Position numbers and translations under genes: made by a program
Notes under the pieces: generated by a model
What the model saw: the letters and a program-made list of their open reading frames with translations, nothing else
Told to the model about the DNA's origin: nothing
Databases searched by the model: none
Part shown: positions 1 through 64,000 of the stretch, one piece after another
How positions within the stretch are numbered: position 1 is the first letter of the stretch
Layout: every line of letters starts with the position of its first letter
Assembly: GCA_913055805.1 (NCBI GenBank)
Contig: CAJXLF010000010.1
Location: forward strand, 21,040 to 85,039
DNA from: an uncultured Salinisphaerales bacterium
Lineage (GTDB): Bacteria; Pseudomonadota; Gammaproteobacteria; Nevskiales; CAJXLF01
Direction of reading: 5' to 3'
DNA length: 64,000 nt

Positions 1-564
1 GAAATCGTCAAGCCGGTACAGGAGGAAGACTCGGTCAGCGAAGAGGCCAGTTCCGCCGCACCACCAGCAGCGCCGCCGCCGCCCTCCCTGCCCAGCCTTT
101 CCAATCTGAGCATTCCGGTGCAACAGGCGCCGAGCGTGAACGTATCCATGCCGCAACCGGAGATCTCCGCCGATATCGGTACCGGCCAGAGTTTCGGCAA
201 GGCTTTCGGCGGTTTTGGTACTGCCGGCAGTGGTTCCGGCAAAGAAGGCTATGGACAGGGGCAAGGCTTCAAGGGCAAGCCGTTGGTGCCGCTGTCCACA
301 GCTCGCCCGCAGATACCGGAATCCGCCTACCGGCGTGGTATTGAAGGCTGGGTGGAAGTCGTCTTTACAGTGACTGGTGATGGCAGGGTTGTGGATGTGA
401 AGATCCTCGACGCCGAACCCAAGGGCGTGTTCGAAGCGGCGGCGGTGGAAAGCATCAGTGAATGGATTTACCCGCGCAACTACCGCAATGGCAAGCCCGT
501 GGCTCGGCAGGTGAAACAGAAAGTCGAGTTTAAGCTGGAAGATTTTCAGTACAACTGGAATTAG
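1..564 (+). CDS. tonB: TonB-family energy transducer, C-terminal part (5' end lies upstream of the window)
   Basis: Frame 1 is open from nt 1 (EIVKPVQEED...AAPPAAPPPPSLPSL Pro-rich spacer). It is followed by a TonB C-terminal-domain-like segment (YRRGIEGWVEVVFTVTGDGRVVDVKILDAEPKGVFEAAAVESISEW). Stop at 562-564. Confidence 0.8.
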   Translation, partial: EIVKPVQEEDSVSEEASSAAPPAAPPPPSLPSLSNLSIPVQQAPSVNVSMPQPEISADIGTGQSFGKAFGGFGTAGSGSGKEGYGQGQGFKGKPLVPLSTARPQIPESAYRRGIEGWVEVVFTVTGDGRVVDVKILDAEPKGVFEAAAVESISEWIYPRNYRNGKPVARQVKQKVEFKLEDFQYNWN

Positions 565-652
565 CTTGATGCTTGCTTGCTCGGGAGTACATAGACTTGT
601 CTTTCACTCAGGCCATAGTGTTGACTATGCCCTTCGCTGCAAGACGGCGTCT

Positions 653-3247
653 ATGCACACGCGAGCGGCGCAATCATTCAAGCTAATTATTCTTTTCATC
701 TCTTTTGCTTCTTATCCCGCACAGGCCGACCAGTACCGTAGTGAAGTGAAGGAGGTGCCGGGGTATCAGGAGCCTTCCGGTCCGGCGACGGATAACCCGG
801 AGCAGTTGCTGAAAAGTACCGAGGGCAACCCCTATGCCCGTGCGTTGACTCTGCAGCAGATGGCGGGCCAGGCGGCGGCGAACAAGGACTATGCAACAGC
901 CGTGCGGCGCCTGGAGGAAGCACTGGAACTGGGCGCATTGTCGGAGATTGCCCAGCAGGAAATGCGCCGGGATCTGGCCAGGCTGTATGTGAGCCAGGGG
1001 CAGGGCGCCAAGGCGATCAGCACGCTGGAGCAGGCGGTGCGGGGTGAGGGCGCGCAAGATCCCAATTTGCAGTACACCCTGGCAGCTGCCTACGTGGGCG
1101 CCAAGCGTTACCGTGAAGCGCTGGGGCCGCTGGAACGGGCCATGTCGCTGACCAAGCTTCCGAAAAGGGAATGGTACGACCTCAAGTTTGCCATTCATCA
1201 TCAGTTGGGCCAGCTGGATTCGGCCGTTCGCGTGCTTGAGCAGCGCATCGAGAAATTCGGGCCGGACAAGGACACCTGGATGCAGATGGCCGCGCTTAAT
1301 GGTCAGCTCAAGCGTTATGACGAAGCTGCAGCCGCCATGGCGCTGGCCTATCGTGAAGGCGCCCTGAGCAAGCCCGAGGAACTCAAGCAGCTGGCGGGGC
1401 TGTATGTGCGGGCTGGCGCACCCTATGAGGCGGCTGCGCTTATGGATCAATGGCTGACCTCCGGGCAACTGGGCGACAGTACCGCCCATTGGGAGCATCT
1501 GGCGGGTCTGTGGCTGAAAGCCAAGGAACGCAAGCGGGCGTTGGCGGCCATGGCCAGGGCGGCAGAGAAGAGTGGCCGCCCCGAACAATATCTGGAAATT
1601 GCCCAGCTCAATATGGAAATGGAGAACTGGCCACAGGCGGTGAATGCCATTGGCCAGGCTTTCCGCAAGGGCTTGCCGGAGAAGCGCGCCGGCGATGCCT
1701 ATATCGCCCTGGGCTGGTCCCAGTATCAGATGGGGCAGAGTGAAGAGGCGGCACGTTCCTTCACCATGGCGGCAGGTCACCCGCGTTCGGCGAAACTGGC
1801 CCGGCAATGGCTGGAATTCATCCGTCTGGGTATCGGCCCCAGTCAGGTGGCTTCCGGGGGTGGAGACGGTATCGTGCCGGACGACGAGGACTACGATGCG
1901 CCAGCGGCTACCGCGGTGGCCATCGCACCCACCCGGCGGCGCGGTAGCCAGGAGTCTGCTGCCGGTAGCGGATACGCCACCGGGGATCAGTACATTCCCA
2001 TGGGCGGGATTCGGGAAGGCACGCCTGACGGCAGAATTCCTCCCTGGACGGGTGGGCTGCATCCGGGAAATATGCCGAAAGCCTATGAGCCGGGTGGCCC
2101 GCTGGTTGACCCCTTTCCCTCGGACAAGCCGTTATTCGTCATCGATGGCAGTAATTATCGCAAGTACAAGGAGTATCTGAGCGAGGGGCATATCCGTCTG
2201 CTCAAGCAGTACGACAGCTACAAGATGCCGGTTTACGAGACGCGCAGGACCGCCGCCTACCCCGAGGCTATTTACAAGGCGAGCCTGGAGAACCAGAAGA
2301 CTGCACGCCTCATTGATCCGGATATTCTCGAAGGTGCGAAACTGGGCTTTCCGTTCCGCCGCCCCAAAACCGGTAATGAGGTCATCTGGAATCACCGTAC
2401 ACGTTATCGCGGGGACAGCATTCGCTTGCATAACAGCCAGGTGGTGATGTTGCCGGACGGTTCGAATACCGTACTCAAGCATTTCACCGAGGTCTTTTTC
2501 GTCTATGGCAATCTGAGTAATCCGGGCGAAATTGGCGAGGGTCATATGCTGCTCTATTACCTGAGCCGCGTGATTGCGCCGAGCAAGATGTCAGGCATGC
2601 TGGTGCTGGCGCATGAGACCACGGATCTGAAGAAAGGGCGTCAGGCCTGGGCTTCGCCGCCGGGATTGCGTCGTCTGTTCCGGGTGCCGGCCAATATCGG
2701 GTATGACTATCCGGCGCCGGGCACCGGTGGCCTGCAGTATCTGGACCAGATCAATATGTATAACGGCGGTTTCAACAAGTACACTTGGCGGCTGCTGGGG
2801 CGCAAGGTCATGATTGCGCCCTACAACAGTTACCGGGCCCAGGATCGCAGCCTTAAGTACAACGAACTGGTGCCGCCCAAGCATTTCAACCAGGATTACA
2901 CGCGATACGAGATGCATCGTCTGTGGGTGGTGGAAGCTGAAACGCGTCCGGGTGAAAACCACAACTTCAAACGCCGGGTGTTTTACGTGGACGAAGATGC
3001 CTACGGCATTCTGATGGTGGATTGCTATGACAAGGATGGCGACCTCTGGCGCTTCCAGGAAGGGCACTCCCTGGGGTACTACCATGTACCCATGACCACC
3101 ACGGGCCCGGAACTGATCTACGACCTGCATGATCAACGTTATCTGGCTTCCGTGCTGACTAATGAGGAAGACGTGCCGGAGTTCAATTATGACCGGCACA
3201 AGACAGCCTACTTCTCGCCGGGCAAGGTGAAGACGCTGATTCACTAG
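653..3247 (+). CDS. Secreted TPR-repeat domain fused to a DUF1329 (LolA-like) domain in one polypeptide
   Basis: Uninterrupted ORF opening at 566. The likely start is ATG 653 (MHTRAAQSFKLIILFISFASYPAQA looks like a signal peptide). Residues ~60-430 are Ala/Leu-rich TPR-like helical repeats, followed by a Gly/Asp/Pro linker. Residues ~470-893 are collinear with the stand-alone paralogue at 4921-6273 (DGRIPPWTGG vs DGSIPEWTGG; YKMPVYETRR vs YKMLVYKSHR; GFPF..P..G.EVIWNHR.R.RG; HRLWVVEAE; RRVFYVDEDAY vs RRFYVDEDSW). Confidence 0.8.
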   Translation: MHTRAAQSFKLIILFISFASYPAQADQYRSEVKEVPGYQEPSGPATDNPEQLLKSTEGNPYARALTLQQMAGQAAANKDYATAVRRLEEALELGALSEIAQQEMRRDLARLYVSQGQGAKAISTLEQAVRGEGAQDPNLQYTLAAAYVGAKRYREALGPLERAMSLTKLPKREWYDLKFAIHHQLGQLDSAVRVLEQRIEKFGPDKDTWMQMAALNGQLKRYDEAAAAMALAYREGALSKPEELKQLAGLYVRAGAPYEAAALMDQWLTSGQLGDSTAHWEHLAGLWLKAKERKRALAAMARAAEKSGRPEQYLEIAQLNMEMENWPQAVNAIGQAFRKGLPEKRAGDAYIALGWSQYQMGQSEEAARSFTMAAGHPRSAKLARQWLEFIRLGIGPSQVASGGGDGIVPDDEDYDAPAATAVAIAPTRRRGSQESAAGSGYATGDQYIPMGGIREGTPDGRIPPWTGGLHPGNMPKAYEPGGPLVDPFPSDKPLFVIDGSNYRKYKEYLSEGHIRLLKQYDSYKMPVYETRRTAAYPEAIYKASLENQKTARLIDPDILEGAKLGFPFRRPKTGNEVIWNHRTRYRGDSIRLHNSQVVMLPDGSNTVLKHFTEVFFVYGNLSNPGEIGEGHMLLYYLSRVIAPSKMSGMLVLAHETTDLKKGRQAWASPPGLRRLFRVPANIGYDYPAPGTGGLQYLDQINMYNGGFNKYTWRLLGRKVMIAPYNSYRAQDRSLKYNELVPPKHFNQDYTRYEMHRLWVVEAETRPGENHNFKRRVFYVDEDAYGILMVDCYDKDGDLWRFQEGHSLGYYHVPMTTTGPELIYDLHDQRYLASVLTNEEDVPEFNYDRHKTAYFSPGKVKTLIH

Positions 3248-3326
3248 CAGTGAGCATGGCCGGCGGAGTCCGGCAGGCCTCGATACGGTAGAATGGCAGT
3301 TACTGTCCTGCCTATAAAAACACTGA

Positions 3327-4730
3327 ATGTCTGATTCCGAAGACACTACGCTTAAAAAACTGAAAACCAGTCCTTTTGACCGCAATCTGGCCATGGCCAA
3401 GGTGGGCGTGGTCACGGGCACCCAGGTGCTGGGCCATGAACTGGGCAACCTGTTTCGCGGCAAGGCCGGGCGCGAAGACCGTGATCGCGAATTCTATACG
3501 CGCCAGGCAGGCTATCTGGCCGACGAACTGGGCAAGCTGAAAGGCAGTGTCATGAAGGTCGGACAGATGCTGTCCCTGTATGGGCAATACTTCATGCCGC
3601 CGGAAGCGGTGAACGTGCTGGCCGGCCTGCAGGACAACACCCCGCCGGTCGACTGGGAGGTGGTGTACCCGATTGTGCAGCAGCAACTGGGGCCACGCCG
3701 TCTGGCGGAACTGGAGATTGAACCCAGACCACTGGCGTCGGCCTCGCTGGGGCAGGTGCATGTGGCCTGGCGCAAGTCCGACCGGCGCAAGATGGTGCTG
3801 AAGATCCAGTACCCAGGTGTGGGTGACGCCATCGACAGTGATGTGCGTACCTTGTCGCGTCTGATGAGTATGGCCAAGATCATGCCCAAGGGCATTTCGC
3901 TGGCGCCGATCATGGAAGAAGTGCGCGAAATGTTGCACCAGGAAGTGGATTACGGGCGCGAGCTCACCATGACGCAGACTTACTATGAGCGTCTCAAGGA
4001 TGATCCGCGTTACGTCGTGCCGGAAGTGATTGAGGAGTATTGCAGCGACCTGATTCTGGCATTCAGTTACGAAGAGGCGCTGCATGTGAAATCCGAAGAG
4101 GTGCAGGCGCTGCCACAGGCGCGGCGTGACCGTATTGCCGCCAATGCGCTGGAACTCTTCTTTACCGAGTTCTTTGGCTGGGGCCTGGTGCAGACCGATC
4201 CGCATTTCGGCAATTTCAAGGTGCGTATCGATCCGCAGGGAGAGAACGACCAACTGGTGCTGATGGACTTCGGTGCGACCCGGGTTTTCTCCAGACCCTT
4301 CCGCAATCATTACTACAACATTGTGGCCGGCGCCTATGCCGACGATGTGGAGCAGATGCTTGCCGGCGCCGAGGGGATTGGCCTCATGCGTACGCATTTT
4401 TCCGAAAATGTGCGCAGCGCCTTCGTCGAGGTCTGTCGATTGATCATTGAGCCTTTCTGTCAGGTCTGTGATGAGCGGCCGCCGGCAGAATGGCTGACCG
4501 AAGATGGCGGGTATCGCTGGGGCCGGACCGATCTGCCGACACGGGTGGCGGCAGCGGTCAGCAAGGCCGCCATGTCGCGTTATTTTCGTGTTCCGCCGCG
4601 GGAAATCGTGTTTCTGCACCGCCGCCTGGTCGGCGTCTTTGTATTGCTGGCCGTGCTGGATGCCACCATTGATGGCCGTCAGGTCCTGGCGCGTTACGTG
4701 ACGCCATTGGCTGATGATGTGAGTCGATAA
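3327..4730 (+). CDS. ABC1/UbiB-family atypical protein kinase
   Basis: 467-aa ORF with ABC1/ADCK-type motifs: ASASLGQVHVAWRK, LKIQYPGV, EVDYGRE, QTDPHFGNF, LMDFGA. Confidence 0.85.
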   Translation: MSDSEDTTLKKLKTSPFDRNLAMAKVGVVTGTQVLGHELGNLFRGKAGREDRDREFYTRQAGYLADELGKLKGSVMKVGQMLSLYGQYFMPPEAVNVLAGLQDNTPPVDWEVVYPIVQQQLGPRRLAELEIEPRPLASASLGQVHVAWRKSDRRKMVLKIQYPGVGDAIDSDVRTLSRLMSMAKIMPKGISLAPIMEEVREMLHQEVDYGRELTMTQTYYERLKDDPRYVVPEVIEEYCSDLILAFSYEEALHVKSEEVQALPQARRDRIAANALELFFTEFFGWGLVQTDPHFGNFKVRIDPQGENDQLVLMDFGATRVFSRPFRNHYYNIVAGAYADDVEQMLAGAEGIGLMRTHFSENVRSAFVEVCRLIIEPFCQVCDERPPAEWLTEDGGYRWGRTDLPTRVAAAVSKAAMSRYFRVPPREIVFLHRRLVGVFVLLAVLDATIDGRQVLARYVTPLADDVSR

Positions 4731-4920
4731 TGAGAAGAAACACCAGAACTATTGCTGCAGAGGGTGGTCATCAAAGGTGACGCGCAGATACGGCTTTTGA
4801 CTTTTAAACCCTGCGGAGAGAAGCTTGCCCTCTTGGCAGGTCCAGATTGTCTGCTGCATAAAACCATGTGAGACCGCAGGATCTCACGACAACTGAACTA
4901 TCGATCGAGGAGTAGATCCG

Positions 4921-6273
4921 ATGCAACCGAGAACCCTACTGTCCGTGGGTGTCGCTTTTACAATGGGACTATCCGCCATCCAGGCGCAGGCCAAGGTATC
5001 TGCCGAAGAAGCAGCCAAGCTGGGCGCTGAATTGACCCCCGTGGGCGCTGAAAAGGCTGCCAATGCCGACGGCAGTATTCCGGAGTGGACCGGCGGTGAA
5101 CCGCAGAGCGGCGATCCCTCGGGTATGTGGCCCGACGAGACCAAGTATGTGCCCGAGCAATCCATTGCCACCATCACCAAGGCCAATATGGCCGAGTATG
5201 CGGACAAGCTGACCGAAGGCCACAAGGCCATGCTCGAGCGCTACGATACCTACAAGATGCTGGTCTACAAATCGCATCGCCCGGTTTCTTATCCCGCGCC
5301 GATTGTGAAGGCGACAAAGGAAAACGCCACGCGCGCTTTTCTGGACGGCGACCCCGACCATATCAAGGGGGCCAAGCTGGGTTTCCCGTTCCCGATTCCA
5401 CAATCGGGCGCTGAAGTCATCTGGAATCACCGTCTGCGCTGGCGTGGTGAGGCGGTGAAGCGCTACAACAACCAGGCGATCGTGCAGCCCAGCGGCGAGT
5501 ATCAGATCAGTAAACTGGTGGAGGACGTCAAGTTCCCGTACACCGATCTGGATGACCCGCAGCCGTTTGACGAAGAAGACGACATTGCCATCTATTACCT
5601 GTCCGAAACCATTGCGCCGCCACGTAACGCAGGACAGTTCCTGCTGGGCTGGGAGCATCCCTATTCCCGTAGTGCCTGGTTGTACAACCCGGGTCTGCGG
5701 CGCGTACGCCGTGCCCCGAATGTCGGTTTCGACAATCCCTATGAAGGCACTGACGGCAACCAGTTCTACGACCAGGTGGATATGTATAACGGTTCCTTCG
5801 AGCGTTATACCTGGAAGCTGGTGGGCAAGAAGGAAGTCTATATTCCCTACAATTCACACAATATCAATCTGCCGAAACACAAGTACGACGACATCATTCA
5901 GCAGTATCACGTGAATCAGGATATTGCCCGTTACGAGTTGCATCGGGTGTGGGTGGTTGAGGCGGAACTGAAGCCCGGCACCAGCCACAGTTTCAAGAAG
6001 CGTCGCTTCTATGTGGACGAGGATTCCTGGTATGTGACCGCGGTCGACTGTTACGACAATCGTGATGAGCTGTGGAAGTTCCAGGAGGCGCATACCGCCT
6101 ATACAACGAATGTTCAGGCTGTGGGTGGCGCGCCCGAGCTGATCTATGACTTCCAGACCGGCGGCTATTTCGCGACAGCCATGATCAACGAGGACAAGCC
6201 GAATGATTTCTCGGTGGAATACAACGACAAGTACTTCACCACCCAGAATGTGAAAAAGCTCACCACGCGTTGA
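4921..6273 (+). CDS. DUF1329 family periplasmic/outer-membrane-associated protein
   Basis: 450 aa with an N-terminal signal peptide (MQPRTLLSVGVAFTMGLSAIQAQA). DUF1329-type blocks are shared with the C-terminal half of ORF 653-3247. A GAGGAG RBS lies upstream. Confidence 0.85.
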   Translation: MQPRTLLSVGVAFTMGLSAIQAQAKVSAEEAAKLGAELTPVGAEKAANADGSIPEWTGGEPQSGDPSGMWPDETKYVPEQSIATITKANMAEYADKLTEGHKAMLERYDTYKMLVYKSHRPVSYPAPIVKATKENATRAFLDGDPDHIKGAKLGFPFPIPQSGAEVIWNHRLRWRGEAVKRYNNQAIVQPSGEYQISKLVEDVKFPYTDLDDPQPFDEEDDIAIYYLSETIAPPRNAGQFLLGWEHPYSRSAWLYNPGLRRVRRAPNVGFDNPYEGTDGNQFYDQVDMYNGSFERYTWKLVGKKEVYIPYNSHNINLPKHKYDDIIQQYHVNQDIARYELHRVWVVEAELKPGTSHSFKKRRFYVDEDSWYVTAVDCYDNRDELWKFQEAHTAYTTNVQAVGGAPELIYDFQTGGYFATAMINEDKPNDFSVEYNDKYFTTQNVKKLTTR

Positions 6274-6295
6274 TCTGAAACAAGCAGTCATGTCA

Positions 6296-6329
6296 GCGGC
6301 TGCGGGCTTGCCTGCAGCCGCTTTTTTTT
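6296..6329 (+). terminator. Rho-independent terminator after the DUF1329 gene
   Basis: GCGGCTGC(6296-6303)...GCAGCCGC(6314-6321) stem followed by T8 (6322-6329). Confidence 0.75.
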
Positions 6330-6371
6330 ATTCAATGCTTCCCGCACCCGCTATTTACTGTAAGGAATGAC

Positions 6372-6860
6372 ATGCAGGAGAAACGTAAGGCCCGCTTTCC
6401 CAAAAATTCGGAAACGGTTATCCGGATGTTCAGCGACAGGGAATATTTCCTGAAGAAATATGAAATCTGCGGCGCGACCAATATCAGGCTGCTTGATCAT
6501 GAACTGGATGGCGACCGCTTCACCATTGAGATTACCCGTGATGTGCCCGCGGATGTGCCGGTGCCGGCATTCGCCAAAAAATTCATGGCGGACACCATGA
6601 CGGTGGTACAGCGTGACACCTGGGATCTCGACAGTAAAACCGGTCAGCTGCATATCGATCTGCGTGGTGTGCCGGTACAGATAAGCTGTGACATGACGCT
6701 CGAAGATGAGGGGGAGAACAGTATCCTGCACATGGATTTCGACTGCCGGGCCAACGTGCCGCTGATTGGCAAAAAGGTGGAGCGCCTGGTGCTGGACGAT
6801 GTCATCCGCAAAATCGAGGTCGACACCGAAGCGGGCATTCAATTACTGGCGAACTACTGA
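6372..6860 (+). CDS. Hypothetical protein, DUF2505/SRPBCC-like (lipid-binding fold suspected)
   Basis: 162-aa ORF with an AAGGA RBS 5 nt upstream. Size and sequence character recall DUF2505/START-like proteins. The assignment is from memory only. Confidence 0.6.
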   Translation: MQEKRKARFPKNSETVIRMFSDREYFLKKYEICGATNIRLLDHELDGDRFTIEITRDVPADVPVPAFAKKFMADTMTVVQRDTWDLDSKTGQLHIDLRGVPVQISCDMTLEDEGENSILHMDFDCRANVPLIGKKVERLVLDDVIRKIEVDTEAGIQLLANY

Positions 6861-6866
6861 GGTCTC

Positions 6867-7094
6867 ATGAACGAGACAAACGAGCAGAAAGACAAACGAA
6901 CCCCCACGCTGTGGCAGACCTGGATGAGTGTGACCGCTTCGTTTTTCGGGGTTCAGAGCAGCAAGAACCGCGAGCGCGACTTCAAGCATGGCAAGGCGCA
7001 TCACTTCATCATACTGGGCATCATCATGACGGTGGTCTTCATTGGCACCGTGGTTCTGGCGGTCAAATTCGCCCTTACGCAGGCGGGAATGTAA
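6867..7094 (+). CDS. Small membrane protein, DUF2970-like
   Basis: 75 aa with a GAGG RBS. The segment SFFGVQSSKNRERDF is followed by one C-terminal TM helix (HFIILGIIMTVVFIGTVVLAV), typical of DUF2970. Starts 6 nt after the preceding gene. Confidence 0.6.
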   Translation: MNETNEQKDKRTPTLWQTWMSVTASFFGVQSSKNRERDFKHGKAHHFIILGIIMTVVFIGTVVLAVKFALTQAGM

Positions 7095-7164
7095 GCAAGT
7101 TCAAACGTCGTTCCGGAACCCGCGCAGCAATGCCGGTGGCCTGACACAGAAGTGACGCCGGGGC

Positions 7165-9762
7165 TCAGTCCGCCAGTTTCTTCAGTTCGTAGAGCAACTC
7201 CAATGCCTGTTTCGGACTCAGTTCATCGGGTTCGATATCTGCCAGCCGTTTTACAGCGGGTGAGGGTTTGTCTGAAGGTGCCTGGAACAGTCCGATCTGC
7301 TGCGGGTTGTCGTTTGTCATGGCGTTGCTGACCGGTTTGGATTCCAGTTCGGCCAGATAACGTTTGGCCAGTACCAGCACCGGTTTCGGCAGGCCGGCCA
7401 GTGCGGCTACCTGCAGGCCGAAACTCTGGTTGGCCGGGCCTTCCTTTACGGCGTGCAGGAAAACCAGTTCCTCACGCCCGCCGCTGGAAAACTCCGTGGC
7501 ATCCAGATGCACATTGGCTACCGTGGGCAGGCGTTCAGCCAGTTCCGTGAGCTCGAAATAATGCGTGGCGAACAGGGTGAAGGCATGTACTTCGCTGGCC
7601 AGCCAGTCGGCGCAGGCATGCGCCAGCGACAGGCCGTCGTAGGTGCTGGTGCCGCGGCCGATCTCGTCCATCAGCACCAGGCTGTCAGCGGTCGCGTGGT
7701 TGAGTATGGTCGCGGTTTCCGTCATTTCCACCATGAAGGTCGAACGCCCGCCGGCAAGGTCATCGGCCGCGCCAATGCGGGTAAATATACGGTCGATGGG
7801 TCCGAAGGTTGCGGCATCGGCCGGAACGAAGCTGCCGATATGCGCCATCAGCACGATCAGGGCAGTCTGCCGCATATAGGTGGATTTGCCGCCCATGTTC
7901 GGGCCGGTAATAACGAGCATGCGGCGCTCGGCCCCGAGCATCAGGTCATTGGCGATAAACGGATCATCAATGCTGCCTTCCACGACAGGATGGCGTCCCG
8001 CCCGGATATCGATGCAGCTTTCCTCAACCAGGCGGGGTTCGTTCCAGTTCAGGGTTTCGGCACAGGCTGCAAGATTGGCCAGTACGTCCAGTTCGGACAG
8101 CGCTGACGCCGTGAGCTGTAGTGCCCCGATATGCGTGGCCAGCTGGTCGAGCAGGGATTCATAGAGGTGTTTTTCACGGGCCAGTGCGCGTTCGCGCGCG
8201 CTGAGCACCTGGTCCTCGAATTGCTTGAGTTCGGGCGTGATATAGCGTTCGACGCCCTTGAGTGTCTGGCGACGTGTGTAGTCGTCCGGCACCTTGTCGC
8301 TGTGCGTTTTGCCCAGTTCGATGTAATAGCCATGCACCCGGTTGTAGCCGAGCTTGAGTGTGTCCACGCCAACCCGTGCGCGTTCGCGCTGTTCCAGGTC
8401 CAGCAGGAAGCCGTCGGCGTTCTGGCTGATGTCCCGCAGCCGATCCAGTTCCTCGTCATAGCTTGTGCGGATGACACCCCCGTCACGGATCAGCATGGGC
8501 GGGTTGTCGATAAGCGCGGAGCTGAGCAGCGTTTCGACGCTGCCGTGGTCCCCGGTATCGGCATTCAGCTCCGCCAGTCTCGGGCTGTCGATAGCTGTCA
8601 GCTGTTCCTTGAGTCCGGGCAGAAGGCCGAGGCTGCGTCCCAGCCCGGACAGATCACGGGGGCGGGCGCTGCGCAGGGCGATGCGCGCCAGGATACGTTC
8701 GATGTCGACGATTTCCTGCAGCTGATCCTGCAGTCCCCGGTAGAGTTGCCGGTTCTGCAGGCTGCTGATGGCCTGGTAGCGTTTGCGCAGCACGTTCTGA
8801 TCACGCAGCGGCCGCTGTAGCCAGCGGCGCAACAGCCGCCCGCCCATGGCGGTGGCGCAGCGGTCCATGATGCCAATGAGTGTGTGTTCACTGCCGCCAC
8901 TGAGATTGTGCTCCAGTTCCAGGTTGCGGCGCGTGGCGGCATCCAGGTGCAGGGCCGTGTCGCGGTTCTCGGTGGTAATACGGGTGATGTGAGGAATAGC
9001 GGCTTTCTGGGTTTCCTGTACGTATTGCAGCAGGGCGCCGGCCGCGGCAACTGCCAGGGGTTTGTCCTCGCAGCCAAAAGCCACCAGGTCCTGGGTGCCG
9101 AACTGCTCCAGCAACAGGCGTCGTGCACTGCTGCTGTCGAAATGCCAGGGCGGACGGACACGTTGACCACGTTGCCGCAATGAAATATCCATGCCCTCGG
9201 CGACCAGATATTCCACTGGTTTCAGGCGCTCCAGTTCAGCTTGCAGTTCTTCGCGATGCTCCACTTCCAGAACGGTGAAGCGGGCGCTGCTCAGTTCCAG
9301 CGCGGCAATACCGTATCGGCTTGCATGCGCATGAATGGCCACCAGCAGGTTATCGCTGCGCTGATTGAGGAAGGCCTCATCGGTGACGGTGCCCGGTGTG
9401 ACGATGCGTACAACCTTGCGTTCAACAGGGCCTTTGCTGGTGGCCGGATCACCGACCTGTTCACAGATGGCAACCGATTCGCCTTGTCTCAGCAGGCGCG
9501 CGAGGTATTGTTCGGCGGCATGGTAGGGCACGCCCGCCATGGGAATCGGGGCGCCGGCCGACTGTCCGCGCGTCGTCAGGGTGATATCCAGCAGCCGGGC
9601 GGCCCGCTGAGCGTCATCGTAGAACAGCTCGTAGAAATCGCCCATGCGGTAAAACAGCAGAATGTCGGGGTGATCCGCTTTCAGCCTGAGGTACTGCTGC
9701 ATCATCGGCGTATGTGTTGGCGTGTTGTTCGCTGCTGATGAACGCGTCGCTGTCTTGCTCAA
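7165..9762 (-). CDS. mutS: DNA mismatch repair protein MutS
   Basis: [31 protein letters not shown]-terminus, Walker [14 protein letters not shown], and STFMVEM. The longest ORF starts at a TTG (9762). The internal ATG pair at ~9705 is an alternative start. Confidence 0.97.
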
Positions 9763-9939
9763 GGCCTGAAACTCATGGGTCTATCGGTGAAGGGGGCTAT
9801 GCTAACAAAGGCGGCGAACAGGAGCGCAATCTTGTCATCAAAACTGCAGTGCAACATACTATGCGGTATGAAATGACGCTTCGGTTTGGAGGAGAGAGTG
9901 AAGTTACGTCACCCCCATGCTGCGCAGGCAAGCATAGCC

Positions 9940-12270
9940 ATGCGTATTATCCCTGCACTTGTATTTTTGCTCCTGGTTCCCCGGGCTTTCGCCATCACCT
10001 TTGACAGTGACGCCTTTGGCGGCATTACCGGTTCATGGAATACCGCGGTTCAGCTCGGCGCGCAGTGGCGCCTGGAGGAACGCTCTGACGATCTGGTGGG
10101 CAAGGCCAATCTGAATCCCGATCTTTGCCCGGTTGCGCCCAACGGCGCAGGCACCAGTTGTCAGGGTCATCTGGACTATGTGAACCCGCTGCATCAGACC
10201 CTGGGGCTGAACAGTACTATCGGTGAAGGGCCTGGCGCCAACCAGGTCGCCATTAACGCACCCGGCCAGTTCTCGAATAACGCGGACGACGGCAACCTCA
10301 ACTACGACCGTGGCGATGTCACGCAGACCGTGGCGCGCATCACCTCCGACTTGCAGGTTGGATGGCGCGATTTCACCTTTTTCACGCGTGGCTATTTCTT
10401 TTACGACACGGAAAACCGTGGCCGGCCGGTGTTTCACCCCAATGCCGCTACCGAAGCCACGCTTGCGAGGCAGGATGGCCGTCGGCGTGGGTTCAAGGGC
10501 GATCCCGTCTATATTGCCCAAACCGATGAGGCCAAAGAACAGATTGGCACCGGGTTTCAGCTGCTGGATGCGAACCTGTCCGGTTATATTCCGTTCTTTG
10601 GTGATCGCGAACTGAGCTTCAAGATTGGCCGCCAGCCTATTAACTGGGGTGAGAGCACACTGCTGATCGTCAACTCTCTGAATACTTTCAATACCCCTAA
10701 TCTCAACAACCTGTACCGCCCCGCGTTCCTGGATCTGGCCGAGGTGCTGACACCCATTGGCGCCGTTCAGTTAAGCACCAGCGTCACCGAGAGTCTCTCT
10801 GCTGAAGCGTTCTATCAATACGATTGGGAGCCGGTGGAAATTCCGCCGCCCGGCGCTTATCTGTCAACGGTGGATGTAGGCTCGGACAACGCGGCAGACA
10901 AGATTTATCTTGGTTTCGGCAAGGTCGCCGAAAACCCCTTCCGTATCGGTATTGCCGACCAGATCATGTTGTCTGCAGTGGCGGATACCCATGGCGCTCC
11001 AACCCTGTTGCCTGAAAACCGGGCCGAGCGCGGGGGGCAGTACGGTCTGGCCCTGCGATATTTTGCCGACTGGCTGAACGACGGTACTGAAATCGGTTTC
11101 TATGCCGCCAATTACCACAGCCGTCTGCCTTATCTGAGTACCTACGCCGGTGAGTACAGCTGTCTTAACGGCCCCGGTGCGCCAACGCCGGCTGGCGAGG
11201 GCCTGACCAAGGATGTGACCGACACGGTCACGGTGGTGACCAGCTGTCCGGGTGCGGACGCAGCGCTGGTAGTGGAGTCGGCGCTGCCGGCCGCCATCGC
11301 GCCGCCGGTGCGGCAGCAGAATATCGGGCCCAACGGCGATGCCTTCCCGGCGGATACCATCAAGCTGCAGCTTGAGTATCCTGAAGACATCACGATGTAC
11401 GGCATCAGTTTCAACACCAGTTTTGGCGATCTGTCGATGCAGGGCGAAATCGCCTACCGGCCGGATGCGCCGCTGCAGGTGGACGATACCGACCTGGTGT
11501 TTGCGGCCTTGCAGAATACTTTCCCGCGCGGTAATGGCCGGGGTGATATCGAAGACCGGTTCGATATTGGCGTGCCCGGTGTAGGGGCGGTAGCCCAGTT
11601 GCCGGGCGCCCGTTATGCGGTGCCGGATTTCGTGTCCGCCTATCGCGGTCTTGATCCCCTGGCCTATGCGCCGGGGCAGCACATCCGCGGCTGGGAGTAC
11701 TTTGACACCTTCCAGTACAACATCGGTGGCACCTACATCATCGGCCCCAAGAACTGGGTCCTGGCAGATCAGATCATTACCTTCTTCGAGCTGGGCGCCA
11801 CGCATGTGCCCGACCTGCCGGGGCGGGACGAGCTACAGATCGAAGGTCCCGGGACCTTCACCCATGCCAGTGCAGGCACCGATGGCAGCGGCGCCAATGG
11901 CAGCCGTCAGTCCAATTCGGCAGTTATCGGACCCAGCGGTATCCGCTTCAATCCCCAGCAACAGACCGATGGTTTTGCCGATGATTTTTCCTGGGGCTAT
12001 CGTCTGATCGGCATCTTCCGTTATCCGAATGTATTGCCGGGTATCAGTCTTGAGCCAACGCTGATCTGGGCGCACGACGTGCGCGGTACGGCGCCGGGCC
12101 CGGGTGAAAACTTTGTTGAAGGACGCAAGAATTTCATAGCCAACGTCGAGGCCATTCTGCCGGATGGCTGGAGTACGACGGTCGGCTATGTCGGGTTCTA
12201 TGGCGCAGGTGAATACAACCTGCTGCGTGACCGCGACTTCATCCAGGTCGGGGTGCGTTACCGCTTCTAG
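9940..12270 (+). CDS. DUF1302 family outer-membrane protein
   Basis: ORF opens at 9886. ATG 9940 gives the signal peptide MRIIPALVFLLLVPRAFA (GTG 9898, after GGAGGAG, is an alternative). Long Gly/Asn/Tyr-rich beta-barrel-like sequence ending in ...VGVRYRF, an aromatic C-terminus typical of OMPs. The N-terminal WN.AVQLGAQWRLEERSDDL block recalls DUF1302. Confidence 0.85.
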   Translation: MRIIPALVFLLLVPRAFAITFDSDAFGGITGSWNTAVQLGAQWRLEERSDDLVGKANLNPDLCPVAPNGAGTSCQGHLDYVNPLHQTLGLNSTIGEGPGANQVAINAPGQFSNNADDGNLNYDRGDVTQTVARITSDLQVGWRDFTFFTRGYFFYDTENRGRPVFHPNAATEATLARQDGRRRGFKGDPVYIAQTDEAKEQIGTGFQLLDANLSGYIPFFGDRELSFKIGRQPINWGESTLLIVNSLNTFNTPNLNNLYRPAFLDLAEVLTPIGAVQLSTSVTESLSAEAFYQYDWEPVEIPPPGAYLSTVDVGSDNAADKIYLGFGKVAENPFRIGIADQIMLSAVADTHGAPTLLPENRAERGGQYGLALRYFADWLNDGTEIGFYAANYHSRLPYLSTYAGEYSCLNGPGAPTPAGEGLTKDVTDTVTVVTSCPGADAALVVESALPAAIAPPVRQQNIGPNGDAFPADTIKLQLEYPEDITMYGISFNTSFGDLSMQGEIAYRPDAPLQVDDTDLVFAALQNTFPRGNGRGDIEDRFDIGVPGVGAVAQLPGARYAVPDFVSAYRGLDPLAYAPGQHIRGWEYFDTFQYNIGGTYIIGPKNWVLADQIITFFELGATHVPDLPGRDELQIEGPGTFTHASAGTDGSGANGSRQSNSAVIGPSGIRFNPQQQTDGFADDFSWGYRLIGIFRYPNVLPGISLEPTLIWAHDVRGTAPGPGENFVEGRKNFIANVEAILPDGWSTTVGYVGFYGAGEYNLLRDRDFIQVGVRYRF

Positions 12271-12292
12271 CTGGCCGTGGTACATTCGCGGC

Positions 12293-12796
12293 ATGGCAAA
12301 TCCGCCCACTGACCCGCAACTTTCCCGCCTGGCCGAGCAAGTCGGCCAGGCATTTCTGCAACGGGGACTGACACTCGCCTGTGCCGAGTCCTGTACCGGC
12401 GGCTGGGTGGCGAAACTGGTGACCGAAGTGGCGGGCAGTTCCGCCTGGTTTGATCGGGGTTTTGTGACTTATTCCAATGCCGCCAAACAGGACATGCTGG
12501 ATGTGCCCGCAGAACTTATTGCCGCCGAAGGGGCGGTCAGCGAGGCCGTTGTAGCAGCCATGACCGCCGGCGCCCTGACGCACAGCCATGCAGACTGGAG
12601 TCTGGCGATCAGTGGTGTCGCGGGGCCTGACGGCGGCACCGCCTCCAAACCGGTGGGCACGGTCTGGCTGGCCTGGCAGTGCAGGGGCCGGCAGGCAGAT
12701 ACCCGCATGCAGGTTTTTGACGGTGATCGGGATGCCGTGCGGCGAACAGCCTGTCATGCTGTGTTGCAGGGTCTGCTGGCGCGTGTTGATACATGA
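12293..12796 (+). CDS. pncC: Nicotinamide-nucleotide amidohydrolase PncC / CinA C-terminal domain protein
   Basis: LTLACAESCTGGWVAKLVTEVAGSSAWFDRGFVTYSNAAK and ISGVAGPDGG motifs. Lies in the classical position upstream of recA. The start at ATG 12293 avoids overlap with the DUF1302 gene. Confidence 0.9.
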   Translation: MANPPTDPQLSRLAEQVGQAFLQRGLTLACAESCTGGWVAKLVTEVAGSSAWFDRGFVTYSNAAKQDMLDVPAELIAAEGAVSEAVVAAMTAGALTHSHADWSLAISGVAGPDGGTASKPVGTVWLAWQCRGRQADTRMQVFDGDRDAVRRTACHAVLQGLLARVDT

Positions 12797-12882
12797 TCCG
12801 CGTCTCAAGAAATAGCTTCCGTCCACTCGATAGTCATTAAAATTCATTCAATATCAAATATTTAATAGACTGTTGCGGCGAC

Positions 12883-12902
12883 TACTGTAATGTATTACAG
12901 TA
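12883..12902 (+). promoter_or_regulatory. LexA (SOS) box upstream of recA
   Basis: TACTGTAATGTATTACAGTA is a perfect CTGT-N8-ACAG palindrome of the gammaproteobacterial SOS box. It sits in an AT-rich promoter region. Confidence 0.85.
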
Positions 12903-13094
12903 TCGGCAGTGGTAGGCGATTGAATTCACAGGGGTCCATAGCCAGCGCTGCCAACAAGATTTATCTTTAGCTTGTCGGATCGCTGGCTGCTCATTGGGAG
13001 AGTTGCCATGATCATGAATGCACAGACTGCCGAAACCGAGATAGAAGAAAGCGTTTCACAGACACCCACTTCAGCAAGCAACGAGTTCAAAGTT

Positions 13095-14126
13095 ATGGAT
13101 GAAGACAAGAAAAAGGCATTGGCCGCGGCACTAACCCAGATCGAGCGCCAGTATGGCAAGGGCTCGGTAATGCGCATGGGCGACGGCCAGGCCGTGCGTG
13201 ATATTGAAACGATATCCACCGGTTCACTGGGCCTGGACATCGCGCTGGGTATCGGTGGGCTGCCCAAGGGCCGCGTGGTGGAAATCTACGGTCCGGAGTC
13301 TTCGGGCAAGACGACACTGACGCTGCAGGTGATTGCCGAAGCGCAGAAGATCGGCGGCGCCTGTGCCTTTGTTGATGCCGAGCATGCGCTGGACCCGGTC
13401 TACGCCGAAGCGCTGGGTGTGCAGATGGAAGATCTGCTGGTTTCCCAGCCAGATACGGGTGAGCAGGCGCTGGAAATCGCCGACATGCTGGTGCGCTCCA
13501 ATGCCATCGACGTGGTGGTGATTGACTCGGTGGCGGCGCTGACGCCCAAGGCCGAAATCGAAGGCGAAATGGGTGATTCCCATGTGGGTCTGCAGGCGCG
13601 TCTTATGTCCCAGGCGCTGCGCAAACTCACAGCCAATATCAAACGCTCGAATACGCTGGTGATTTTCATTAACCAGATTCGTATGAAGATCGGCGTCATG
13701 TTCGGCAACCCTGAAACCACGACAGGGGGTAACGCACTGAAGTTCTACAGTTCGGTGCGTCTGGATATTCGCCGTACGGGTGCCTTGAAGCGGGGTGACG
13801 AGGTGATTGGTAACGAAACCCGCGTCAAGGTCGTCAAGAACAAGGTGGCGCCGCCATTCCGGCAGGCCGAGTTCGAGATTCTCTACGGCGAAGGTATTTC
13901 ACGCGAGGGCGAAATTATCGACCTGGGTGTGGCTAACGGTCTGATCGAAAAGGCCGGCGCCTGGTACAGCTACGGCGATGAGCGTATCGGCCAGGGCAAG
14001 GACAATGCCCGTACCTGGCTCAAGGAAAATACCGAGGCAGCTGCCAAGATCGAAGCGGAACTGCGTGAAAAACTGTTACCCAGGAAACAGCGCGCCGCGG
14101 CTGAAGAAAGCGAGACCGAGGCATAA
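13095..14126 (+). CDS. recA: Recombinase RecA
   Basis: [30 protein letters not shown], Walker [11 protein letters not shown], and the [29 protein letters not shown] loop. An in-frame upstream ATG at 13008 with a strong SD is an alternative start (see findings). Confidence 0.97.
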
Positions 14127-14134
14127 GCCAGTCT

Positions 14135-14587
14135 TTGGCTGAGGCAGATTTAGCTCAGGTTCGTGCGCGTGCCATACGCCTGTTGGCGCGCCGCGAACAT
14201 AGCCGGCTGGAGCTGACTCGAAAGCTGCAGCAACGTGGGCTGGATTCCGGGCTGATTTCCGCGGCGCTGGATGATCTGGCGCAGGAAGGCCTGCAATCGG
14301 ATCAGCGGTATGCAGATTCCCTTATCAACAGTCGTATAGGGCGTGGTCAGGGACCACTGAAAATACGCGCCGAACTGAATCAGGGAGGCGTGGATGACGC
14401 CTTGGTGGAGGCCGCGCTGAAAGAGCAGTCGCCAGACTGGTCCGCGCTGGCATCACAGGTTCGCAGGCGGCGTTTCGGAGCTGAATTACCGGCCGCTTAC
14501 GAAGAAAAGGTCCGCCAGGCGCGGTTTCTCTCCGGCCGCGGTTTCGCCAGCGATACCATCTGGCAGGTCCTGGGCGGCGAAGAATAA
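14135..14587 (+). CDS. recX: RecA regulator RecX
   Basis: 150 aa starting 8 nt after recA (TTG start). RecX-like helical repeats are present (AIRLLARREHSRLELTRKLQQRG...). Confidence 0.9.
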   Translation: MAEADLAQVRARAIRLLARREHSRLELTRKLQQRGLDSGLISAALDDLAQEGLQSDQRYADSLINSRIGRGQGPLKIRAELNQGGVDDALVEAALKEQSPDWSALASQVRRRRFGAELPAAYEEKVRQARFLSGRGFASDTIWQVLGGEE

Positions 14588-14694
14588 ATACGCGCTTTGG
14601 CGGGTAGTTCCGGTGGGCGGGAAAGCTTTATCTGGCCTAGGGTTAAGGGGTTCGGTAACATAGCGCTCCTTTTGCCGATTTCCGACTTTTGCCG

Positions 14695-17298
14695 ATGACC
14701 AGCAGCAATGAACTCAGGGCCAGATTTCTGGCTTTTTTCGAACGCCAGGGCCACTCCGTGGTCGCCTCGAGTTCGCTGGTGCCTGGCAACGATCCCACGC
14801 TGTTGTTCACGAATGCCGGCATGGTGCCGTTCAAGGACGTCTTCCTGGGTCGGGAGAGCCGCCCCTATAGCCGTGCGACCAGTTCGCAGCGTTGCGTGCG
14901 TGCCGGTGGCAAGCATAATGACCTGGAGAACGTCGGCTATACAGCCCGCCACCACACGTTCTTCGAGATGCTGGGTAATTTCAGTTTCGGTGACTATTTC
15001 AAGCGTGAGGCCATTCAATTCGCCTGGCAGTTCCTGACCGAAGATCTGGGTCTTCCGGCAGAACGCCTGTGGATTACCGTATTCGAAGAGGATGAAGAGG
15101 CGGCGGATATCTGGCTCAAGGAAGTGGGTGTATCCGCAGAGCGCTTCTCACGTATCGGCGCCAAGGATAATTTCTGGTCCATGGGTGATACCGGCCCCTG
15201 TGGTCCATGCAGCGAGATTTTCTATGACCATGGCGAGGATATCGCCGGCGGCCCTCCCGGCACGCCCGAAGAAGATGGCGACCGCTATGTGGAGATTTGG
15301 AATCTGGTCTTCATGCAGTATGACCGGGCGGCCGACGGCACATTGAATCCACTGCCCAAGCCTTCCGTGGATACAGGTATGGGACTGGAACGTGTTGCGG
15401 CGGTTATGCAGGGTGTGCATAACAACTACGACATTGATCTGTTCAGGAGTCTGATAGCGGCTGCAGCCCGGGCAACGGGCGCAGAAGACCTGCAGGCCAA
15501 TTCCCTCAAGGTCATCGCCGACCATATCCGTTCCTGCGCTTTTCTGATTGCCGACGGGGTGTTGCCGAGCAACGAGGGCAGGGGCTATGTATTACGCCGC
15601 ATCATGCGGCGTGCCATCCGTCACGGTTACAAACTGGGTCAGAAGCAGGCCTTTTTTCATGAACTGGTGACTCCGCTGGTGACTGAAATGGGCGATGCTT
15701 ACCCTGAACTGGTGGACAATCAGGCGCATGTGGAAAAAGTGATCCGGCAGGAGGAAATTCGCTTCGCTGAAACCCTGGATCAGGGTATGCGTTTGCTGGA
15801 AGCTGCTATTGATGATGTAGCCGACAAGATGATTCCGGGTGACGTGGTATTCAAGCTCTATGATACCTATGGCTTTCCGGTTGACCTCACTGCTGACGTG
15901 GCCCGCGAGCGGGCACTTGATATCGACTTCGCCGGCTTCGAGGCCTGTATGGCTGAGCAGCGAGAACGCGCACGCGGCGCCAGCCAGTTCAAGGCTGATT
16001 ATCACGATAATGCCGGTATAGAGGCCGAAACCGAATTTACAGGCTATGAGCAGATCGGTCATCAGGCCACTGTCGTTGCCTTGTTGCGGGACGGGCAATC
16101 GGTAGAAAGCCTGCAGGCTGGTGACGCGGGGGCTGTGGTTCTGGATGCCAGTCCGTTCTATGCCGAGTCCGGTGGTCAGGTGGGAGACACCGGCGAATTG
16201 GTCGGAGAAGGCCTGCTCTTCCGGGTGGATGACACTCAAAAGCAGGCTGGACTGCATGCGCACATCGGCCAGCTTGTCTCGGGGGAACTGGCCGTCGGCG
16301 CATCTGTGGGAGCCCGCATTGATGAAGCGCGGCGCTCCGACGTGATCCGTAACCATTCGGCCACCCATTTGCTGCATGCCGTGCTCCGGGAGGTTCTCGG
16401 TACCCACGTCACGCAGAAGGGATCACTGGTCGCCCCGGAACGTCTGCGTTTCGACTTTTCCCATTATGAGCCCCTGACCGCAGAGCAGCTTCAGCGTATC
16501 GAAGACCAGGTCAACGTCGATGTGCTGGCCAATGTCAGGGCCGAAGCCAGTCTCATGAGCTATGACGACGCTATTGCATCCGGCGCCATGGCGTTATTCG
16601 GCGAAAAATACGGTGACGAAGTGCGTGTGATGCGCTTTGGTGATTTTTCCACTGAACTTTGTGGTGGTACGCACGTCCGGCGTACGGGTGATATCGGGCT
16701 CTTCAAGATTATTGCGGAGGGCGGTATTGCCTCCGGTGTCAGGCGCATTGAGGCAGTGACTGGTCTCGGTGCATTGCAATGGGTACGTCAGAGCGACGAG
16801 CGTTTGCAAGCAGTCAGTGAACGGCTGAAAACCAGCCGTGATGATGTGGTTGGCAAGGTTGAGCAATTGGCGGAACGTGGCCGGCAGCTCGAAAAGGAAC
16901 TCGAGAATCTCAAGCGCAAGCTGGCCAGCAGTCAGGGCGGAGATCTGGCCGAACAGGCAAAAGAAATCGCCGGGGTCCAGGTCCTGTCTGCCCGGTTGGA
17001 TGGCATGGACGGCAAGGCGCTGCGCGATGCCATGGACCAGCTCAAGAACAAGCTGGGCACCGCAGTGATCGTTTTGGGCGCTGCCAATGAGGGCAAGGTG
17101 GCCTTGGTCGCTGGTGTCACCAAGGATCGTACCGACGCCGTGAAGGCCGGTGAGCTGATTGCCTATGTGGCCGAGCAGGTAGGGGGCCGAGGTGGTGGTC
17201 GGCCGGACATGGCGCAAGCTGGCGGCCAGCAACCGGAAAATCTGGATGCAGCACTGGCCAGTGTCGTTCCCTGGGTGGAGCAGAAGCTGGGTGTCTAG
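14695..17298 (+). CDS. alaS: Alanine--tRNA ligase
   Basis: [44 protein letters not shown], editing-domain HSATHLLH, and a C-terminal DHHA1-like region. ATG 14695 is preferred over TTG 14689. Confidence 0.97.
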
Positions 17299-17418
17299 CT
17301 GCCTGGCAGAGCCCGGCCGGAAAGACGCCAGGTCTCCAATGGTTTACAATGCGCCGCTTTTTCCCGCCAGGGAAAGACATCTCGAAAAATCCAAACCCGG
17401 CGCTCAGGCGCAAGAAAC

Positions 17419-18639
17419 ATGGCATTGTACGTCCAGAAATTCGGCGGCACTTCCGTAGGCAGTGTCGAACGTATCCAAGCTGTCGCAGCCAAGGTCAAAC
17501 AGTGGCGCGAGCAGGGGCACGATATCGTGGTGGTGGTTTCGGCCATGTCCGGTGAAACCAATCGCCTGATTGAGCTGGCCCAGCAAATCAGCTCCAAACC
17601 GCTTCCCCGCGAATATGATGTGCTGGTCTCCACCGGTGAGCAGGTGACCATATCCCTGCTTAGCATGGCCCTGCATGAAATCGGCCAACCGGCGCGTTCC
17701 TATACCGGCGCCCAGGTGGCCATTCACACCGATAGCGCTTACAACAAGGCCCGTATCGAGAAAATTGATACCGAGCGTATGCGTGCGGATCTCGATGAAG
17801 GCCGGGTTGTGATTGTCGCCGGCTTCCAGGGCATTGATGACGGGGGCAATATCACCACTCTCGGTCGTGGCGGTTCGGATACCACTGCGGTGGCGCTGGC
17901 GGCTGCCCTGAAGGCGGATGAATGCCAGATCTATACCGACGTGGATGGTGTTTATACCACCGACCCGCGCGTGGTTTCCGATGCGCGCCGCCTGGAAAAA
18001 ATCACCTTCGAGGAAATGCTGGAAATGGCCAGCCAGGGCTCGAAGGTATTACAGATTCGTTCCGTGGAATTCGCGGGCAAATACAACGTACCGCTGCGCG
18101 TGCTGTCCAGTTTCCAGGACGGCCCCGGCACACTGATTACCATGGAGGAAAACGCCGTGGAAGAAGCGCTTATTTCAGGTATCGCATTCAATCGTGATGA
18201 AGCCCAACTGACCGTGCAGGGCGTTCCGGATCGCCCTGGTATTGCCTATTCCATATTGGGGCCGATTGGCGATGCCAATATCGAAGTCGACATGATCGTG
18301 CAGAACGTGGGTTCAGACGATACCACTGACTTCACCTTTACCGTGCATCGTAACGACTACGAGAAGGCCTATGAGCTGTTGAATGCGGTTGCGACCGGAT
18401 TGGGTGCCCGCAAGGTGGAAGGTTCGACCTCTATCTGCAAGATATCCATGGTGGGCGTGGGCATGCGTTCCCATGCCGGCATTGCTGCTAAAATGTTTGA
18501 AGTGCTGGCAAATGAAGGCATTAATATACGCATGATCTCCACTTCGGAGATCAAGATTGCCGTGGTTGTGGATGACAAGTATCTGGAGCTGGCTGTCCGC
18601 GCCTTGCATCAGGCCTTTGATTTGGGCAACACTGACTAA
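17419..18639 (+). CDS. lysC: Aspartate kinase
   Basis: MALYVQKFGGTSVGS N-terminus, GRGGSDTTAVALAAAL, and two C-terminal ACT-like repeats. Confidence 0.95.
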   Translation: MALYVQKFGGTSVGSVERIQAVAAKVKQWREQGHDIVVVVSAMSGETNRLIELAQQISSKPLPREYDVLVSTGEQVTISLLSMALHEIGQPARSYTGAQVAIHTDSAYNKARIEKIDTERMRADLDEGRVVIVAGFQGIDDGGNITTLGRGGSDTTAVALAAALKADECQIYTDVDGVYTTDPRVVSDARRLEKITFEEMLEMASQGSKVLQIRSVEFAGKYNVPLRVLSSFQDGPGTLITMEENAVEEALISGIAFNRDEAQLTVQGVPDRPGIAYSILGPIGDANIEVDMIVQNVGSDDTTDFTFTVHRNDYEKAYELLNAVATGLGARKVEGSTSICKISMVGVGMRSHAGIAAKMFEVLANEGINIRMISTSEIKIAVVVDDKYLELAVRALHQAFDLGNTD

Positions 18640-18725
18640 ACATAACGATATTTTGGAGAACAGCACGTTCAAGTTGGCGCCAAGGAAGGTAGCGTCGGTT
18701 TGAATGTATAAGGCGGAGGGAAGCC

Positions 18726-18938
18726 ATGCTAATTCTTACACGACGCGTAGGGGAGTCGGTCGTGATCGGTGATGAAATCACCGTGACCGTGTTGGGGGTG
18801 AAGGGCAATCAGGTTCGTCTCGGGGTTAATGCCCCGCGCAATGTTGCCGTACATCGTGAGGAAATCTACAAGCGGATTTGTGCCGAGGGCGCCGAAGACG
18901 AAGATCTGGGCGACTCTCAAACCGGCACCATCGGCTAA
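18726..18938 (+). CDS. csrA: Carbon storage regulator CsrA/RsmA
   Basis: [51 protein letters not shown] motifs overlap its own SD (AAGGCGGAGGGAAGCC-ATG). Confidence 0.95.
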
Positions 18939-19003
18939 GCGCTTTACCCGTAAAGCGACAGCCGCTATCCTAGCCGCCCTTATCGGGTTGGCAATAACCT
19001 GTC

Positions 19004-19026
19004 CGGAGAGATGGCCGAGTGGCTGA
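19004..19026 (+). repeat. Orphan duplicate of the first 22 nt of tRNA-Ser (acceptor 5' strand plus D-arm 5' part); not a functional tRNA
   Basis: CGGAGAGATGGCCGAGTGGCTGA is identical to 19160-19182. After GGCTGA the sequence diverges. There is no D-stem closure, no T-arm and no 3' acceptor strand. Confidence 0.7.
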
Positions 19027-19160
19027 CCGATTCGTCTGGAACGAATCGGGACCGCGTGAGCGGGCCCCGAAGGGGCGAGTCTCATGACGAGACGAGCAAG
19101 GCGCATCCCAGGGAGCGCTGATGCCATAGCGTATAGAAATGGCAAGTACAATCAGATTTC

Positions 19161-19253
19161 GGAGAGATGGCCGAGTGGCTGAAGGCGCTCCCCTGCTAAG
19201 GGAGTATGGGGTTTATAGCCTCATCGAGGGTTCGAATCCCTCTCTCTCCGCCA
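19161..19253 (+). tRNA. tRNA-Ser (anticodon GCT), class II with long variable arm, CCA encoded
   Basis: GGAGAGA acceptor; GCC/GGC D-stem; anticodon arm CTCCC-CTGCTAA-GGGAG; long variable arm; T-arm GAGGG-TTCGAAT-CCCTC; TCTCTCC-G-CCA. Confidence 0.95.
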
Positions 19254-19260
19254 ACTAGTA

Positions 19261-19300
19261 AGGTCTCTGCCAGTGGACGCTGGCAGAGACCTTTTTCTTT
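19261..19300 (+). terminator. Rho-independent terminator after tRNA-Ser
   Basis: 13-bp perfect stem AGGTCTCTGCCAG / CTGGCAGAGACCT with a 6-nt loop, followed by TTTTTCTTT. Confidence 0.9.
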
Positions 19301-19658
19301 CCCCTGAATTAAAGACCTGCTCTATCAAAGAGGTTTTCTAACCTCACCGAAGGTGGAGATTTTCGGCGCAAAAACCTTATAAAGCGGCCTCAGTCTTTGC
19401 AGCGGAAATGCGGGTCGGGTTACAAACTTTCCAAACTTCAAACAGGCAACCAATTCCTATTGTCCGCTCCAATAGATGCGCATCGTTTGCTTTTCAGCGC
19501 GTATCGACCCTCGACGACCCAGCTTAATAAATACGACAGTTGGCTTGATCCTGTGCATGGTGATTCGTATCCGTTCAGTCGGATTGGTATACGCTGTCCG
19601 ACCGGTTAATTTTTTGGCACAGTGGTAAAGCGAGACAGCCTGGTAGGAGGAGAGGGGT

Positions 19659-20132
19659 ATGGATCAGCGATCACGACGCATGATTGGGCATGGCGCAATA
19701 GTCATGGTATTTGGCCTGCTGGCCGGTTTTGGTCTGGTGATGAGCCTGATCGGTGGTTTTGAAATCTATCCGGGCAAGATTCTCAGCTTCGAGTTGCCAG
19801 GTGATGGCAGCGCCTGGGCGCGCACCCATGTCGGGGGTCTGATGAATGGCCTGATGGTGATGGTTGGCGCACTGGTCATACATGCCATGCAGATTCCGGA
19901 GCGTGCGGCGCGCTCGTTGTGCTGGATGCTGGTCGGCGCGGGTTATGCCAATACCATTTTCTATTGGGCTGGCATGCTGGCGCCGAGTCGGGCGCTGACC
20001 TTCGGCGCCAATCGTCTGGGTGAGAGCAATCTGGCCGGTGTGCTCGGCCTGTTGCCGGCATTTCTGTTTGCCTTTGTGACGCTCGCGGCCATGCTCATCA
20101 TCCTGCGGCATGCATTCCGGGCAGATGAATAA
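19659..20132 (+). CDS. Styrene-oxide-isomerase (StyC/SOI)-like integral membrane protein
   Basis: 157 aa, about 4 TM helices, with a strong RBS (GGAGGAGAGGGGT-ATG). It is collinear with my recollection of Pseudomonas StyC (GHG..M.F, GL.M.L.GGFEI.PG, WAR.H.G...NG, G.AN..FY, LTFG.N). His57/Asn63/Tyr102 correspond to StyC His58/Asn64/Tyr103. Confidence 0.75.
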   Translation: MDQRSRRMIGHGAIVMVFGLLAGFGLVMSLIGGFEIYPGKILSFELPGDGSAWARTHVGGLMNGLMVMVGALVIHAMQIPERAARSLCWMLVGAGYANTIFYWAGMLAPSRALTFGANRLGESNLAGVLGLLPAFLFAFVTLAAMLIILRHAFRADE

Positions 20133-20146
20133 GCCTGGTTAATACG

Positions 20147-21469
20147 ATGACCGGCCAGACAATCGAAACCGACTATCTGGTGATTGGCGCCGGCGCCATG
20201 GGCCTTGCGTTTGCCGATACGCTGCTGGATGAGTCGCGCGACTGCCATATCACCCTGGTTGATCGTCATGCCAAGCCAGGGGGGCACTGGAACGATGCCT
20301 ACCCATTCGTGACCCTGCATCAGCCAGCGGCCTTTTATGGAGTGAAGTCACGACGTCTGGGCAGTGGTGGTAGTGATCTGTCATCGCGTTCTGAAATTCT
20401 CAGTTATTTCGAACAGGCGATGCAGCGTTTGCTGGCCAGTAGCCGGGTGCGTTTTCTAACGATGTGCGAATACCGTGGCGATGGCGAAATCGTGTCGGTC
20501 GTGGATGCGTCCTGCACATATAAAGTGAATGTGCGACGGCGGTTGGTAGATGCCAGCTACATGAATGTAGAAGTGCCATCGACGCATGGGCCGCGCTACG
20601 CCGTGGATGATGATGTGACACTGATTCCGATTAACGGACTCGCGCGCCTGCAACGGCCCTGGGATAAATATGTGGTGATCGGCGCCGGGAAGACCGGCAT
20701 CGATGCCGTGCTGTTTTTGCTGGACAAGGGCGTTGCGGCAGCACGTATCCAGTGGATCGTGCCGAACGATATGTGGTTGTGGAATCGGGCGCTGGTGCAG
20801 GCGGGCATGGTCGAGATCGAGTTTGTGCGCTTTCTGAAAGCGATGACCAATGCCGCATCACAGGATGACATGTTCCTTACCCTGGAACGGCAGGGCAGCC
20901 TCATGCGCCTTGATCCAGAGCACATGCCCAGGAAGTGGCGTTGTGCGACCGTGAGCCGACCTGAATACGAGCAGCTCTGCACTGTGCGTGATGTTGTGCG
21001 GTTGGGACGGGTGCAGCGGATAACTGGCGATGCTATCGAACTGGAACACGGACGTGTGTCCAGCAATGCCCATAGCCTGTATATCGATTGCAGTGCGAAT
21101 GGTTTGGCGCCACGTGAGCCGCGGCCATTATTTGCTGACGGCCAGATCACCCTGCAATCAGTATTCATGTGCCAGCAAGTGTTCAGTGCGAGTGTGATCG
21201 CACATCTGGAAGCGATGCGCCTTTCGGATACCCAGCGCAATGCGATGTGGCAGGTGGTGCCGCATCCCGAGTGGGTCGCCGACTTTGTGCCTGGCATGCT
21301 TGGCAGTCTTGAAAATATATTGGGTGCACAGCGCCATATGCCGTTGTGGTTGCGGAGGTGTCGCTTGAATGCCGTGGCACATACGGCATTGCCGCGGTAC
21401 CTGCTCGCTGCCTTCACACTGTGGCGCGGTTTGCCGCGCGCACGTATTGCGATGGCGGCCATGCGCTAA
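20147..21469 (+). CDS. FAD/NAD(P)-binding flavoprotein, class-B (FMO/CzcO-like) monooxygenase candidate
   Basis: 440 aa. N-terminal GxGxxG (DYLVIGAGAMGLAFA), then PGGHWNDAYPFVTLHQPAAFYG, and a second dinucleotide-binding motif (KYVVIGAGKTGIDAVLFL). Starts 14 nt after the SOI-like gene. Confidence 0.8.
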   Translation: MTGQTIETDYLVIGAGAMGLAFADTLLDESRDCHITLVDRHAKPGGHWNDAYPFVTLHQPAAFYGVKSRRLGSGGSDLSSRSEILSYFEQAMQRLLASSRVRFLTMCEYRGDGEIVSVVDASCTYKVNVRRRLVDASYMNVEVPSTHGPRYAVDDDVTLIPINGLARLQRPWDKYVVIGAGKTGIDAVLFLLDKGVAAARIQWIVPNDMWLWNRALVQAGMVEIEFVRFLKAMTNAASQDDMFLTLERQGSLMRLDPEHMPRKWRCATVSRPEYEQLCTVRDVVRLGRVQRITGDAIELEHGRVSSNAHSLYIDCSANGLAPREPRPLFADGQITLQSVFMCQQVFSASVIAHLEAMRLSDTQRNAMWQVVPHPEWVADFVPGMLGSLENILGAQRHMPLWLRRCRLNAVAHTALPRYLLAAFTLWRGLPRARIAMAAMR

Positions 21470-21509
21470 GACTATGGATGCATTGTTTGCTGGCACCAAA
21501 AAACTGATT

Positions 21510-21779
21510 TTAAATGATCTGGAAAATGCCAGATCGCCACATATCGCCGGGGGGCGGTGCACAAGGCCCCGGTAATGATTGAATGGTGCGAATATCGTAT
21601 CCATTAGATGACAGGTGAGTAGCGAAGGAATGAAGAAAGCAATGGAAAGAGGTGGCTTTCGTGATTCCGGAGGCATTCAAAGCTCGTCTGAAGGTTCTTT
21701 GAATCGTCGTCGAGGCGTGCCAACGAACCGGTTTGTCGTGTTCATGCCACAGCCTTATTGCCTGGGAACCACAATGCAC
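21510..21779 (-). pseudogene. Remnant of a tyrosine recombinase (integron-integrase-like C-terminal fragment)
   Basis: The minus-strand translation ...VRWHASTTIQRTFRRALNASGITKATSFHCFLHSFATHLSSNGYDIRTIQSLPGP... parallels the IntI/Xer box II region (..RHH....QRA.K.A....GI.K..T.H.LRHSFAT.LL..GYDIRTVQ.LLGH). The catalytic Arg position reads Leu. The sequence after LPGP has lost the HS..TT.IYTHV motif. The N-terminal ~230 aa are absent. Confidence 0.7.
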
Positions 21780-21823
21780 TGAACTCAGGCATTAGCGGTC
21801 ACAGCTTGACAGGAATTGAAACG

Positions 21824-22390
21824 ATGAAAAACAGTTCTGCACGGAAACAAGAAGTACATCAGCGCAAAGTCGATTGGGGAACGCTGATCGTCGGGCTGGC
21901 GTTTACGACTTTTGCTCTCTATATCAGTTACGCTATTTACTGGAGTCAGCAGCAGCAGGCAGATGCCGCTGCGAACTTCGAGCCGGTTCTGGCAACCATT
22001 CTGGACAGCAAGATTTCGCAGACTACCCAGCGCGACGCGGCGACCGGTGGCCCTGTTCGCATATACCAGCCGCGCATCCAATACGAATACACAGTTAGCG
22101 GAGACACCTACCAATCGACTCGGTTTAGTTATCTGGGCCCCGCCTCGCAAAGCCAAGAAGACGTGCAGCGTATTATTGACCGCTATCCTCCAGGTTCCAG
22201 GCAGTCGGCATACTACAATCCGGGAAACCCGGCCGAAGCTGTGCTCCATAAAGGCAAGACAAGCATAGACTTGAAATCGGGCTATTTTTGGGTGCCGTTC
22301 ATCTTGGTTGCAGCCGGTTTATTTGTAATATTCGTGGGCTGGAAGGGTTGGATGCGTGGATGGCGACAAACTCCCGGTGTGCGGCATTAG
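21824..22390 (+). CDS. DUF3592-like membrane protein
   Basis: Start ATG 21824 (MKNSSARKQ...). An N-terminal TM helix is followed by a beta-rich middle (IYQPRIQYEYTVSGDTYQSTRFSY...SAYYNPGNPAEAVL) and a C-terminal TM helix, as in DUF3592. Its AT content is visibly higher than that of its neighbours. Confidence 0.7.
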   Translation: MKNSSARKQEVHQRKVDWGTLIVGLAFTTFALYISYAIYWSQQQQADAAANFEPVLATILDSKISQTTQRDAATGGPVRIYQPRIQYEYTVSGDTYQSTRFSYLGPASQSQEDVQRIIDRYPPGSRQSAYYNPGNPAEAVLHKGKTSIDLKSGYFWVPFILVAAGLFVIFVGWKGWMRGWRQTPGVRH

Positions 22391-22582
22391 GCGCCGCTAA
22401 CAATTGCGTGAACCGGTTGTGCATCGTTATGCGCGATTATGTAAATGCAATCCACGTCGATCGATGCTTAAGTTAATAAAAACAATTAGTTAAGGTTCGT
22501 GTCTACCCTCAGTATGCTGGGGGCGTTCGAGTCCACGATGAGAAACCATACCGAGGGTATGAGCCCCGTTTGGTATTCCCAT

Positions 22583-22610
22583 AAAAAAGAACCCGCCTTG
22601 CGGCGGGTTC
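22583..22610 (-). terminator. Rho-independent terminator of prpBC
   Basis: The minus strand reads GAACCCGCC-GCAA-GGCGGGTTC followed by TTTTTT. Lies 29 nt after the prpC stop. Confidence 0.85.
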
Positions 22611-22638
22611 CTGTGATCCCCTGGTTATAGATCGGCGC

Positions 22639-23790
22639 TTACTTGCGCTTGTCGATGGGGACAAACTTGAGATTTTCCGGGCCGGTGTAATTGGCCGAGG
22701 GACGGATAATCTTCTTGTTGATGCGCTGTTCGATGATATGCGCGCTCCAGCCACTGGTGCGGGCGATGACAAACAGCGGGGTGAACATGGCCGTGGGCAC
22801 ACCCATCATGTGGTAGGACACGGCGCTGAACCAGTCCAGGTTGGGGAACATTTTCTTCACTTCCCACATGACCGATTCCAGACGTTCCGCGATGTCGTAC
22901 ATCTTGGTGTTCTTCGCTTCCTTGGAAAGCTCCCTGGCTACTTTCTTGATCACTTCGTTACGCGGATCGGACACGGTGTACACCGGATGGCCGAAGCCGA
23001 TAATGACTTCCTTGTTGGCTACACGCTCGCGGATATCGGCTTCAGCTTCATCGGGCGAGTCGTAACGCTTCTGGATTTCGAAGGCGACTTCGTTGGCGCC
23101 GCCATGTTTGGGACCGCGCAGGGCGCCGATGGCGCCGCAGATGGCAGAGAACATGTCCGAACCGGTACCGGCGATGACGCGGCCGGTGAAGGTGGAGGCA
23201 TTGAACTCGTGCTCCGCGTAGAGGATCAGTGAGGTGTGCATGGCGCGCACCCAGGAGTCCGGCGGCGTTTCGCTGTGCAGCAGGTGCAGGAAATGACCGC
23301 CGATGGAATCGTCATCGGTTTCCACGTCAATGCGGCGGCCGTTATGGCTGAAGTGGTACCAGTACAGCAGCATCGATCCCAGCGAGGCCATCAAGCGATC
23401 AGCAATATCGCGGGCATCGGCATGATTGTGGTCGTCTTTTTCTGGCAGGTTGCAGCCCAGCACGGAAACGCCGGTGCGCATCACGTCCATTGGGTGCGAG
23501 GAGGCGGGCAGGCATTCCAGGGCCTCCTGCACCATGGCAGGCAGGCCGCGCAGACGCTTGAGCTTGGCCTTGTAGGACGCCAGCTCGGCCTTGGTTGGCA
23601 GCTTGCCGTGTACCAGCAGGTGGGCGATTTCCTCGAACTCGCAGGTTTCAGCGATATCGAGAATGTCGTAGCCACGGTAATGCAGGTCATTGCCGCTGCG
23701 ACCGACGGTACACAGTGCCGTATCACCGGCAGCCACGCCGGACAGGGCGACGGATTTTTTCGGTTTGAAGCCGCTTTTCTTTTCAGTCAT
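22639..23790 (-). CDS. prpC: 2-methylcitrate synthase
   Basis: 383-aa citrate-synthase-family protein ([30 protein letters not shown]). Lies directly downstream of prpB. Confidence 0.95.
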
Positions 23791-23831
23791 GGAGTATCTC
23801 CGGATCTTGTTTCTCGTCTAAGTGTTCGGTG

Positions 23832-24725
23832 TCAGGATTTCTGTTTGGCAAACAGTGCATCCAGTTTCTGTTCGTATTCGTGGTAGCCGATGGAATCATA
23901 CAGTTCCATGCGGGTCTGCATGGTATCAAGCACATTCTTCTGCGTGCCATCGTTACGTATTGCCTGGTAAACGTTCAGGGCCGCCTTGTTCATGGCGCGG
24001 AAAGCCGACAGAGGATACAGCACGAGGCTGACGTCGACGCCGGCCAGTTCTTCGGTGGTGAACAGGGGAGTAGAGCCGAACTCCGTGATGTTGGCCAAGA
24101 CGGGTACACCGACCGCGCCGGCGAATTCCCTGTACATGTCCAGTTCGGTCATGGCTTCCGGGAAAATCATGTCGGCCCCTGCCTCAACGCAGGCGCAGGC
24201 ACGGTCAATAGCAGCCTGCAGGCCTTCCACCGCCAGGGCGTCGGTGCGGGCCATGATGACGAAATTCTCATCAGTGCGGGCATCGGCGGCCGCCTTGATA
24301 CGGTCGACCATTTCTCCCTGGCTGACGATTTCCTTGTTGGGGCGATGGCCGCAGCGTTTGGCGCCCACCTGATCTTCGATATGCATGCCGGCAGCACCAA
24401 ACTTGATCATGGATTTGGTCGTGCGGGCGACATTGAAGGCCGATGAGCCAAAACCGGTATCCACATCCACCAGCAGGGGCAGGTCGCAGACATCGGTGAT
24501 GCGGTGTACGTCGGTCAGCACGTCATCCAGGCCTGAGATGCCCAGGTCGGGCAGACCCAGCGAGCCGGCAGCTACGCCGCCGCCGGAGAGGTAAATGGCC
24601 TTGAAACCGGCGGACTGGGCCAGCAAGGCATGGTTGGCATTGATGGCGCCCACCACCTGCAACGGGGACTCTTCGGCAACCGCTGCGCGAAGTCTGGCGC
24701 CGGCTGAAACGGGAATCTGTGTCAT
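23832..24725 (-). CDS. prpB: Methylisocitrate lyase
   Basis: PEP-mutase/ICL family signature [12 protein letters not shown]. The start at ATG 24725 ([13 protein letters not shown]) is preferred over the ORF-maximal 24776, which would overlap the promoter. Confidence 0.95.
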
Positions 24726-24759
24726 GTGTTTTCCTGTGTATGAGTTATGGGCAAATAAG

Positions 24760-24776
24760 GTCAAGTTCCATGCCAA
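24760..24776 (-). promoter_or_regulatory. Candidate sigma54 (-24/-12) promoter of prpBC
   Basis: The minus strand reads TTGGCATGGAACTTGAC (TGGCAT-N5-TTGA against consensus TGGCAC-N5-TTGC). Spacing is correct. Lies ~35 nt upstream of the prpB ATG. The divergent gene encodes the sigma54 activator PrpR. Confidence 0.45.
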
Positions 24777-24860
24777 CTGAAGGAATTCAGGGTAAATTCA
24801 TGTAAAACAATTAGTTAACTAAATTCAATGCTATGGAATGCGCTTCTTGTATTGTTCAAT

Positions 24861-24877
24861 TGAAACAAAGTGTTTCA
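24861..24877. promoter_or_regulatory. Candidate PrpR upstream activating site
   Basis: Inverted repeat TGAAAC-AAAGT-GTTTCA, plus a further GGTTTCAT copy at ~24896. This resembles the GTTTCAT/ATGAAAC half-sites I recall for enterobacterial PrpR. Confidence 0.4.
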
Positions 24878-24904
24878 TAATGTCTCGAACAAAAGGTTTC
24901 ATAC

Positions 24905-26521
24905 ATGCCAGAAACACTCCGCAGCCCACGTAACAAGCCCGTGATCTGGACCGTCAGCATGACGCGTCTGGAAGAACTCTTTCGTGACGTCACACCTGAA
25001 TATGACCAGCAGGCCGTGATCCATAATCTGCATGGCGGCTATGAAGAAGCCGTGAATCTGCTCAACAAGCGGCTGGCCCGGCAACCCTGCGATGTCATTA
25101 TTGCCGCCGGTTCCAATGGCAGCTACATCAGAAAGCATATAGACAAACCCGTGGTTCTGGTGGAGCCCAGCGGTTTCGACCTCATGCAGGCCCTGAGCCG
25201 GGCGCGACGCCGCAGTCAGGGGCGAAACAAACGGATTGCCGTAGTGACCCACCAGACAGATTTGCCGACCTTTACCGAATTCTGCGAAGACTTCGGCCTG
25301 GAAATCGAGCAGCGCAGTTTCCTGACGGCTGAGGATGCCCGTAACTGCGTGGCCGAACTGCAGGACCGCGATGTGCATGCGGTGGTTGGCACCGGACTGA
25401 TTACGGGGATGGCCGAGAGCGCCGGTATGGCGGGTATTTTGCTGTACTCACCGGATTCGGTGCGCCGGGCGCTCAATGCGGCGCTGGATCTGGTAACCGC
25501 CCTTGAGCAACGCGCGCCGGTGGATGAGGTACGGCGTCCGGGAAGGCAGAAAGTCGGCGGCGCGCGCTACACGCTCGACCATATGCTGGGCCAGAGCGAG
25601 GTCATGCAGACATTACGCCGGCGTATCCAACGGGCGGCCGGGGCGGAATCCACGGTGCTGATTCACGGCGCTACAGGTACGGGCAAGGAATTGGCGGCGC
25701 AGGCCGTGCATGCCGCCTCGGCACGCCGGCGGCAGGCCTTTGTCGCCATTAACTGTGGCGCTATTGCCGAGTCGTTGCTGGAGTCGGAGTTGTTCGGACA
25801 CGAAGAGGGAGCGTTTACCGGTGCGCGGCGGGGCGGCCGCCCGGGTTTGATCGAGGCGGCGCACAAGGGCAGCCTGTTCCTGGACGAAATAGGCGAAATG
25901 CCTCTGGCGCTGCAAACGCGCCTGCTCAGGGTACTGGAGGAACGTGAAGTGTTGCGCGTTGGCAGCAATCACACCATCCCCGTGGACATAAGGGTTATTG
26001 CCGCCACGCATTGCGATTTGCCTGCCATGGTGGCGCAAGGCCGCTTCCGGGCGGATCTCTACTATCGCTTGAATGTGCTCAGGATCAATTTGCCCGCGCT
26101 GTCTGAACGCCGGGCAGACATCCCCGCGCTGTTTGCCGCTTTTGCCGATCGTTTCCGACAGGGCATCAGCTTGAAAATCACCCGGGAAGCCAATGCCCTG
26201 TTGGCAGCTTATCCCTGGCCGGGCAATCTGCGTGAACTCAAGAACATTGTAGAGCGTGTTCTGGCAGATACGACCGGCAGGGAGGTGCAGGTGGATTTGG
26301 CGCTGCTACGCCAGAGCGCACCCGAACTGTTCAATGAAGGAGAGGCCGGTTCGCATCCGCAGGCGGCGACAGGCCTGCCAGCGGCAGATCATGAACGCCG
26401 GCAACTTGAGCAGGTGCTGCGGGAATGTATGGGCAATCGTGGCGAGGCCACCAGGCGCCTGGGCATTTCGCGCAGCACCTTATGGCGACGCATGCAGCAG
26501 TATGGCCTGCTGAAATCCTGA
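24905..26521 (+). CDS. prpR: Propionate catabolism sigma54-dependent activator PrpR
   Basis: N-terminal PrpR domain, AAA+ core (GATGTGKELAAQAVH, ESELFGHEEGAFTGA, LFLDEIGEM) and a C-terminal HTH (ATRRLGISRSTLWRRM). Divergent from prpBC. Confidence 0.92.
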   Translation: MPETLRSPRNKPVIWTVSMTRLEELFRDVTPEYDQQAVIHNLHGGYEEAVNLLNKRLARQPCDVIIAAGSNGSYIRKHIDKPVVLVEPSGFDLMQALSRARRRSQGRNKRIAVVTHQTDLPTFTEFCEDFGLEIEQRSFLTAEDARNCVAELQDRDVHAVVGTGLITGMAESAGMAGILLYSPDSVRRALNAALDLVTALEQRAPVDEVRRPGRQKVGGARYTLDHMLGQSEVMQTLRRRIQRAAGAESTVLIHGATGTGKELAAQAVHAASARRRQAFVAINCGAIAESLLESELFGHEEGAFTGARRGGRPGLIEAAHKGSLFLDEIGEMPLALQTRLLRVLEEREVLRVGSNHTIPVDIRVIAATHCDLPAMVAQGRFRADLYYRLNVLRINLPALSERRADIPALFAAFADRFRQGISLKITREANALLAAYPWPGNLRELKNIVERVLADTTGREVQVDLALLRQSAPELFNEGEAGSHPQAATGLPAADHERRQLEQVLRECMGNRGEATRRLGISRSTLWRRMQQYGLLKS

Positions 26522-26526
26522 GTGCT

Positions 26527-27747
26527 TCAGGCCTGGTTTCCTTCCACAGAGCGGCTTTTGCCAACCACGCCAAGCAATAGCGACAGGGATACACAACCGC
26601 AGATCGCAATAATGGTGGTCATGGGAATCGCTGTTCCATCGTACCAATAGCCACTGAAAGTGGCGGCTATGCCTGCGATGCCGAATTGCAGCGTGCCAAG
26701 CAGGGCCGAGGCGGTGCCGGCGCGATCGCCAAAGGGCGCCATGGCCGCGGCCGTGGAGTTGGGGAACGAAAAGCCCAGGCTGGAAATGCACAACCATAAG
26801 GGAACTACAAAGCCTATGAGACCGCCGGTGTCGCTGAGCGTGACGATCAACAGCACCAGGCCACTGAGGCAATAGGCCGACAGCGCGCGTTTGAGTACGC
26901 GTTGGGCCGGGTAGCGTTCCAGCGCGCGGCGATTGATTTGCGATGCGAGGATCAGACCGAAGGCGTTGGCGCCGAAAAGCCAGCCGAAGGCAGTGGGCGT
27001 GAGTTCGAAAACTTCAATGAAGACGAAGGACGAGCCGGAGATGTAGGCGAACAAGCCGGCCTGCGCCACACCGCCGGCCAGTGCATAACCCATGAAGCGC
27101 CGGTGACTCAGCAGGCGCCCGTAGGTCTGTGCAATGTCTCCCAGACGGATGCTCTCTGTCGGTGCCTGATTACTTTCCGGAATATGCCACGTTACCGCCA
27201 GCAGGCAGAGCAGGCCATAGACGGTCAGTATCAGAAAAATGCTCTGCCAGCCGGCAACCTGTAAAACCAGACTGCCCAGGCTGGGCGCCAGAATGGGGGC
27301 AACGCCCAACACCAGGATCAGCAGCGAAAGTATCCGCGCCATTTCCTGTGGCGCGAATCGGTCCCGCACCATGGCGCGGGTGATGACCATGCCGGCACAG
27401 CCACCCAGCGCCTGGATGAAGCGCAGAGTGATCAATGAGGGCAGGTTGGGCGCCATGGCGCAGCCCAGTGAGGCAATGCTGAACAGCGCCAGACCCATGA
27501 GCAGCGGCGGTCGCCGGCCAAAGCGGTCCGATAACGGGCCGTAAATCAGCTGACCCAGAGCCAGTCCTGCAAAAAAGCTGGCCAGGCTTAACTGCACGCC
27601 CGAGGCATCCGCCAGGAAGTAGTCCTGCAGCCCGGGTAAGGCAGGTAGATACATGTCGATGGCCATGGGACCGATGGCTATGACAGCCCCCAGGATCAGT
27701 ATCCAGCGGCGATTGGAGGGCATGGCAGGCTTGGGCATGCGCAGCAT
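26527..27747 (-). CDS. MFS transporter, Bcr/CflA-type drug efflux subfamily
   Basis: 406 aa, 12 predicted TM helices. MFS motif A-like GPLSDRFGRRPPLL, followed by IQALGGCAG. Confidence 0.85.
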   Translation of the reverse strand: MLRMPKPAMPSNRRWILILGAVIAIGPMAIDMYLPALPGLQDYFLADASGVQLSLASFFAGLALGQLIYGPLSDRFGRRPPLLMGLALFSIASLGCAMAPNLPSLITLRFIQALGGCAGMVITRAMVRDRFAPQEMARILSLLILVLGVAPILAPSLGSLVLQVAGWQSIFLILTVYGLLCLLAVTWHIPESNQAPTESIRLGDIAQTYGRLLSHRRFMGYALAGGVAQAGLFAYISGSSFVFIEVFELTPTAFGWLFGANAFGLILASQINRRALERYPAQRVLKRALSAYCLSGLVLLIVTLSDTGGLIGFVVPLWLCISSLGFSFPNSTAAAMAPFGDRAGTASALLGTLQFGIAGIAATFSGYWYDGTAIPMTTIIAICGCVSLSLLLGVVGKSRSVEGNQA

Positions 27748-27834
27748 CCTACACCAGGATCTGCTTGATTACTTTCTGTAAAAGTTTAGAGTCAGCTTTT
27801 CGTATAAACAGAACCCTGCGATGGAGACTCGAGC

Positions 27835-29469
27835 ATGACTCTGACCGGCCAGATGATGGATCAGCCGTTGAGTATTTCGGCCCTGATCGAATACGCGGAA
27901 AAGTATCACGGCGACACAGAAATTGTGTCCCGCCGTACGGAAGGTGACATTCACCGCTATACCTATGCGGATGCAGCCGTGCGATCGCGACAGCTGGCGT
28001 CGGCGCTTCAGAAAAATGGTGTTGAACCGGGTACGCGGCTGGCGACCCTGGCCTGGAATGGTTACCGCCACCTGGAAATCTATTATGCGGTTTCAGGTAT
28101 TGGCGCGATCTGTCATACCGTGAATCCGCGGCTGTTTCCCGAGCAGATCGGCTGGATACTGAATCATGCCGAAGACAGCCATATTTTCGTCGACCTGACT
28201 TTCCTGCCTCTGATCGAAGCGGTATATGCGTCATTGACGGCGAAACCCACCGTGGTGGTACTGACTGACCGCGCGCATATGCCGGATTCCAGCCTTGATC
28301 TGGTTTGTTATGAGGAGTTGCTGGCACAAGGGGATAGCAGCGGCTTCGAATGGCCGGTGCTGGATGAGCAGACAGCGTCCTCGCTTTGTTACACCTCGGG
28401 CACTACCGGTAATCCCAAAGGGGTGCTCTACAGCCATCGCTCCACCGTTCTGCACGCCTGGGCCAGCTGCATGCCCGATGTGCTCAATCTGTCGGCTACG
28501 GATGTGATCCTGCCGGTGGTGCCGATGTTTCATGTCAATGCCTGGGGCCTGCCCTATGCGGCGGCCATGGTGGGCGCCAAGCTGGTTTTTCCCGGTGCTG
28601 GCCTGGACGGTCCCAATCTCTGCGAGCTGTTCAGCAATGAGGGCGTGACGCTGACGGCCGGTGTGCCCACGGTGTGGCTGGCGGTACTGAACTACCTGGC
28701 CGAAACCGGCGGGAATCTGGGCGTGTTGAACCGAACCGTGATCGGTGGCTCTGCCTGCCCGCCGTCGATGATCGATGCGCTGCAGGACAAGTACGGGGTG
28801 CGTGTGATTCACGCCTGGGGCATGACGGAGATGAGTCCCATTGGCACAATCGGCGCACCCAAGGCCCGGCATGTGGCGAATGACAGTTTTCGTCCGTTGC
28901 AGGAGAAGCAGGGTCGGCCGCCCTATGGGGTCGACATGAAAATAGTCGATGCAGACGGCCGGGATCTGCCATGGGACGGCAAGGCCTATGGCGACCTTTG
29001 GGTACGCGGCCCCTGGATATGCAGTGGCTATTACAAGCCGGAGAAGCCCGATCCGCATGAGAACGGCTGGTTCCCCACGGGTGACGTGGCCACGATTGAT
29101 GCGGATGGATATATGCAGATCGTGGACCGAAGCAAGGATGTCGTGAAATCCGGCGGTGAGTGGATCAGCTCCATCGAACTGGAGAATATTGCCATGGCGC
29201 ATCCGGCGGTAGCCGAGGCCGCCTGTATTGCCGCCCGCCACGAAAAGTGGGATGAACGCCCCTTGCTGATCGTGATCAGAAAGCCTGGCGCCGTAGTGGA
29301 TGAGGCGGAACTGCTGAGTCATTTCGAGGGCAAGATCGCCAAATGGTGGTTGCCGGACGCAGTGCTCTTCGTTGATGAAATTCCACATACCGCAACCGGC
29401 AAGGTGCAGAAGCTGAAGTTACGCGAGCGATATGGTGATTATCTGATCACCAGCCAGGTCACTGTATGA
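27835..29469 (+). CDS. Fatty-acid--CoA ligase (AMP-forming acyl-CoA synthetase)
   Basis: AMP-binding signature [50 protein letters not shown], and C-terminal ...TATGKVQK. Confidence 0.9.
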
Positions 29470-29894
29470 CATTGTTCGAGGCGATGGTCGGTAGCGGCAG
29501 CGTCAGGAACATGGGAGAAATCACCCTCGTCGTGCTGGGCGAGGGGCGTGGCGGGCTCGTAACCACAACGCTGGAATTTTCCGGTGTGCGCAAGTGGGCG
29601 GATGGGCGCACCGCCACAGGTGTTCTTTACCGGGATTTGAATGTCTTCATGGAGCGCTTCGACACCTGTGTTGCGCGTGCGGGATCGTCTCTGCAAACCA
29701 AGGGCCATGCCACCAACATTCTGCGCCTGGCCAAGGCGATGCGAAACGCCGGGCTTGAACTTTCCGAGTGGACATTTCCGCCGCTGGTGCGGGATGCATT
29801 GAAGGCGAGGTCGCCACAGGAAGAGCAGGACATCATGCAGGAGGCGCCCAAAAAGACAGTGGCGCCTGAAGAAACAGAAGAAGGCGGCAATTGA
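29466..29894 (+). CDS. Hypothetical protein (142 aa), no family recognised
   Basis: Its ATG overlaps the ligase stop (ATGA). Codon third-position GC resembles that of its neighbours. The tail is acidic and Lys-rich. It fills the whole gap up to the WS/DGAT gene. Confidence 0.5.
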   Translation: MTLFEAMVGSGSVRNMGEITLVVLGEGRGGLVTTTLEFSGVRKWADGRTATGVLYRDLNVFMERFDTCVARAGSSLQTKGHATNILRLAKAMRNAGLELSEWTFPPLVRDALKARSPQEEQDIMQEAPKKTVAPEETEEGGN

Positions 29895-29927
29895 CTGCCG
29901 GGACCAGACAGAAGCAGTGAGGAGACG

Positions 29928-31310
29928 TTGGTGGTAAAAAAGCTTAATGCGGCAGATGCCTTTTTTCTGCAGATCGAAAGCGACAATGCGCCCATGCATA
30001 TCGGGTTGCTCAACCGCTTCGAGTTGCCCAGAGGCAAGGGGCAGAAATTCATTCTGGATCTTGTGGAGAAAGCACGTAACACCCCGGTTACCCAGCCGCC
30101 CTTCAATCTCAGACTGGCCAAAACCCGCATGGGAAAGTGGTCGCCTGCCTGGGAGGAAACTGATGAAATCGACATCGACTACCACCTGCGTCATTCGGCA
30201 TTGCCGCAACCGGGCGGGGAGCGTGAGCTGGCTGTGTTGATTTCGCGTCTGCATAGCATTCCGCTGGACAAGTCGCGCCCGCTCTGGGAAGTGCATGTGA
30301 TTGAGGGCTTTGCCGACGGCAGTTTTGCGCTTTATTCGAAAATGCATCATGCCCTGATCGATGGCGTGGCAGGCGCGCGCCTGCTGCAGAAGTCTATGTC
30401 GGAATCACCCCGCAAGGCCTTCGTGCCGTTCTGGGCCGTGCCCCAGGACAGGCGTGCACGCGTTGAACGTGAGCGGGATAACCCGCTGTTGGCAGTGGTG
30501 CGGCAGGGCCTGGCGCAGCTTAAGTCGATGCCCGGGGTAGCCCGTTCGGTGACATACCTGATTCGAGGAGCGCGCAACAAGGACCTGCCGGGACTGATTG
30601 CACCCTATGCGGCGCCTGATTCGGTATTCAATCTGCCGATTGGTCCCCAGCGGCGCGTCAGCACACAGGTATTCGAGCTGGCGAGGATACAGCGTCTGGC
30701 AAAGGCGGCGGGCAGCACCCTGAATGATGTCGTCATGGCGGTTTGCGGAGGCGCCTTGCGGCGTTATCTGACGGAGATCAACGCGCTGCCGGGCAAGTCG
30801 TTGATAGCGCAGGTGCCCGTGTCGGTACGGGCCAAGGATGATCCGGGCGAAGGCAACGCCATCAGTTTTGTACAGGCCAGTCTGGGGACTGCCGAGAGTG
30901 ATGCCCTCAGCCGTCTGGCGCTGGTCAGGCAATCCATGAGTGACGGCAAAACCCTGCTCGGCCGCATGTCGCAAACTGAACTGGCCAACTATTCGGCGCT
31001 TGTAATGGCGCCTTTCGCGGTGGGGCAGGTGGCCGGCATCGGCAATCGTCGCCGCAAGCCCATGTTCAATGTCACTGTTTCGAACGTGCCCGGCCCGAAA
31101 AAGAGACTGTATATGGGCGGCGCCAGATTGCTCAGTTCACAGCCGGTGTCTTTAATCTTTCAGGGCCAGGCGCTGAATATCACTATTTTCTCCTATGCAG
31201 GAGACCTGAATTTTGTCTATACGGCCTGTCGCCGCTCGTTGCCGCATGTGCAGCATCTGGTGCAACATGCCGAGGCCGCATTGCAGGAGCTCGAGGCGGC
31301 TCTGTTGTAA
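29928..31310 (+). CDS. Wax ester synthase / acyl-CoA:diacylglycerol acyltransferase (WS/DGAT, AtfA-like)
   Basis: Active-site HHxxxDG present (MHHALIDGVAG). Typical N-terminus (ADAFFLQIESDNAPMHIG) and NVPGP motif (SNVPGPKK). Starts at TTG 29928 or GTG 29931 after GAGGAG. Confidence 0.9.
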   Translation: MVVKKLNAADAFFLQIESDNAPMHIGLLNRFELPRGKGQKFILDLVEKARNTPVTQPPFNLRLAKTRMGKWSPAWEETDEIDIDYHLRHSALPQPGGERELAVLISRLHSIPLDKSRPLWEVHVIEGFADGSFALYSKMHHALIDGVAGARLLQKSMSESPRKAFVPFWAVPQDRRARVERERDNPLLAVVRQGLAQLKSMPGVARSVTYLIRGARNKDLPGLIAPYAAPDSVFNLPIGPQRRVSTQVFELARIQRLAKAAGSTLNDVVMAVCGGALRRYLTEINALPGKSLIAQVPVSVRAKDDPGEGNAISFVQASLGTAESDALSRLALVRQSMSDGKTLLGRMSQTELANYSALVMAPFAVGQVAGIGNRRRKPMFNVTVSNVPGPKKRLYMGGARLLSSQPVSLIFQGQALNITIFSYAGDLNFVYTACRRSLPHVQHLVQHAEAALQELEAALL

Positions 31311-31605
31311 AAATACTGTAAAAACAGCCTGTTATTTTCTGTCCTGAGCAGGTTTATGCGTATCGCCGGCTGGAGATCATGGCCTGGAACTGCTAAAGTT
31401 AATACGTTGTTTACGCCTCAGGCGTGACACGGGTTCGCCACTGGGACGGGCTGCGGCCTTGCCGCCAAGCCGCCTAAACGAGCCATCTCAGGGTGCCGGG
31501 CTAGTTACCCAGACGCACCGAAATTCACGGGTTGTGCCGGCTTGGAATCCGCACGACTGACAAGGTAGGCGTTCAAGCAGTCGCGTACGGCGCCACCAAA
31601 ACAAC

Positions 31606-33412
<1,807 letters not shown>

Positions 33413-33413
<1 letters not shown>

Positions 33414-33817
33414 TGATTGTCCGGGGTCTGCAGGATGCGGAAAAAGGCGAGCGTCGCGTAGTCAGTGAGGGCTGGGAAAGCACGCGCCTGTTGCTCAAGG
33501 GCGACAACATGGGCTTCTCCTTTCATATCACTACCATTTATGAAGGGGCCGAACTGCATCTGCATTACCAGAATCATCTGGAATCGGTGTATTGCATATC
33601 CGGCGAGGGTGAGGTGGAAACGGTCGCGGATGGCCGGATCTATCTCGTCGGGCCGGGTACGATCTACATTCTCGATCAACACGACAAGCATATCCTGCGT
33701 GCGCGCAAGGAAATGAAAATGGCCTGCGTGTTCAATCCGCCGCTGCACGGCAAGGAAGTCCATAACGCCGAAGGTGCTTACGAACTGGAAGCCGAAGTCG
33801 TAGCCAACGACGCCTGA
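33413..33817 (+). CDS. ectC: L-ectoine synthase
   Basis: Cupin with EctC blocks ([42 protein letters not shown]). TGATG overlap with ectB. Confidence 0.96.
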
Positions 33818-33826
33818 TCGCTTGAT

Positions 33827-35257
33827 ATGACCATGATTGGCAGTTTCTGCCTGTTCCTGGGCCTGTTCGTGCTGGTGGGGCTCAGCTCCTCGCTGAAGTC
33901 GCGCAAGACCAAGCAGGATTACTACGTTGCCAGCAGCAGCGTGCATCCCGGGCTGGTCGGCCTGTCAGCGGTGGCCACCAACAACAGTGGCTACATGTTT
34001 ATAGGGGTCATTGGCTATACCTATGTGACAGGCCTGGCCTCGATCTGGCTCATGACCGGCTGGATTCTCGGTGATCTGATGGCTTCCTTCCTGGTGCACG
34101 GCAAGCTGCGCCAGGCCACGGAGGACACTGGCGAGGCCAGTTACGCCGGCCTGCTCAGCCACTGGTCGGGTGTGCGTTTCCACGCCTGGCAAAAGCTGGC
34201 TGCCCTCATATCCCTGCTTTTCCTGATGGCCTATACCGGCGCCCAGCTGGTAGCCGGCAGCAAGGCGCTGATGGTGTTGTTCCACTGGCCGGCCTGGGCG
34301 GGGGCGGTGATGGGCGCTGTCATGGTGGCGCTGTACTGCGTGGCGGGTGGTATCCGCGCTTCCATCTGGACCGACGCCGCGCAGTCGGTGGTCATGATCT
34401 GCGCCATGGGGCTGCTGCTATTCGTCGGCACCCAGTCCCTGGGCGGGCTGGATGCCGCAATTGCGCAAATGCGTCAGATCGACGGCTTCATGGACTGGTA
34501 TCCCAGAGACATGATCGTGCCGGGTGTGGCTGGCGGCTTGCTGTTTGTCATGGGCTGGCTGTTCGCCGGGCTGTCGGTGATCGGTCAGCCGCATGTCATG
34601 GTGCGTTTCATGACCCTGAACGAAACCAGCAAGATCATGCAGGCACGGGCCTGGTACTACCTGTGGTTCACCGCCTTTTATTGCATGGCGACAGGTGTAG
34701 GCATGCTGTCGCGGATTTACCTGGCAACACCGGACAGCTTCGACGCCGAACTGGCGCTGCCCATGATGGCTCAGGAACTGTTTCCGCCGGTGCTGGTCGG
34801 GCTGGTGCTGGCGGGTATTTTTGCTGCCACCATGTCAACCGCAGACTCACTGGTGCTGAGTTGCTCGGCGGCCATTACCCATGACCTGTTGCCGCACAAT
34901 ATTGAAGATACCCGGCTGCTCAAACTCACCACCGTCGTTATCACTGCGCTGGCCCTGGGCTGGGCGCTGCTCAACCAGCAGAGTGTGTTCAATCTGGTGG
35001 TAATGTCCTGGTCAGGGCTGGCATCAAGCTTCGCGCCCTTGTTGCTGATCTGGTGCCTGGGCGGGCGGCCGAACCAGGCAGTGGCCATGTTTATGACTTT
35101 GACGGGTCTGACGGTGGCGCTGACTTGGCGCTGGTTGGGCTGGCATGCGGCCATTTATGAGGGTATGCCGGGAATCCTGGCAGGCCTGTTTGTGTATGGG
35201 TGCTATCGGCTTGCGCGCCTTCCCGTGGCCCGCAGCGCTGTTAATACGAACGCCTGA
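33827..35257 (+). CDS. Sodium:solute symporter (SSS) family transporter, substrate unknown
   Basis: 476 aa, ~13 TM helices, with an SSS/PutP-like N-terminus (DYYVASSSVHPGLVGLSAVATNNSGYMFIGVIGY). Starts 9 nt after ectC. Confidence 0.85.
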   Translation: MTMIGSFCLFLGLFVLVGLSSSLKSRKTKQDYYVASSSVHPGLVGLSAVATNNSGYMFIGVIGYTYVTGLASIWLMTGWILGDLMASFLVHGKLRQATEDTGEASYAGLLSHWSGVRFHAWQKLAALISLLFLMAYTGAQLVAGSKALMVLFHWPAWAGAVMGAVMVALYCVAGGIRASIWTDAAQSVVMICAMGLLLFVGTQSLGGLDAAIAQMRQIDGFMDWYPRDMIVPGVAGGLLFVMGWLFAGLSVIGQPHVMVRFMTLNETSKIMQARAWYYLWFTAFYCMATGVGMLSRIYLATPDSFDAELALPMMAQELFPPVLVGLVLAGIFAATMSTADSLVLSCSAAITHDLLPHNIEDTRLLKLTTVVITALALGWALLNQQSVFNLVVMSWSGLASSFAPLLLIWCLGGRPNQAVAMFMTLTGLTVALTWRWLGWHAAIYEGMPGILAGLFVYGCYRLARLPVARSAVNTNA

Positions 35258-35259
35258 CT

Positions 35260-36606
35260 TCAGTTCCTGGTCGCCAGGTCGATGCCCTCGCGGCTGAGTT
35301 GAGCAATCCAGTCGATCTGTTCCTCGGTAATGACGTAGGGCGGCATCCAGTACACCACGTTGCCCAATGGGCGCAGCAGGGCGCCGTGCTCCAGGCCATG
35401 CCGGTATACATGCAGGCCACGGCGCTCTTTCCAGTCATAGGGTTCGCGTGTTTGTTTGTTCTTGACCATCTCAATGGCTACGACCATGCCGGTCTGGCGT
35501 ACGTCGGCAACATGTGGGTGCTCGGCCAGTGGCGCGGCGGCCTGTGCCATACGTTCCACCAGTTTCTGATTGGCGCGAATCGTGTCGTATTGTTCGAACA
35601 GGTCCAGTGTGGCGTTGGCCACGGCGCAGGCCAGGGGATTGCCGGTATAGGAATGTGAGTGCAGGAAAGCGCGCAATGTCTGGTACTCGTCGTAGAAAGC
35701 GTCATAGACGTCGTCAGTGGTCAGTACCACTGCCAGCGGCAGCCAGCCGGCAGTCAGACCCTTGGAAAGGCACATGAAGTCGGGGCGGATGTCGGCCTGC
35801 TCACAGGCAAACATGCTGCCGGTGCGGCCAAAGCCGACGGCGATTTCGTCGGCGATCAGGTGCACGTTGAATTCGTCGCACAGGGCGCGCAGCCCACGCA
35901 GATACTCCGGGTCGTGCATGCGCATGTTGCCGGCGCACTGGATCAGGGGTTCGATGATAACGGCGCAGACATCGTCGGCATGCGCCTCCAGCGCCTGGCG
36001 CATGTCCTGCAGGCGGCGGCGCGCGTGTTCGACCGGGGTTTCCCCGGCTTCGCGCTCGTAGTTGTCCGGGCCCTTGACCACGATGGATTCCAGCAGCAGC
36101 GGGGCGTAGGTCTCCTTGTACAGGGCCACGTCGCCGACACTGAGCGCACCCAGTGTCTCGCCATGATAGGCATTGCTCAGATTGATGAAGCGGGTGCGTG
36201 TTTCGCCTTTGTTGTGCCAGTAGTGGAAGCTCATTTTAAGCGCCACTTCGACCGCCGCCGAACCGTTATCCGCGAAAAACACCTTGCCGAAACCGGCCGG
36301 CGCCAGCGCCAGCAGGCGTTCAGCCAGGCGTACCGCCGGTTCGTGGGTATGGCCGGCAAAAATCACATGTTCCAGGGTATGCGCCTGTTCGCTCAGTGCA
36401 TCGGCAATATAGGGATGCGAATGGCCGAAAATGTTCACCCACCATGAACTGACGGCATCCAGGTATTTCTTGCCCTGGGTGTCATGCAGCCACACCCCTT
36501 CGCCACGGGTGACTTCAATCAGGGGCAGGGATTCATGATCCTTCATCTGGGTGCAGGGATGCCAGACACAGGCCAGATCGCGTTCGGTCAGGTTTTTTTC
36601 GCTCAT
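35260..36606 (-). CDS. bioA: Adenosylmethionine-8-amino-7-oxononanoate aminotransferase
   Basis: CVWHPCTQMK N-terminus, LIADEIAVGFGRTGSMFA, and PLP-Lys context CLSKGLTAG. Confidence 0.93.
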   Translation of the reverse strand: MSEKNLTERDLACVWHPCTQMKDHESLPLIEVTRGEGVWLHDTQGKKYLDAVSSWWVNIFGHSHPYIADALSEQAHTLEHVIFAGHTHEPAVRLAERLLALAPAGFGKVFFADNGSAAVEVALKMSFHYWHNKGETRTRFINLSNAYHGETLGALSVGDVALYKETYAPLLLESIVVKGPDNYEREAGETPVEHARRRLQDMRQALEAHADDVCAVIIEPLIQCAGNMRMHDPEYLRGLRALCDEFNVHLIADEIAVGFGRTGSMFACEQADIRPDFMCLSKGLTAGWLPLAVVLTTDDVYDAFYDEYQTLRAFLHSHSYTGNPLACAVANATLDLFEQYDTIRANQKLVERMAQAAAPLAEHPHVADVRQTGMVVAIEMVKNKQTREPYDWKERRGLHVYRHGLEHGALLRPLGNVVYWMPPYVITEEQIDWIAQLSREGIDLATRN

Positions 36607-36698
36607 CGCAGATAGATCGCTGAGATTGAAGTTGCCGTACCGTACAGCAAGCAGCCTTTCCTTGCAGCCATGCGCGGTGATGATGAACAGCCCGTTAG

Positions 36699-36714
36699 CG
36701 TAATTATAATTACG
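36699..36714. promoter_or_regulatory. Perfect 16-bp palindrome, candidate operator in the bioA / acyl-CoA dehydrogenase divergent region
   Basis: CGTAATTATAATTACG is its own reverse complement. It lies in a ~310-bp AT-rich intergenic region. Confidence 0.4.
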
Positions 36715-36918
36715 ATTTATGAATTTTCTGCTCGATACTGCTGCTGGGGCTTAAATGCTGAAATCATTCATATTATTGATAACACTTTGCAAATAAAGTA
36801 ATTATTAATTCGGGCTCCCGGTTATAGCGGTTACCGATGATATGTAATTATTCTTGTCACCGACTTGCATCGCTGCCTATCATGCGTGGCATTCGGTTCC
36901 CAGGTTTCAGAGGTAGAC

Positions 36919-38055
36919 ATGATCCCCAGAAAGATTTTTACCCCCGAGCACGAAGAGTTTCGGGCGACAGCGAAGCGTTTCATTGACGAGGAAATCATGC
37001 CGCACCACGGCCAGTGGGAAGAGGACGGTATCGTCGACCGCAGTATATGGAACAGGGCAGGTGAACTGGGCATGCTGTGCATGAATATGCCGGAGGAGTA
37101 TGGTGGATTCGATGCAGACCGGCTATTCAGTGCCGTGCTGCTGGAAGAACTGAGCTATGCCGGCGCGACCGGAATCGGCTTTTCGGTTCATTCCGATATC
37201 GTTGCCAACTACATTCTCAACTATGGCAATGAAGAACAGAAGAAACGGTGGCTGCCCAAGATGGCGAGTGGCGAAGTTGTTGGCGCCATTGCCATGACCG
37301 AGCCCGGAACCGGTTCTGATCTGCAGGCGATCAAGACACGGGCGGTTGAGGACGGTGATGACTATGTCATTAACGGCTCCAAGATTTTCATTACCAACGG
37401 TATGCATGCGGATCTGGTCATCGTTGCGGCGCGGGTGGGCGAGGAGGCCGGCGCCAAGGGTGTCAGTCTGTTGCTGGTGGAAACCGATCGTGAAGGTTTT
37501 TCACGCGGCAAGCCCCTGAAAAAGGTGGGTATGAAAGCCCAGGATACGGCTGAGCTGTTCTTCAAGGATGTTCGCGTGCCCAAGAGCAGCGTACTCGGGC
37601 CGGTAGGCAGTGGTTTTATCCAGCTGATGCAGGAGCTTGCCTGGGAACGTATGATCATTGCCGTGATGGCGGTGGCCGGCGCGCGTGCCGCCTATGACCA
37701 GACGCTGGAGTACACCCGCGGCCGCAAGGCGTTTGGCCGCAGTGTGGCCGAATTCCAGAACTCCCGCTTCAAGCTGGCGGAAATGAAATCGGAAATAGAG
37801 ATAGGACAGGTCTTTGTTGATCGCTGCCTGGAACTGGTGCTGGAGAAGAAGTTAGGCGTGGACGCCGCCGCGGCCGCCAAGTACTGGACCACGGACATGC
37901 TCAGTCGCGTGGTCGACGAATGTGTGCAGCTGCACGGTGGTTACGGCTACATGTGGGAATACCCTGTCGCGCGCGCCTATGCCGATTCCCGCGTCATGCG
38001 TATTTTCGGCGGCACCAATGAGATCATGAAAGAACTCATTTCGCGCACACTCTAG
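36919..38055 (+). CDS. Acyl-CoA dehydrogenase
   Basis: Start ATG 36919 after AGAGGT (MIPRKIFTPEHEEFR). ACAD signatures AMTEPGTGSDL and QLHGGYGYMWEYPVARAYADSRVMRIFGGTNEIMKELI. Confidence 0.92.
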   Translation: MIPRKIFTPEHEEFRATAKRFIDEEIMPHHGQWEEDGIVDRSIWNRAGELGMLCMNMPEEYGGFDADRLFSAVLLEELSYAGATGIGFSVHSDIVANYILNYGNEEQKKRWLPKMASGEVVGAIAMTEPGTGSDLQAIKTRAVEDGDDYVINGSKIFITNGMHADLVIVAARVGEEAGAKGVSLLLVETDREGFSRGKPLKKVGMKAQDTAELFFKDVRVPKSSVLGPVGSGFIQLMQELAWERMIIAVMAVAGARAAYDQTLEYTRGRKAFGRSVAEFQNSRFKLAEMKSEIEIGQVFVDRCLELVLEKKLGVDAAAAAKYWTTDMLSRVVDECVQLHGGYGYMWEYPVARAYADSRVMRIFGGTNEIMKELISRTL

Positions 38056-39554
38056 TACTTGGTCATGAGAGCCTGAAGATCCGACTTGATGGCGCCCAGA
38101 GTATAGCTGGTGGATACCCGCCGGCGTTTCTGGGTGCCGTTGGTCACTACGGCGAATGCACCCCAGCCACCGTCCTTGAGGCGGAAATATCCTGACAGCG
38201 AAAGCACCGAAACAGGTTCTGACAGGTAGCCGGTCTTGACCGCCAGCCGGGTCATCCAGTCACGGTTGGCATTGCGGCGCAGCATGCGTGAGGGTGCGAA
38301 TCTGGGTACGGGCAGGCTGCCGACAAAAGACGGAAACAGGCTGAACTCCGAATGCATATGTTCCAGCAGCGATACCAGGTCGCGGGCGGATAGTTTGTTG
38401 GTGATACTCAGACCGCTACCGCTTTCGATAGTCAGCGCTGTAGTGTCATAACGTTTGGCACGCAACCAGGCTGGAGCGCGGGTGTTGATGTCGTTGGCGA
38501 AGTCTTCAAGCACATCCGAGGCCTGGGCCAGGGTGAAGCGCGGTGACGGGTTCTTCTCGGCGGCCATGTCCAGGGTCAGCAAATCGGACATGTAGTTATT
38601 GCTGTAGGCCATCAGCGTCTGCATCTGCTCCCCGAGAGTGGCGCTGTCTGTTGAAGCGATTTCCACATATTCCTTTGGCACCGCTTCACTGGTCACCAGT
38701 ACGCCGCCCTTCAAGCTGATACCCGACTCCTCCATCAGGGCCACCAGAAGGTCGCCGGTATATCTGGCCGGGTCCGATACCGAGCGGTAGACCTGGTAGG
38801 GCCCCCCGTCACGCGGCACCTTGCCATAGGCATGCAGTGTGTCCTGACCTGCTTCAGTCGTGCGGCGTACACCGTAGAGCGGGCGATTACGTGGCGGGGC
38901 GGTCGAGATGGAGCCCTCCAGAGGGTACTGCAGGGCGGGTGGCAGGAGGCTGAGTTTGGCGGGCTGGCCGATTTCGGGCGCCGGGCGGACCAGAATCTCC
39001 AGAGTGCTGTAATTGCTGCCTGCTGCAGAAATGGGGGCATCATAGCCACTGTCTGTCGCGCGCAGGGCTTCACAGCGGTCCTGGATGCCGCAGTCTATCG
39101 GGCCAAACAGGCTTTCATTGACCACCAGGTTGCCTTCGATGCTGCGTACGCCCATCTGGCGAAGACGCATCACCAGTGTCCAGAGCTGCTCCGTACCGAG
39201 CCCGGGGTCGCCCCGGCCCACCAGCATGACATTGCCGTGCAGGCTGCCGTTGCGTATGCGGCCATTGGTAAGCAGGGGTGTGCTGAAACGATGATTCGGA
39301 CCCCAATGCGACAGAGATGCGGCATCGATGAAAAGTTTGGTGACCGAGGCTGGCGTCAGGCGCTGGTCGGGGTCCACCTGGCCGATGATGCGCCTGGAAC
39401 TCAGGTCGACGACCAGGGCGCTGATCGCCACGTTCTGATTGGCCAGGGCCTCAAGTTTTGGCAAGGACTGGGCCTGTGCCGCCGGCGGAGCGCAGAGCGC
39501 GGACAGGGTTAGAAACAGGGAAGCGAAACCGGTGAGTAACGGGCGTGCGTGCAT
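38052..39554 (-). CDS. dacB: D-alanyl-D-alanine carboxypeptidase/endopeptidase (PBP4, peptidase S13)
   Basis: Signal peptide, SxxK (PASVTKLF), SxN (YSNNYMSD) and KTG (AVKTGYL) motifs. Confidence 0.88.
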   Translation of the reverse strand: MHARPLLTGFASLFLTLSALCAPPAAQAQSLPKLEALANQNVAISALVVDLSSRRIIGQVDPDQRLTPASVTKLFIDAASLSHWGPNHRFSTPLLTNGRIRNGSLHGNVMLVGRGDPGLGTEQLWTLVMRLRQMGVRSIEGNLVVNESLFGPIDCGIQDRCEALRATDSGYDAPISAAGSNYSTLEILVRPAPEIGQPAKLSLLPPALQYPLEGSISTAPPRNRPLYGVRRTTEAGQDTLHAYGKVPRDGGPYQVYRSVSDPARYTGDLLVALMEESGISLKGGVLVTSEAVPKEYVEIASTDSATLGEQMQTLMAYSNNYMSDLLTLDMAAEKNPSPRFTLAQASDVLEDFANDINTRAPAWLRAKRYDTTALTIESGSGLSITNKLSARDLVSLLEHMHSEFSLFPSFVGSLPVPRFAPSRMLRRNANRDWMTRLAVKTGYLSEPVSVLSLSGYFRLKDGGWGAFAVVTNGTQKRRRVSTSYTLGAIKSDLQALMTKY

Positions 39555-39563
39555 AAAGCAGAG

Positions 39564-40316
39564 TTAGATTTCGTGAATGAAGCGGTCGCGGTTGAAACGA
39601 ATCTGGGCGTGATAGATGCCATTTTCAGCCCGGCGGCCCGCGCCGACAACCATGAGCACCAGCGCATCGGAGGGGAGCTTGACGATACGGCGCAGCCGCT
39701 TCTCATCAAAGCCCTCCATGGGGCAGCTGTCAAAGCCATGCGCGCGCAAGGCAAGCATGAGGTTTTCAGCGGCCAGTGAGGTGGATTTGCAGGCCCACAG
39801 TTCCATGTCACTCTGACTGTTGGGCCAGCGGGGGAAGGGGCGCGACAGGCCGGCGACGTTGCGGATAAATTTCTTGACCTTGCCCATGGGGTCAAGCGGC
39901 AGGCGGCCGTAGTGTACCTTCGCCCCTTTCTTGTAGTACTCCTCAACGACCCGGGGAATCGTTTCCTCTGGCCAGTGTTCCAGTACTTCTGTGCTGTGCC
40001 TTTTCCAGGTTGCGGTACGGGCGACTACAACGATGAGTTCCGCCGCGGTTTTGGCCGCATTCTGGTTCAGGCAGGCCTTGGCCATGGCGGCGCGCTTTTC
40101 AGGAGAGCGCACCAGATAGAACTCCCAGGGCTGCAGGTTGGAGGAATTCGGTGCGAGCAGCGCCATATCCAGGCAATCCTGCAGGACTGCTTCGGGAATC
40201 GGTTCGTCGGTAAAGCGCCTGACCGAGCGGCGGGTCATGACGACTTTGCGAAACTCCTCGACATCGATTTCCGGTAAAGGCGGCTCCTGATAACGAGGTT
40301 TCTTGATTTCAGGCAT
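39564..40316 (-). CDS. Nitroreductase family protein
   Basis: 250 aa with RRSVRRFTDEPIP, NSSNLQPWEF, and C-terminal ...GAGRRAENG. Confidence 0.85.
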   Translation of the reverse strand: MPEIKKPRYQEPPLPEIDVEEFRKVVMTRRSVRRFTDEPIPEAVLQDCLDMALLAPNSSNLQPWEFYLVRSPEKRAAMAKACLNQNAAKTAAELIVVVARTATWKRHSTEVLEHWPEETIPRVVEEYYKKGAKVHYGRLPLDPMGKVKKFIRNVAGLSRPFPRWPNSQSDMELWACKSTSLAAENLMLALRAHGFDSCPMEGFDEKRLRRIVKLPSDALVLMVVGAGRRAENGIYHAQIRFNRDRFIHEI

Positions 40317-40751
40317 TCAGAGATTTTCCAGAGCGTTGCGTAACCAGTCAGCCAGGGGTTGCGACTGGTTGTTATTCAGATCGGTATATACCCAGACGAC
40401 TTCGCCGGTTGCGCGCAGGCGACCGTCATTGACGCCAAAAATGGCCAACTGCCAGGTGATGCTGCTTGTGCCCAGGCGGCCTACACGTGCACAAACATCG
40501 ACTTCTTCGTCGAAGCGGATGGGCGACTTGTATTCCACCAGGGATTTTACCAGTTGTACGTCACAACCAGTGGTTTCCACCTGGGCAAGCCAGTCCATGT
40601 CGAGATGGCGAAACGCCTCATTCAGGGCGGTATCGAAAAACGTCAGGTAATGGGCATTGAAGACCACGCCCTGGGCATCGATTTCGGAATATCGAATGCG
40701 CAGGCGGTGCCTGACGGGGTAGTCCTCGAGAAGTTGTTCAATTGCAGACAT
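40317..40751 (-). CDS. Acyl-CoA thioesterase, 4HBT/YbgC-like hotdog fold
   Basis: Start ATG 40751 (MSAIEQLLEDYPVRHRLRIRYSEIDAQGVVFNAHYLTFFD). Abuts the nitroreductase gene with a 0-nt gap. Confidence 0.85.
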   Translation of the reverse strand: MSAIEQLLEDYPVRHRLRIRYSEIDAQGVVFNAHYLTFFDTALNEAFRHLDMDWLAQVETTGCDVQLVKSLVEYKSPIRFDEEVDVCARVGRLGTSSITWQLAIFGVNDGRLRATGEVVWVYTDLNNNQSQPLADWLRNALENL

Positions 40752-40755
40752 GGAA

Positions 40756-41211
40756 TCAGTCGATGGCTTCCACTTTAAGCGTGCCGGATTCGACTGCAAT
40801 GATACGCACCTTTGCGCCGGAGGGCAGGTTGGGACCGGTGCAACGCCAGGAACTGTCGGCGACTTTGACCCGGCCATGCCCGCTGACAATCTTCGTCACC
40901 AAGGTGGTTTCCAGACCGATGTATTGCGAACCCGCCTGATTGAGCGCGCCGCCGGCCGCATTCCGCGGTTCCTCCGGCGGATGACGGCGTTGCCATATCT
41001 TGAAAGCTAGGGTCATGCCAATGGCCAGCAGGCTGAAAAGCAGAAACTGCTGGTTCAGACTTGGTTCCGCGAACAGACAGGTCAGGCCGGTGACAATGGC
41101 CGCGACACCGAACCAGATGAGCACAGCGCCGGGGGCCAGGGCCTCCAGGGCGGCCAGCAATACGCCGGCGGCCAGCCAGTACCAGTGTATGTGGTCAGTG
41201 TTGAACTCCAT
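40756..41211 (-). CDS. NfeD-family membrane protein
   Basis: Start ATG 41211 (MEFNTDHIHWYWLAAGVLLAALEALAPG...). Three TM helices and a C-terminal OB-like domain (GLETTLVTKIVSGHGRVKVADSSWRCTGPNLPSGAKVRII). Lies downstream of an SPFH gene, as is usual for NfeD. Confidence 0.85.
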   Translation of the reverse strand: MEFNTDHIHWYWLAAGVLLAALEALAPGAVLIWFGVAAIVTGLTCLFAEPSLNQQFLLFSLLAIGMTLAFKIWQRRHPPEEPRNAAGGALNQAGSQYIGLETTLVTKIVSGHGRVKVADSSWRCTGPNLPSGAKVRIIAVESGTLKVEAID

Positions 41212-41221
41212 CACATTATCC

Positions 41222-42142
41222 TCAGGACTTGGCGCGTCCGGTGTTGACCAGTTCGCGAATGCCTTCAATGGAGCCGAGCAGGTTGCTGGCCTCCAGCGGT
41301 AGCATGACCACTTTCTGGTTGTCGGCCGAGGCGATGGCCTGCAACGCCTCGGTGTATTTGGTGGCGACAAAGTAGTTCACCGCCTGGATGTCGCCTTCGG
41401 AGATGGCAATTGAAACGTCGCGCGTGGCCTTGGCTTCCGCCTGTGCCAGACGCTCACGGGCTTCCGCATCTCTCTGTGCTGCCTCAAGACGTCCTTCGGC
41501 TTCCAGTACCATGGCGCGCTTGACGCCTTCGGCACGCTTGATTTCGGCTTCACGCAGGCCCTCGGCTTCGAGAATGGCGGCGCGCTTGTCGCGCTCGGCC
41601 TTCATCTGCCGGGCCATGGAGTCCACCAGATCCTGTGGCGGACTGATGTCCTTGATTTCCACGCGGCGTACGTTGGTGCCCCATGTGTCGGAGGCCTCGT
41701 CGATGATGGCCAGCAGTTTGGCGTTGATCGAGTCGCGATTGGAAAGAGCCTGGTCCAGGTCCATTTCGCCGAGTACCGAACGGATCGAGGTCATGGTCAG
41801 GTTGACGATGGCGCGATGCAGGTCGTTAACCTCATAGGCAGCCTTGGCGGCATCGGCGACAACGATGTAAACCACACCATCCACCTGTACCTGGGCGTTG
41901 TCGCGGGTAATGACATCCTGAGCCGGGATGTCGATCACCTGTTCCATAACGTTGATCTTGCGGCCTATGGAATCAACGATAGGAATGATGAAGTGCAGGC
42001 CAGGATCAAGCGCCCGGGTGAAACGTCCGAAGCGTTCTACTGTCCAGCGATAGCCCTGGGGCACTGATTTAACACCCAGGAAGATGCCGATAATGGCAAG
42101 AACCACAACGGCCGATACAAAAATACTGAAAGTCTCAAACAT
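41222..42142 (-). CDS. SPFH/band-7 (stomatin-like, QmcA-type) protein
   Basis: Start ATG 42142 (MFETFSIFVSAVVVLAIIGIFLG TM helix). SPFH core (RWTVERFGRFTRALDPGLHFIIPIVD) and a coiled-coil Ala/Glu/Arg-rich C-terminus. Confidence 0.92.
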   Translation of the reverse strand: MFETFSIFVSAVVVLAIIGIFLGVKSVPQGYRWTVERFGRFTRALDPGLHFIIPIVDSIGRKINVMEQVIDIPAQDVITRDNAQVQVDGVVYIVVADAAKAAYEVNDLHRAIVNLTMTSIRSVLGEMDLDQALSNRDSINAKLLAIIDEASDTWGTNVRRVEIKDISPPQDLVDSMARQMKAERDKRAAILEAEGLREAEIKRAEGVKRAMVLEAEGRLEAAQRDAEARERLAQAEAKATRDVSIAISEGDIQAVNYFVATKYTEALQAIASADNQKVVMLPLEASNLLGSIEGIRELVNTGRAKS

Positions 42143-42340
42143 TGTTCCTGTCTCCCGGGCGGAAAGCTGATTATTCGTGTGGCCCTGAATATTACGATGA
42201 CCGCGGATCAAGCGCCATCTGCGGCTCTGTGGTCAAACAGGGTCTTGAGCCTGTCACCCGCAAACCGGACAATAGCAGCCCTGAATTCGCACTGGCCCGT
42301 TCAAGGGCCTTGTCTCATGACTAAGCACGAGGATAGAAGC

Positions 42341-42868
42341 ATGGCACCACGTTATCTCGGTGTGCTGGGTAGTTTTATGTTCTGGTCACGTTGGCTGCAG
42401 GCGCCTCTTTATATGGGGTTGATCGTGGCCCAGGGTGTCTATGTTTACCATTTCCTGCATGAGCTCTGGCATCTGGTCACGCATACGACGCAGTTGGGTG
42501 AAACCGACATCATGCTGGTGGTACTGGGGCTCATCGATGTAGTGATGATTGCGAATCTGCTGTTGATGGTAATTGTGGGCGGCTACGAAACCTTCGTATC
42601 CCGGCTGCGGCTGGAAGCGCATCCGGACCGTCCCGAATGGTTGTCACATGTGAACGCTGGCGTACTGAAGGTGAAGCTGGCGATGGCGCTGATCGGCATC
42701 TCCTCCATTCATCTGCTCAAGAGCTTTATCAATGCGCCGAACATGACCTCGGAAACGCTGAAATGGCAGGTCATTATCCATGTCACGTTCCTGCTTTCGG
42801 CCCTGGCGATGGCTGTTACGGACCGGCTGATGATGGCCAATACCAAGCATCAGGCCGAGGCGGTTTAG
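42341..42868 (+). CDS. UPF0114 / YqhA-family membrane protein
   Basis: ATG 42341 follows GAGGA with 7-nt spacing. MAPRYLGVLGSFMFWSRWLQAPLYMGL aligns with the YqhA N-terminus (...ASRWLLAPVYFGL). The ORF-maximal starts at 42179 and 42317 are less likely. Confidence 0.8.
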   Translation: MAPRYLGVLGSFMFWSRWLQAPLYMGLIVAQGVYVYHFLHELWHLVTHTTQLGETDIMLVVLGLIDVVMIANLLLMVIVGGYETFVSRLRLEAHPDRPEWLSHVNAGVLKVKLAMALIGISSIHLLKSFINAPNMTSETLKWQVIIHVTFLLSALAMAVTDRLMMANTKHQAEAV

Positions 42869-42898
42869 CAAGTCCGTGCGCCGAGGGTGCTGCAGGTG

Positions 42899-43558
42899 TC
42901 AGCGCCCCAGGCGTTTGACGCCTGAGGCGCTGCCGATCAGCAGAATATCTGCGGGGCGGCGGGCGAATAGCCCGACCGTGACCACCCCGGGAATATTATT
43001 GATCTCTTCTTCCATCTTGATGGGATTCATAATATTCAGGTTGTAGGTGTCGAGAATCAGGTTGCCGTTGTCGGTGACGAAATCCTCGCGCCATTCCGGC
43101 TGTCCCCCGAGCTTGACCAGGGCGCGCGCCACCAGGCTGCGGGCCATGGGGATCACTTCCACCGGTAGGGGGAAGGCGCCCAGGCGTTCGACCAGTTTGC
43201 TTTCATCGACGATGCAGACGAAGCGATCACTGGCCTGGGCCACGATCTTTTCCCGGGTCAATGCGCCACCGCCTCCCTTGATCAGTTCAAGGTGTTCGTT
43301 GGATTCGTCAGCGCCATCGACATACAGTGAAATCCTGCCTGCAGCATTCAGGTCCATGACCGGGATGCCGATGGCCTTGAGCCGGTCGGTGCTGGCCTCA
43401 GAGCTGGATACAGCTGCCTGAATGTCGGCCTTGCGCTGCGCGAGACAGTCGATGAAATGATTGACTGTGGAGCCAGTGCCCACGCCAATCACCATATCGG
43501 GCTCTACGAATTTCATGGCAGCTTCCGCCGCCTGACGTTTTTGCTGGTCCTGATTCAT
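42899..43558 (-). CDS. rpiA: Ribose-5-phosphate isomerase A
   Basis: GVGTGST, DGADE and [11 protein letters not shown] motifs. Confidence 0.95.
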
Positions 43559-44298
43559 ATGATTCTCGGGCCAAAGATGTCGGTGCCAATCCGCACTATC
43601 GTAGCACCTTCCGCTATTGCGGCCTCCAGGTCATTCGACATGCCCATGGAGAGGGTGTCCAGCTCCAGCCCCTGTTGCATGATGGCGTCACGCAATTCAC
43701 GCAAGCTGCGAAAGTTTTCCCTCTGGATGTGGATGTCGTCACTGGGGGCGGGAATGGCCATCAGGCCACGCAGACAAAGATGCGGCAAATCCGCTACAGC
43801 CTTGCACAGATCGGCGGCTTGTGCGGGAGCCACGCCGCCTTTTGCATCTTCGTCATTGATATTGACCTGCACGCAAACATTCAGTGGCGGCAGATGGGGG
43901 CTGCGCTGTTCACTCAGGCGTTGTGCAATCCTGAGACGGTCCACGCTGTGAACCCACGCAAAATGTTCGGCAATACTGCGTGTCTTGTTGGACTGTACCG
44001 GGCCGATGAAATGCCATTCGATTGAGGGGGCCAGAGCCGAGCTGGCATTAATCTTTTGCAGTGCTTCCTGTAGATAGTTTTCGCCGAACAGCTGCTGGCC
44101 TGCAGACGCCAGCGCAAGAACGTCTTCCAGCGTACGTGTTTTGCTGACAGCCAGTAGCCGTATTTGTTGCGCATCACGGCCGTATTCAGCCGCCGCTTGG
44201 CGTATCCGTTCCTGTACAGACGCGAGGCGCCGAAGCAAAGTCTTCAAAATCAGTTGCCTATGTTCGAATTTGCCGATACCGTCTAGAAGTCGCATCAA
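43555..44298 (-). CDS. yggS: YggS-family pyridoxal-phosphate homeostasis protein
   Basis: LLAVSKT (PLP Lys), [43 protein letters not shown] overlap with rpiA. Divergent from pilT, as in many gammaproteobacteria. Confidence 0.9.
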
Positions 44299-44463
44299 TA
44301 TTGCTGCGCGTGCGCCCGGCGGTGCTCAGAATCCTCATGTACTATTTGTACATTCCGGTTCTTGTGCTCCGGCGGGCACTCCCGGTCACCTGCTCGCGAC
44401 ATATTGAGGCGACTTCTGGCACTTACGTGAGTGTCAGGCGGAGGAATATTTTAGGGGATAAGA

Positions 44464-45498
44464 ATGGATATCGCGCAGTTACTCGCGTTTGGTGTAAAGC
44501 AGGGCGCTTCGGACTTGCACCTGTCGGCCGGTATGCCGCCCATGATTCGTGTGGACGGCGACATGCGCCGTATCAACCTGCCGGAAATGCCGCACAAGCA
44601 GGTGTACGACATGGTGTACGACATCATGAACGACAAGCAGCGCAAGACGTTCGAGGAATTTCTTGAAACTGACTTCTCGTTTGAGATCGAGAACCTGGCG
44701 CGCTTCCGTGTTAACGCCTTCAACCAGGACCGCGGCTGCGCGGCCGTATTCCGCACCATTCCTTCCAAGGTGCTGACGCTGGAAGATCTCAATGCGCCTT
44801 CCGTGTTCAAGGAAATCGTCGATGTGCCGCGCGGTCTGGTGCTGGTGACCGGCCCCACCGGTTCGGGCAAATCGACCACGCTGGCGGCCATGATCAATTA
44901 CCTGAATGAAACTGAAATGGGGCATATCCTCACCATTGAAGATCCCATCGAATTCGTGCACCAGTCGAAAAAGTCCCTGATCAACCAGCGTGAAGTGCAT
45001 CGTGACACCCTGGGGTTCAACGAAGCCCTGCGTTCAGCACTGCGTGAGGATCCGGATATCATTCTGGTGGGCGAGTTGCGCGACCTTGAAACCATACGTC
45101 TGGCGCTGACGGCTGCGGAAACCGGTCACGTGGTGTTCGGTACCCTGCATACTTCGTCGGCGGCCAAGACCATCGACCGCGTGATCGACGTCTTTCCGGC
45201 AGCGGAAAAGGACATGATTCGCGCCATGCTCTCGGAATCGCTGCGCTCAGTCATCGCCCAGACCCTGCTGAAGAAGAAGGGCGGCGGCCGCATCGCGGCA
45301 CATGAAATCATGGTGGGCACGCCGGCCATTCGTAACCTGATTCGTGAGAACAAGATCGCGCAGATGTACTCGGCCATCCAGACCGGTCAGAACGTGGGTA
45401 TGCAGACGCTGGATCAATGTCTGCTGGAACTGGTCAAGAAAGGCCAGGTTTCACCCCAGGAAGCCAAACGCAAGGCCGCAAACAAAGAGATGTTTTAG
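44464..45498 (+). CDS. pilT: Type IV pilus retraction ATPase PilT
   Basis: MDIAQLLAFGVKQGASDLHL, Walker A GPTGSGKSTT, DIILVGELRD, His box HVVFGTLHTSSAAKTIDRV, and the PilT-specific AIRNLIRE motif. Confidence 0.96.
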   Translation: MDIAQLLAFGVKQGASDLHLSAGMPPMIRVDGDMRRINLPEMPHKQVYDMVYDIMNDKQRKTFEEFLETDFSFEIENLARFRVNAFNQDRGCAAVFRTIPSKVLTLEDLNAPSVFKEIVDVPRGLVLVTGPTGSGKSTTLAAMINYLNETEMGHILTIEDPIEFVHQSKKSLINQREVHRDTLGFNEALRSALREDPDIILVGELRDLETIRLALTAAETGHVVFGTLHTSSAAKTIDRVIDVFPAAEKDMIRAMLSESLRSVIAQTLLKKKGGGRIAAHEIMVGTPAIRNLIRENKIAQMYSAIQTGQNVGMQTLDQCLLELVKKGQVSPQEAKRKAANKEMF

Positions 45499-45513
45499 GG
45501 GAGACGCTGACTG

Positions 45514-46677
45514 ATGGAACGCGATAAGGCGGTAAAACTGGTGCAGGATCTGCTGCGCCATATGAAATCGCGCAACGGTTCGGACCTGTTTCTGACCACC
45601 GGTTTTCCACCGGCAATCAAGGTCGATGGCAAATTGCAGCCGGTCATGGACAAGCCCCTGTCGCCCGAACAGGCAAACATGATGGTGCGCTCGCTGATGA
45701 ATGACCGGCAGGGCAAGGAATTCGAGGCCACCAAGGAGTGCAACTTCGCGATCGCGCCGGGAGACATCGGGCGTTTTCGTGTCAGCGCCTTTGTGCAACA
45801 GGGTCGGGTCGGGGCAGTGCTGCGAACCATCCAGACGGAAATCCCGACTTTCGAACAGCTGGATCTGCCGGAAGTGCTCAAGGACATTGTCATGTCCAAA
45901 CGAGGGCTGGTGATCTTCGTGGGCGCCACGGGCAGCGGTAAATCCACCTCGCTGGCCGCCATGATGGGATATCGGAACGAAAATTCCTACGGCCACATCA
46001 TTACGATTGAGGACCCGGTGGAATACGTACATCCGCACAAGAACTGTGTCATCACGCAGCGTGAAGTGGGCGTGGACACCGAAAGCTGGGATAACGCCCT
46101 GAAGAACACCCTGCGTCAGGCGCCTGACGTGATTCTGATTGGTGAGATTCGCACCCGCGAGACCATGGAGCATGCGGTGAATTTCGCCGAAACCGGTCAC
46201 CTGGTCCTGTCCACCCTGCATGCCAACAGCGCCAATCAGGCATTGGACCGTATTATCAATTTCTTCCCCGAGGAGAAGCGCGACCAGGTGCTGATGGACC
46301 TGTCCCTGAATCTGCGCGCCATCATTTCCCAGCGCCTGGTCAAGCGCGAAGATGGCGGCCGCGTTGCCGCCATGGAAATCATGATCAACACGCCGCTGAT
46401 TTCCGACCTGATCTTCAAGGGCGAGGTGTCCCAGATCAAGGAAGTCATGGGCCGTTCGACCGAGCAGGGCATGGTGACCTTTGATCAGTTCCTGTTCAAA
46501 TTGTTCGAAGGCCATGTCATCAGCTACGAAGAGGCCATCAAGAACGCCGACTCCCAGAACGAGTTGCGTCTGGCCATCAAGCTCAAGAGCAAGCGCCAGC
46601 CGCAGAAGCTTGAGGAAGACGAGGTGGTCAAGAGCATGCGTCTGGAAGAAGACGAAGATGACGGGCAGGCATTCTGA
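45514..46677 (+). CDS. pilU: Type IV pilus ATPase PilU
   Basis: PilT-family core (GATGSGKSTSLAAM, DVILIGEIRT, HLVLSTLHANSANQALDRI) without AIRNLIRE (TPLISDLIFKGE instead). Has an acidic C-terminal extension. Confidence 0.93.
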   Translation: MERDKAVKLVQDLLRHMKSRNGSDLFLTTGFPPAIKVDGKLQPVMDKPLSPEQANMMVRSLMNDRQGKEFEATKECNFAIAPGDIGRFRVSAFVQQGRVGAVLRTIQTEIPTFEQLDLPEVLKDIVMSKRGLVIFVGATGSGKSTSLAAMMGYRNENSYGHIITIEDPVEYVHPHKNCVITQREVGVDTESWDNALKNTLRQAPDVILIGEIRTRETMEHAVNFAETGHLVLSTLHANSANQALDRIINFFPEEKRDQVLMDLSLNLRAIISQRLVKREDGGRVAAMEIMINTPLISDLIFKGEVSQIKEVMGRSTEQGMVTFDQFLFKLFEGHVISYEEAIKNADSQNELRLAIKLKSKRQPQKLEEDEVVKSMRLEEDEDDGQAF

Positions 46678-46686
46678 GGCTGAACC

Positions 46687-47748
46687 ATGATTAAACTGCT
46701 GCCACTTCTGAAACTGCTCGCCGAGAAGAATGGCTCCGACCTTTATCTGACCGCACATGCGCCTCCCATAGTGAAAATCGAGGGACGGCATATGCCGGTC
46801 GGCAAGGATGCGCTGACGGCGCAAGTGGTGCAGGAGCTGGTTTTTTCCGGCATGACCGATGAGCAGGTGGATCTGTTCGACGCGGAATGGGAGCTGGACT
46901 TTGCCACCGAAGCCAGCGGTCTGGGGCGCTTTCGTGTCAATGTGTTCAAGCAACGTGGGCGCGTTGCCGCTGTGTATCGGCGCATTCCGGATCGTATCCC
47001 GACGCTGGAAGAGTTGAATATGCCGCCTGCGCTCAATCGGCTGGCGCTGGAAAAGCGTGGCCTCATTCTGATGGTGGGCGCTACCGGTAGCGGCAAGTCG
47101 ACTACGCTGGCGGCCATGATCAATCAGCGCAACAGCGAAATGACTGGACATATCCTGACGATTGAGGATCCGATCGAGTTCGTTCACAACAACAAGAAGT
47201 CCATCGTGAACCAGCGCGAACTGGGTGTGGATACGCGCAGCATGAACCGCGCGCTGCGCAGCTCATTGCGCGAGGCGCCGGATGTGATTCTTCTGGGCGA
47301 GAGCCGTGACGCGGAATCCATGGGCACCTGTCTGCAACTGGCAGGGACCGGTCATCTGGTGAAATCGACCCTGCATGCAGGCAATACCTACCAGGCTTTC
47401 CAGCGCATTGTGCGCATGTTCCCGGAGGATGCGCGCGAGCAGCTGTTCATGGACATGTCCATGAACCTCAAGGCCATGCTGTCGCAGCGTCTGGTGATGG
47501 GCAAGGATGGCAAGCGTGTGGCCGCCATCGAAGTGCTGGTGATCACGCCGCATATGGCGGAGTTGATTATGAGTGGCAAGTTCGAGGAAGTGAAGGATGC
47601 CATGATCGATTCGCAGAATCCCGAGATACAGACCTTCGACCAGTCCCTGGCCAAGCTCTACCGGGAAGGCGTGATCGAGCGTGATGAGGCATTGAACCAG
47701 GCCGACTCGCGCGCCAACCTGGAGGCCTTGCTGGATTTCGGCGGCTAG
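46687..47748 (+). CDS. Third PilT/PilU-family hexameric ATPase paralogue (PilU-like)
   Basis: GATGSGKSTTLAAM Walker A, DVILLGESRD, HLVKSTLHAGNTYQAFQRIV. Lacks AIRNLIRE (TPHMAELIMSGK). Starts 9 nt after pilU. Confidence 0.88.
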   Translation: MIKLLPLLKLLAEKNGSDLYLTAHAPPIVKIEGRHMPVGKDALTAQVVQELVFSGMTDEQVDLFDAEWELDFATEASGLGRFRVNVFKQRGRVAAVYRRIPDRIPTLEELNMPPALNRLALEKRGLILMVGATGSGKSTTLAAMINQRNSEMTGHILTIEDPIEFVHNNKKSIVNQRELGVDTRSMNRALRSSLREAPDVILLGESRDAESMGTCLQLAGTGHLVKSTLHAGNTYQAFQRIVRMFPEDAREQLFMDMSMNLKAMLSQRLVMGKDGKRVAAIEVLVITPHMAELIMSGKFEEVKDAMIDSQNPEIQTFDQSLAKLYREGVIERDEALNQADSRANLEALLDFGG

Positions 47749-48710
47749 TACTGGCGGTTGCCGGCAATCATGGCCATGACTGCCATGCGCACGGCAATGC
47801 CATTGCGTACCTGCTCCAGGATGACGGAGCGCTCTCCGTAAGCAACTTCGCTGTCAATTTCCACACCCCGGTTAATGGGGCCGGGATGCATGACAATGGC
47901 ATCCGGTTTCAGTAGCCGCATGTTGTCACGGGTCAGGCCGAAGTCCCGGTGATAGGCGGGCAAGTCATTGATCTTCTTTTCATGCATGCGCTCATGCTGC
48001 AGGCGCAGGCCCATCACGACGTCGACATCTTTCAGGCCGCTGGCCAGGTCATAGTAAGGCGTCGCGCCAAGTTGTTCCGGCGCCTCCATCATCAGCGCTT
48101 CGGGCGCGACGATGCGAATATCGGGCACACCCAGAGTCTTCAGTGCATGAATGTTGGAGTGCGCCACTCGTGAATGCAGCACATCCCCGACAATGGCGAT
48201 GGAAAGGTTCCCGAAGTCCGCTTTGTGGCGCTGAATAGTAAAGGCGTCGAGCAGCGCCTGGGTAGGATGCGCATTGGCGCCGTCGCCCGCGTTGAGAATC
48301 GCGACTTCATTGCCTACTTCGGCAGCGAAGCCGGCCGTGGCCCCCTTGTCCGGATGTCGGATGACGAAGACATCAACACCCATGGCCTGCAGCGTCAGCA
48401 GGGTATCCAGGTCTGTTTCACCCTTGCTCTTGGAGGAAGACTCCATTTGTAGGTTCAGTACATCGGCCGAGAGCCGCTTGGCCGCAAGTTCGAAAGTTGT
48501 ACGTGTTCTGGTGCTGGGTTCGAAGAACAGGTTTACCACGGTGTGACCGCGCAGCAGGGGCGCGGACTTGATCTGGCGCTTGCCCACCGGCAGGAAAGAT
48601 TCAGCGGTTTCGAGAATCGACAGAATCAGGTCCTTGCCAAGGCCTTCTGTGGTCAGCAAATGGCGCAGCCGCCCTTCGGAATCAATCTGGAGACTGGCGG
48701 CGCTACTCAT
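47745..48710 (-). CDS. pyrB: Aspartate carbamoyltransferase catalytic subunit
   Basis: FFEPSTRTRTTFE and HPTQALLD motifs, 321 aa. Confidence 0.96.
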   Translation of the reverse strand: MSSAASLQIDSEGRLRHLLTTEGLGKDLILSILETAESFLPVGKRQIKSAPLLRGHTVVNLFFEPSTRTRTTFELAAKRLSADVLNLQMESSSKSKGETDLDTLLTLQAMGVDVFVIRHPDKGATAGFAAEVGNEVAILNAGDGANAHPTQALLDAFTIQRHKADFGNLSIAIVGDVLHSRVAHSNIHALKTLGVPDIRIVAPEALMMEAPEQLGATPYYDLASGLKDVDVVMGLRLQHERMHEKKINDLPAYHRDFGLTRDNMRLLKPDAIVMHPGPINRGVEIDSEVAYGERSVILEQVRNGIAVRMAVMAMIAGNRQY

Positions 48711-49228
48711 CTTGAGGTGCTTCCGGTTGTGAGTTTCAGGAAAAGAGGGGCGGGGCCATGCAGCTTGATGTGCTGCGAGCGGGGCAGAGTGACTTGCTGG
48801 CCGATGACATCGGCCGCTATAGGCAGTTCATGTCCGCCGCGGTCAATCAGTACCACCAGGGTGACGCTGGTCGGTCGTCCGTAATCGAATAATTCATTCA
48901 GCGCTGCGCGCACAGTGCGGCCGGTATGCAGGATGTCATCCACCAGGATGACCGGCCGGTCATCAATGTTCTCCTCGAGGTCGGATGGCTTGACCTGGGG
49001 ATGCAGGCCAATGCGGGTAAAGTCGTCGCGGTAAAAGTGAATATTAAGGCTGCCAAGCCGGCTGGAAAGTTGCAGGCGCGCATGCAGTGCTTCTGCGATC
49101 CATAAGCCGCCGGTATGAATGCCGACCATGACTGGCGCCTGTGCTGCGGATTCGACCAGCGGCTTCAGTTGCGCGGCCATCGCGTCCAGCGTTGCTTCAA
49201 TATCCAGGGCGTCGATTGTTTTGCTCAT
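48707..49228 (-). CDS. pyrR: Bifunctional pyrimidine regulatory protein / uracil phosphoribosyltransferase PyrR
   Basis: PRTase motif VILVDDILHTGRTVRAA. Start ATG 49228 makes an ATGA overlap with the ruvX stop. Confidence 0.93.
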   Translation of the reverse strand: MSKTIDALDIEATLDAMAAQLKPLVESAAQAPVMVGIHTGGLWIAEALHARLQLSSRLGSLNIHFYRDDFTRIGLHPQVKPSDLEENIDDRPVILVDDILHTGRTVRAALNELFDYGRPTSVTLVVLIDRGGHELPIAADVIGQQVTLPRSQHIKLHGPAPLFLKLTTGSTSR

Positions 49229-49662
49229 GACTGCAGTCCCAGCCAATCCTCAAGAATAATGCGTGCCGCTTCACTGTCTTTCTCGCCGGCGCGTATGCGT
49301 TTTGAGCGGCCACTGGCGCGTTGCGATTTTAAGGCCTGTCGGGCGGCGACAGAAGACAGGCGTTCGTCCATGCTGTGTACAGGCAGCCGATAGCGTTTGC
49401 CCAGTTCCTTGGCAAAGCGTCGTGCCCGGGTAGTCAGCGGTTGTTCGCTGCCGTCCATGTTCAGAGGCAGGCCTACGACGCAGGCTGCGGGATGCCAGTC
49501 TTCAAACAGTTTTTGCAGGCTTTCCCAGTCGGGCTGCGGTGCGCTGTTGATCGTAGTCAGGCCGCGTGCGGTACCGGTCAGGACATTGCCGACGGCGACG
49601 CCGATACGACGGGTTCCATAATCAAAGCCGAGCAGGGTCTGGTTTGAGGAAGCTGCGCTCAC
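49225..49662 (-). CDS. ruvX: Putative pre-16S rRNA nuclease / Holliday-junction-resolvase-like YqgF
   Basis: LLGFDYGTRRIGVAVG N-terminus. GTG start overlapping the yqgE stop (GTGA). Confidence 0.93.
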   Translation of the reverse strand: MSAASSNQTLLGFDYGTRRIGVAVGNVLTGTARGLTTINSAPQPDWESLQKLFEDWHPAACVVGLPLNMDGSEQPLTTRARRFAKELGKRYRLPVHSMDERLSSVAARQALKSQRASGRSKRIRAGEKDSEAARIILEDWLGLQS

Positions 49663-50225
49663 GCGTGTCCCGCCTGTCCACTCAGTAGGCTGGGGTCCAC
49701 ACCCAGTAACTGTGCGGCAGCGGTCCAGCGCGCGGCAGGCGGGGTCTTGAAAATGATGGCGGAGTCCGGCGGGCTGTTCAGCCAGCTGTTTTCCAGTATT
49801 TCGCTTTCCAGCTGGCCGCCACTCCAGCCGGCATAGCCGAGTGTCACGATGTAGTCTTTCGGCCCCTTGCCCTCGCTGATGGCGACCAGAATATCCTTGG
49901 AGGTCGTCAGCCAGATGTCATCGCTGACCTTGAGCGTAGAGTCCCATTCACCCTCGGGTACATGCAGGACAAAGCCGCGTTCGGTTTGCACCGGTCCACC
50001 CCAGAATACCGGTGTGTCGTCAGGCACATGCTGGCTGGCGTCCAGGTCCATATGGGTAAACATGTCGCGCAGTCGCAGGGTGGTGGGGCGGTTGATCACC
50101 AGGCCCATGGCGCCTTCATCGGAATGTTCGCAAAGGAGGGTGACGCTATGATCGAATTCGCCCTGTACAACACCGGGCATGGCGATCAGGAACTGGTTGC
50201 TAAATAAACTTTTTTTGTCGGTCAT
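49659..50225 (-). CDS. yqgE: YqgE/AlgH-family protein (UPF0301)
   Basis: Start ATG 50225 (MTDKKSLFSNQFLIAMPGV...FDHSVTLLCEHSDEGAMGLVINRP). Confidence 0.9.
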   Translation of the reverse strand: MTDKKSLFSNQFLIAMPGVVQGEFDHSVTLLCEHSDEGAMGLVINRPTTLRLRDMFTHMDLDASQHVPDDTPVFWGGPVQTERGFVLHVPEGEWDSTLKVSDDIWLTTSKDILVAISEGKGPKDYIVTLGYAGWSGGQLESEILENSWLNSPPDSAIIFKTPPAARWTAAAQLLGVDPSLLSGQAGHA

Positions 50226-50256
50226 TACAAGGGATGTTAGCGCCGCGCGGCGGGGG

Positions 50257-51201
50257 CTACAACCGCTTTTCAATGGCGTCCATCAGCTGGCCGGCGATAT
50301 TGGCCCCGTATATCTTGTCCAGTTCCCTGACGCAGGTCGGGCTGGTGACGTTGATTTCGGTGAGATAGTCACCGATCACGTCCAGCCCAACGAATAGCAG
50401 GCCCTTTTCACGCAGCGTTGGACCAACCTGTTCGCAGATCCAGCGGTCGCGGTCTGACAGATCCACCCCTTCGCCGCGTCCGCCTGCGGCCAGGTTGCCG
50501 CGGGTTTCGCCCTGTGCAGGAATGCGCGCCAGTGCATGCGCAAAGGGTTCGCCATCTATCATCAGGATACGTTTGTCACCCGCTTTTATTTCAGGCAGAT
50601 AACGTTGCGCCATGACGTAGTGGCTGCCATGTTCGGTCAGTGTTTCCAGAATGACAGACAGATTGGCTTCATCGGCCGATGCCCGGAAAACGCGGGATCC
50701 GCCCATGCCCTCCAGGGGTTTGAGCACGATGTTCTGCTGCTCTTTGTGAAAAGCACGCAGGCGCTGCATGTCCCGTGAGATGAGGGTGGGGGCGCAACAC
50801 TGCGGAAAATACTGGGCGAAAAATTTTTCGTTGGCGTCGCGCAGACTGGCGGGTTTATTGACGACCAGGGCGCCTTCCCGCTCGGCCAGCTCCAGTGCGT
50901 AGGTGGCATAAATGTATTCGGTGTCGAACGGCGGATCCTTGCGCATCAGGATGGCGTCCAGCTCGCCCAGCGCGACCGTGTTCTCGGCGCCCAGGGTGAA
51001 CCAGTCACTGTTGTCATCGCGGACTTCCAGGTAGTGGCTGCGGCCAAAGGGTTTGCCGTCGCGCACGTAGAGATCCGGCATTTCCAGGTAATGAATCTCC
51101 CAGCCACGGCGCTGGATTTCCAGCATCATAGCCAGGGTGGTGTCCTTGTAGGGGGTGATGTTCTGGATGGGGTCCATAACAACCCCGATGCGAATGGTCA
51201 T
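50257..51201 (-). CDS. gshB: Glutathione synthetase
   Basis: MTIRIGVVMDPIQNITPYKDTTLAMMLE N-terminus and an ATP-grasp C-terminal half. 314 aa. Confidence 0.96.
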   Translation of the reverse strand: MTIRIGVVMDPIQNITPYKDTTLAMMLEIQRRGWEIHYLEMPDLYVRDGKPFGRSHYLEVRDDNSDWFTLGAENTVALGELDAILMRKDPPFDTEYIYATYALELAEREGALVVNKPASLRDANEKFFAQYFPQCCAPTLISRDMQRLRAFHKEQQNIVLKPLEGMGGSRVFRASADEANLSVILETLTEHGSHYVMAQRYLPEIKAGDKRILMIDGEPFAHALARIPAQGETRGNLAAGGRGEGVDLSDRDRWICEQVGPTLREKGLLFVGLDVIGDYLTEINVTSPTCVRELDKIYGANIAGQLMDAIEKRL

Positions 51202-51252
51202 CCGAAGTTACCTGAAAATATGTATGGAAGCAGACCGGTTAGTGCCTGGTTA

Positions 51253-52608
51253 TCATTCTGGCAGCGAGACACGTTTGGATATGGCGTCGATTTCCCTGGC
51301 GGCAGCCAGCAAGGCAAGCCGTGCGACCACGCCATAGGCATAGAAACGGTTGGGTTCGGCATCCGGTGACAGGTTGGGGTCGGGGCAGTCGCCGGCCTCG
51401 GCAAATGCCAGCGGCTCGAATTGCATGCCCGGGGCGTTCAGGTTTTCCTGGGTGCCACGGCCTTTATGCACCCTGTAGAAGCCGCCGACCACATGATGGT
51501 CGATCATGTACACCACGGGCTCGGCCACGGCATTTTCGGGTTCCCATGTTTCCGAGGTATAGACGCCTTCCTGGATAATGGCGCCAGTGACGTCCAGGCC
51601 TTCTTTCGCCGAGGCCATCTTGTTGCGCTGTTTGCGGTTGAGCTGGCTGATTTCTTCGGGGCTTTTGACCGTCATGATGCCCATGCCATAAGTGCCGGCA
51701 TCCGATTTTACGATGACAAAAGGTTCATCCTTGATGCCGTATTCCCGGTATTTTTCCTCGATGTCTTCCAGCAACATGGCGACGTTGCTTTCCAGGCACT
51801 CAATGCCTTCGTTTTTCTTGAAATTGATCTGGCCGCAGTTGCGGAAAAGCGGATCCACCAGCCAGGGATCAATGTCGAGCAGTTGTGCAAATTCTTCAGT
51901 GACCTGGCGATAGACGCCAAAGTGCTGGGATTTGAGCCGGTTATTCCAGCCCAGGTCCAGCGGCGGCATGATCGGCTGGTCGATATTTTCCAGAATCGCG
52001 GGCCGTCCGCCGCTCAGATCATTGTTGAGCAGCACGGCACAGGGGAAGAAGTCGGCGACACCAACCTTGTTTCCCTGGCGCTGCAGAGGTTCCAGCAGCA
52101 GTGTTCTGCCTGAATCCAGGTTGATTTCAGTAGCTTCGCTGATTTCCTCCGCCAGTGTGCCGATACGCACCTCGAAACCCGCGTTGGAAATCATCTCCGC
52201 CAGGCGCGCCAGATTCTCCAGATAGAAAAGGTTTCTCGTGTGTTTTTCCGGAATCAGGAGAATGCCGGCGGCCGTGGGGCATACGCGTTGAATCGCCGCC
52301 TGCAGGGCCCAACGACACAGTGGGTCGAAAGCGGGGTTCAGGTTATTGAAGCCCGCCGGGAACAGGTTGGTATCAACAGGGGCCAGTTTGTAACCGGCGT
52401 TGCGTAAATCAACCGAAGCATAAAACGGGGGTGTGGTGATCAGCCATTGGCGGCGTAGCCAGGTTTCGATCTCGCTCTGGTTGGCCAGGAGCTTTTCTTC
52501 CAGCGCGAGCAATGGGCCGCGCTGAGCTGTCGTGAGGTGGGGAACAGCTGCCATACCGGCCGTACTCTGAATCATGCCTGGCATCCTGAAATATTGAGGT
52601 GGCGACAT
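51253..52608 (-). CDS. gshA: Glutamate--cysteine ligase, compact proteobacterial type (the family I recall as the T. ferrooxidans-type GshA)
   Basis: ~450-aa ORF directly upstream of gshB. The block FYASVDLRNAGYKLAPVDTNLFPAGFNNL matches my memory of that family. The start codon is uncertain (ATGs at 52608, 52584, 52575, 52554). Confidence 0.75.
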   Translation of the reverse strand: MSPPQYFRMPGMIQSTAGMAAVPHLTTAQRGPLLALEEKLLANQSEIETWLRRQWLITTPPFYASVDLRNAGYKLAPVDTNLFPAGFNNLNPAFDPLCRWALQAAIQRVCPTAAGILLIPEKHTRNLFYLENLARLAEMISNAGFEVRIGTLAEEISEATEINLDSGRTLLLEPLQRQGNKVGVADFFPCAVLLNNDLSGGRPAILENIDQPIMPPLDLGWNNRLKSQHFGVYRQVTEEFAQLLDIDPWLVDPLFRNCGQINFKKNEGIECLESNVAMLLEDIEEKYREYGIKDEPFVIVKSDAGTYGMGIMTVKSPEEISQLNRKQRNKMASAKEGLDVTGAIIQEGVYTSETWEPENAVAEPVVYMIDHHVVGGFYRVHKGRGTQENLNAPGMQFEPLAFAEAGDCPDPNLSPDAEPNRFYAYGVVARLALLAAAREIDAISKRVSLPE

Positions 52609-52643
52609 GTTAGCGCAGTTCCTGTAAAGCTGCAGTGGCTAGA

Positions 52644-52731
52644 GGATGACGGGTGGATGACGGGTGGATGGCGGGTGGATGGCGGGTGGATGGCGGGTGG
52701 ATGGCGGGTGGATGGCGGGTGGATTAACGGT
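52644..52731. repeat. 11-bp G-rich tandem repeat, 7 full units plus 1 degenerate unit
   Basis: GGATGACGGGT x2, GGATGGCGGGT x5, then GGATTAACGGT. Intergenic between the divergent gshA and pilG. Confidence 0.97.
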
Positions 52732-52846
52732 ATGCAGTGCACCCAGAATGTGCTAAAAAACGGATATTTACAGAAGATCATTAGCGTAAAACGCTAGTCT
52801 TGTGACTGGAGAGCGTCCGCTAAGGGGCATAGAAATCGGAGGTGAC

Positions 52847-53248
52847 ATGACGGCCGCCCAGCAGCCATCAACGATGAGTGGGTTAAAGGTCATGGTGATT
52901 GATGACAGCAAGACCATCCGGCGTTCGGCTGAGACGCTGCTGGCCGGACTGGGGTGTCAGGTGCTGACGGCCAATGATGGCTTTGAGGCCATGGCCAAGA
53001 TCGCTGATCACCATCCCAGTATTATTTTTGTCGATATCATGATGCCGCGCCTGGACGGTTACCAGGTCTGCGCGCTCATAAAGAACAATCCCCATTACAA
53101 GGACATTCCGGTTGTCATGCTGTCCAGCAAGGATGGCTTGTTCGACCGCGCACGCGGCCGCATTGTGGGCTCTGACCAGTATCTGACCAAACCGTTTACC
53201 CGCGAGGAACTGGTCGGCGCGGTGCAGATTCACGCGGCAGCGAAATAG
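52847..53248 (+). CDS. pilG: CheY-like response regulator PilG
   Basis: ATG 52847 after GGAGGTGAC. Receiver domain (KVMVIDDSKTIRR...FVDIMMPRLDGY...LSSKDG...K). Confidence 0.92.
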   Translation: MTAAQQPSTMSGLKVMVIDDSKTIRRSAETLLAGLGCQVLTANDGFEAMAKIADHHPSIIFVDIMMPRLDGYQVCALIKNNPHYKDIPVVMLSSKDGLFDRARGRIVGSDQYLTKPFTREELVGAVQIHAAAK

Positions 53249-53280
53249 AGGCAGGAAACCTAAACAACGACGGAGGAAGT

Positions 53281-53646
53281 GTGGCTCATATTCTCGTGGT
53301 GGATGATTCACCAACAGATGTGCAGGCAATCAGAGCGGCCCTGGAAAAAGGCGGGCATGACGTCACGATTGCCGAGGCGGCAGAAGAAGGCGTGGAAATG
53401 GCCAAGGCCCTGCAGCCTTCGCTGGTGCTGATGGATATTGTTTTCGAAGGCACCAGCGGTTTTCAGGGTGTGCGCAAACTGTCGAAGGATGGAGAAACCT
53501 CGCATATTCCGGTGATTATCATCAGCGGCAAGGGCACGGCGGCGGACAAGGCCTGGGGATTGCGTCAGGGCGCAGTCGACTATCTGGTCAAGCCGCTGAA
53601 AGACAAACAGCTGCTCGAAGCTGTCGACAAGGCGCTGGGGCAATAG
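53281..53646 (+). CDS. pilH: CheY-like response regulator PilH
   Basis: 121-aa receiver (ILVVDDSPTD...LMDIVFEG...SGKG...K). GTG start after GGAGGA. Confidence 0.92.
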   Translation: MAHILVVDDSPTDVQAIRAALEKGGHDVTIAEAAEEGVEMAKALQPSLVLMDIVFEGTSGFQGVRKLSKDGETSHIPVIIISGKGTAADKAWGLRQGAVDYLVKPLKDKQLLEAVDKALGQ

Positions 53647-53664
53647 CGCCGGGCATGGTTGGCC

Positions 53665-54204
53665 ATGAGTGATCTGCGTACCCTGCGGGACCGGCCCATG
53701 GAATTGCTCCGGGCCATGGAGCGTCGTCTGGCTGGCAGTGATGCCCAGGTTGTTCTGGGAAGCAACTGGGCCGGAATTGCCATGCGGCTTGGCGACCAGC
53801 GTTTCCTGGTTGCGCAGGACCATATCCGGGAGATTGTGGAGTTGCCGGGCTACAGCCGGGTTCCGGGTGGCAAGCCCTGGTTGATGGGTGTGGCCAATAT
53901 TCGCGGCGAATTACTGCCCATCATCAATCTCAAGGGCATGTTGCTTGATGCGCCCACGGCGCTGGGTCTGAACAGCCGCATCCTGGTGCTCAAGCATCCA
54001 CAGTTTCCGGCGGGTTTCCTGGTGGACAGGGTTGAAGGTTTACGTCGTTTCGATCAGGGGCAGAAACAGGCGCTGGCGGGTGCCGAACTGCCTGCTGCCT
54101 GCAGCGTGTTTGTCAACGGTTGGTATGGAGACGGTACACAGAGCCTTCCGGTTCTGGATCTGTACAAGTTGGTCGAAGATCCCATTTTCCAAATGGCGGC
54201 CTGA
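53665..54204 (+). CDS. pilI: CheW-like coupling protein PilI
   Basis: CheW domain (VPGGKPWLMGVANIRGELLPIINL). ATG 53665 is preferred to TTG 53659. Confidence 0.88.
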   Translation: MSDLRTLRDRPMELLRAMERRLAGSDAQVVLGSNWAGIAMRLGDQRFLVAQDHIREIVELPGYSRVPGGKPWLMGVANIRGELLPIINLKGMLLDAPTALGLNSRILVLKHPQFPAGFLVDRVEGLRRFDQGQKQALAGAELPAACSVFVNGWYGDGTQSLPVLDLYKLVEDPIFQMAA

Positions 54205-54254
54205 ACAAAGTCGTTGGATGACTCCGCAGGGAGCATCCAGGGGAGTAATAGAGA

Positions 54255-55529
54255 GTGGCACTTAACGAAAAATTCGATTTCACTGACCGCGGCAACATCA
54301 TGATGCTTGTGCTGATGGCCGCAGCGCTGTGCACGGTGGGGGCATTGCTGCTGGTCGGGCAGTACCTGGGCAAGCCGCTCATTGCCGGCCTGGATGTTCA
54401 TCCGGCTGTGGTATACGGCCTGGGGCTGATGGGCGTGCTGCTTATTTGCGTAGGTGTCTGGCTGTCGCTGGGGGCGGGGGGCGACACAGAACAGCCTGCA
54501 TCCGGTGGTCAGACAGGCAGTTTGGGCGAGGGCACTGAAGAAGCGATTCTGCGCCTGCTGGACGAAATGAGTCTGCTGGCCGATGGTGACCTGACTATGC
54601 AGGCGACCGTCACCGAGGACGTCACCGGCGCAATTGCAGACTCCATCAACTTTACCGTGGAAGCGTTGCGTGAACTGGTGGTGACCATTAACGCGACCGC
54701 CGAGCAGCTCGCCGGCGCGACGACCGAATCACTGGGCACATCACAGGAACTGGTAGCCGCCAGTGAGCGCCAGACGCAGCAGATCATCTCCGCGGTTGAA
54801 ATCATTCAGCAGATGATCAGCTCGATTCAGAAGGTGTCGGGAGACGCCGAACAGGCGGCCGACGTCACCGGGCGTTCGGTGGAAGTGGCGCTCAACGGCG
54901 GTGATGCCGTGCGGCGTACCATCGAGGGTATGAGTGCTATCCGCGAGCAGATTCAGGAGACCGCAAAACGTATCAAACGACTGGGTGAAAGCTCCCAGGA
55001 GATCGGCAATATCGTGGAGCTGATTAACGATATCGCCGAGCAGACCAACACCCAGGCCCTGAATGCGTCTATCCAGGCGGCCATGGCGGGCGACGCCGGC
55101 CGTGGCTTCGCCGTGGTGGCGGATGAGGTGCAGCGTCTGGCGGAGCGCTCCGCTACAGCAACCAAGCAGATTGAAAATCTGGTACGCACCATTCAGGCCG
55201 ATACCAACGAGGCGGTGGTATCGATGGAAAAGACCACCACAGAAGTGGTGGGCGGTACGCAGCTGGCCGAGGACGCAGGTAAGGCGCTGGAAGAAATCGA
55301 AACGGTTTCGCGGCAGATTGCAGACGTGGTGCGTGGTATTTCGGCGGCGGCGCGGCAACAGGCCGAGCAGGCGAGCGGTGTATCCGAAACGATTACAGGT
55401 ATCCGCGAACTGACTGAAAGTACGGCCTCAGGCACCCGCGACACCGGTCAGGCCATTGGCCGTCTGGCGCAATTGGCGGAACAGCTGCGTGACTCGGTGG
55501 CCGGCTTCAAACTTCCGCAGGACGCCTAG
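54255..55529 (+). CDS. pilJ: Methyl-accepting chemotaxis protein, PilJ-position, without a periplasmic sensor domain
   Basis: Two TM helices separated by ~10 residues, a HAMP-like segment, and the MCP signalling hairpin (IAEQTNTQALNASIQAAMAGDAGRGFAVVADEVQRLAERS). 424 aa. Confidence 0.88.
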   Translation: MALNEKFDFTDRGNIMMLVLMAAALCTVGALLLVGQYLGKPLIAGLDVHPAVVYGLGLMGVLLICVGVWLSLGAGGDTEQPASGGQTGSLGEGTEEAILRLLDEMSLLADGDLTMQATVTEDVTGAIADSINFTVEALRELVVTINATAEQLAGATTESLGTSQELVAASERQTQQIISAVEIIQQMISSIQKVSGDAEQAADVTGRSVEVALNGGDAVRRTIEGMSAIREQIQETAKRIKRLGESSQEIGNIVELINDIAEQTNTQALNASIQAAMAGDAGRGFAVVADEVQRLAERSATATKQIENLVRTIQADTNEAVVSMEKTTTEVVGGTQLAEDAGKALEEIETVSRQIADVVRGISAAARQQAEQASGVSETITGIRELTESTASGTRDTGQAIGRLAQLAEQLRDSVAGFKLPQDA

Positions 55530-55592
55530 CCGGTCAGGCACGATGGCGAATTTTACTGTGGCACTTGCTGAGAAAAATAACGGAGCAGGGTG

Positions 55593-58500
55593 ATGGCAGT
55601 TGTGCAAGCTAAATCAGTCATAGATCTCAGTGGCCTGCAGTGGGTTCGCGGGGAGCTGGATCAGAACCTCGAGCGTGTGCATCATTTCATCGAGGCGTAC
55701 CTGGAGTCTCCAGAAGACAAGCTGCCCCTGCAACGGAGTGTGATTGAGCTGCATCAGGCGCGCGGCATCCTTGCGATGGTGCGCCTGCACGGCGCGGCAT
55801 TGCTGGCCGAGGAACTGCGCCAGGCCGTACACGATGTGCTGCATGGCGTGAGTGAAAATGCCGAGTCCATCTTCGAAGTGGTGCTGGGCGGCGCAGTTCA
55901 GCTGTCTGACTATCTGGACTTTGTCCAGAGTGAGGCGACTGATTCCGCACTGATTTTTCAGCCTTTGATTAACGAGCTGCGCGTGGCGCGCGGCAAGCCG
56001 GTGGTGAACGAAAGCGAATTGTTTATCCGCTTCCTGCTACTGGAGCCGCCGGAAGTAACGCTACCCGATCTGGCGGGGCGCGATAGTCAACTGGCCAGCA
56101 GCGAGGCAAAAAGTTTTCAGCTGCACTTCCAGACCGCTCTGCTGGGTGTGATCAAGGACAACGACAGCAAGGCCAATCTTCTGCGCCTGATGCAGATCTG
56201 TCAGCAGGTGCTCAAGGGACTGGGCGAAACAAGGATATTCCAGCAATGGTGGTATGCGCAGGCCGTGCTGGAGGCACTGGTGGACAGGGGGCTGGAAGTC
56301 AGTCTCGACGTCAAGCGCCTGCTCGGCAAGCTGGGCATTCTGCTCAAGTATCTGGCGGCGGAAGGGCAGGATTCTCCGCATGCCTTTGACCAGGAAGTCA
56401 CCTACGCGCTTCTGTATTACGTCGGCCGCTCGAGCAGTCAGGGCGAAACCGTCAGGGCGGTGCGCCGTGCGAGTTCCCTGGACCAGCTTCTGCCAGATCA
56501 GGCTCATCTGGACAGCATTCGCGAGCGTCTGCGTGGACCCAATACCAGTCTGCTGCAAACCCTGTCATCAGAGATTCGCAAGGATATCGGTATGGTCAAG
56601 GACAACCTTGACCTGCTGCTGCGTGCCGGTGACAAGGCGCCGGATCGCCTCGATGAAACGGTCAATACCATTCGTCGTGTGGCAACCACGCTCGATATGC
56701 TGGGTATGACGGCCCTGCAGAGAGTCGTCAGCCGTCAGGCGGAAATCGTTGACAAGCGTCGACATGAAGCAATGCCCGATCAGAGGGAATGGCTGGATGC
56801 GGCGATCTCCCTGTTATGGGTCGAGCACAGTCTGGACGAATTGCTTTTCCGTCACGTGCACCCGGATGTCCGCGAAGGAGAGGCGCCTCCCGAAGAGCCG
56901 GGCAGCGACTCTATTTCCCCACTTGAATTGCGCGAGGGTGCGGCGTCTATTGTGCGCGAAGCCCTGATTAACATTGCACGCATCAAGGAACTGACCAGTG
57001 AATTCATCTCCCGGAATAACCGGGAGACAGCCGGCGAAATTGCACATATGCTGCATGAAATCAGCGCCGGCCTGGGTGTGGCAGGTGTGGATGTCGACAG
57101 TGTGGTCAGTGTGCAGACGCTGCGTCAGTTTGTGCAAAACGAGGCCTTCCTTACGCTTGGTGGAGATCCGGAACGGGTGGCGCAATTTGCCGACGTTGTT
57201 TCCAGCCTGGAGCTTTATCTTCTGGCCTTGCAGAGTCACCAGGCCAACACCGCTGATCTGAGGGCGCGGTTCAACGACTTTGTGGGCCAGCTGGAACTGC
57301 CTGAAGCGCCGGCCGAGGCTGCGGAAGCACCGGCACTGGCATCGACACCGGAACCGGAACCGCCGCCCGAGGCCAGGCCCGGGCCTCCGGCCTTGTCAGT
57401 AGTTGAGAAAACCACGGAAGTTGTCGCCGAAGAGAGGCAGGAAACGGTTGAGCCCGAAATGCTCGACATGCCGGACATGGGGGGCGACGAACCAGTGGCT
57501 GTTCCGGGGCCGCCTGCGGTTGCCGCAGAGCCGGAACCGGCAGAACCGCTCGGGCAGACCATTGATCCGGAAATCCGCGAGATATTCCTTGAGGAAGTAG
57601 AGGAAATACGCGAGATGCTGGCCGAGCGTGTGCCACACTGGACACAGCAGGTTGATGACCACGAGGCCCTGGGCGATATTCGGCGCGCCTTCCATACCCT
57701 CAAGGGCAGTGGGCGCATGGCCGGTGCGACGGCGATCGGTGATTTCGGCTGGGCTGTCGAGCAGATGCTCAATGCCTGTCTTGATGGTTCGCTCACACTC
57801 GATCATGCGGTGGTTTCAACAATCAAGGGCGCGACCGAAAATCTGCCGGCGCTGGTCGAAGCCTATTCCCGGTCAGGCGCCATACCGGCGGGTGCCCGGC
57901 AGGTTCTGATAGACGCGCATCGGATTACCGGAACCGAACCCCCCGCATCGATAGCGCATGCAACGGAAAACGAGGGCGACAAGGAAGACGATCTCTGGCA
58001 TATCTTCAGCCGCGATGCAGAAGGCCACCTGAAAAATCTGCATGATTTTGTCACGGCTGCCGGTAGCGAGCTCAAGCCGCAACTGGTCAGTGCAGAAGTG
58101 GTGCGGGCTTTCCACACCCTGAAAAGCGGCGCCCGTCTGGTCGGGGCCGGCACAATGTCACGTCTGGCCGACGTCATGGAAACACTCTGTGATGCCGTGC
58201 GGGGCACCGGCCGGCCCATGAGCAGTGAGCACCTGTCACTTATCGCCGAAGTTACGGATTTTCTTGCAGACACGCTCGAACGGCAGGGCCAGGCCGCAGC
58301 GGCTGAGCCGGATCCCGAAGGGCTGATACAAAAGGCGCGGGCGAAACTCGAAGAGCTTCCAGAGGAAACTTCGTCAAGCGACCGCGAACTGCTGATCATT
58401 TTTACCGACGAAGCCTGCGATCTTCTGGAAAACATGGAGAGTGTGCTGGAAGACTGGGTAGATGCGCCACAGGATGCACATCACCCGCGGCTGTTGAGCG

Positions 58501-61500
58501 ATATCTGCGCCACTTTGTCGGAAAGTGCGAAAACTGCAAAGGTGTCCGCGTTGGCGCTGATTGCCCAGGAAATGGCTCGCCTGGTGGAGGACTGGTCCGA
58601 GGGCCATGTCAGCAGCGCGCAGATCAGCGGCCTGCGTAAGGAACTGGCAGGTGTCTATGACCTTCTCGACCTGGTGCGCCAGGGGGTCATGGTGACCGAG
58701 GCTGGCGAAGTGATGACCCGCCTGCATCAACTGCAAGAGATGGGGGCTGCGGATGCGCCCTCAGCACAGGGGATGGCGGAGAAGGTCGAACCCGCAGCTG
58801 CTGAGAAAGCGGCGGTTCCGGAAGCGCCGGCTTCAGGGGTTTCCATTTCCACGGGATTCACAGAGCCGCCTGCATCAGCGCCTGCCGCACCCGAGCCGCC
58901 GGCTCCAACCGAGGCGCAAACACCACAAACTGCGGAACAACCCCCGGTTGCTTCGTTCTCTGAGCCGGGCTCGGTAACGCCAGCTTCGTCTTCGCCCGAG
59001 CCGGCGGCTACCCCGGCGGTCACCGACCTGGGTGATGACTTGCTCGCCCTGTTTGTCGACGAGGGTGAGGAACTGCTCGAGGGTATTGGCTCAACCATGG
59101 ATCGTTGGGAGTTGCATCCAGAAGACCCGGCCTCTCTGGTGGAACTCATGCGACTGCTACATACCCTCAAGGGTAGTGCGCGCATGGCTGGAGCGGCCCG
59201 TATCGGTGAACTCAGCCACACACTGGAAGATGAACTGGCAGAGCTGGCCCGAATAGGCAAGACGGCAGATAGCTCGTTTTTCTTGCAGATGCGTCATACC
59301 AGTGACGAAATACATCAGGAACTGGTGGAAATACGGGGTGGTCGTGCACCCGCGCCACAGGAAGCTGCAGCGGAGACGCCGCAGCCTGCACCAGCGTCTC
59401 CTGAGCCGGTTGCCGATATCCAGGTCCCGCAGGCGCCGCCTGCCACACCTGAGTCCCCGCCGCAGGTCGAGCTCGAAGCACCAAGCGAACCTGAGCCTGA
59501 GCCGGCTATGCAACCGTCTGCCAGTATCAGTGATGCGCCGGTCGAGCAGCTGATTCCTGAAGTGCCGGCCGCCCTGACCCCGGCACAGCCAGAGCCTGCA
59601 GAAACGGCTCCCGGCGTCGAAGATGATGTACCGGCCGGGAAAGCCGAAGAGTCCGTCGCTGCGGCGCCAGTCGAGCCTGCGCCACGGGACGTGGCCCGTC
59701 CGGCCGCCGAAACCGCGCGTGTTTCAGTCTCCCAGCTGGATCGCATGTTCAATGAGGCGGGCGAAGTGGGCATTTATCTCGGCCGCATGGAGAAACAGCA
59801 GGCCGATCTGCGCTCCCATCTGGGGGAGATGGGGCAGGCGATCACGCGTATGCGTGAGCATATCCGCCAACTGGATCTGGAAGCGGAAAGCCAGCTGCAG
59901 GCACGCAGAAACCGTCAGGAACAGCATGGCGAAGATGATCGCTACGAAGAAGACTTCGATCCGCTGGAGATGGACCGCTATACGCGCATGAACGAGTTGT
60001 CGCGCAGCCTCACCGAAAGTGCTGCCGACCTTGTGAGCCTGCAGTCCATGATTGACGAGGTCAGCCGCAGTAACGAAACCTTATTGCTGCAGCAGGGCCG
60101 TATTACCTCGAACCTGCAGCATGGGCTGATGAACACCATGCTGGTGCCTTTTGCCGGCATGGTGCAGCGTCTGCAACGTATTGTGCGGCAATCCAGCCAG
60201 GTCAACGGCAAGCAGGCGCGTCTGGAATTCCTGGGAGCGGATAACGAGCTTGACCGCAACGTGCTCGAACGCATGGTGGGTCCGCTGGAGCATCTGCTGC
60301 GCAATTCGGTGGCCCATGGTATTGAGCCGCCGGAAGACCGGCAGAGAGCGGGCAAGGATGCGCAGGGCCTGATTCGTGTCAGCCTGCGCCGTGACGGTAC
60401 GCAATCGATCATAGAAGTGCTTGATGATGGACGCGGTCTGGATCTTGAAGCTATTCGGCGGGCAGCGGTTAAGCGTCACCTGATCGCCGAACAGGCACAG
60501 CTGTCTGAACAGGAACTGGTTCAGCTGATTTTCGAGCCCGGCTTCAGTACGGCAGATACCATCACCCAGGAAGCGGGCCGTGGCGTCGGCATGGATGTGG
60601 TGAATGCCGAGATCAAGCAGTTGGGCGGCAGTCTCAATGTGAGTTTCTCACCCGGGAAGGGTACGCAATTCCTGATTCGTATTCCTTCTTCGCTGGCGCT
60701 GACCCAGGCCTTGCTGGTCAGGGTGGGGCAGGAATCCTATGCCATCGGTATGGCGGGTATTGACGGTATTGAACGCCTTCCCAGGCACGAACTGTCACGC
60801 TACCTGGCCGAAGGCGGGCCACAGGTGTTATACGGCGGTAACGGCTACCAGGCTATCCGCATGAGCGATCTCATTCATGCACATATGCCGGAAGTTGAAG
60901 ATGATGCAAGCCGCAATGTGCCGGTGTTGCTGATGCGCGCTGGCGATATGCGTCTGGCAGTCGTCGTTGAACAGGTAATGGGCGGTGATGAACTGGTGGT
61001 CAAATCGCTGGGTCCCCAGGTCAGCGCCATTCCGGGCGTCAGCGGGGGCACTATCCTGGCCGACGGTAGCGTGGTGTTGATTATGGATGTGCCGACGCTC
61101 TATCAGACGCGTCACCGCCGCCTGGCTTCGGCTGTCGGTGTCACGGTGGAGGAATTCAAGGAAGTTCGCGATGAACGCCCGCTGGTCGTTATCGTGGACG
61201 ATTCCATCACCATCCGGCGCGTGACTGAACGCTTCCTGAGCCGTCATGGTTATCGTATCGATACCGCCAAGGACGGTATGGATGCCCTGCCCAAGTTGCA
61301 GGCCGAAAAGCCGGACATTGTGCTGCTTGACGTGGAAATGCCGCGCATCGACGGTTTTGAAGTTGCCACCTACATGCGGAATAACGAGCATCTGCAGGAT
61401 GTGCCGATCATCATGATTACCTCACGCAGTGGTGACAAGCATCGTCAGCGTGCCAAGGAGATCGGTGTTGATCGCTACCTGATCAAACCGTATCAGGAAG

Positions 61501-61559
61501 ATGAGCTGCTGAGCAGTATGGAAGCTGTGATGCGCGGGCGCAGGGAGGGCAGGACGTGA
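55593..61559 (+). CDS. chpA: ChpA/PilL hybrid CheA-type histidine kinase with multiple Hpt-like domains and a C-terminal receiver
   Basis: Hpt signatures FHTLKGSGRMAG, FHTLKSGARLVG and LHTLKGSARMAG, plus degenerate Hpt-like units. HATPase (HLLRNSVAHGIE, DDGRGLD, GRGVGMD), CheW-like domain and REC (VVIVDDSITIRR...LLDVEMPRIDGFE...K). ATG 55593 lies one codon inside the ORF-maximal GTG 55590. Confidence 0.93.
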   Translation: MAVVQAKSVIDLSGLQWVRGELDQNLERVHHFIEAYLESPEDKLPLQRSVIELHQARGILAMVRLHGAALLAEELRQAVHDVLHGVSENAESIFEVVLGGAVQLSDYLDFVQSEATDSALIFQPLINELRVARGKPVVNESELFIRFLLLEPPEVTLPDLAGRDSQLASSEAKSFQLHFQTALLGVIKDNDSKANLLRLMQICQQVLKGLGETRIFQQWWYAQAVLEALVDRGLEVSLDVKRLLGKLGILLKYLAAEGQDSPHAFDQEVTYALLYYVGRSSSQGETVRAVRRASSLDQLLPDQAHLDSIRERLRGPNTSLLQTLSSEIRKDIGMVKDNLDLLLRAGDKAPDRLDETVNTIRRVATTLDMLGMTALQRVVSRQAEIVDKRRHEAMPDQREWLDAAISLLWVEHSLDELLFRHVHPDVREGEAPPEEPGSDSISPLELREGAASIVREALINIARIKELTSEFISRNNRETAGEIAHMLHEISAGLGVAGVDVDSVVSVQTLRQFVQNEAFLTLGGDPERVAQFADVVSSLELYLLALQSHQANTADLRARFNDFVGQLELPEAPAEAAEAPALASTPEPEPPPEARPGPPALSVVEKTTEVVAEERQETVEPEMLDMPDMGGDEPVAVPGPPAVAAEPEPAEPLGQTIDPEIREIFLEEVEEIREMLAERVPHWTQQVDDHEALGDIRRAFHTLKGSGRMAGATAIGDFGWAVEQMLNACLDGSLTLDHAVVSTIKGATENLPALVEAYSRSGAIPAGARQVLIDAHRITGTEPPASIAHATENEGDKEDDLWHIFSRDAEGHLKNLHDFVTAAGSELKPQLVSAEVVRAFHTLKSGARLVGAGTMSRLADVMETLCDAVRGTGRPMSSEHLSLIAEVTDFLADTLERQGQAAAAEPDPEGLIQKARAKLEELPEETSSSDRELLIIFTDEACDLLENMESVLEDWVDAPQDAHHPRLLSDICATLSESAKTAKVSALALIAQEMARLVEDWSEGHVSSAQISGLRKELAGVYDLLDLVRQGVMVTEAGEVMTRLHQLQEMGAADAPSAQGMAEKVEPAAAEKAAVPEAPASGVSISTGFTEPPASAPAAPEPPAPTEAQTPQTAEQPPVASFSEPGSVTPASSSPEPAATPAVTDLGDDLLALFVDEGEELLEGIGSTMDRWELHPEDPASLVELMRLLHTLKGSARMAGAARIGELSHTLEDELAELARIGKTADSSFFLQMRHTSDEIHQELVEIRGGRAPAPQEAAAETPQPAPASPEPVADIQVPQAPPATPESPPQVELEAPSEPEPEPAMQPSASISDAPVEQLIPEVPAALTPAQPEPAETAPGVEDDVPAGKAEESVAAAPVEPAPRDVARPAAETARVSVSQLDRMFNEAGEVGIYLGRMEKQQADLRSHLGEMGQAITRMREHIRQLDLEAESQLQARRNRQEQHGEDDRYEEDFDPLEMDRYTRMNELSRSLTESAADLVSLQSMIDEVSRSNETLLLQQGRITSNLQHGLMNTMLVPFAGMVQRLQRIVRQSSQVNGKQARLEFLGADNELDRNVLERMVGPLEHLLRNSVAHGIEPPEDRQRAGKDAQGLIRVSLRRDGTQSIIEVLDDGRGLDLEAIRRAAVKRHLIAEQAQLSEQELVQLIFEPGFSTADTITQEAGRGVGMDVVNAEIKQLGGSLNVSFSPGKGTQFLIRIPSSLALTQALLVRVGQESYAIGMAGIDGIERLPRHELSRYLAEGGPQVLYGGNGYQAIRMSDLIHAHMPEVEDDASRNVPVLLMRAGDMRLAVVVEQVMGGDELVVKSLGPQVSAIPGVSGGTILADGSVVLIMDVPTLYQTRHRRLASAVGVTVEEFKEVRDERPLVVIVDDSITIRRVTERFLSRHGYRIDTAKDGMDALPKLQAEKPDIVLLDVEMPRIDGFEVATYMRNNEHLQDVPIIMITSRSGDKHRQRAKEIGVDRYLIKPYQEDELLSSMEAVMRGRREGRT

Positions 61560-62056
61560 CGGTTCAGAGTGGTGAGGAGTTTTATGCCCAGTTGATCCCT
61601 ATTGAGGGAGATCGGGTGTTGTTGCCGGCGGCTGCAGTGCGTGAAGCAATACAGATGGACCGTATTGAACTGAATACAGGGTCGCCAGCCTGGTTGCTGG
61701 GGCACGTGAACATGGGCGGTGAGCGCATGCCGGTGGTGTCCCTGGAAGGCATGCTGGGTCGCAGCATGCCCTCGCGCAGCGCCCGTTCCCGTCTGGTGCG
61801 CATTCTTTCCCTGGGCGATGGCGGTAGCTGGCTGCTGGTTGCCCAGGGGCAGCCGCACATGACCCCGCTTAATACGAAGGCACTGGCGGCTTCGCCGCTG
61901 GAGGCCCATGATCCGCTGGAACTGGTGTTGTCACGCGGCCGCATTGCGAACCTGTCGGTCTTTATCCCCGACCTGGAAACCATTGAAGAACGTCTGCAGA
62001 AGGCGCAGCTCGGAAATCAGAGCGCCGACCTGCCGGACTGGCAGCCCAGTCAGTAA
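61556..62056 (+). CDS. chpC: CheW-like protein (ChpC-like)
   Basis: 166 aa. GTG start overlapping the chpA stop (GTGA). Degenerate CheW domain (LLPAAAVREAI...PAWLLGHVNMGGERMPVVSLEGML). Confidence 0.8.
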   Translation: MTVQSGEEFYAQLIPIEGDRVLLPAAAVREAIQMDRIELNTGSPAWLLGHVNMGGERMPVVSLEGMLGRSMPSRSARSRLVRILSLGDGGSWLLVAQGQPHMTPLNTKALAASPLEAHDPLELVLSRGRIANLSVFIPDLETIEERLQKAQLGNQSADLPDWQPSQ

Positions 62057-62063
62057 GCGCCGA

Positions 62064-62807
62064 CTAGCCCAGGTCTCCCCATAACACTTGCAGGGCGCTG
62101 ATTGCGACCACGCCGGCTGTTTCCGTACGCAAAACCCTCGGTCCCATCCGCACCGCATTGAAACCGGCCTGTAATGCCAGCGCTATTTCCTTTTCACCGA
62201 GTCCGGACTCGGGGCCGATCAGCAGACAGGCGCGCGGGCTTGGTACCTGCGCCTGAAAACCGTTTTCGGCGGTGGGTGATAATAGTAATCGTTCCCCGGG
62301 TGCGAAAGTCCTGGCGTCGGCCGTGAGCCAATCGGCCAGGGCTTGAGGGCTACGCACCTCAGGCAGCAGCGTGCGGCCCGATTGTTCGGCCGCCGAGCGC
62401 GCTACTGCACGCCAGTGCTGCAGTTTCCTGTCGAGCCGGGCAGCGGGTAAACGCTGGCTCTTTTCGGTATGCAGCGGCTGTATCTGTGCAACACCAAGTT
62501 CGACTGCCTTCTGGATAGCGAAATCCATACGTTCGCCCCGGGCAATACCCTGGGCCAGCAATATGCTCAGCGGTGATTCGCGGCTGATTTCCTGCTTTGC
62601 AGCCAGTTGCAGGCCAATCCGGTGGCGTTGCATGCCGGTGATTACAGCCGGGTATTCGCCGCCCTGTCCATTGAATACACAGATTTCGTCACCTTCGCGG
62701 CAACGTAAGACGTTCTGCAGATGATGCGCCTGGCCGTCGGTCACATCAATCTGCTGCCCGGGCGCCAGTGATTGCTCAACGAGGATGCGCGGAATGTGAC
62801 GGCTCAG
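62064..62807 (-). CDS. rsmE: 16S rRNA (uracil1498-N3)-methyltransferase RsmE
   Basis: C-terminal LLIGPESGLGEKEI...GPRVLRTETAG. The first canonical start is GTG 62744, but the conserved N-terminus (RHIPRILVEQSLAPGQQIDV) continues in frame upstream. CTG 62807-62805, preceded by AAGGAG at 8-nt spacing, is proposed as the start. Confidence 0.85.
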   Translation of the reverse strand: MSRHIPRILVEQSLAPGQQIDVTDGQAHHLQNVLRCREGDEICVFNGQGGEYPAVITGMQRHRIGLQLAAKQEISRESPLSILLAQGIARGERMDFAIQKAVELGVAQIQPLHTEKSQRLPAARLDRKLQHWRAVARSAAEQSGRTLLPEVRSPQALADWLTADARTFAPGERLLLSPTAENGFQAQVPSPRACLLIGPESGLGEKEIALALQAGFNAVRMGPRVLRTETAGVVAISALQVLWGDLG

Positions 62808-64000
62808 GCTGATATCTCCTTGATGAAGATTTTAGCGTTACGGTCATTGTTATACGCCTGCCGCCGTGCTGCAGGCAGGTCGTCCACGGTCGCCGCATTG
62901 AAATCATGCTCAATAAACCAGTGTGCGGCATGCGTGGTCAGCGCAAACAGCCGCTCGATACCAAGCCCGCGGGCCTGGCGTTCCACCTGTTCGAGCAATG
63001 CTTCCGCACGGCCCTGTTTACGGTATTCGCTATGCACGGCCACGCAGGCCAGTTCGCCCATGGCTTCGTCTGCGTGCGGATAAAGGGCGCAGCAGGCCGT
63101 GACCAACCCGTCCCGCGCCATGACCAGAAAATGCCGGATATCCAGTTCCAGTTGCTCACGGCCACGTGGCACCAGGCTGCCGTCAGCCTGCAGCGGATCA
63201 ATCAGCGCCATGATGCCGCCAATGTCCTCGATACTGGCAGCGCGTAACTCGTCGAAGTTCTTCACCGAGATCATGGTGCCAACGCCATCACGGCTGTAGA
63301 GTTCCTGTAACAGGGCGCCGTCTTCATCATGGCTCATGACATGGCAACGCTTGATGCCGTGATCACAGGCCCGTATGGCAAGGTGCAGCAGATCGGCCGC
63401 CGGCCGGTCACTGTCCTGAATGCCGGCAGCAAGGTCAGCTGCTTCATGCAGAGACAATTGGGCGGCGCAGTTCAGGCGTTCGTGCAGATGAGGGCCATCA
63501 TGCAGCAGCAGGAGCTTGTCTGCATGCAGGGCGGTGGCGGCGGCACAGGCAACATCTTCAGCACGCAGGTTGAAGATTTCTCCCGTACGCGAATAACCCA
63601 CCGGCGATAACAGCACCAGACTGCCGCGAGCGAGCAAGTCGCTGATCGCTTCGACATCGATATTACGCACTTCCCCCGTGTGCAGATGGTCGACGCCTTT
63701 ACGCACGCCTACAGGTTTTGCCGTGACCAGATTGCCGCTGGCGACATCCAGCCGCGCGCCCCCCATGGGGGTGCCCTGCAGCCCGGTAGACAGCAGGGCT
63801 TCAATTTCCATACGCAAGCTGCCCACAGCTTCCTGTACGCAGCTCAGGGCTTCTTTGGTGGTGACCCGCAGACCGTTTACAAAATTGGTTTGCAGCCCGG
63901 CGGCCGCCAGCCGGGATTCAATTTGCGGCCGGGCGCCGTGCACCAGCACCACCTTCACACCCAGGCTGTGCAGCAGGGCTATGTCGTAAATCAGGTCTGC
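62804..64000 (-). CDS. argA: Amino-acid N-acetyltransferase (N-acetylglutamate synthase), 5' end beyond the window
   Basis: The frame stays open through nt 64000 (ADLIYDIALLHSLGVKVVLVHGARPQIE). AAK domain followed by a C-terminal GNAT (ELACVAVHSEYRKQGRAEALL). Confidence 0.9.
   Translation of the reverse strand, partial: ADLIYDIALLHSLGVKVVLVHGARPQIESRLAAAGLQTNFVNGLRVTTKEALSCVQEAVGSLRMEIEALLSTGLQGTPMGGARLDVASGNLVTAKPVGVRKGVDHLHTGEVRNIDVEAISDLLARGSLVLLSPVGYSRTGEIFNLRAEDVACAAATALHADKLLLLHDGPHLHERLNCAAQLSLHEAADLAAGIQDSDRPAADLLHLAIRACDHGIKRCHVMSHDEDGALLQELYSRDGVGTMISVKNFDELRAASIEDIGGIMALIDPLQADGSLVPRGREQLELDIRHFLVMARDGLVTACCALYPHADEAMGELACVAVHSEYRKQGRAEALLEQVERQARGLGIERLFALTTHAAHWFIEHDFNAATVDDLPAARRQAYNNDRNAKIFIKEISA

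Follow-up and report, generated by a model that had tools for sequence, protein, structure and literature searches.

The window analyzed here is a 64,000-nucleotide stretch of DNA from an uncultured Salinisphaerales bacterium, and it contains two adjacent genes on the plus strand. The first (positions 19659–20132) encodes a 157-amino-acid integral membrane protein of the styrene oxide isomerase (SOI) family with four transmembrane (TM) helices, and the second (positions 20147–21469) encodes a 440-amino-acid flavoprotein that has two dinucleotide-binding domains but lacks TM segments, as judged by Pfam/NCBIfam searches, an AlphaFold2 (AF2) model, Foldseek, motifs, and hydropathy. Coordinates, protein lengths, and spacing all agree with a first-pass annotation made by reading the sequence alone. 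A GGAGG ribosome-binding site lies upstream of the SOI-like gene. Its stop codon ends at 20132 and the flavoprotein ATG is at 20147; because the gap is only 14 nt, the two genes are probably co-transcribed. The upstream boundary of the module region is a tRNA-Ser gene (anticodon GCT; 19161–19253, plus strand; ARAGORN, and Rfam tRNA at 60 bits), followed on the same strand by a terminator-like hairpin with a 15-bp stem and a T-run (19260–19293). Because this hairpin follows the tRNA, the module needs its own promoter in the 365-nt spacer at 19294–19658; a scan for the sigma-70 consensus found nothing on the plus strand, and no promoter was identified in the spacer.

Downstream, on the minus strand, positions 21510–21779 encode a tyrosine recombinase remnant closest to integron integrases (Phage_integrase, E = 3e-9). 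It scores 53 bits against the TIGR02249 cutoff of 265 and covers only model positions 233–287 of 315; it is a pseudogene fragment outside the module. A DUF3592 membrane protein follows (21824–22390, plus strand; Pfam DUF3592, E = 4e-16), which is also a gene call in an identical metagenome contig. This gene is not conserved beside the pair in other genomes and is missing among the recurrent neighbors. The approximately 10 kb around the module carries DUF1302, cinA, recA, recX, alaS, lysC, csrA, tRNA-Ser, and DUF3592 together with prpC, prpB, prpR, an MFS transporter, an AMP-binding enzyme, and WS/DGAT. As had been noted at first reading, neither StyA/StyB nor an aldehyde dehydrogenase nor a dedicated regulator is encoded within about 10 kb, and no enzyme that would consume a carbonyl product was found in the window.

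The two genes had also been described as sitting on a small horizontally acquired islet, a proposal that neither GC content nor codon usage supports: GC3 and codon usage of both genes fall inside, or barely beyond, the spread of the other genes in the window. The window has no second copy of the tRNA 3' end, and so no att duplicate, and no informative direct repeats flank the pair. The contigs retrieved by exact-protein look-ups with the flavoprotein, CsrA, and PrpC all either shared this arrangement or were truncated, and no relative without the insert was found among them. The sole points in favor of an islet are the flanking tRNA-Ser and the integrase fragment, which bears on the idea despite lying outside the module. 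An integron cassette was considered and rejected: the integrase remnant faces away from the pair, which lies on the remnant's 3' side.

The isomerase-family protein and its active site

The product of 19659–20132 matched the NCBIfam model NF045734, "styrene-oxide isomerase StyC," along its whole length (177.1 bits, E = 2e-52, model positions 1–147 of 147; curated cutoff, 150 bits). Residues 5–154 aligned with the SOI structures 8pnu/8pnv with an E value of 1.1e-30, a sequence match far beyond chance, and Pfam PF26512 ("SOI") is precomputed for an identical protein. The AF2 model (pLDDT 83) contains four helices (residues 3–31, 50–77, 81–107, and 125–154), the approximate number of TM helices given at first reading, and its sole Foldseek match with E < 1e-3 was 8pnu_A (TM 0.87/0.88, rmsd 2.5 Å over 154 columns). 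By homology, the protein is a full-length member of the SOI family, approximately 40% identical to characterized SOIs, so the collinearity with StyC noted in the first-pass annotation was borne out. The blocks it listed as shared with StyC can be seen in the 8pnu alignment, except that "G.AN..FY" is actually G..N..FY.

Enzymes of the SOI family are characterized as trimers that carry ferric heme b at the subunit interface and isomerize styrene oxide to phenylacetaldehyde. In Pseudomonas SOI, His58 is the axial heme ligand and the structural work confirmed the roles of H58, N64, and Y103; Asn64, Asn99, and Tyr103 position the substrate, and the N99A and Y103A variants are inactive (PMC11374702). 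His57, Asn63, and Tyr102 of the window protein align with H58, N64, and Y103, so the residues named at first reading as heme ligand and catalytic are retained in a proper alignment, and Asn98, the Asn99 equivalent, is also kept. Equivalents of H58 and N64 were present in all 70 homologues compared (70/70), and those of N99 and Y103 in every flavoprotein-linked SOI copy. His57 is thus the predicted heme b ligand.

The window protein departs from Pseudomonas SOI at two further residues of functional importance, D95 and T20, a difference that the first-pass annotation overlooked. Asp95 of the Pseudomonas enzyme belongs to hydrogen-bond network 1 and the D95A variant is substantially impaired, while Thr20 locks His58 (PMC11374702). 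In our residue alignment, Asp95 corresponds to Ala94 and Thr20 to Gly19. The main SOI-like clade has Thr or Ala at the Asp95 position and Gly or Ala at the Thr20 position, and a Halieaceae clade has Ile or Val in place of Asp95. Because D95A impairs the Pseudomonas enzyme and the clade naturally carries Ala or Thr, its chemistry may differ.

The flavoprotein and its family

Both dinucleotide-binding motifs that had been pointed out in the 440-amino-acid protein are present, GAGAMG for FAD at residue 14 and GAGKTG for NAD(P)H at residue 179, along with GGHW at 45 and an ATG-like ANGL at 317. Assignment to a known family failed: Pfam, NCBIfam, and PDB searches yielded matches to the Rossmann N terminus only. 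Pyr_redox_3 reached 13 bits against a cutoff of 30, FAD_binding_3 covered residues 7–43 only (E = 0.16), and none of the Pfam models FMO-like, Pyr_redox_3, and K_oxygenase exceeded its gathering score. Residues 8–95 aligned weakly with a flavin monooxygenase from S. maltophilia (PDB: 4a9w; E = 2e-4), including the GG..W..YP segment, and no StyA structure was among the PDB sequence matches. The AF2 model was of high confidence (pLDDT 92, pTM 0.92), and its best Foldseek matches were FMO, BVMO, SMFMO, and DiatB, with E values of about 1e-12 and DiatB at the top. Identity to solved class-B monooxygenases was 11–17%, with TM scores of 0.45–0.57. Dihydrolipoamide dehydrogenase, thioredoxin-reductase-like proteins, and Bdr were also among the matches.

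The protein shares with the class-B enzymes used for comparison (FMO, the type I BVMOs PAMO and CHMO, and the small bacterial FMOs SMFMO, 4a9w, and CFMO, 4usq) two Rossmann-type domains, a GG..W after the first beta-alpha-beta unit, and an ATG-like linker motif. Class-B enzymes form a C4a-(hydro)peroxyflavin while NADP(H) stays bound. Unlike them, the window flavoprotein lacks their fingerprints. Searches with regular expressions found neither the FMO motif FxGxxxHxxx[Y/F] nor the BVMO fingerprints FxGxxxHxxxW[P/D] and [A/G]GxWxxxx[F/Y]P[G/M]xxxD in the window flavoprotein, and the same was true of all aligned family members (0/44 in A3 and 0/39 in A2). The family has invariant residues of its own: HQP at 58–60, WRC at 264–266, DC at 314–315, and CQQ at 342–344. 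It comprises more than 5,000 sequence clusters, annotated just as "NAD(P)-binding protein," from Bacteria and at least one haloarchaeal member, and the NCBI names for its relatives are generic. We therefore place the flavoprotein in a large family that has no name and is closest in fold to the class-B flavin monooxygenases; it is not a characterized, unrelated reductase. The class-B resemblance suggested at first reading holds for the fold and for the N-terminal alignment with 4a9w but does not extend to the fingerprint motifs. We infer from fold and genomic context that the protein is an oxygenase, and it may be incapable of activating O2.

Recurrence of the pair and its genomic neighbors

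The flavoprotein gene adjoins an SOI-clade gene in 37 of 55 genome loci, distributed over Gammaproteobacteria, Actinomycetota, Bacteroidota, and Leptospirales, and in three gene arrangements. The SOI gene precedes the flavoprotein gene in most loci, the order is inverted in Aeromicrobium and other Actinomycetota, and the genes are divergent in Halieaceae. Carriers in culture include Panacagrimonas perspica DSM 26377, Salinisphaera sp. PC39, Spectribacter, and Maribacter vaceletii. Such conserved adjacency, in three arrangements and across phyla, is not due to chance, and the co-occurrence that the first-pass annotation hoped to see in other genomes is real. The gene maps of related loci came from a crude ORF caller and include some antisense ORFs; key neighbors were confirmed by tblastn, motifs, Pfam, or PDB. 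In a neighbor-joining tree of 117 flavoproteins, the clade of the window protein was SOI linked wherever the flanks permitted a call, and a second, separate clade was likewise SOI linked. Literature searches returned no paper on a flavoprotein-SOI pairing.

Neighbors of the pair included enoyl-CoA hydratase (8), aldehyde dehydrogenase (3), and acyl-CoA dehydrogenase (3), and the 25 most frequent Pfam families in the 134 neighbor genes from 51 loci included neither StyA nor StyB. A canonical sty operon was accordingly rejected, since sty genes were found neither near the window genes nor among the recurrent neighbors of those loci. These results bear on the alternative that the membrane protein is an ordinary StyC orthologue of styrene/phenylacetaldehyde metabolism and the flavoprotein an unrelated neighbor. 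The protein does pass the NCBIfam equivalog cutoff (177 versus 150 bits), and its relatives are labeled "styrene-oxide isomerase StyC" in NCBI records. However, characterized SOIs score well above it on the same model (252 and 211 bits), identity to them is about 40%, D95 and T20 are replaced, and StyA, StyB, and phenylacetaldehyde dehydrogenase are absent both within 10 kb and among the recurrent neighbors. An unrelated neighbor is also hard to square with adjacency to the flavoprotein that is conserved in three arrangements and several phyla, and we consider this alternative very improbable.

To sample neighbors independently of the isomerase, 80 metagenome loci were chosen by the flavoprotein alone, 47 of which had usable flanks. 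An enzyme that consumes epoxides lay beside the flavoprotein in 13 of the 47 informative loci: SOI in 5, a soluble-type epoxide hydrolase in 6, and a microsomal-type hydrolase (Pfam EHN) in 2. The six soluble-type enzymes have HGFP and GHDWG motifs and cap tyrosines and are encoded directly downstream of the flavoprotein; the best PDB match of a representative was the epoxide hydrolase 5ng7 (E = 1e-38). At one Haliea locus (L051), an epoxide hydrolase, the flavoprotein, and SOI are encoded side by side. The flavoprotein was solitary, with unrelated neighbors, at most of the informative metagenome loci (34/47) and at four plasmid loci. Nine plasmid records carry flavoprotein relatives (37–45% identity), and the four that were inspected had neither SOI nor epoxide hydrolase nearby.

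Epoxide-hydrolase neighbors of two types independently support an oxygenase that makes epoxides. Pairs of epoxidase and epoxide hydrolase are familiar from polyether biosynthesis (Lsd18/Lsd19) and from clusters for alkene catabolism that include an epoxide hydrolase (IbcK is an example), and the same logic of making an epoxide and then opening it would apply to the 8 of 80 loci with a hydrolase before or after a flavoprotein relative. In those established pairs, a class-A flavoenzyme or a di-iron monooxygenase makes the epoxide, whereas the putative epoxidase here comes from a different, uncharacterized family.

The hydrolases also weigh against a redox partnership, in which the flavoprotein would be an NAD(P)H-dependent reductase or H2O2 source for the membrane heme and the membrane protein an oxygenase or peroxygenase instead of an isomerase. 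The two-Rossmann architecture is common to many reductases, such as those returned by Foldseek, one Rhizobium homologue sits among oxidative-stress genes, and a title cited in PMC13101518 refers to unnatural peroxidase and peroxygenase activity of SOI. Yet these hydrolases contain no heme and would be left unexplained, the epoxide-positioning N64, N99, and Y103 equivalents are strictly retained in flavoprotein-linked SOIs, and most flavoprotein relatives have no heme partner of any kind. Moreover, SOI requires Fe(III), and its reduction would abolish the Lewis acid (PMC11374702). A redox partnership is therefore unlikely in our estimation.

Another alternative reverses the order of the reactions. 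The SOI-like enzyme could act first, on an epoxide supplied by AlkB, P450, or autoxidation, and its carbonyl product, a ketone or an aldehyde, would then be oxidized by the flavoprotein through Baeyer-Villiger-type or aldehyde-oxidizing chemistry. The fold is nearest to BVMOs and FMOs, such oxidations are usual for class-B enzymes, and the SOI gene comes first in most loci. True type I BVMOs are the immediate neighbors of SOI-clade genes, without the flavoprotein, at L026, where the BVMO is 60 nt downstream of the SOI gene in the position that the flavoprotein has in the window, and at L041, where an esterase is also present; the reversed order fits these loci equally well. A class-A monooxygenase next to SOI at L026 proved to be a PhzS-like aromatic hydroxylase and was not used as evidence for an epoxidase. 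Against the reversed order, the flavoprotein has no BVMO fingerprints, and the two kinds of epoxide hydrolase near it would go unexplained because their diol products are not BVMO substrates. A type I BVMO also occurs alongside both SOI and flavoprotein at L007 and L013, where it would be redundant, which indicates that the flavoprotein is not a mere BVMO stand-in. We regard the reversed order as improbable, though less so than a redox partnership.

A proposed route from alkenes to carbonyls

Our preferred reading, to which we assign about an even chance, is that the pair is a two-step module of oxidation and rearrangement, parallel to StyAB/StyC but with a different, single-component flavoprotein. 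First, the soluble class-B-like FAD/NAD(P)H protein of 440 amino acids would epoxidize a hydrophobic alkene with O2. The SOI-like protein, presumably a trimer with ferric heme b on His57, would then bind the epoxide oxygen through Fe(III) while Tyr102, Asn63, and Asn98 position the substrate, and a Meinwald rearrangement would convert the epoxide to an aldehyde or ketone; strong homology underlies this second step. In other genomes, the product would apparently pass to a Baeyer-Villiger monooxygenase and esterase, or to an aldehyde dehydrogenase, and then to beta-oxidation. The first-pass annotation had proposed a module of this kind, an oxygenase combined with a Meinwald-type isomerase. SOI homology and wide co-occurrence favor it, and the oxygenase role of the flavoprotein is its conjectural part. 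Class-B flavoproteins typically oxidize heteroatoms or ketones and seldom epoxidize, which counts against the model.

The styrene side-chain oxygenation pathway of Pseudomonas sp. VLB120 and Rhodococcus opacus 1CP consists of the StyA/StyB epoxidase, StyC (SOI), and StyD. The window module resembles it in its homologous, full-length isomerase with the 4-TM fold, the heme His, and the Asn/Asn/Tyr network, and, as proposed, in its logic of flavin-dependent epoxidation followed by heme Fe(III)-catalyzed rearrangement. It differs in that the flavoprotein has no homology to the two-component StyA/StyB of group E and carries its FAD and NAD(P)H domains on a single polypeptide, in the absence of StyD and a StyS/StyR regulator, and in the isomerase itself, given its modest identity to styrene-pathway SOIs and the residues that its clade has in place of Asp95 and Thr20. 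These replacements (Asp95 to Ala/Thr, Thr20 to Gly/Ala), together with the lack of sty genes, make styrene oxide an improbable substrate. Since the hosts degrade hydrocarbons and lipids, a reasonable guess is an alkene that is aliphatic, isoprenoid, or derived from lipids.

A broader and more tentative proposal, which we hold to be possible but somewhat less probable than the two-step module itself, is that the 440-amino-acid protein represents an unrecognized large family of single-component flavoprotein epoxidases, repeatedly coupled to an isomerase of the SOI type and to epoxide hydrolases of two kinds. The SOI clade would rearrange non-aromatic epoxides by Meinwald chemistry, and the two proteins would jointly form an undescribed route from alkenes to ketones or aldehydes in marine and soil degraders of hydrocarbons and lipids.

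No enzyme other than SOI is known to catalyze the Meinwald rearrangement; SOI is used in biocatalytic cascades, and the versions studied so far are those of styrene pathways, acting on aryl epoxides only (PMC11374702; PMC12502698). Judged by sequence, the window protein represents a conserved sister clade of SOI in which the active-site network is altered and the partner, a putative oxygenase, is a different protein made of a single polypeptide. The database name is over-specific for this clade, which receives the automatic label "styrene-oxide isomerase StyC" where the genome has no styrene pathway. The pair probably oxidizes an alkene and rearranges the epoxide by an undescribed route. If so, enzymatic epoxide-to-carbonyl rearrangement would have a wider substrate range, the two genes would make up a self-sufficient cascade by which alkenes undergo anti-Markovnikov oxidation, and the flavoprotein family, with its more than 5,000 sequence clusters, would gain a function. 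The finding may also bear on the metabolism of long-chain or branched alkenes and epoxides in hydrocarbon-degrading bacteria.

An isomerase-family protein atypical of StyC

The first-pass annotation had likened the 157-amino acid product of the open reading frame at 19659–20132 (forward strand) to StyC, the styrene-oxide isomerase (SOI) of Pseudomonas. NCBIfam StyC, PDB 8pnu and fold comparison all agreed with this assignment: the protein matched the StyC equivalog model end to end with 177 bits (cut-off 150) and the solved Pseudomonas SOI (PDB: 8pnu) with E = 1e-30, and its AlphaFold model (pLDDT 83) superposed on 8pnu_A, its sole significant PDB structural match, with a TM score of 0.87 and an rmsd of 2.5 Å. 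Precomputed annotation of the protein carries PF26512 (SOI). A Pfam-A scan gave no SOI match, but the model set apparently did not contain PF26512, and its silence on new families is weak evidence. The superfamily is small: clustering of 1.84 billion proteins at 50% identity leaves 240 representatives.

In the Pseudomonas enzyme, H58 is the haem ligand and is locked by T20; N64A and D95A are impaired, and N99A and Y103A are inactive (PMC11374702). H58, N64, N99 and Y103 are kept in the window protein (His57, Asn63, Asn98 and Tyr102, respectively), and D95 and T20 are replaced by Ala94 and Gly19. The equivalents of H58 and N64 are invariant across 70 homologues; at the site of D95, the main clade carries Thr or Ala and a Halieaceae clade carries Ile or Val. 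Characterized SOIs score 252 and 211 bits against the StyC model, the window clade 159–177 and the Halieaceae clade 113–123. The protein is a genuine SOI-family member, yet atypical as a StyC. The family, its chemistry and the StyC name of this gene in databases are already known; the name "styrene-oxide isomerase StyC" is probably over-specific for the window clade, because the 150-bit cut-off admits proteins scoring 159–177 from genomes without a styrene pathway. The NCBI-named homologues P0202, P0220 and P0236 are affected alongside the window protein.

Tandem SOI-family genes without the flavoprotein were seen in four loci of Oceanicoccus, HTCC2143 and relatives (L045, L046, L050 and L053; approximately 5.6–8.4 kb), preceded by genes for a helix-turn-helix protein and a PF10118 "metal-dependent hydrolase." In the first copy, the equivalents of the haem His and Asn64 are retained, Asn99 is replaced by Ile and Tyr103 by Ser; this copy may encode a hetero-oligomer subunit that is non-catalytic or acts differently.

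Genomic setting of the pair

The region is flanked on one side by housekeeping genes (recA, recX, alaS, lysC, csrA and tRNA-Ser) and on the other by the methylcitrate genes prpC, prpB and prpR. The tRNA-Ser gene (19161–19253) is followed by a terminator-like hairpin (19260–19293), a 365-nt spacer and the SOI-like gene, which has GGAGG upstream. A 440-amino acid flavoprotein (20147–21469, forward strand) starts 14 nt past the SOI-like stop codon, and a DUF3592 gene and, on the opposite strand, a tyrosine recombinase fragment (21510–21779; best score integron integrase TIGR02249, model positions 233–287 of 315) lie downstream. Identical sequence occurs in JGI metagenome contigs, e.g., Ga0207829_100238. 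The genes present appear to resemble those of Marinobacter.

The pair had been proposed to sit on a horizontally acquired islet, which is possible but undemonstrated. The tRNA-Ser and the remnant of the integrase are consistent with an old site of integration, but no duplicated att sequence was found for the tRNA-Ser or pair region and composition is not clearly deviant: GC3 of the pair genes is 0.64–0.67 compared with 0.70 ± 0.04 for the long ORFs of the window, and neither gene deviates clearly in codon usage. No related contig without the insert was found. Among the matches listed, the closest homologues share only 61% identity with the flavoprotein and 74–92% with the SOI. An exact 23-nt copy of the tRNA-Ser 5′ end (CGGAGAGATGGCCGAGTGGCTGA) lies at 19004–19026, 156 nt before the genuine tRNA gene, and is followed up to about 19100 by a stem-loop-rich stretch in which ARAGORN and Rfam call no tRNA; this may be what is left of a second tRNA-Ser, or an integration/recombination scar. 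The recombinase remnant lacks its N-terminal two thirds, whose expected place is occupied by DUF3592, and no attC-like site was recognized by eye.

Conservation of the pair and the flavoprotein family

Many contigs were common to the SOI and flavoprotein homologue matches. An SOI-clade alignment scan with one genome per species gave 55 loci from Salinisphaerales, Nevskiales (Panacagrimonas), Oleiphilus, Halieaceae, Aeromicrobium, Maribacter, Leptospirales, Binatia and others, and the flavoprotein directly adjoined the SOI in 37 (tblastn); the pair recurs across several phyla. The SOI precedes the flavoprotein in most pair loci, follows it in Actinomycetota and is divergent from it in Halieaceae and relatives. 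Adjacency that survives rearrangement and spans phyla argues for a functional link. The commonest neighbours among 134 genes were enoyl-CoA hydratases (8), PF10118 hydrolases (5), alpha/beta hydrolases (4), and aldehyde dehydrogenases, acyl-CoA dehydrogenases and FMO-like proteins (3 each), families that point to lipid or hydrocarbon catabolism. No StyA/StyB epoxidase families occurred among the recurrent neighbours, and ordinary styrene catabolism is very unlikely.

The flavoprotein has two dinucleotide-binding domains and belongs to an unnamed family; Pfam and NCBIfam recognized the N-terminal Rossmann segment alone. The top PDB structural neighbours of its confident AlphaFold model (pLDDT 92, pTM 0.92) are class-B monooxygenases (DiatB, ancestral FMOs, SMFMO, CFMO, PAMO and CHMO), with E of about 1e-12 but TM scores of only 0.45–0.57 and 11–17% identity. 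It contains GAGAMG, GGHW, GAGKTG and an ATG-like ANGL motif; searches found neither an FMO/Baeyer-Villiger monooxygenase (BVMO) fingerprint nor a transmembrane segment. The family exceeds 5,578 clusters at 90% identity (E ≤ 1e-3), the best 120 of which share 51–61% identity with the window protein, and relatives are named "NAD(P)/FAD-dependent oxidoreductase" or "hypothetical protein." One member is haloarchaeal (L146, Natronosalvus amylolyticus plasmid, 4941–6410, 39% identity), and another, on Rhizobium sp. SSA_523 plasmid pHM2 (L145), lies among oxidative-stress genes (superoxide dismutase, peroxidase-related enzyme, TlpA and MarR). In three actinobacterial metagenome contigs (L089, L094 and L113), genes for a sigK-like ECF sigma factor and an RskA anti-sigma factor precede the relative, and a cyclopropane-fatty-acid-synthase-like methyltransferase is encoded upstream; this context suggests regulation tied to envelope lipids in that branch.

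Epoxide-consuming partners and a proposed reaction sequence

The most informative clue is the reciprocal census of 80 metagenome loci chosen by the flavoprotein alone (39–56% identity). Most had unrelated neighbours and just five had an adjoining SOI; the other recurrent non-regulatory neighbours were epoxide hydrolases. Immediately downstream, in the same orientation, six loci (L058, L060, L093, L105, L111 and L114) encode a soluble-type hydrolase with an HGFP oxyanion motif; the GHDWG Asp nucleophile and cap tyrosines are present in all except L105, whose gene ends at the contig end; a representative best matched epoxide hydrolase 5ng7 in the PDB (E = 1e-38). Microsomal-type hydrolases (Pfam EHN) adjoin the flavoprotein in two loci, L097, with overlapping genes, and L107. 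Among 47 informative loci (flanks of 1 kb or more to either side, plus loci with a visible partner), 13 had an epoxide-consuming enzyme beside the flavoprotein, apparently a large excess, as well under 1% of genes in bacteria generally encode such enzymes. Flavoproteins linked to SOI, soluble and microsomal hydrolases fall in several separate places in a neighbour-joining tree, and in one Haliea locus (L051) epoxide hydrolase, flavoprotein and SOI genes are side by side. Epoxide production by the flavoprotein would be the simplest common denominator.

In the best-supported reading, which we hold with moderate confidence, the flavoprotein would use NAD(P)H and O2 to epoxidize a hydrophobic alkene, the SOI-like haem protein would rearrange the epoxide into a carbonyl compound, and later metabolism would be encoded elsewhere. 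That the flavoprotein is instead a redox partner of the SOI is doubtful: epoxide-positioning residues are strictly retained, Fe(III) is required, and the hydrolase partners are haem-free. Three points were not found in the searchable literature, mostly outside subscription journals: the conserved pairing of a distinct SOI clade with a single-component flavoprotein unlike StyA, the association between this flavoprotein family and epoxide hydrolases, and the altered D95/T20 network. Prior reports of any of them are possible.

Type I BVMOs lie beside SOI-clade genes in several orders: BVMO, SOI, flavoprotein (L007, 6.1–9.8 kb); SOI, flavoprotein, BVMO (L013); BVMO, Abhydrolase_3 esterase, BVMO, SOI, acyl-CoA dehydrogenase (L041, 3.4–9.7 kb); and GST, PhzS-like class-A monooxygenase, SOI, BVMO (L026, 5.8–10.2 kb). 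Those of L026, L041 and L007 directly adjoin the SOI-clade gene and are genuine enzymes of this type with FxGxxxHxxxWD. This adjacency fits the main rival, in which the 440-amino acid protein acts after the SOI, but that order of action leaves unexplained both the epoxide-hydrolase partners and the loci in which a BVMO and the flavoprotein occur together, and we consider it improbable, if less so than a redox role. With epoxidation by the flavoprotein coming first, a type I BVMO beside the SOI suggests a ketone product and subsequent Baeyer-Villiger oxidation, and the SOI/BVMO/esterase neighbourhoods hint at an epoxide-to-ketone-to-ester route; in other cases, aldehyde dehydrogenase neighbours suggest that the product may be an aldehyde.

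Follow-up and report, generated by a model that had tools for sequence, protein, structure and literature searches.

Why should an array of G-rich 11-bp tandem repeats stand between the divergent gshA and pilG genes of an environmental gammaproteobacterium, and does it act on either of them? In the window, by which we mean the whole 64-kb stretch of DNA that was analysed, the array could be read directly: two copies of GGATGACGGGT (the A-variant) are followed by five copies of GGATGGCGGGT (the G-variant) over positions 52644-52720, and a degenerate unit, GGATTAACGGT, closes the series at 52721-52731. The array and the two genes that it separates are the following.

51253-52575, minus strand: gshA, encoding a glutamate-cysteine ligase of the TIGR02049 type, 440 aa from the conserved start.
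52644-52665, plus strand: two A-variant units, GGATGACGGGT, found by direct reading, TRF and unit search.
52666-52720, plus strand: five identical G-variant units, GGATGGCGGGT, forming a 55-bp perfect tandem, found by direct reading, TRF and unit search.
52721-52731, plus strand: the degenerate unit, GGATTAACGGT, recognised by alignment with relatives and by spacer arithmetic.
52847-53248, plus strand: pilG, encoding a CheY-like response regulator, the first gene of pilG-pilH-pilI-pilJ-chpA.

TRF placed the repeat at 52644-52724 (period 11, 7.4 copies, 98% matches) with a score of 148, by far the strongest tandem repeat of the 64 kb, the runner-up scoring 59. When the unit was searched with at most one mismatch, 11 matches were obtained in the window against a chance expectation of 2.27, and none of 100 shuffles contained 11 or more. 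Seven of these matches constitute the array; the other four (at 4502, 4971, 25425 and 60748) are isolated and each lies within a long ORF. The locus therefore has what defines a tandem repeat of the minisatellite type, namely three or more highly identical copies, placed head to tail, of a unit of roughly 10 bp or longer, in excess of chance. Direct reading and TRF thus agree with the original prediction on the composition of the array (two A-variants, five G-variants and one degenerate unit), and within the 64 kb the array is not a generic scattered repeat. Likewise, the two ORFs called across it (52537-52797 on the plus strand and 52572-52781 on the minus strand) proved to be artefacts that rotate from frame to frame, as had been proposed. 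An 11-bp unit cannot persist within a coding frame, so the intergenic location is in itself expected. It may be added that GGATG, the recognition word of a FokI-type IIS restriction-modification system, is present in every full unit (52644-52720); if the host had such a methyltransferase, an idea only, the array would be a cluster of seven methylation targets.

The gene context is the one originally described. The gene on the left matches TIGR02049 'gshA_ferroox' at E 1e-173 and is adjoined by gshB; further left are algH/DUF179, a pyrR-like phosphoribosyltransferase gene, pyrB and three tandem PilT-family ATPase genes (344, 387 and 353 aa), the stretch from the ATPases to algH/DUF179 covering 44464-50273. 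The operon on the right comprises pilG, pilH, a CheW-like pilI, an MCP gene (pilJ) and a gene whose 1989-aa product is a ChpA-like hybrid kinase containing Hpt, HATPase, CheW and receiver domains. This order mirrors the pilT-pilU ... gshB-pilG region of P. aeruginosa, with gshA here inserted beside gshB. The distances first given for the array are numerically right: 36 nt separate it from the start of the longest gshA ORF (52608), and 116 nt from the ATG of pilG (52847). However, the gshA start at 52608 is not conserved, its frame running into a stop in the Nevskiales locus L006 (see below), whereas the start at 52575, which the gene callers chose, is found at a constant distance from conserved blocks in relatives and is 69 nt from the array. 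Elsewhere in the window, two 24-nt direct copies, each with a palindrome of the TGAAAC-N5-GTTTCA type, were noticed at 24862-24916, directly upstream of the ORF that begins at 24905 and facing a divergent ORF of 314 aa; the pair looks like a tandem operator.

To trace the intergenic region in other bacteria, a GshA scan of the genome collection was used, which gave 80 loci, the best match being a Nevskiales MAG (L006; GshA 84% and PilG 93% identical). Five more relatives whose contigs cover the intergenic region (L102, L104, L105, L106 and L108) came from the PilG 90% cluster. In these six nearest relatives, whose PilG is 90-93% identical, both the divergent gshA/pilG pair, an arrangement that recurs in many Gammaproteobacteria, and the intergenic blocks are kept. 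The gshA-pilG intergenic region measures 187-201 nt in the six relatives versus 271 nt in the window. The array is absent from this region in all six, with at most one unit of ancestral type, and no array was found in the gshA-pilG gap among 87 related loci (546 kb), in which only two arrays of comparable score were found anywhere.

The blocks that align on both sides of the array (CATGTTAGCGCAGT, GCTGCA, GTATGCAG, the 24-nt AATGTGCTAAAAAACGGATAYTTA and TTAGCGTAA) contain elements resembling those of promoters.

52607-52612, minus strand: TAACAT, the probable -10 hexamer of gshA-gshB, invariant in 7/7 close sequences.
52630-52635, minus strand: CTGCAG, a box resembling a -35 element and placed 17 nt upstream of TAACAT; most relatives have ATGCAG here.
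52732-52737, plus strand: ATGCAG, the putative -35-like box of pilG, part of the conserved GTATGCAG.
52747-52770, plus strand: the 24-nt near-invariant block AATGTGCTAAAAAACGGATATTTA, identified by alignment with relatives.
52751-52759, plus strand: TGC+TAAAAA, the probable extended -10 of the pilG promoter, within AATGTGCTAAAAAACGGATATTTA.

TAACAT sits within the conserved block CATGTTAGCGCAGT (52606-52619); together with ATGTTAGC, it is still recognisable in the distant loci L014 and L030, and TGTGCTA is kept in Sulfuricaulis and Thiohalobacter loci. All six relatives have a mirror-symmetric core. One half, ATGCAG-N17-TAACAT, is directed towards gshA and has its -10-like hexamer at 30-44 nt from the start codon; the other, ATGCAG-N16-(TGC)TAAAAA, faces pilG at 83-86 nt from its ATG. 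The window retains both halves intact, at unchanged distances to the start codons. From this conservation we infer two back-to-back promoters, one towards gshA and one towards pilG. A scan of 52400-53000 for consensus sigma-70 promoters called none, and a terminator scan of the same interval returned one terminator-like site, inside gshA. If transcription is taken to start 7 nt past each -10, which is a guess, the array would extend from about -44 to -131 of the gshA promoter and from about -35 to -122 of the pilG promoter.

Several other readings of these elements were tried and rejected. A sigma-54 reading of the left box fits GG-N10-GC in L006 but not in the window, L102, L104, L105 or L108; TGTGCTA as a Vfr/CRP half-site has no second half-site; and the likeness of the CCGT-containing units to an AlgR site (5/9 positions) is not conserved in relatives and was set down as a chance match. 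Separately, the inverted ATGCAG boxes (window 52606-52770 and the six relatives) could be either -35-like elements or half-sites of a shared regulator. In Sulfuricaulis-like and Acidiferrobacteraceae loci (L013, L014, L021, L027 and L029-L033), a sigma-54-like TGGCAYGATTYNTGCTG lies between gshA and pilG, some 230 nt upstream of pilG and oriented towards it; the clade of the window keeps only the GCTGCA part.

The relatives also indicate where the additional DNA comes from. The spacer between blocks A and B is 32-33 nt in the six relatives versus 110 nt in the window, which equals 33 + 7x11. Measured between the ATGCAG boxes, the gap is 18-19 bp in relatives versus 96 bp, or 19 + 7x11, and is made up in the window of TGGCTAGA (8), seven units (77) and GGATTAACGGT (11). 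Given this exact excess, the simplest history is that an ancestral 11-mer was tandemly expanded in place: the array was generated in situ and not imported, as judged from the 7x11 arithmetic and from the homology of the terminal unit. The degenerate unit GGATTAACGGT aligns with, and is homologous to, the ...ATTAACGGT of the relatives, and is the likely ancestral seed of the array; as the seven new units differ from this presumed ancestor at 3/11 positions, it is mostly their position and the 7x11 arithmetic that speak for this descent. The distal A-variants look like the older copies, A6 being common to them and to the ancestral unit, and the block of five G-variants is probably the latest burst of expansion. 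The tandem-expansion origin advanced in the original prediction is thus strongly backed.

Could the repeat, or its copy number, be a product of short-read mis-assembly? Exact-protein look-ups found the identical 7.4-copy sequence in three JGI metagenome contigs, which agree base for base with the window over the array and its flanks. Assemblies based on k-mers do break inside the array: two Logan (k=31) contigs stop, from opposite sides, within the run of five G-variants. A k=31 assembler would be expected to do so where a repeat is real, and the contig ends carry the left and the right portion of the array, as they should. By contrast, three assemblies pass through the array unbroken, and an array of 88 nt fits within single 150-nt reads. 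With three separate JGI assemblies and the window identical across the whole array and its flanks, an artefact is scarcely credible. The three JGI contigs equal the window over 4.9-6.4 kb at 100% identity and thus represent one clone; the copy number is equal in all assemblies that span the array, which, coming from one clone, says little on variability. Further look-ups of PilG, PilH and GshA for other strains returned the same clone only, and the GshA 90% cluster has a single member.

Arrays built of the same kind of unit were then considered at other loci. A two-unit pattern scan of viral contigs gave 0 matches; the same scan of a metagenome collection, apparently without the window's own contigs, gave 16 loci in unrelated contexts (GC 35-69%), none of them a gshA/pilG locus; for the source organism itself, the search covers the 64 kb. 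Genuine arrays of this 11-mer, or of one like it, occur in L087 (8.5 copies, 9260-9352), L094 (at least 8.9 copies, 1-98) and L099 (92 copies of GGTGAATGACG, 1-1009). L088 and L094 have homologous flanks and differ in the number of copies of GGATGACGGGT, 3.8 (L088, 523-564) versus at least 8.9. On these comparisons, G-rich 11-mers of this kind appear to expand recurrently and independently, with no family of related elements.

Other repeats came to light among these loci. The array of L087 stands directly before a terminator-like hairpin. L093 (5457-5515), L098 (2185-2634) and L101 (8430-8458), from two ENA assemblies, share a small dispersed element, AGGT(GGATGACGGGT)x2.6 followed by GGATAG..CTATCC, with several further short arrays of 11-nt period nearby, which suggests that tandem repeats of 11 nt are a recurring class in the organism concerned. 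Betaproteobacterial gshA loci (L039, L047, L049 at 6076-6107 and 6144-6176, L059, L061, L065 and L068) carry paired inverted arrays of 7-nt units, for example (GCGTGAG)x4.6 facing (ACGCCTC)x4.7, which could form long repeat-built hairpins.

With moderate confidence, we take the array to be a young, lineage-specific 11-bp minisatellite (VNTR) that arose by in-place tandem duplication and whose effect is small or neutral. The seed would have been the ancestral 11-mer GGATTAACGGT in the 18-19-bp gap between back-to-back promoters, of which the leftward one would serve gshA-gshB and the rightward one pilG-pilH-pilI-pilJ-chpA. Replication slippage or unequal exchange would then have added seven units (77 bp), pushing the two core promoters, tightly juxtaposed in relatives, about 7.3 helical turns apart, and the region upstream of each would have become a GC-rich, helically phased, mildly curved tract. 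The effect on expression is probably small or neutral. With 55 bp of perfect tandem repetition, the array should be prone to changes in copy number, like other VNTRs. A counterpoint to neutrality is the site of the array, exactly between promoter cores that six relatives keep at a spacing constant to within 1 bp; extra DNA at this point might be expected to have consequences.

The units had been predicted to present the same face of the helix, and the summed model twist of 376 degrees per unit, calculated with an approximate Bolshoy-Trifonov wedge table, bears out this phasing. At about 1.05 turns per unit, the phase would drift slowly as units are added, which is a property of a rheostat rather than of an on/off switch. 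The array may be thought of as a contingency locus, for rheostat control or phase variation, in which gain and loss of 11-bp units by slippage would alter the distance and the rotational phase between the promoters, or between flanking operator halves. A 55-bp perfect tandem block is intrinsically prone to slippage, and the array does lie between divergent promoter cores, that is, between two conserved -35-like/-10-like pairs, putative promoters recognised by their conservation and not called by the sigma-70 scan. Promoter repeats that alter the spacing of distal elements (PMC3899988) and the 7-bp repeats of hmw1A (PMC12721329) are precedents, and the homologous pair L088/L094, unrelated to this locus, differs in copy number of this very 11-mer. 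However, no copy-number variant exists among the spanning assemblies, all of one clone, and three unbroken metagenome assemblies argue against strong heterogeneity within the population, though again for one clone. Moreover, the 11-bp unit exceeds the 1-7 bp typical of contingency repeats, the host, an environmental gammaproteobacterium with a Nevskiales MAG among its relatives, is not a host-adapted pathogen, and the genes concerned have housekeeping and signalling functions and do not encode surface antigens. We regard this mechanism as unlikely, and with it the outcome that it would have, heritable and reversible expression states of the Pil-Chp operon and/or of glutathione synthesis, like those set by the nadA TAAA or the hifA/hifB TA repeats.

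The exact 11-bp period raises a further question: is the array a newly amplified operator, with a winged-helix regulator of the OmpR/PhoB type, or another 11-bp-periodic binder, occupying one face of its eight helically phased units head-to-tail and controlling one or both promoters cooperatively? Direct repeats of 11 bp are the hallmark of PhoB/PhoP operators, which comprise up to 6-8 units and allow cooperative spreading from core units (PMC2275107, PMC4447250), and the array has direct repeats of exactly this period. The consensus of the Streptomyces PhoP unit is GKTCAYYYRSG (PMC2275107), which the reverse complement of the A-variant, CGTCATCCACC, matches at 9/11 positions; in E. coli, the PhoB site consists of two repeats of 11 bp that have TGTCA as their core and AT-rich sequence contacted in the minor groove (PMC4447250), and CGTCATCCACC contains CCGTCAT, 6/7 identical to the E. 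coli heptamer CTGTCAT. However, the chance of such heptamer-likeness over 22 registers is an estimated ~0.03, for a comparison made post hoc. The recognition core itself (TGTCA, or GTTCA in actinomycetes) is missing, the reverse complement reading CGTCA in two units and CGCCA in the five G-variants, which lose the T of TCA/TGTCA; the spacer is GC-rich (TCCACC) and not AT-rich; and position 1 is C, reported to be unfavourable (PMC2275107). In addition, the array begins an estimated 8 bp beyond the -35-like box rather than replacing it, it is absent from all relatives and hence no part of a conserved regulon, and the other four single copies of the unit in the window are all intragenic. Neither conservation in orthologous promoters nor further sites of a regulon were thus found. 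The likeness to OmpR/PhoB operators is loose, a lead that fails as an assignment to this class, and an operator array is distinctly unlikely. The earlier suggestion of cooperative binding by a regulator is consequently not sustained, since all close relatives lack the array and most units lack the recognition core of 11-bp-periodic binders.

A physical role for the array would be that of a non-B DNA switch: negative supercoiling between the divergent promoters would extrude G-quadruplexes on the plus strand and i-motifs on the C-rich strand, feeding back on both promoters. The array is located between such promoters, with GGG tracts every 11 nt and GG tracts 1-2 nt apart. Its mean G4Hunter score of 1.28 falls within the usual threshold of 1.2-1.5, with 70 nt (52651-52720) at or above 1.5; it holds one of just 2 G3N1-12 motifs in the window; and folding with ViennaRNA, with G-quadruplexes enabled and with RNA parameters, gave -34.5 versus -9.4 kcal/mol. 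Nevertheless, no canonical G3+N1-7 motif is present on either strand, only the G3N1-12 and G2N1-4 patterns being matched, and the loops between GGG tracts are 8 nt long, so only two-tetrad or long-loop quadruplexes could form. Eight regions of the 64 kb reach a G4Hunter score of 1.5 and one scores higher than the array, which, being absent in relatives, is outside the conserved control logic. A switch of this kind is very unlikely; quadruplex formation as first suggested is only conceivable.

Intrinsic curvature, the other structural property put forward at the outset, is predicted to be moderate. In the same approximate wedge model, the 101-nt segment with the array is above 98-99.5% of window segments, that is, in the top 0.5-2%, but far below a phased A-tract control. 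A single-strand DNA fold of 52620-52760 gave nothing beyond shuffles (z = +0.56) and no hairpin. No Rfam match was obtained in 52300-53000 at E<=1, and at gathering thresholds the whole window contained a tRNA-Ser elsewhere only. Iterons of a plasmid or phage origin were also considered and rejected, the neighbours being chromosomal housekeeping genes in a synteny conserved across many Gammaproteobacteria, with no viral-contig match.

What would the array mean under each of these readings? If it is merely a neutral VNTR, it is of practical use as a strain-typing marker and as a known breakpoint for short-k assemblies. At the other extreme, and rather unlikely, it would be a new cis-regulatory module just created by tandem amplification in one environmental lineage, consisting of eight phased sites, or of a curved, G4-prone, supercoil-sensitive spacer between divergent promoters, with copy number as an evolvable rheostat re-coupling glutathione synthesis with Pil-Chp surface sensing. 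If true, the birth of an operator or spacer by slippage would have been caught in the act outside pathogens. The Pil-Chp system feeds the cAMP-Vfr pathway. In Pseudomonas aeruginosa, glutathione status is functionally linked with this pathway (PMC6532553). In any case, the gshA/pilG control region is length-constrained in relatives, and one lineage tolerated a 77-bp insertion exactly in its middle; the clone is therefore a natural experiment on whether tight juxtaposition of the promoters matters.

How does the array compare with known systems? With Pho boxes and the direct-repeat units of PhoP (PMC2275107, PMC4447250), it shares the exact 11-bp period, the direct orientation, consecutive units and an A-variant that is partly core-like; however, the majority of its units are without the core, and it is neither at -35 nor conserved in orthologous promoters. 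With intergenic VNTRs or minisatellites such as the MLVA loci of Burkholderia pseudomallei (PMC1853098), it shares head-to-tail units of about 10 bp at near-perfect identity, an intergenic location, a patchy presence among related genomes, in which such loci are present, absent or variable, and a probable origin by slippage or unequal exchange. VNTRs of the MLVA type are defined in practice by polymorphism within a species, whereas the array is known from one clone, and, unlike them, it falls precisely between two conserved promoter cores.

This last feature brings it closer to the TAAA repeats of Neisseria meningitidis nadA and the TA tracts of Haemophilus influenzae hifA/hifB, in which a repeat in or upstream of the promoter sets, by its number, the distance between flanking elements; the hifA/hifB repeat is even part of a bidirectional promoter, like the divergent pair described here (PMC3899988). 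Those repeats have units of 2-4 bp, documented high-frequency switching and binding proteins, IHF and NadR (PMC3899988), whereas the unit here is 11 bp, or about one helical turn, so that an extra unit barely shifts the rotational phase, and the host is not a pathogen. The (ATCTTTC)n repeat of H. influenzae hmw1A (PMC12721329) is likewise intergenic and upstream of a gene, with a unit length that is not a multiple of 3. Expression of hmw1A is graded with the copy number of this 7-bp repeat, as in a rheostat (PMC12721329). Transcripts of hmw1A include the repeat in their 5' UTR, where it folds into a long hairpin with a G-rich arm cleaved by RNase III (PMC12721329), whereas the present array probably precedes both start sites and has no predicted hairpin. 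Taken together, these comparisons suggest that, among known systems, those closest to the array in their way of working would be the promoter-spacing repeats of nadA and of hifA/hifB (PMC3899988), along with the graded repeat of hmw1A (PMC12721329).
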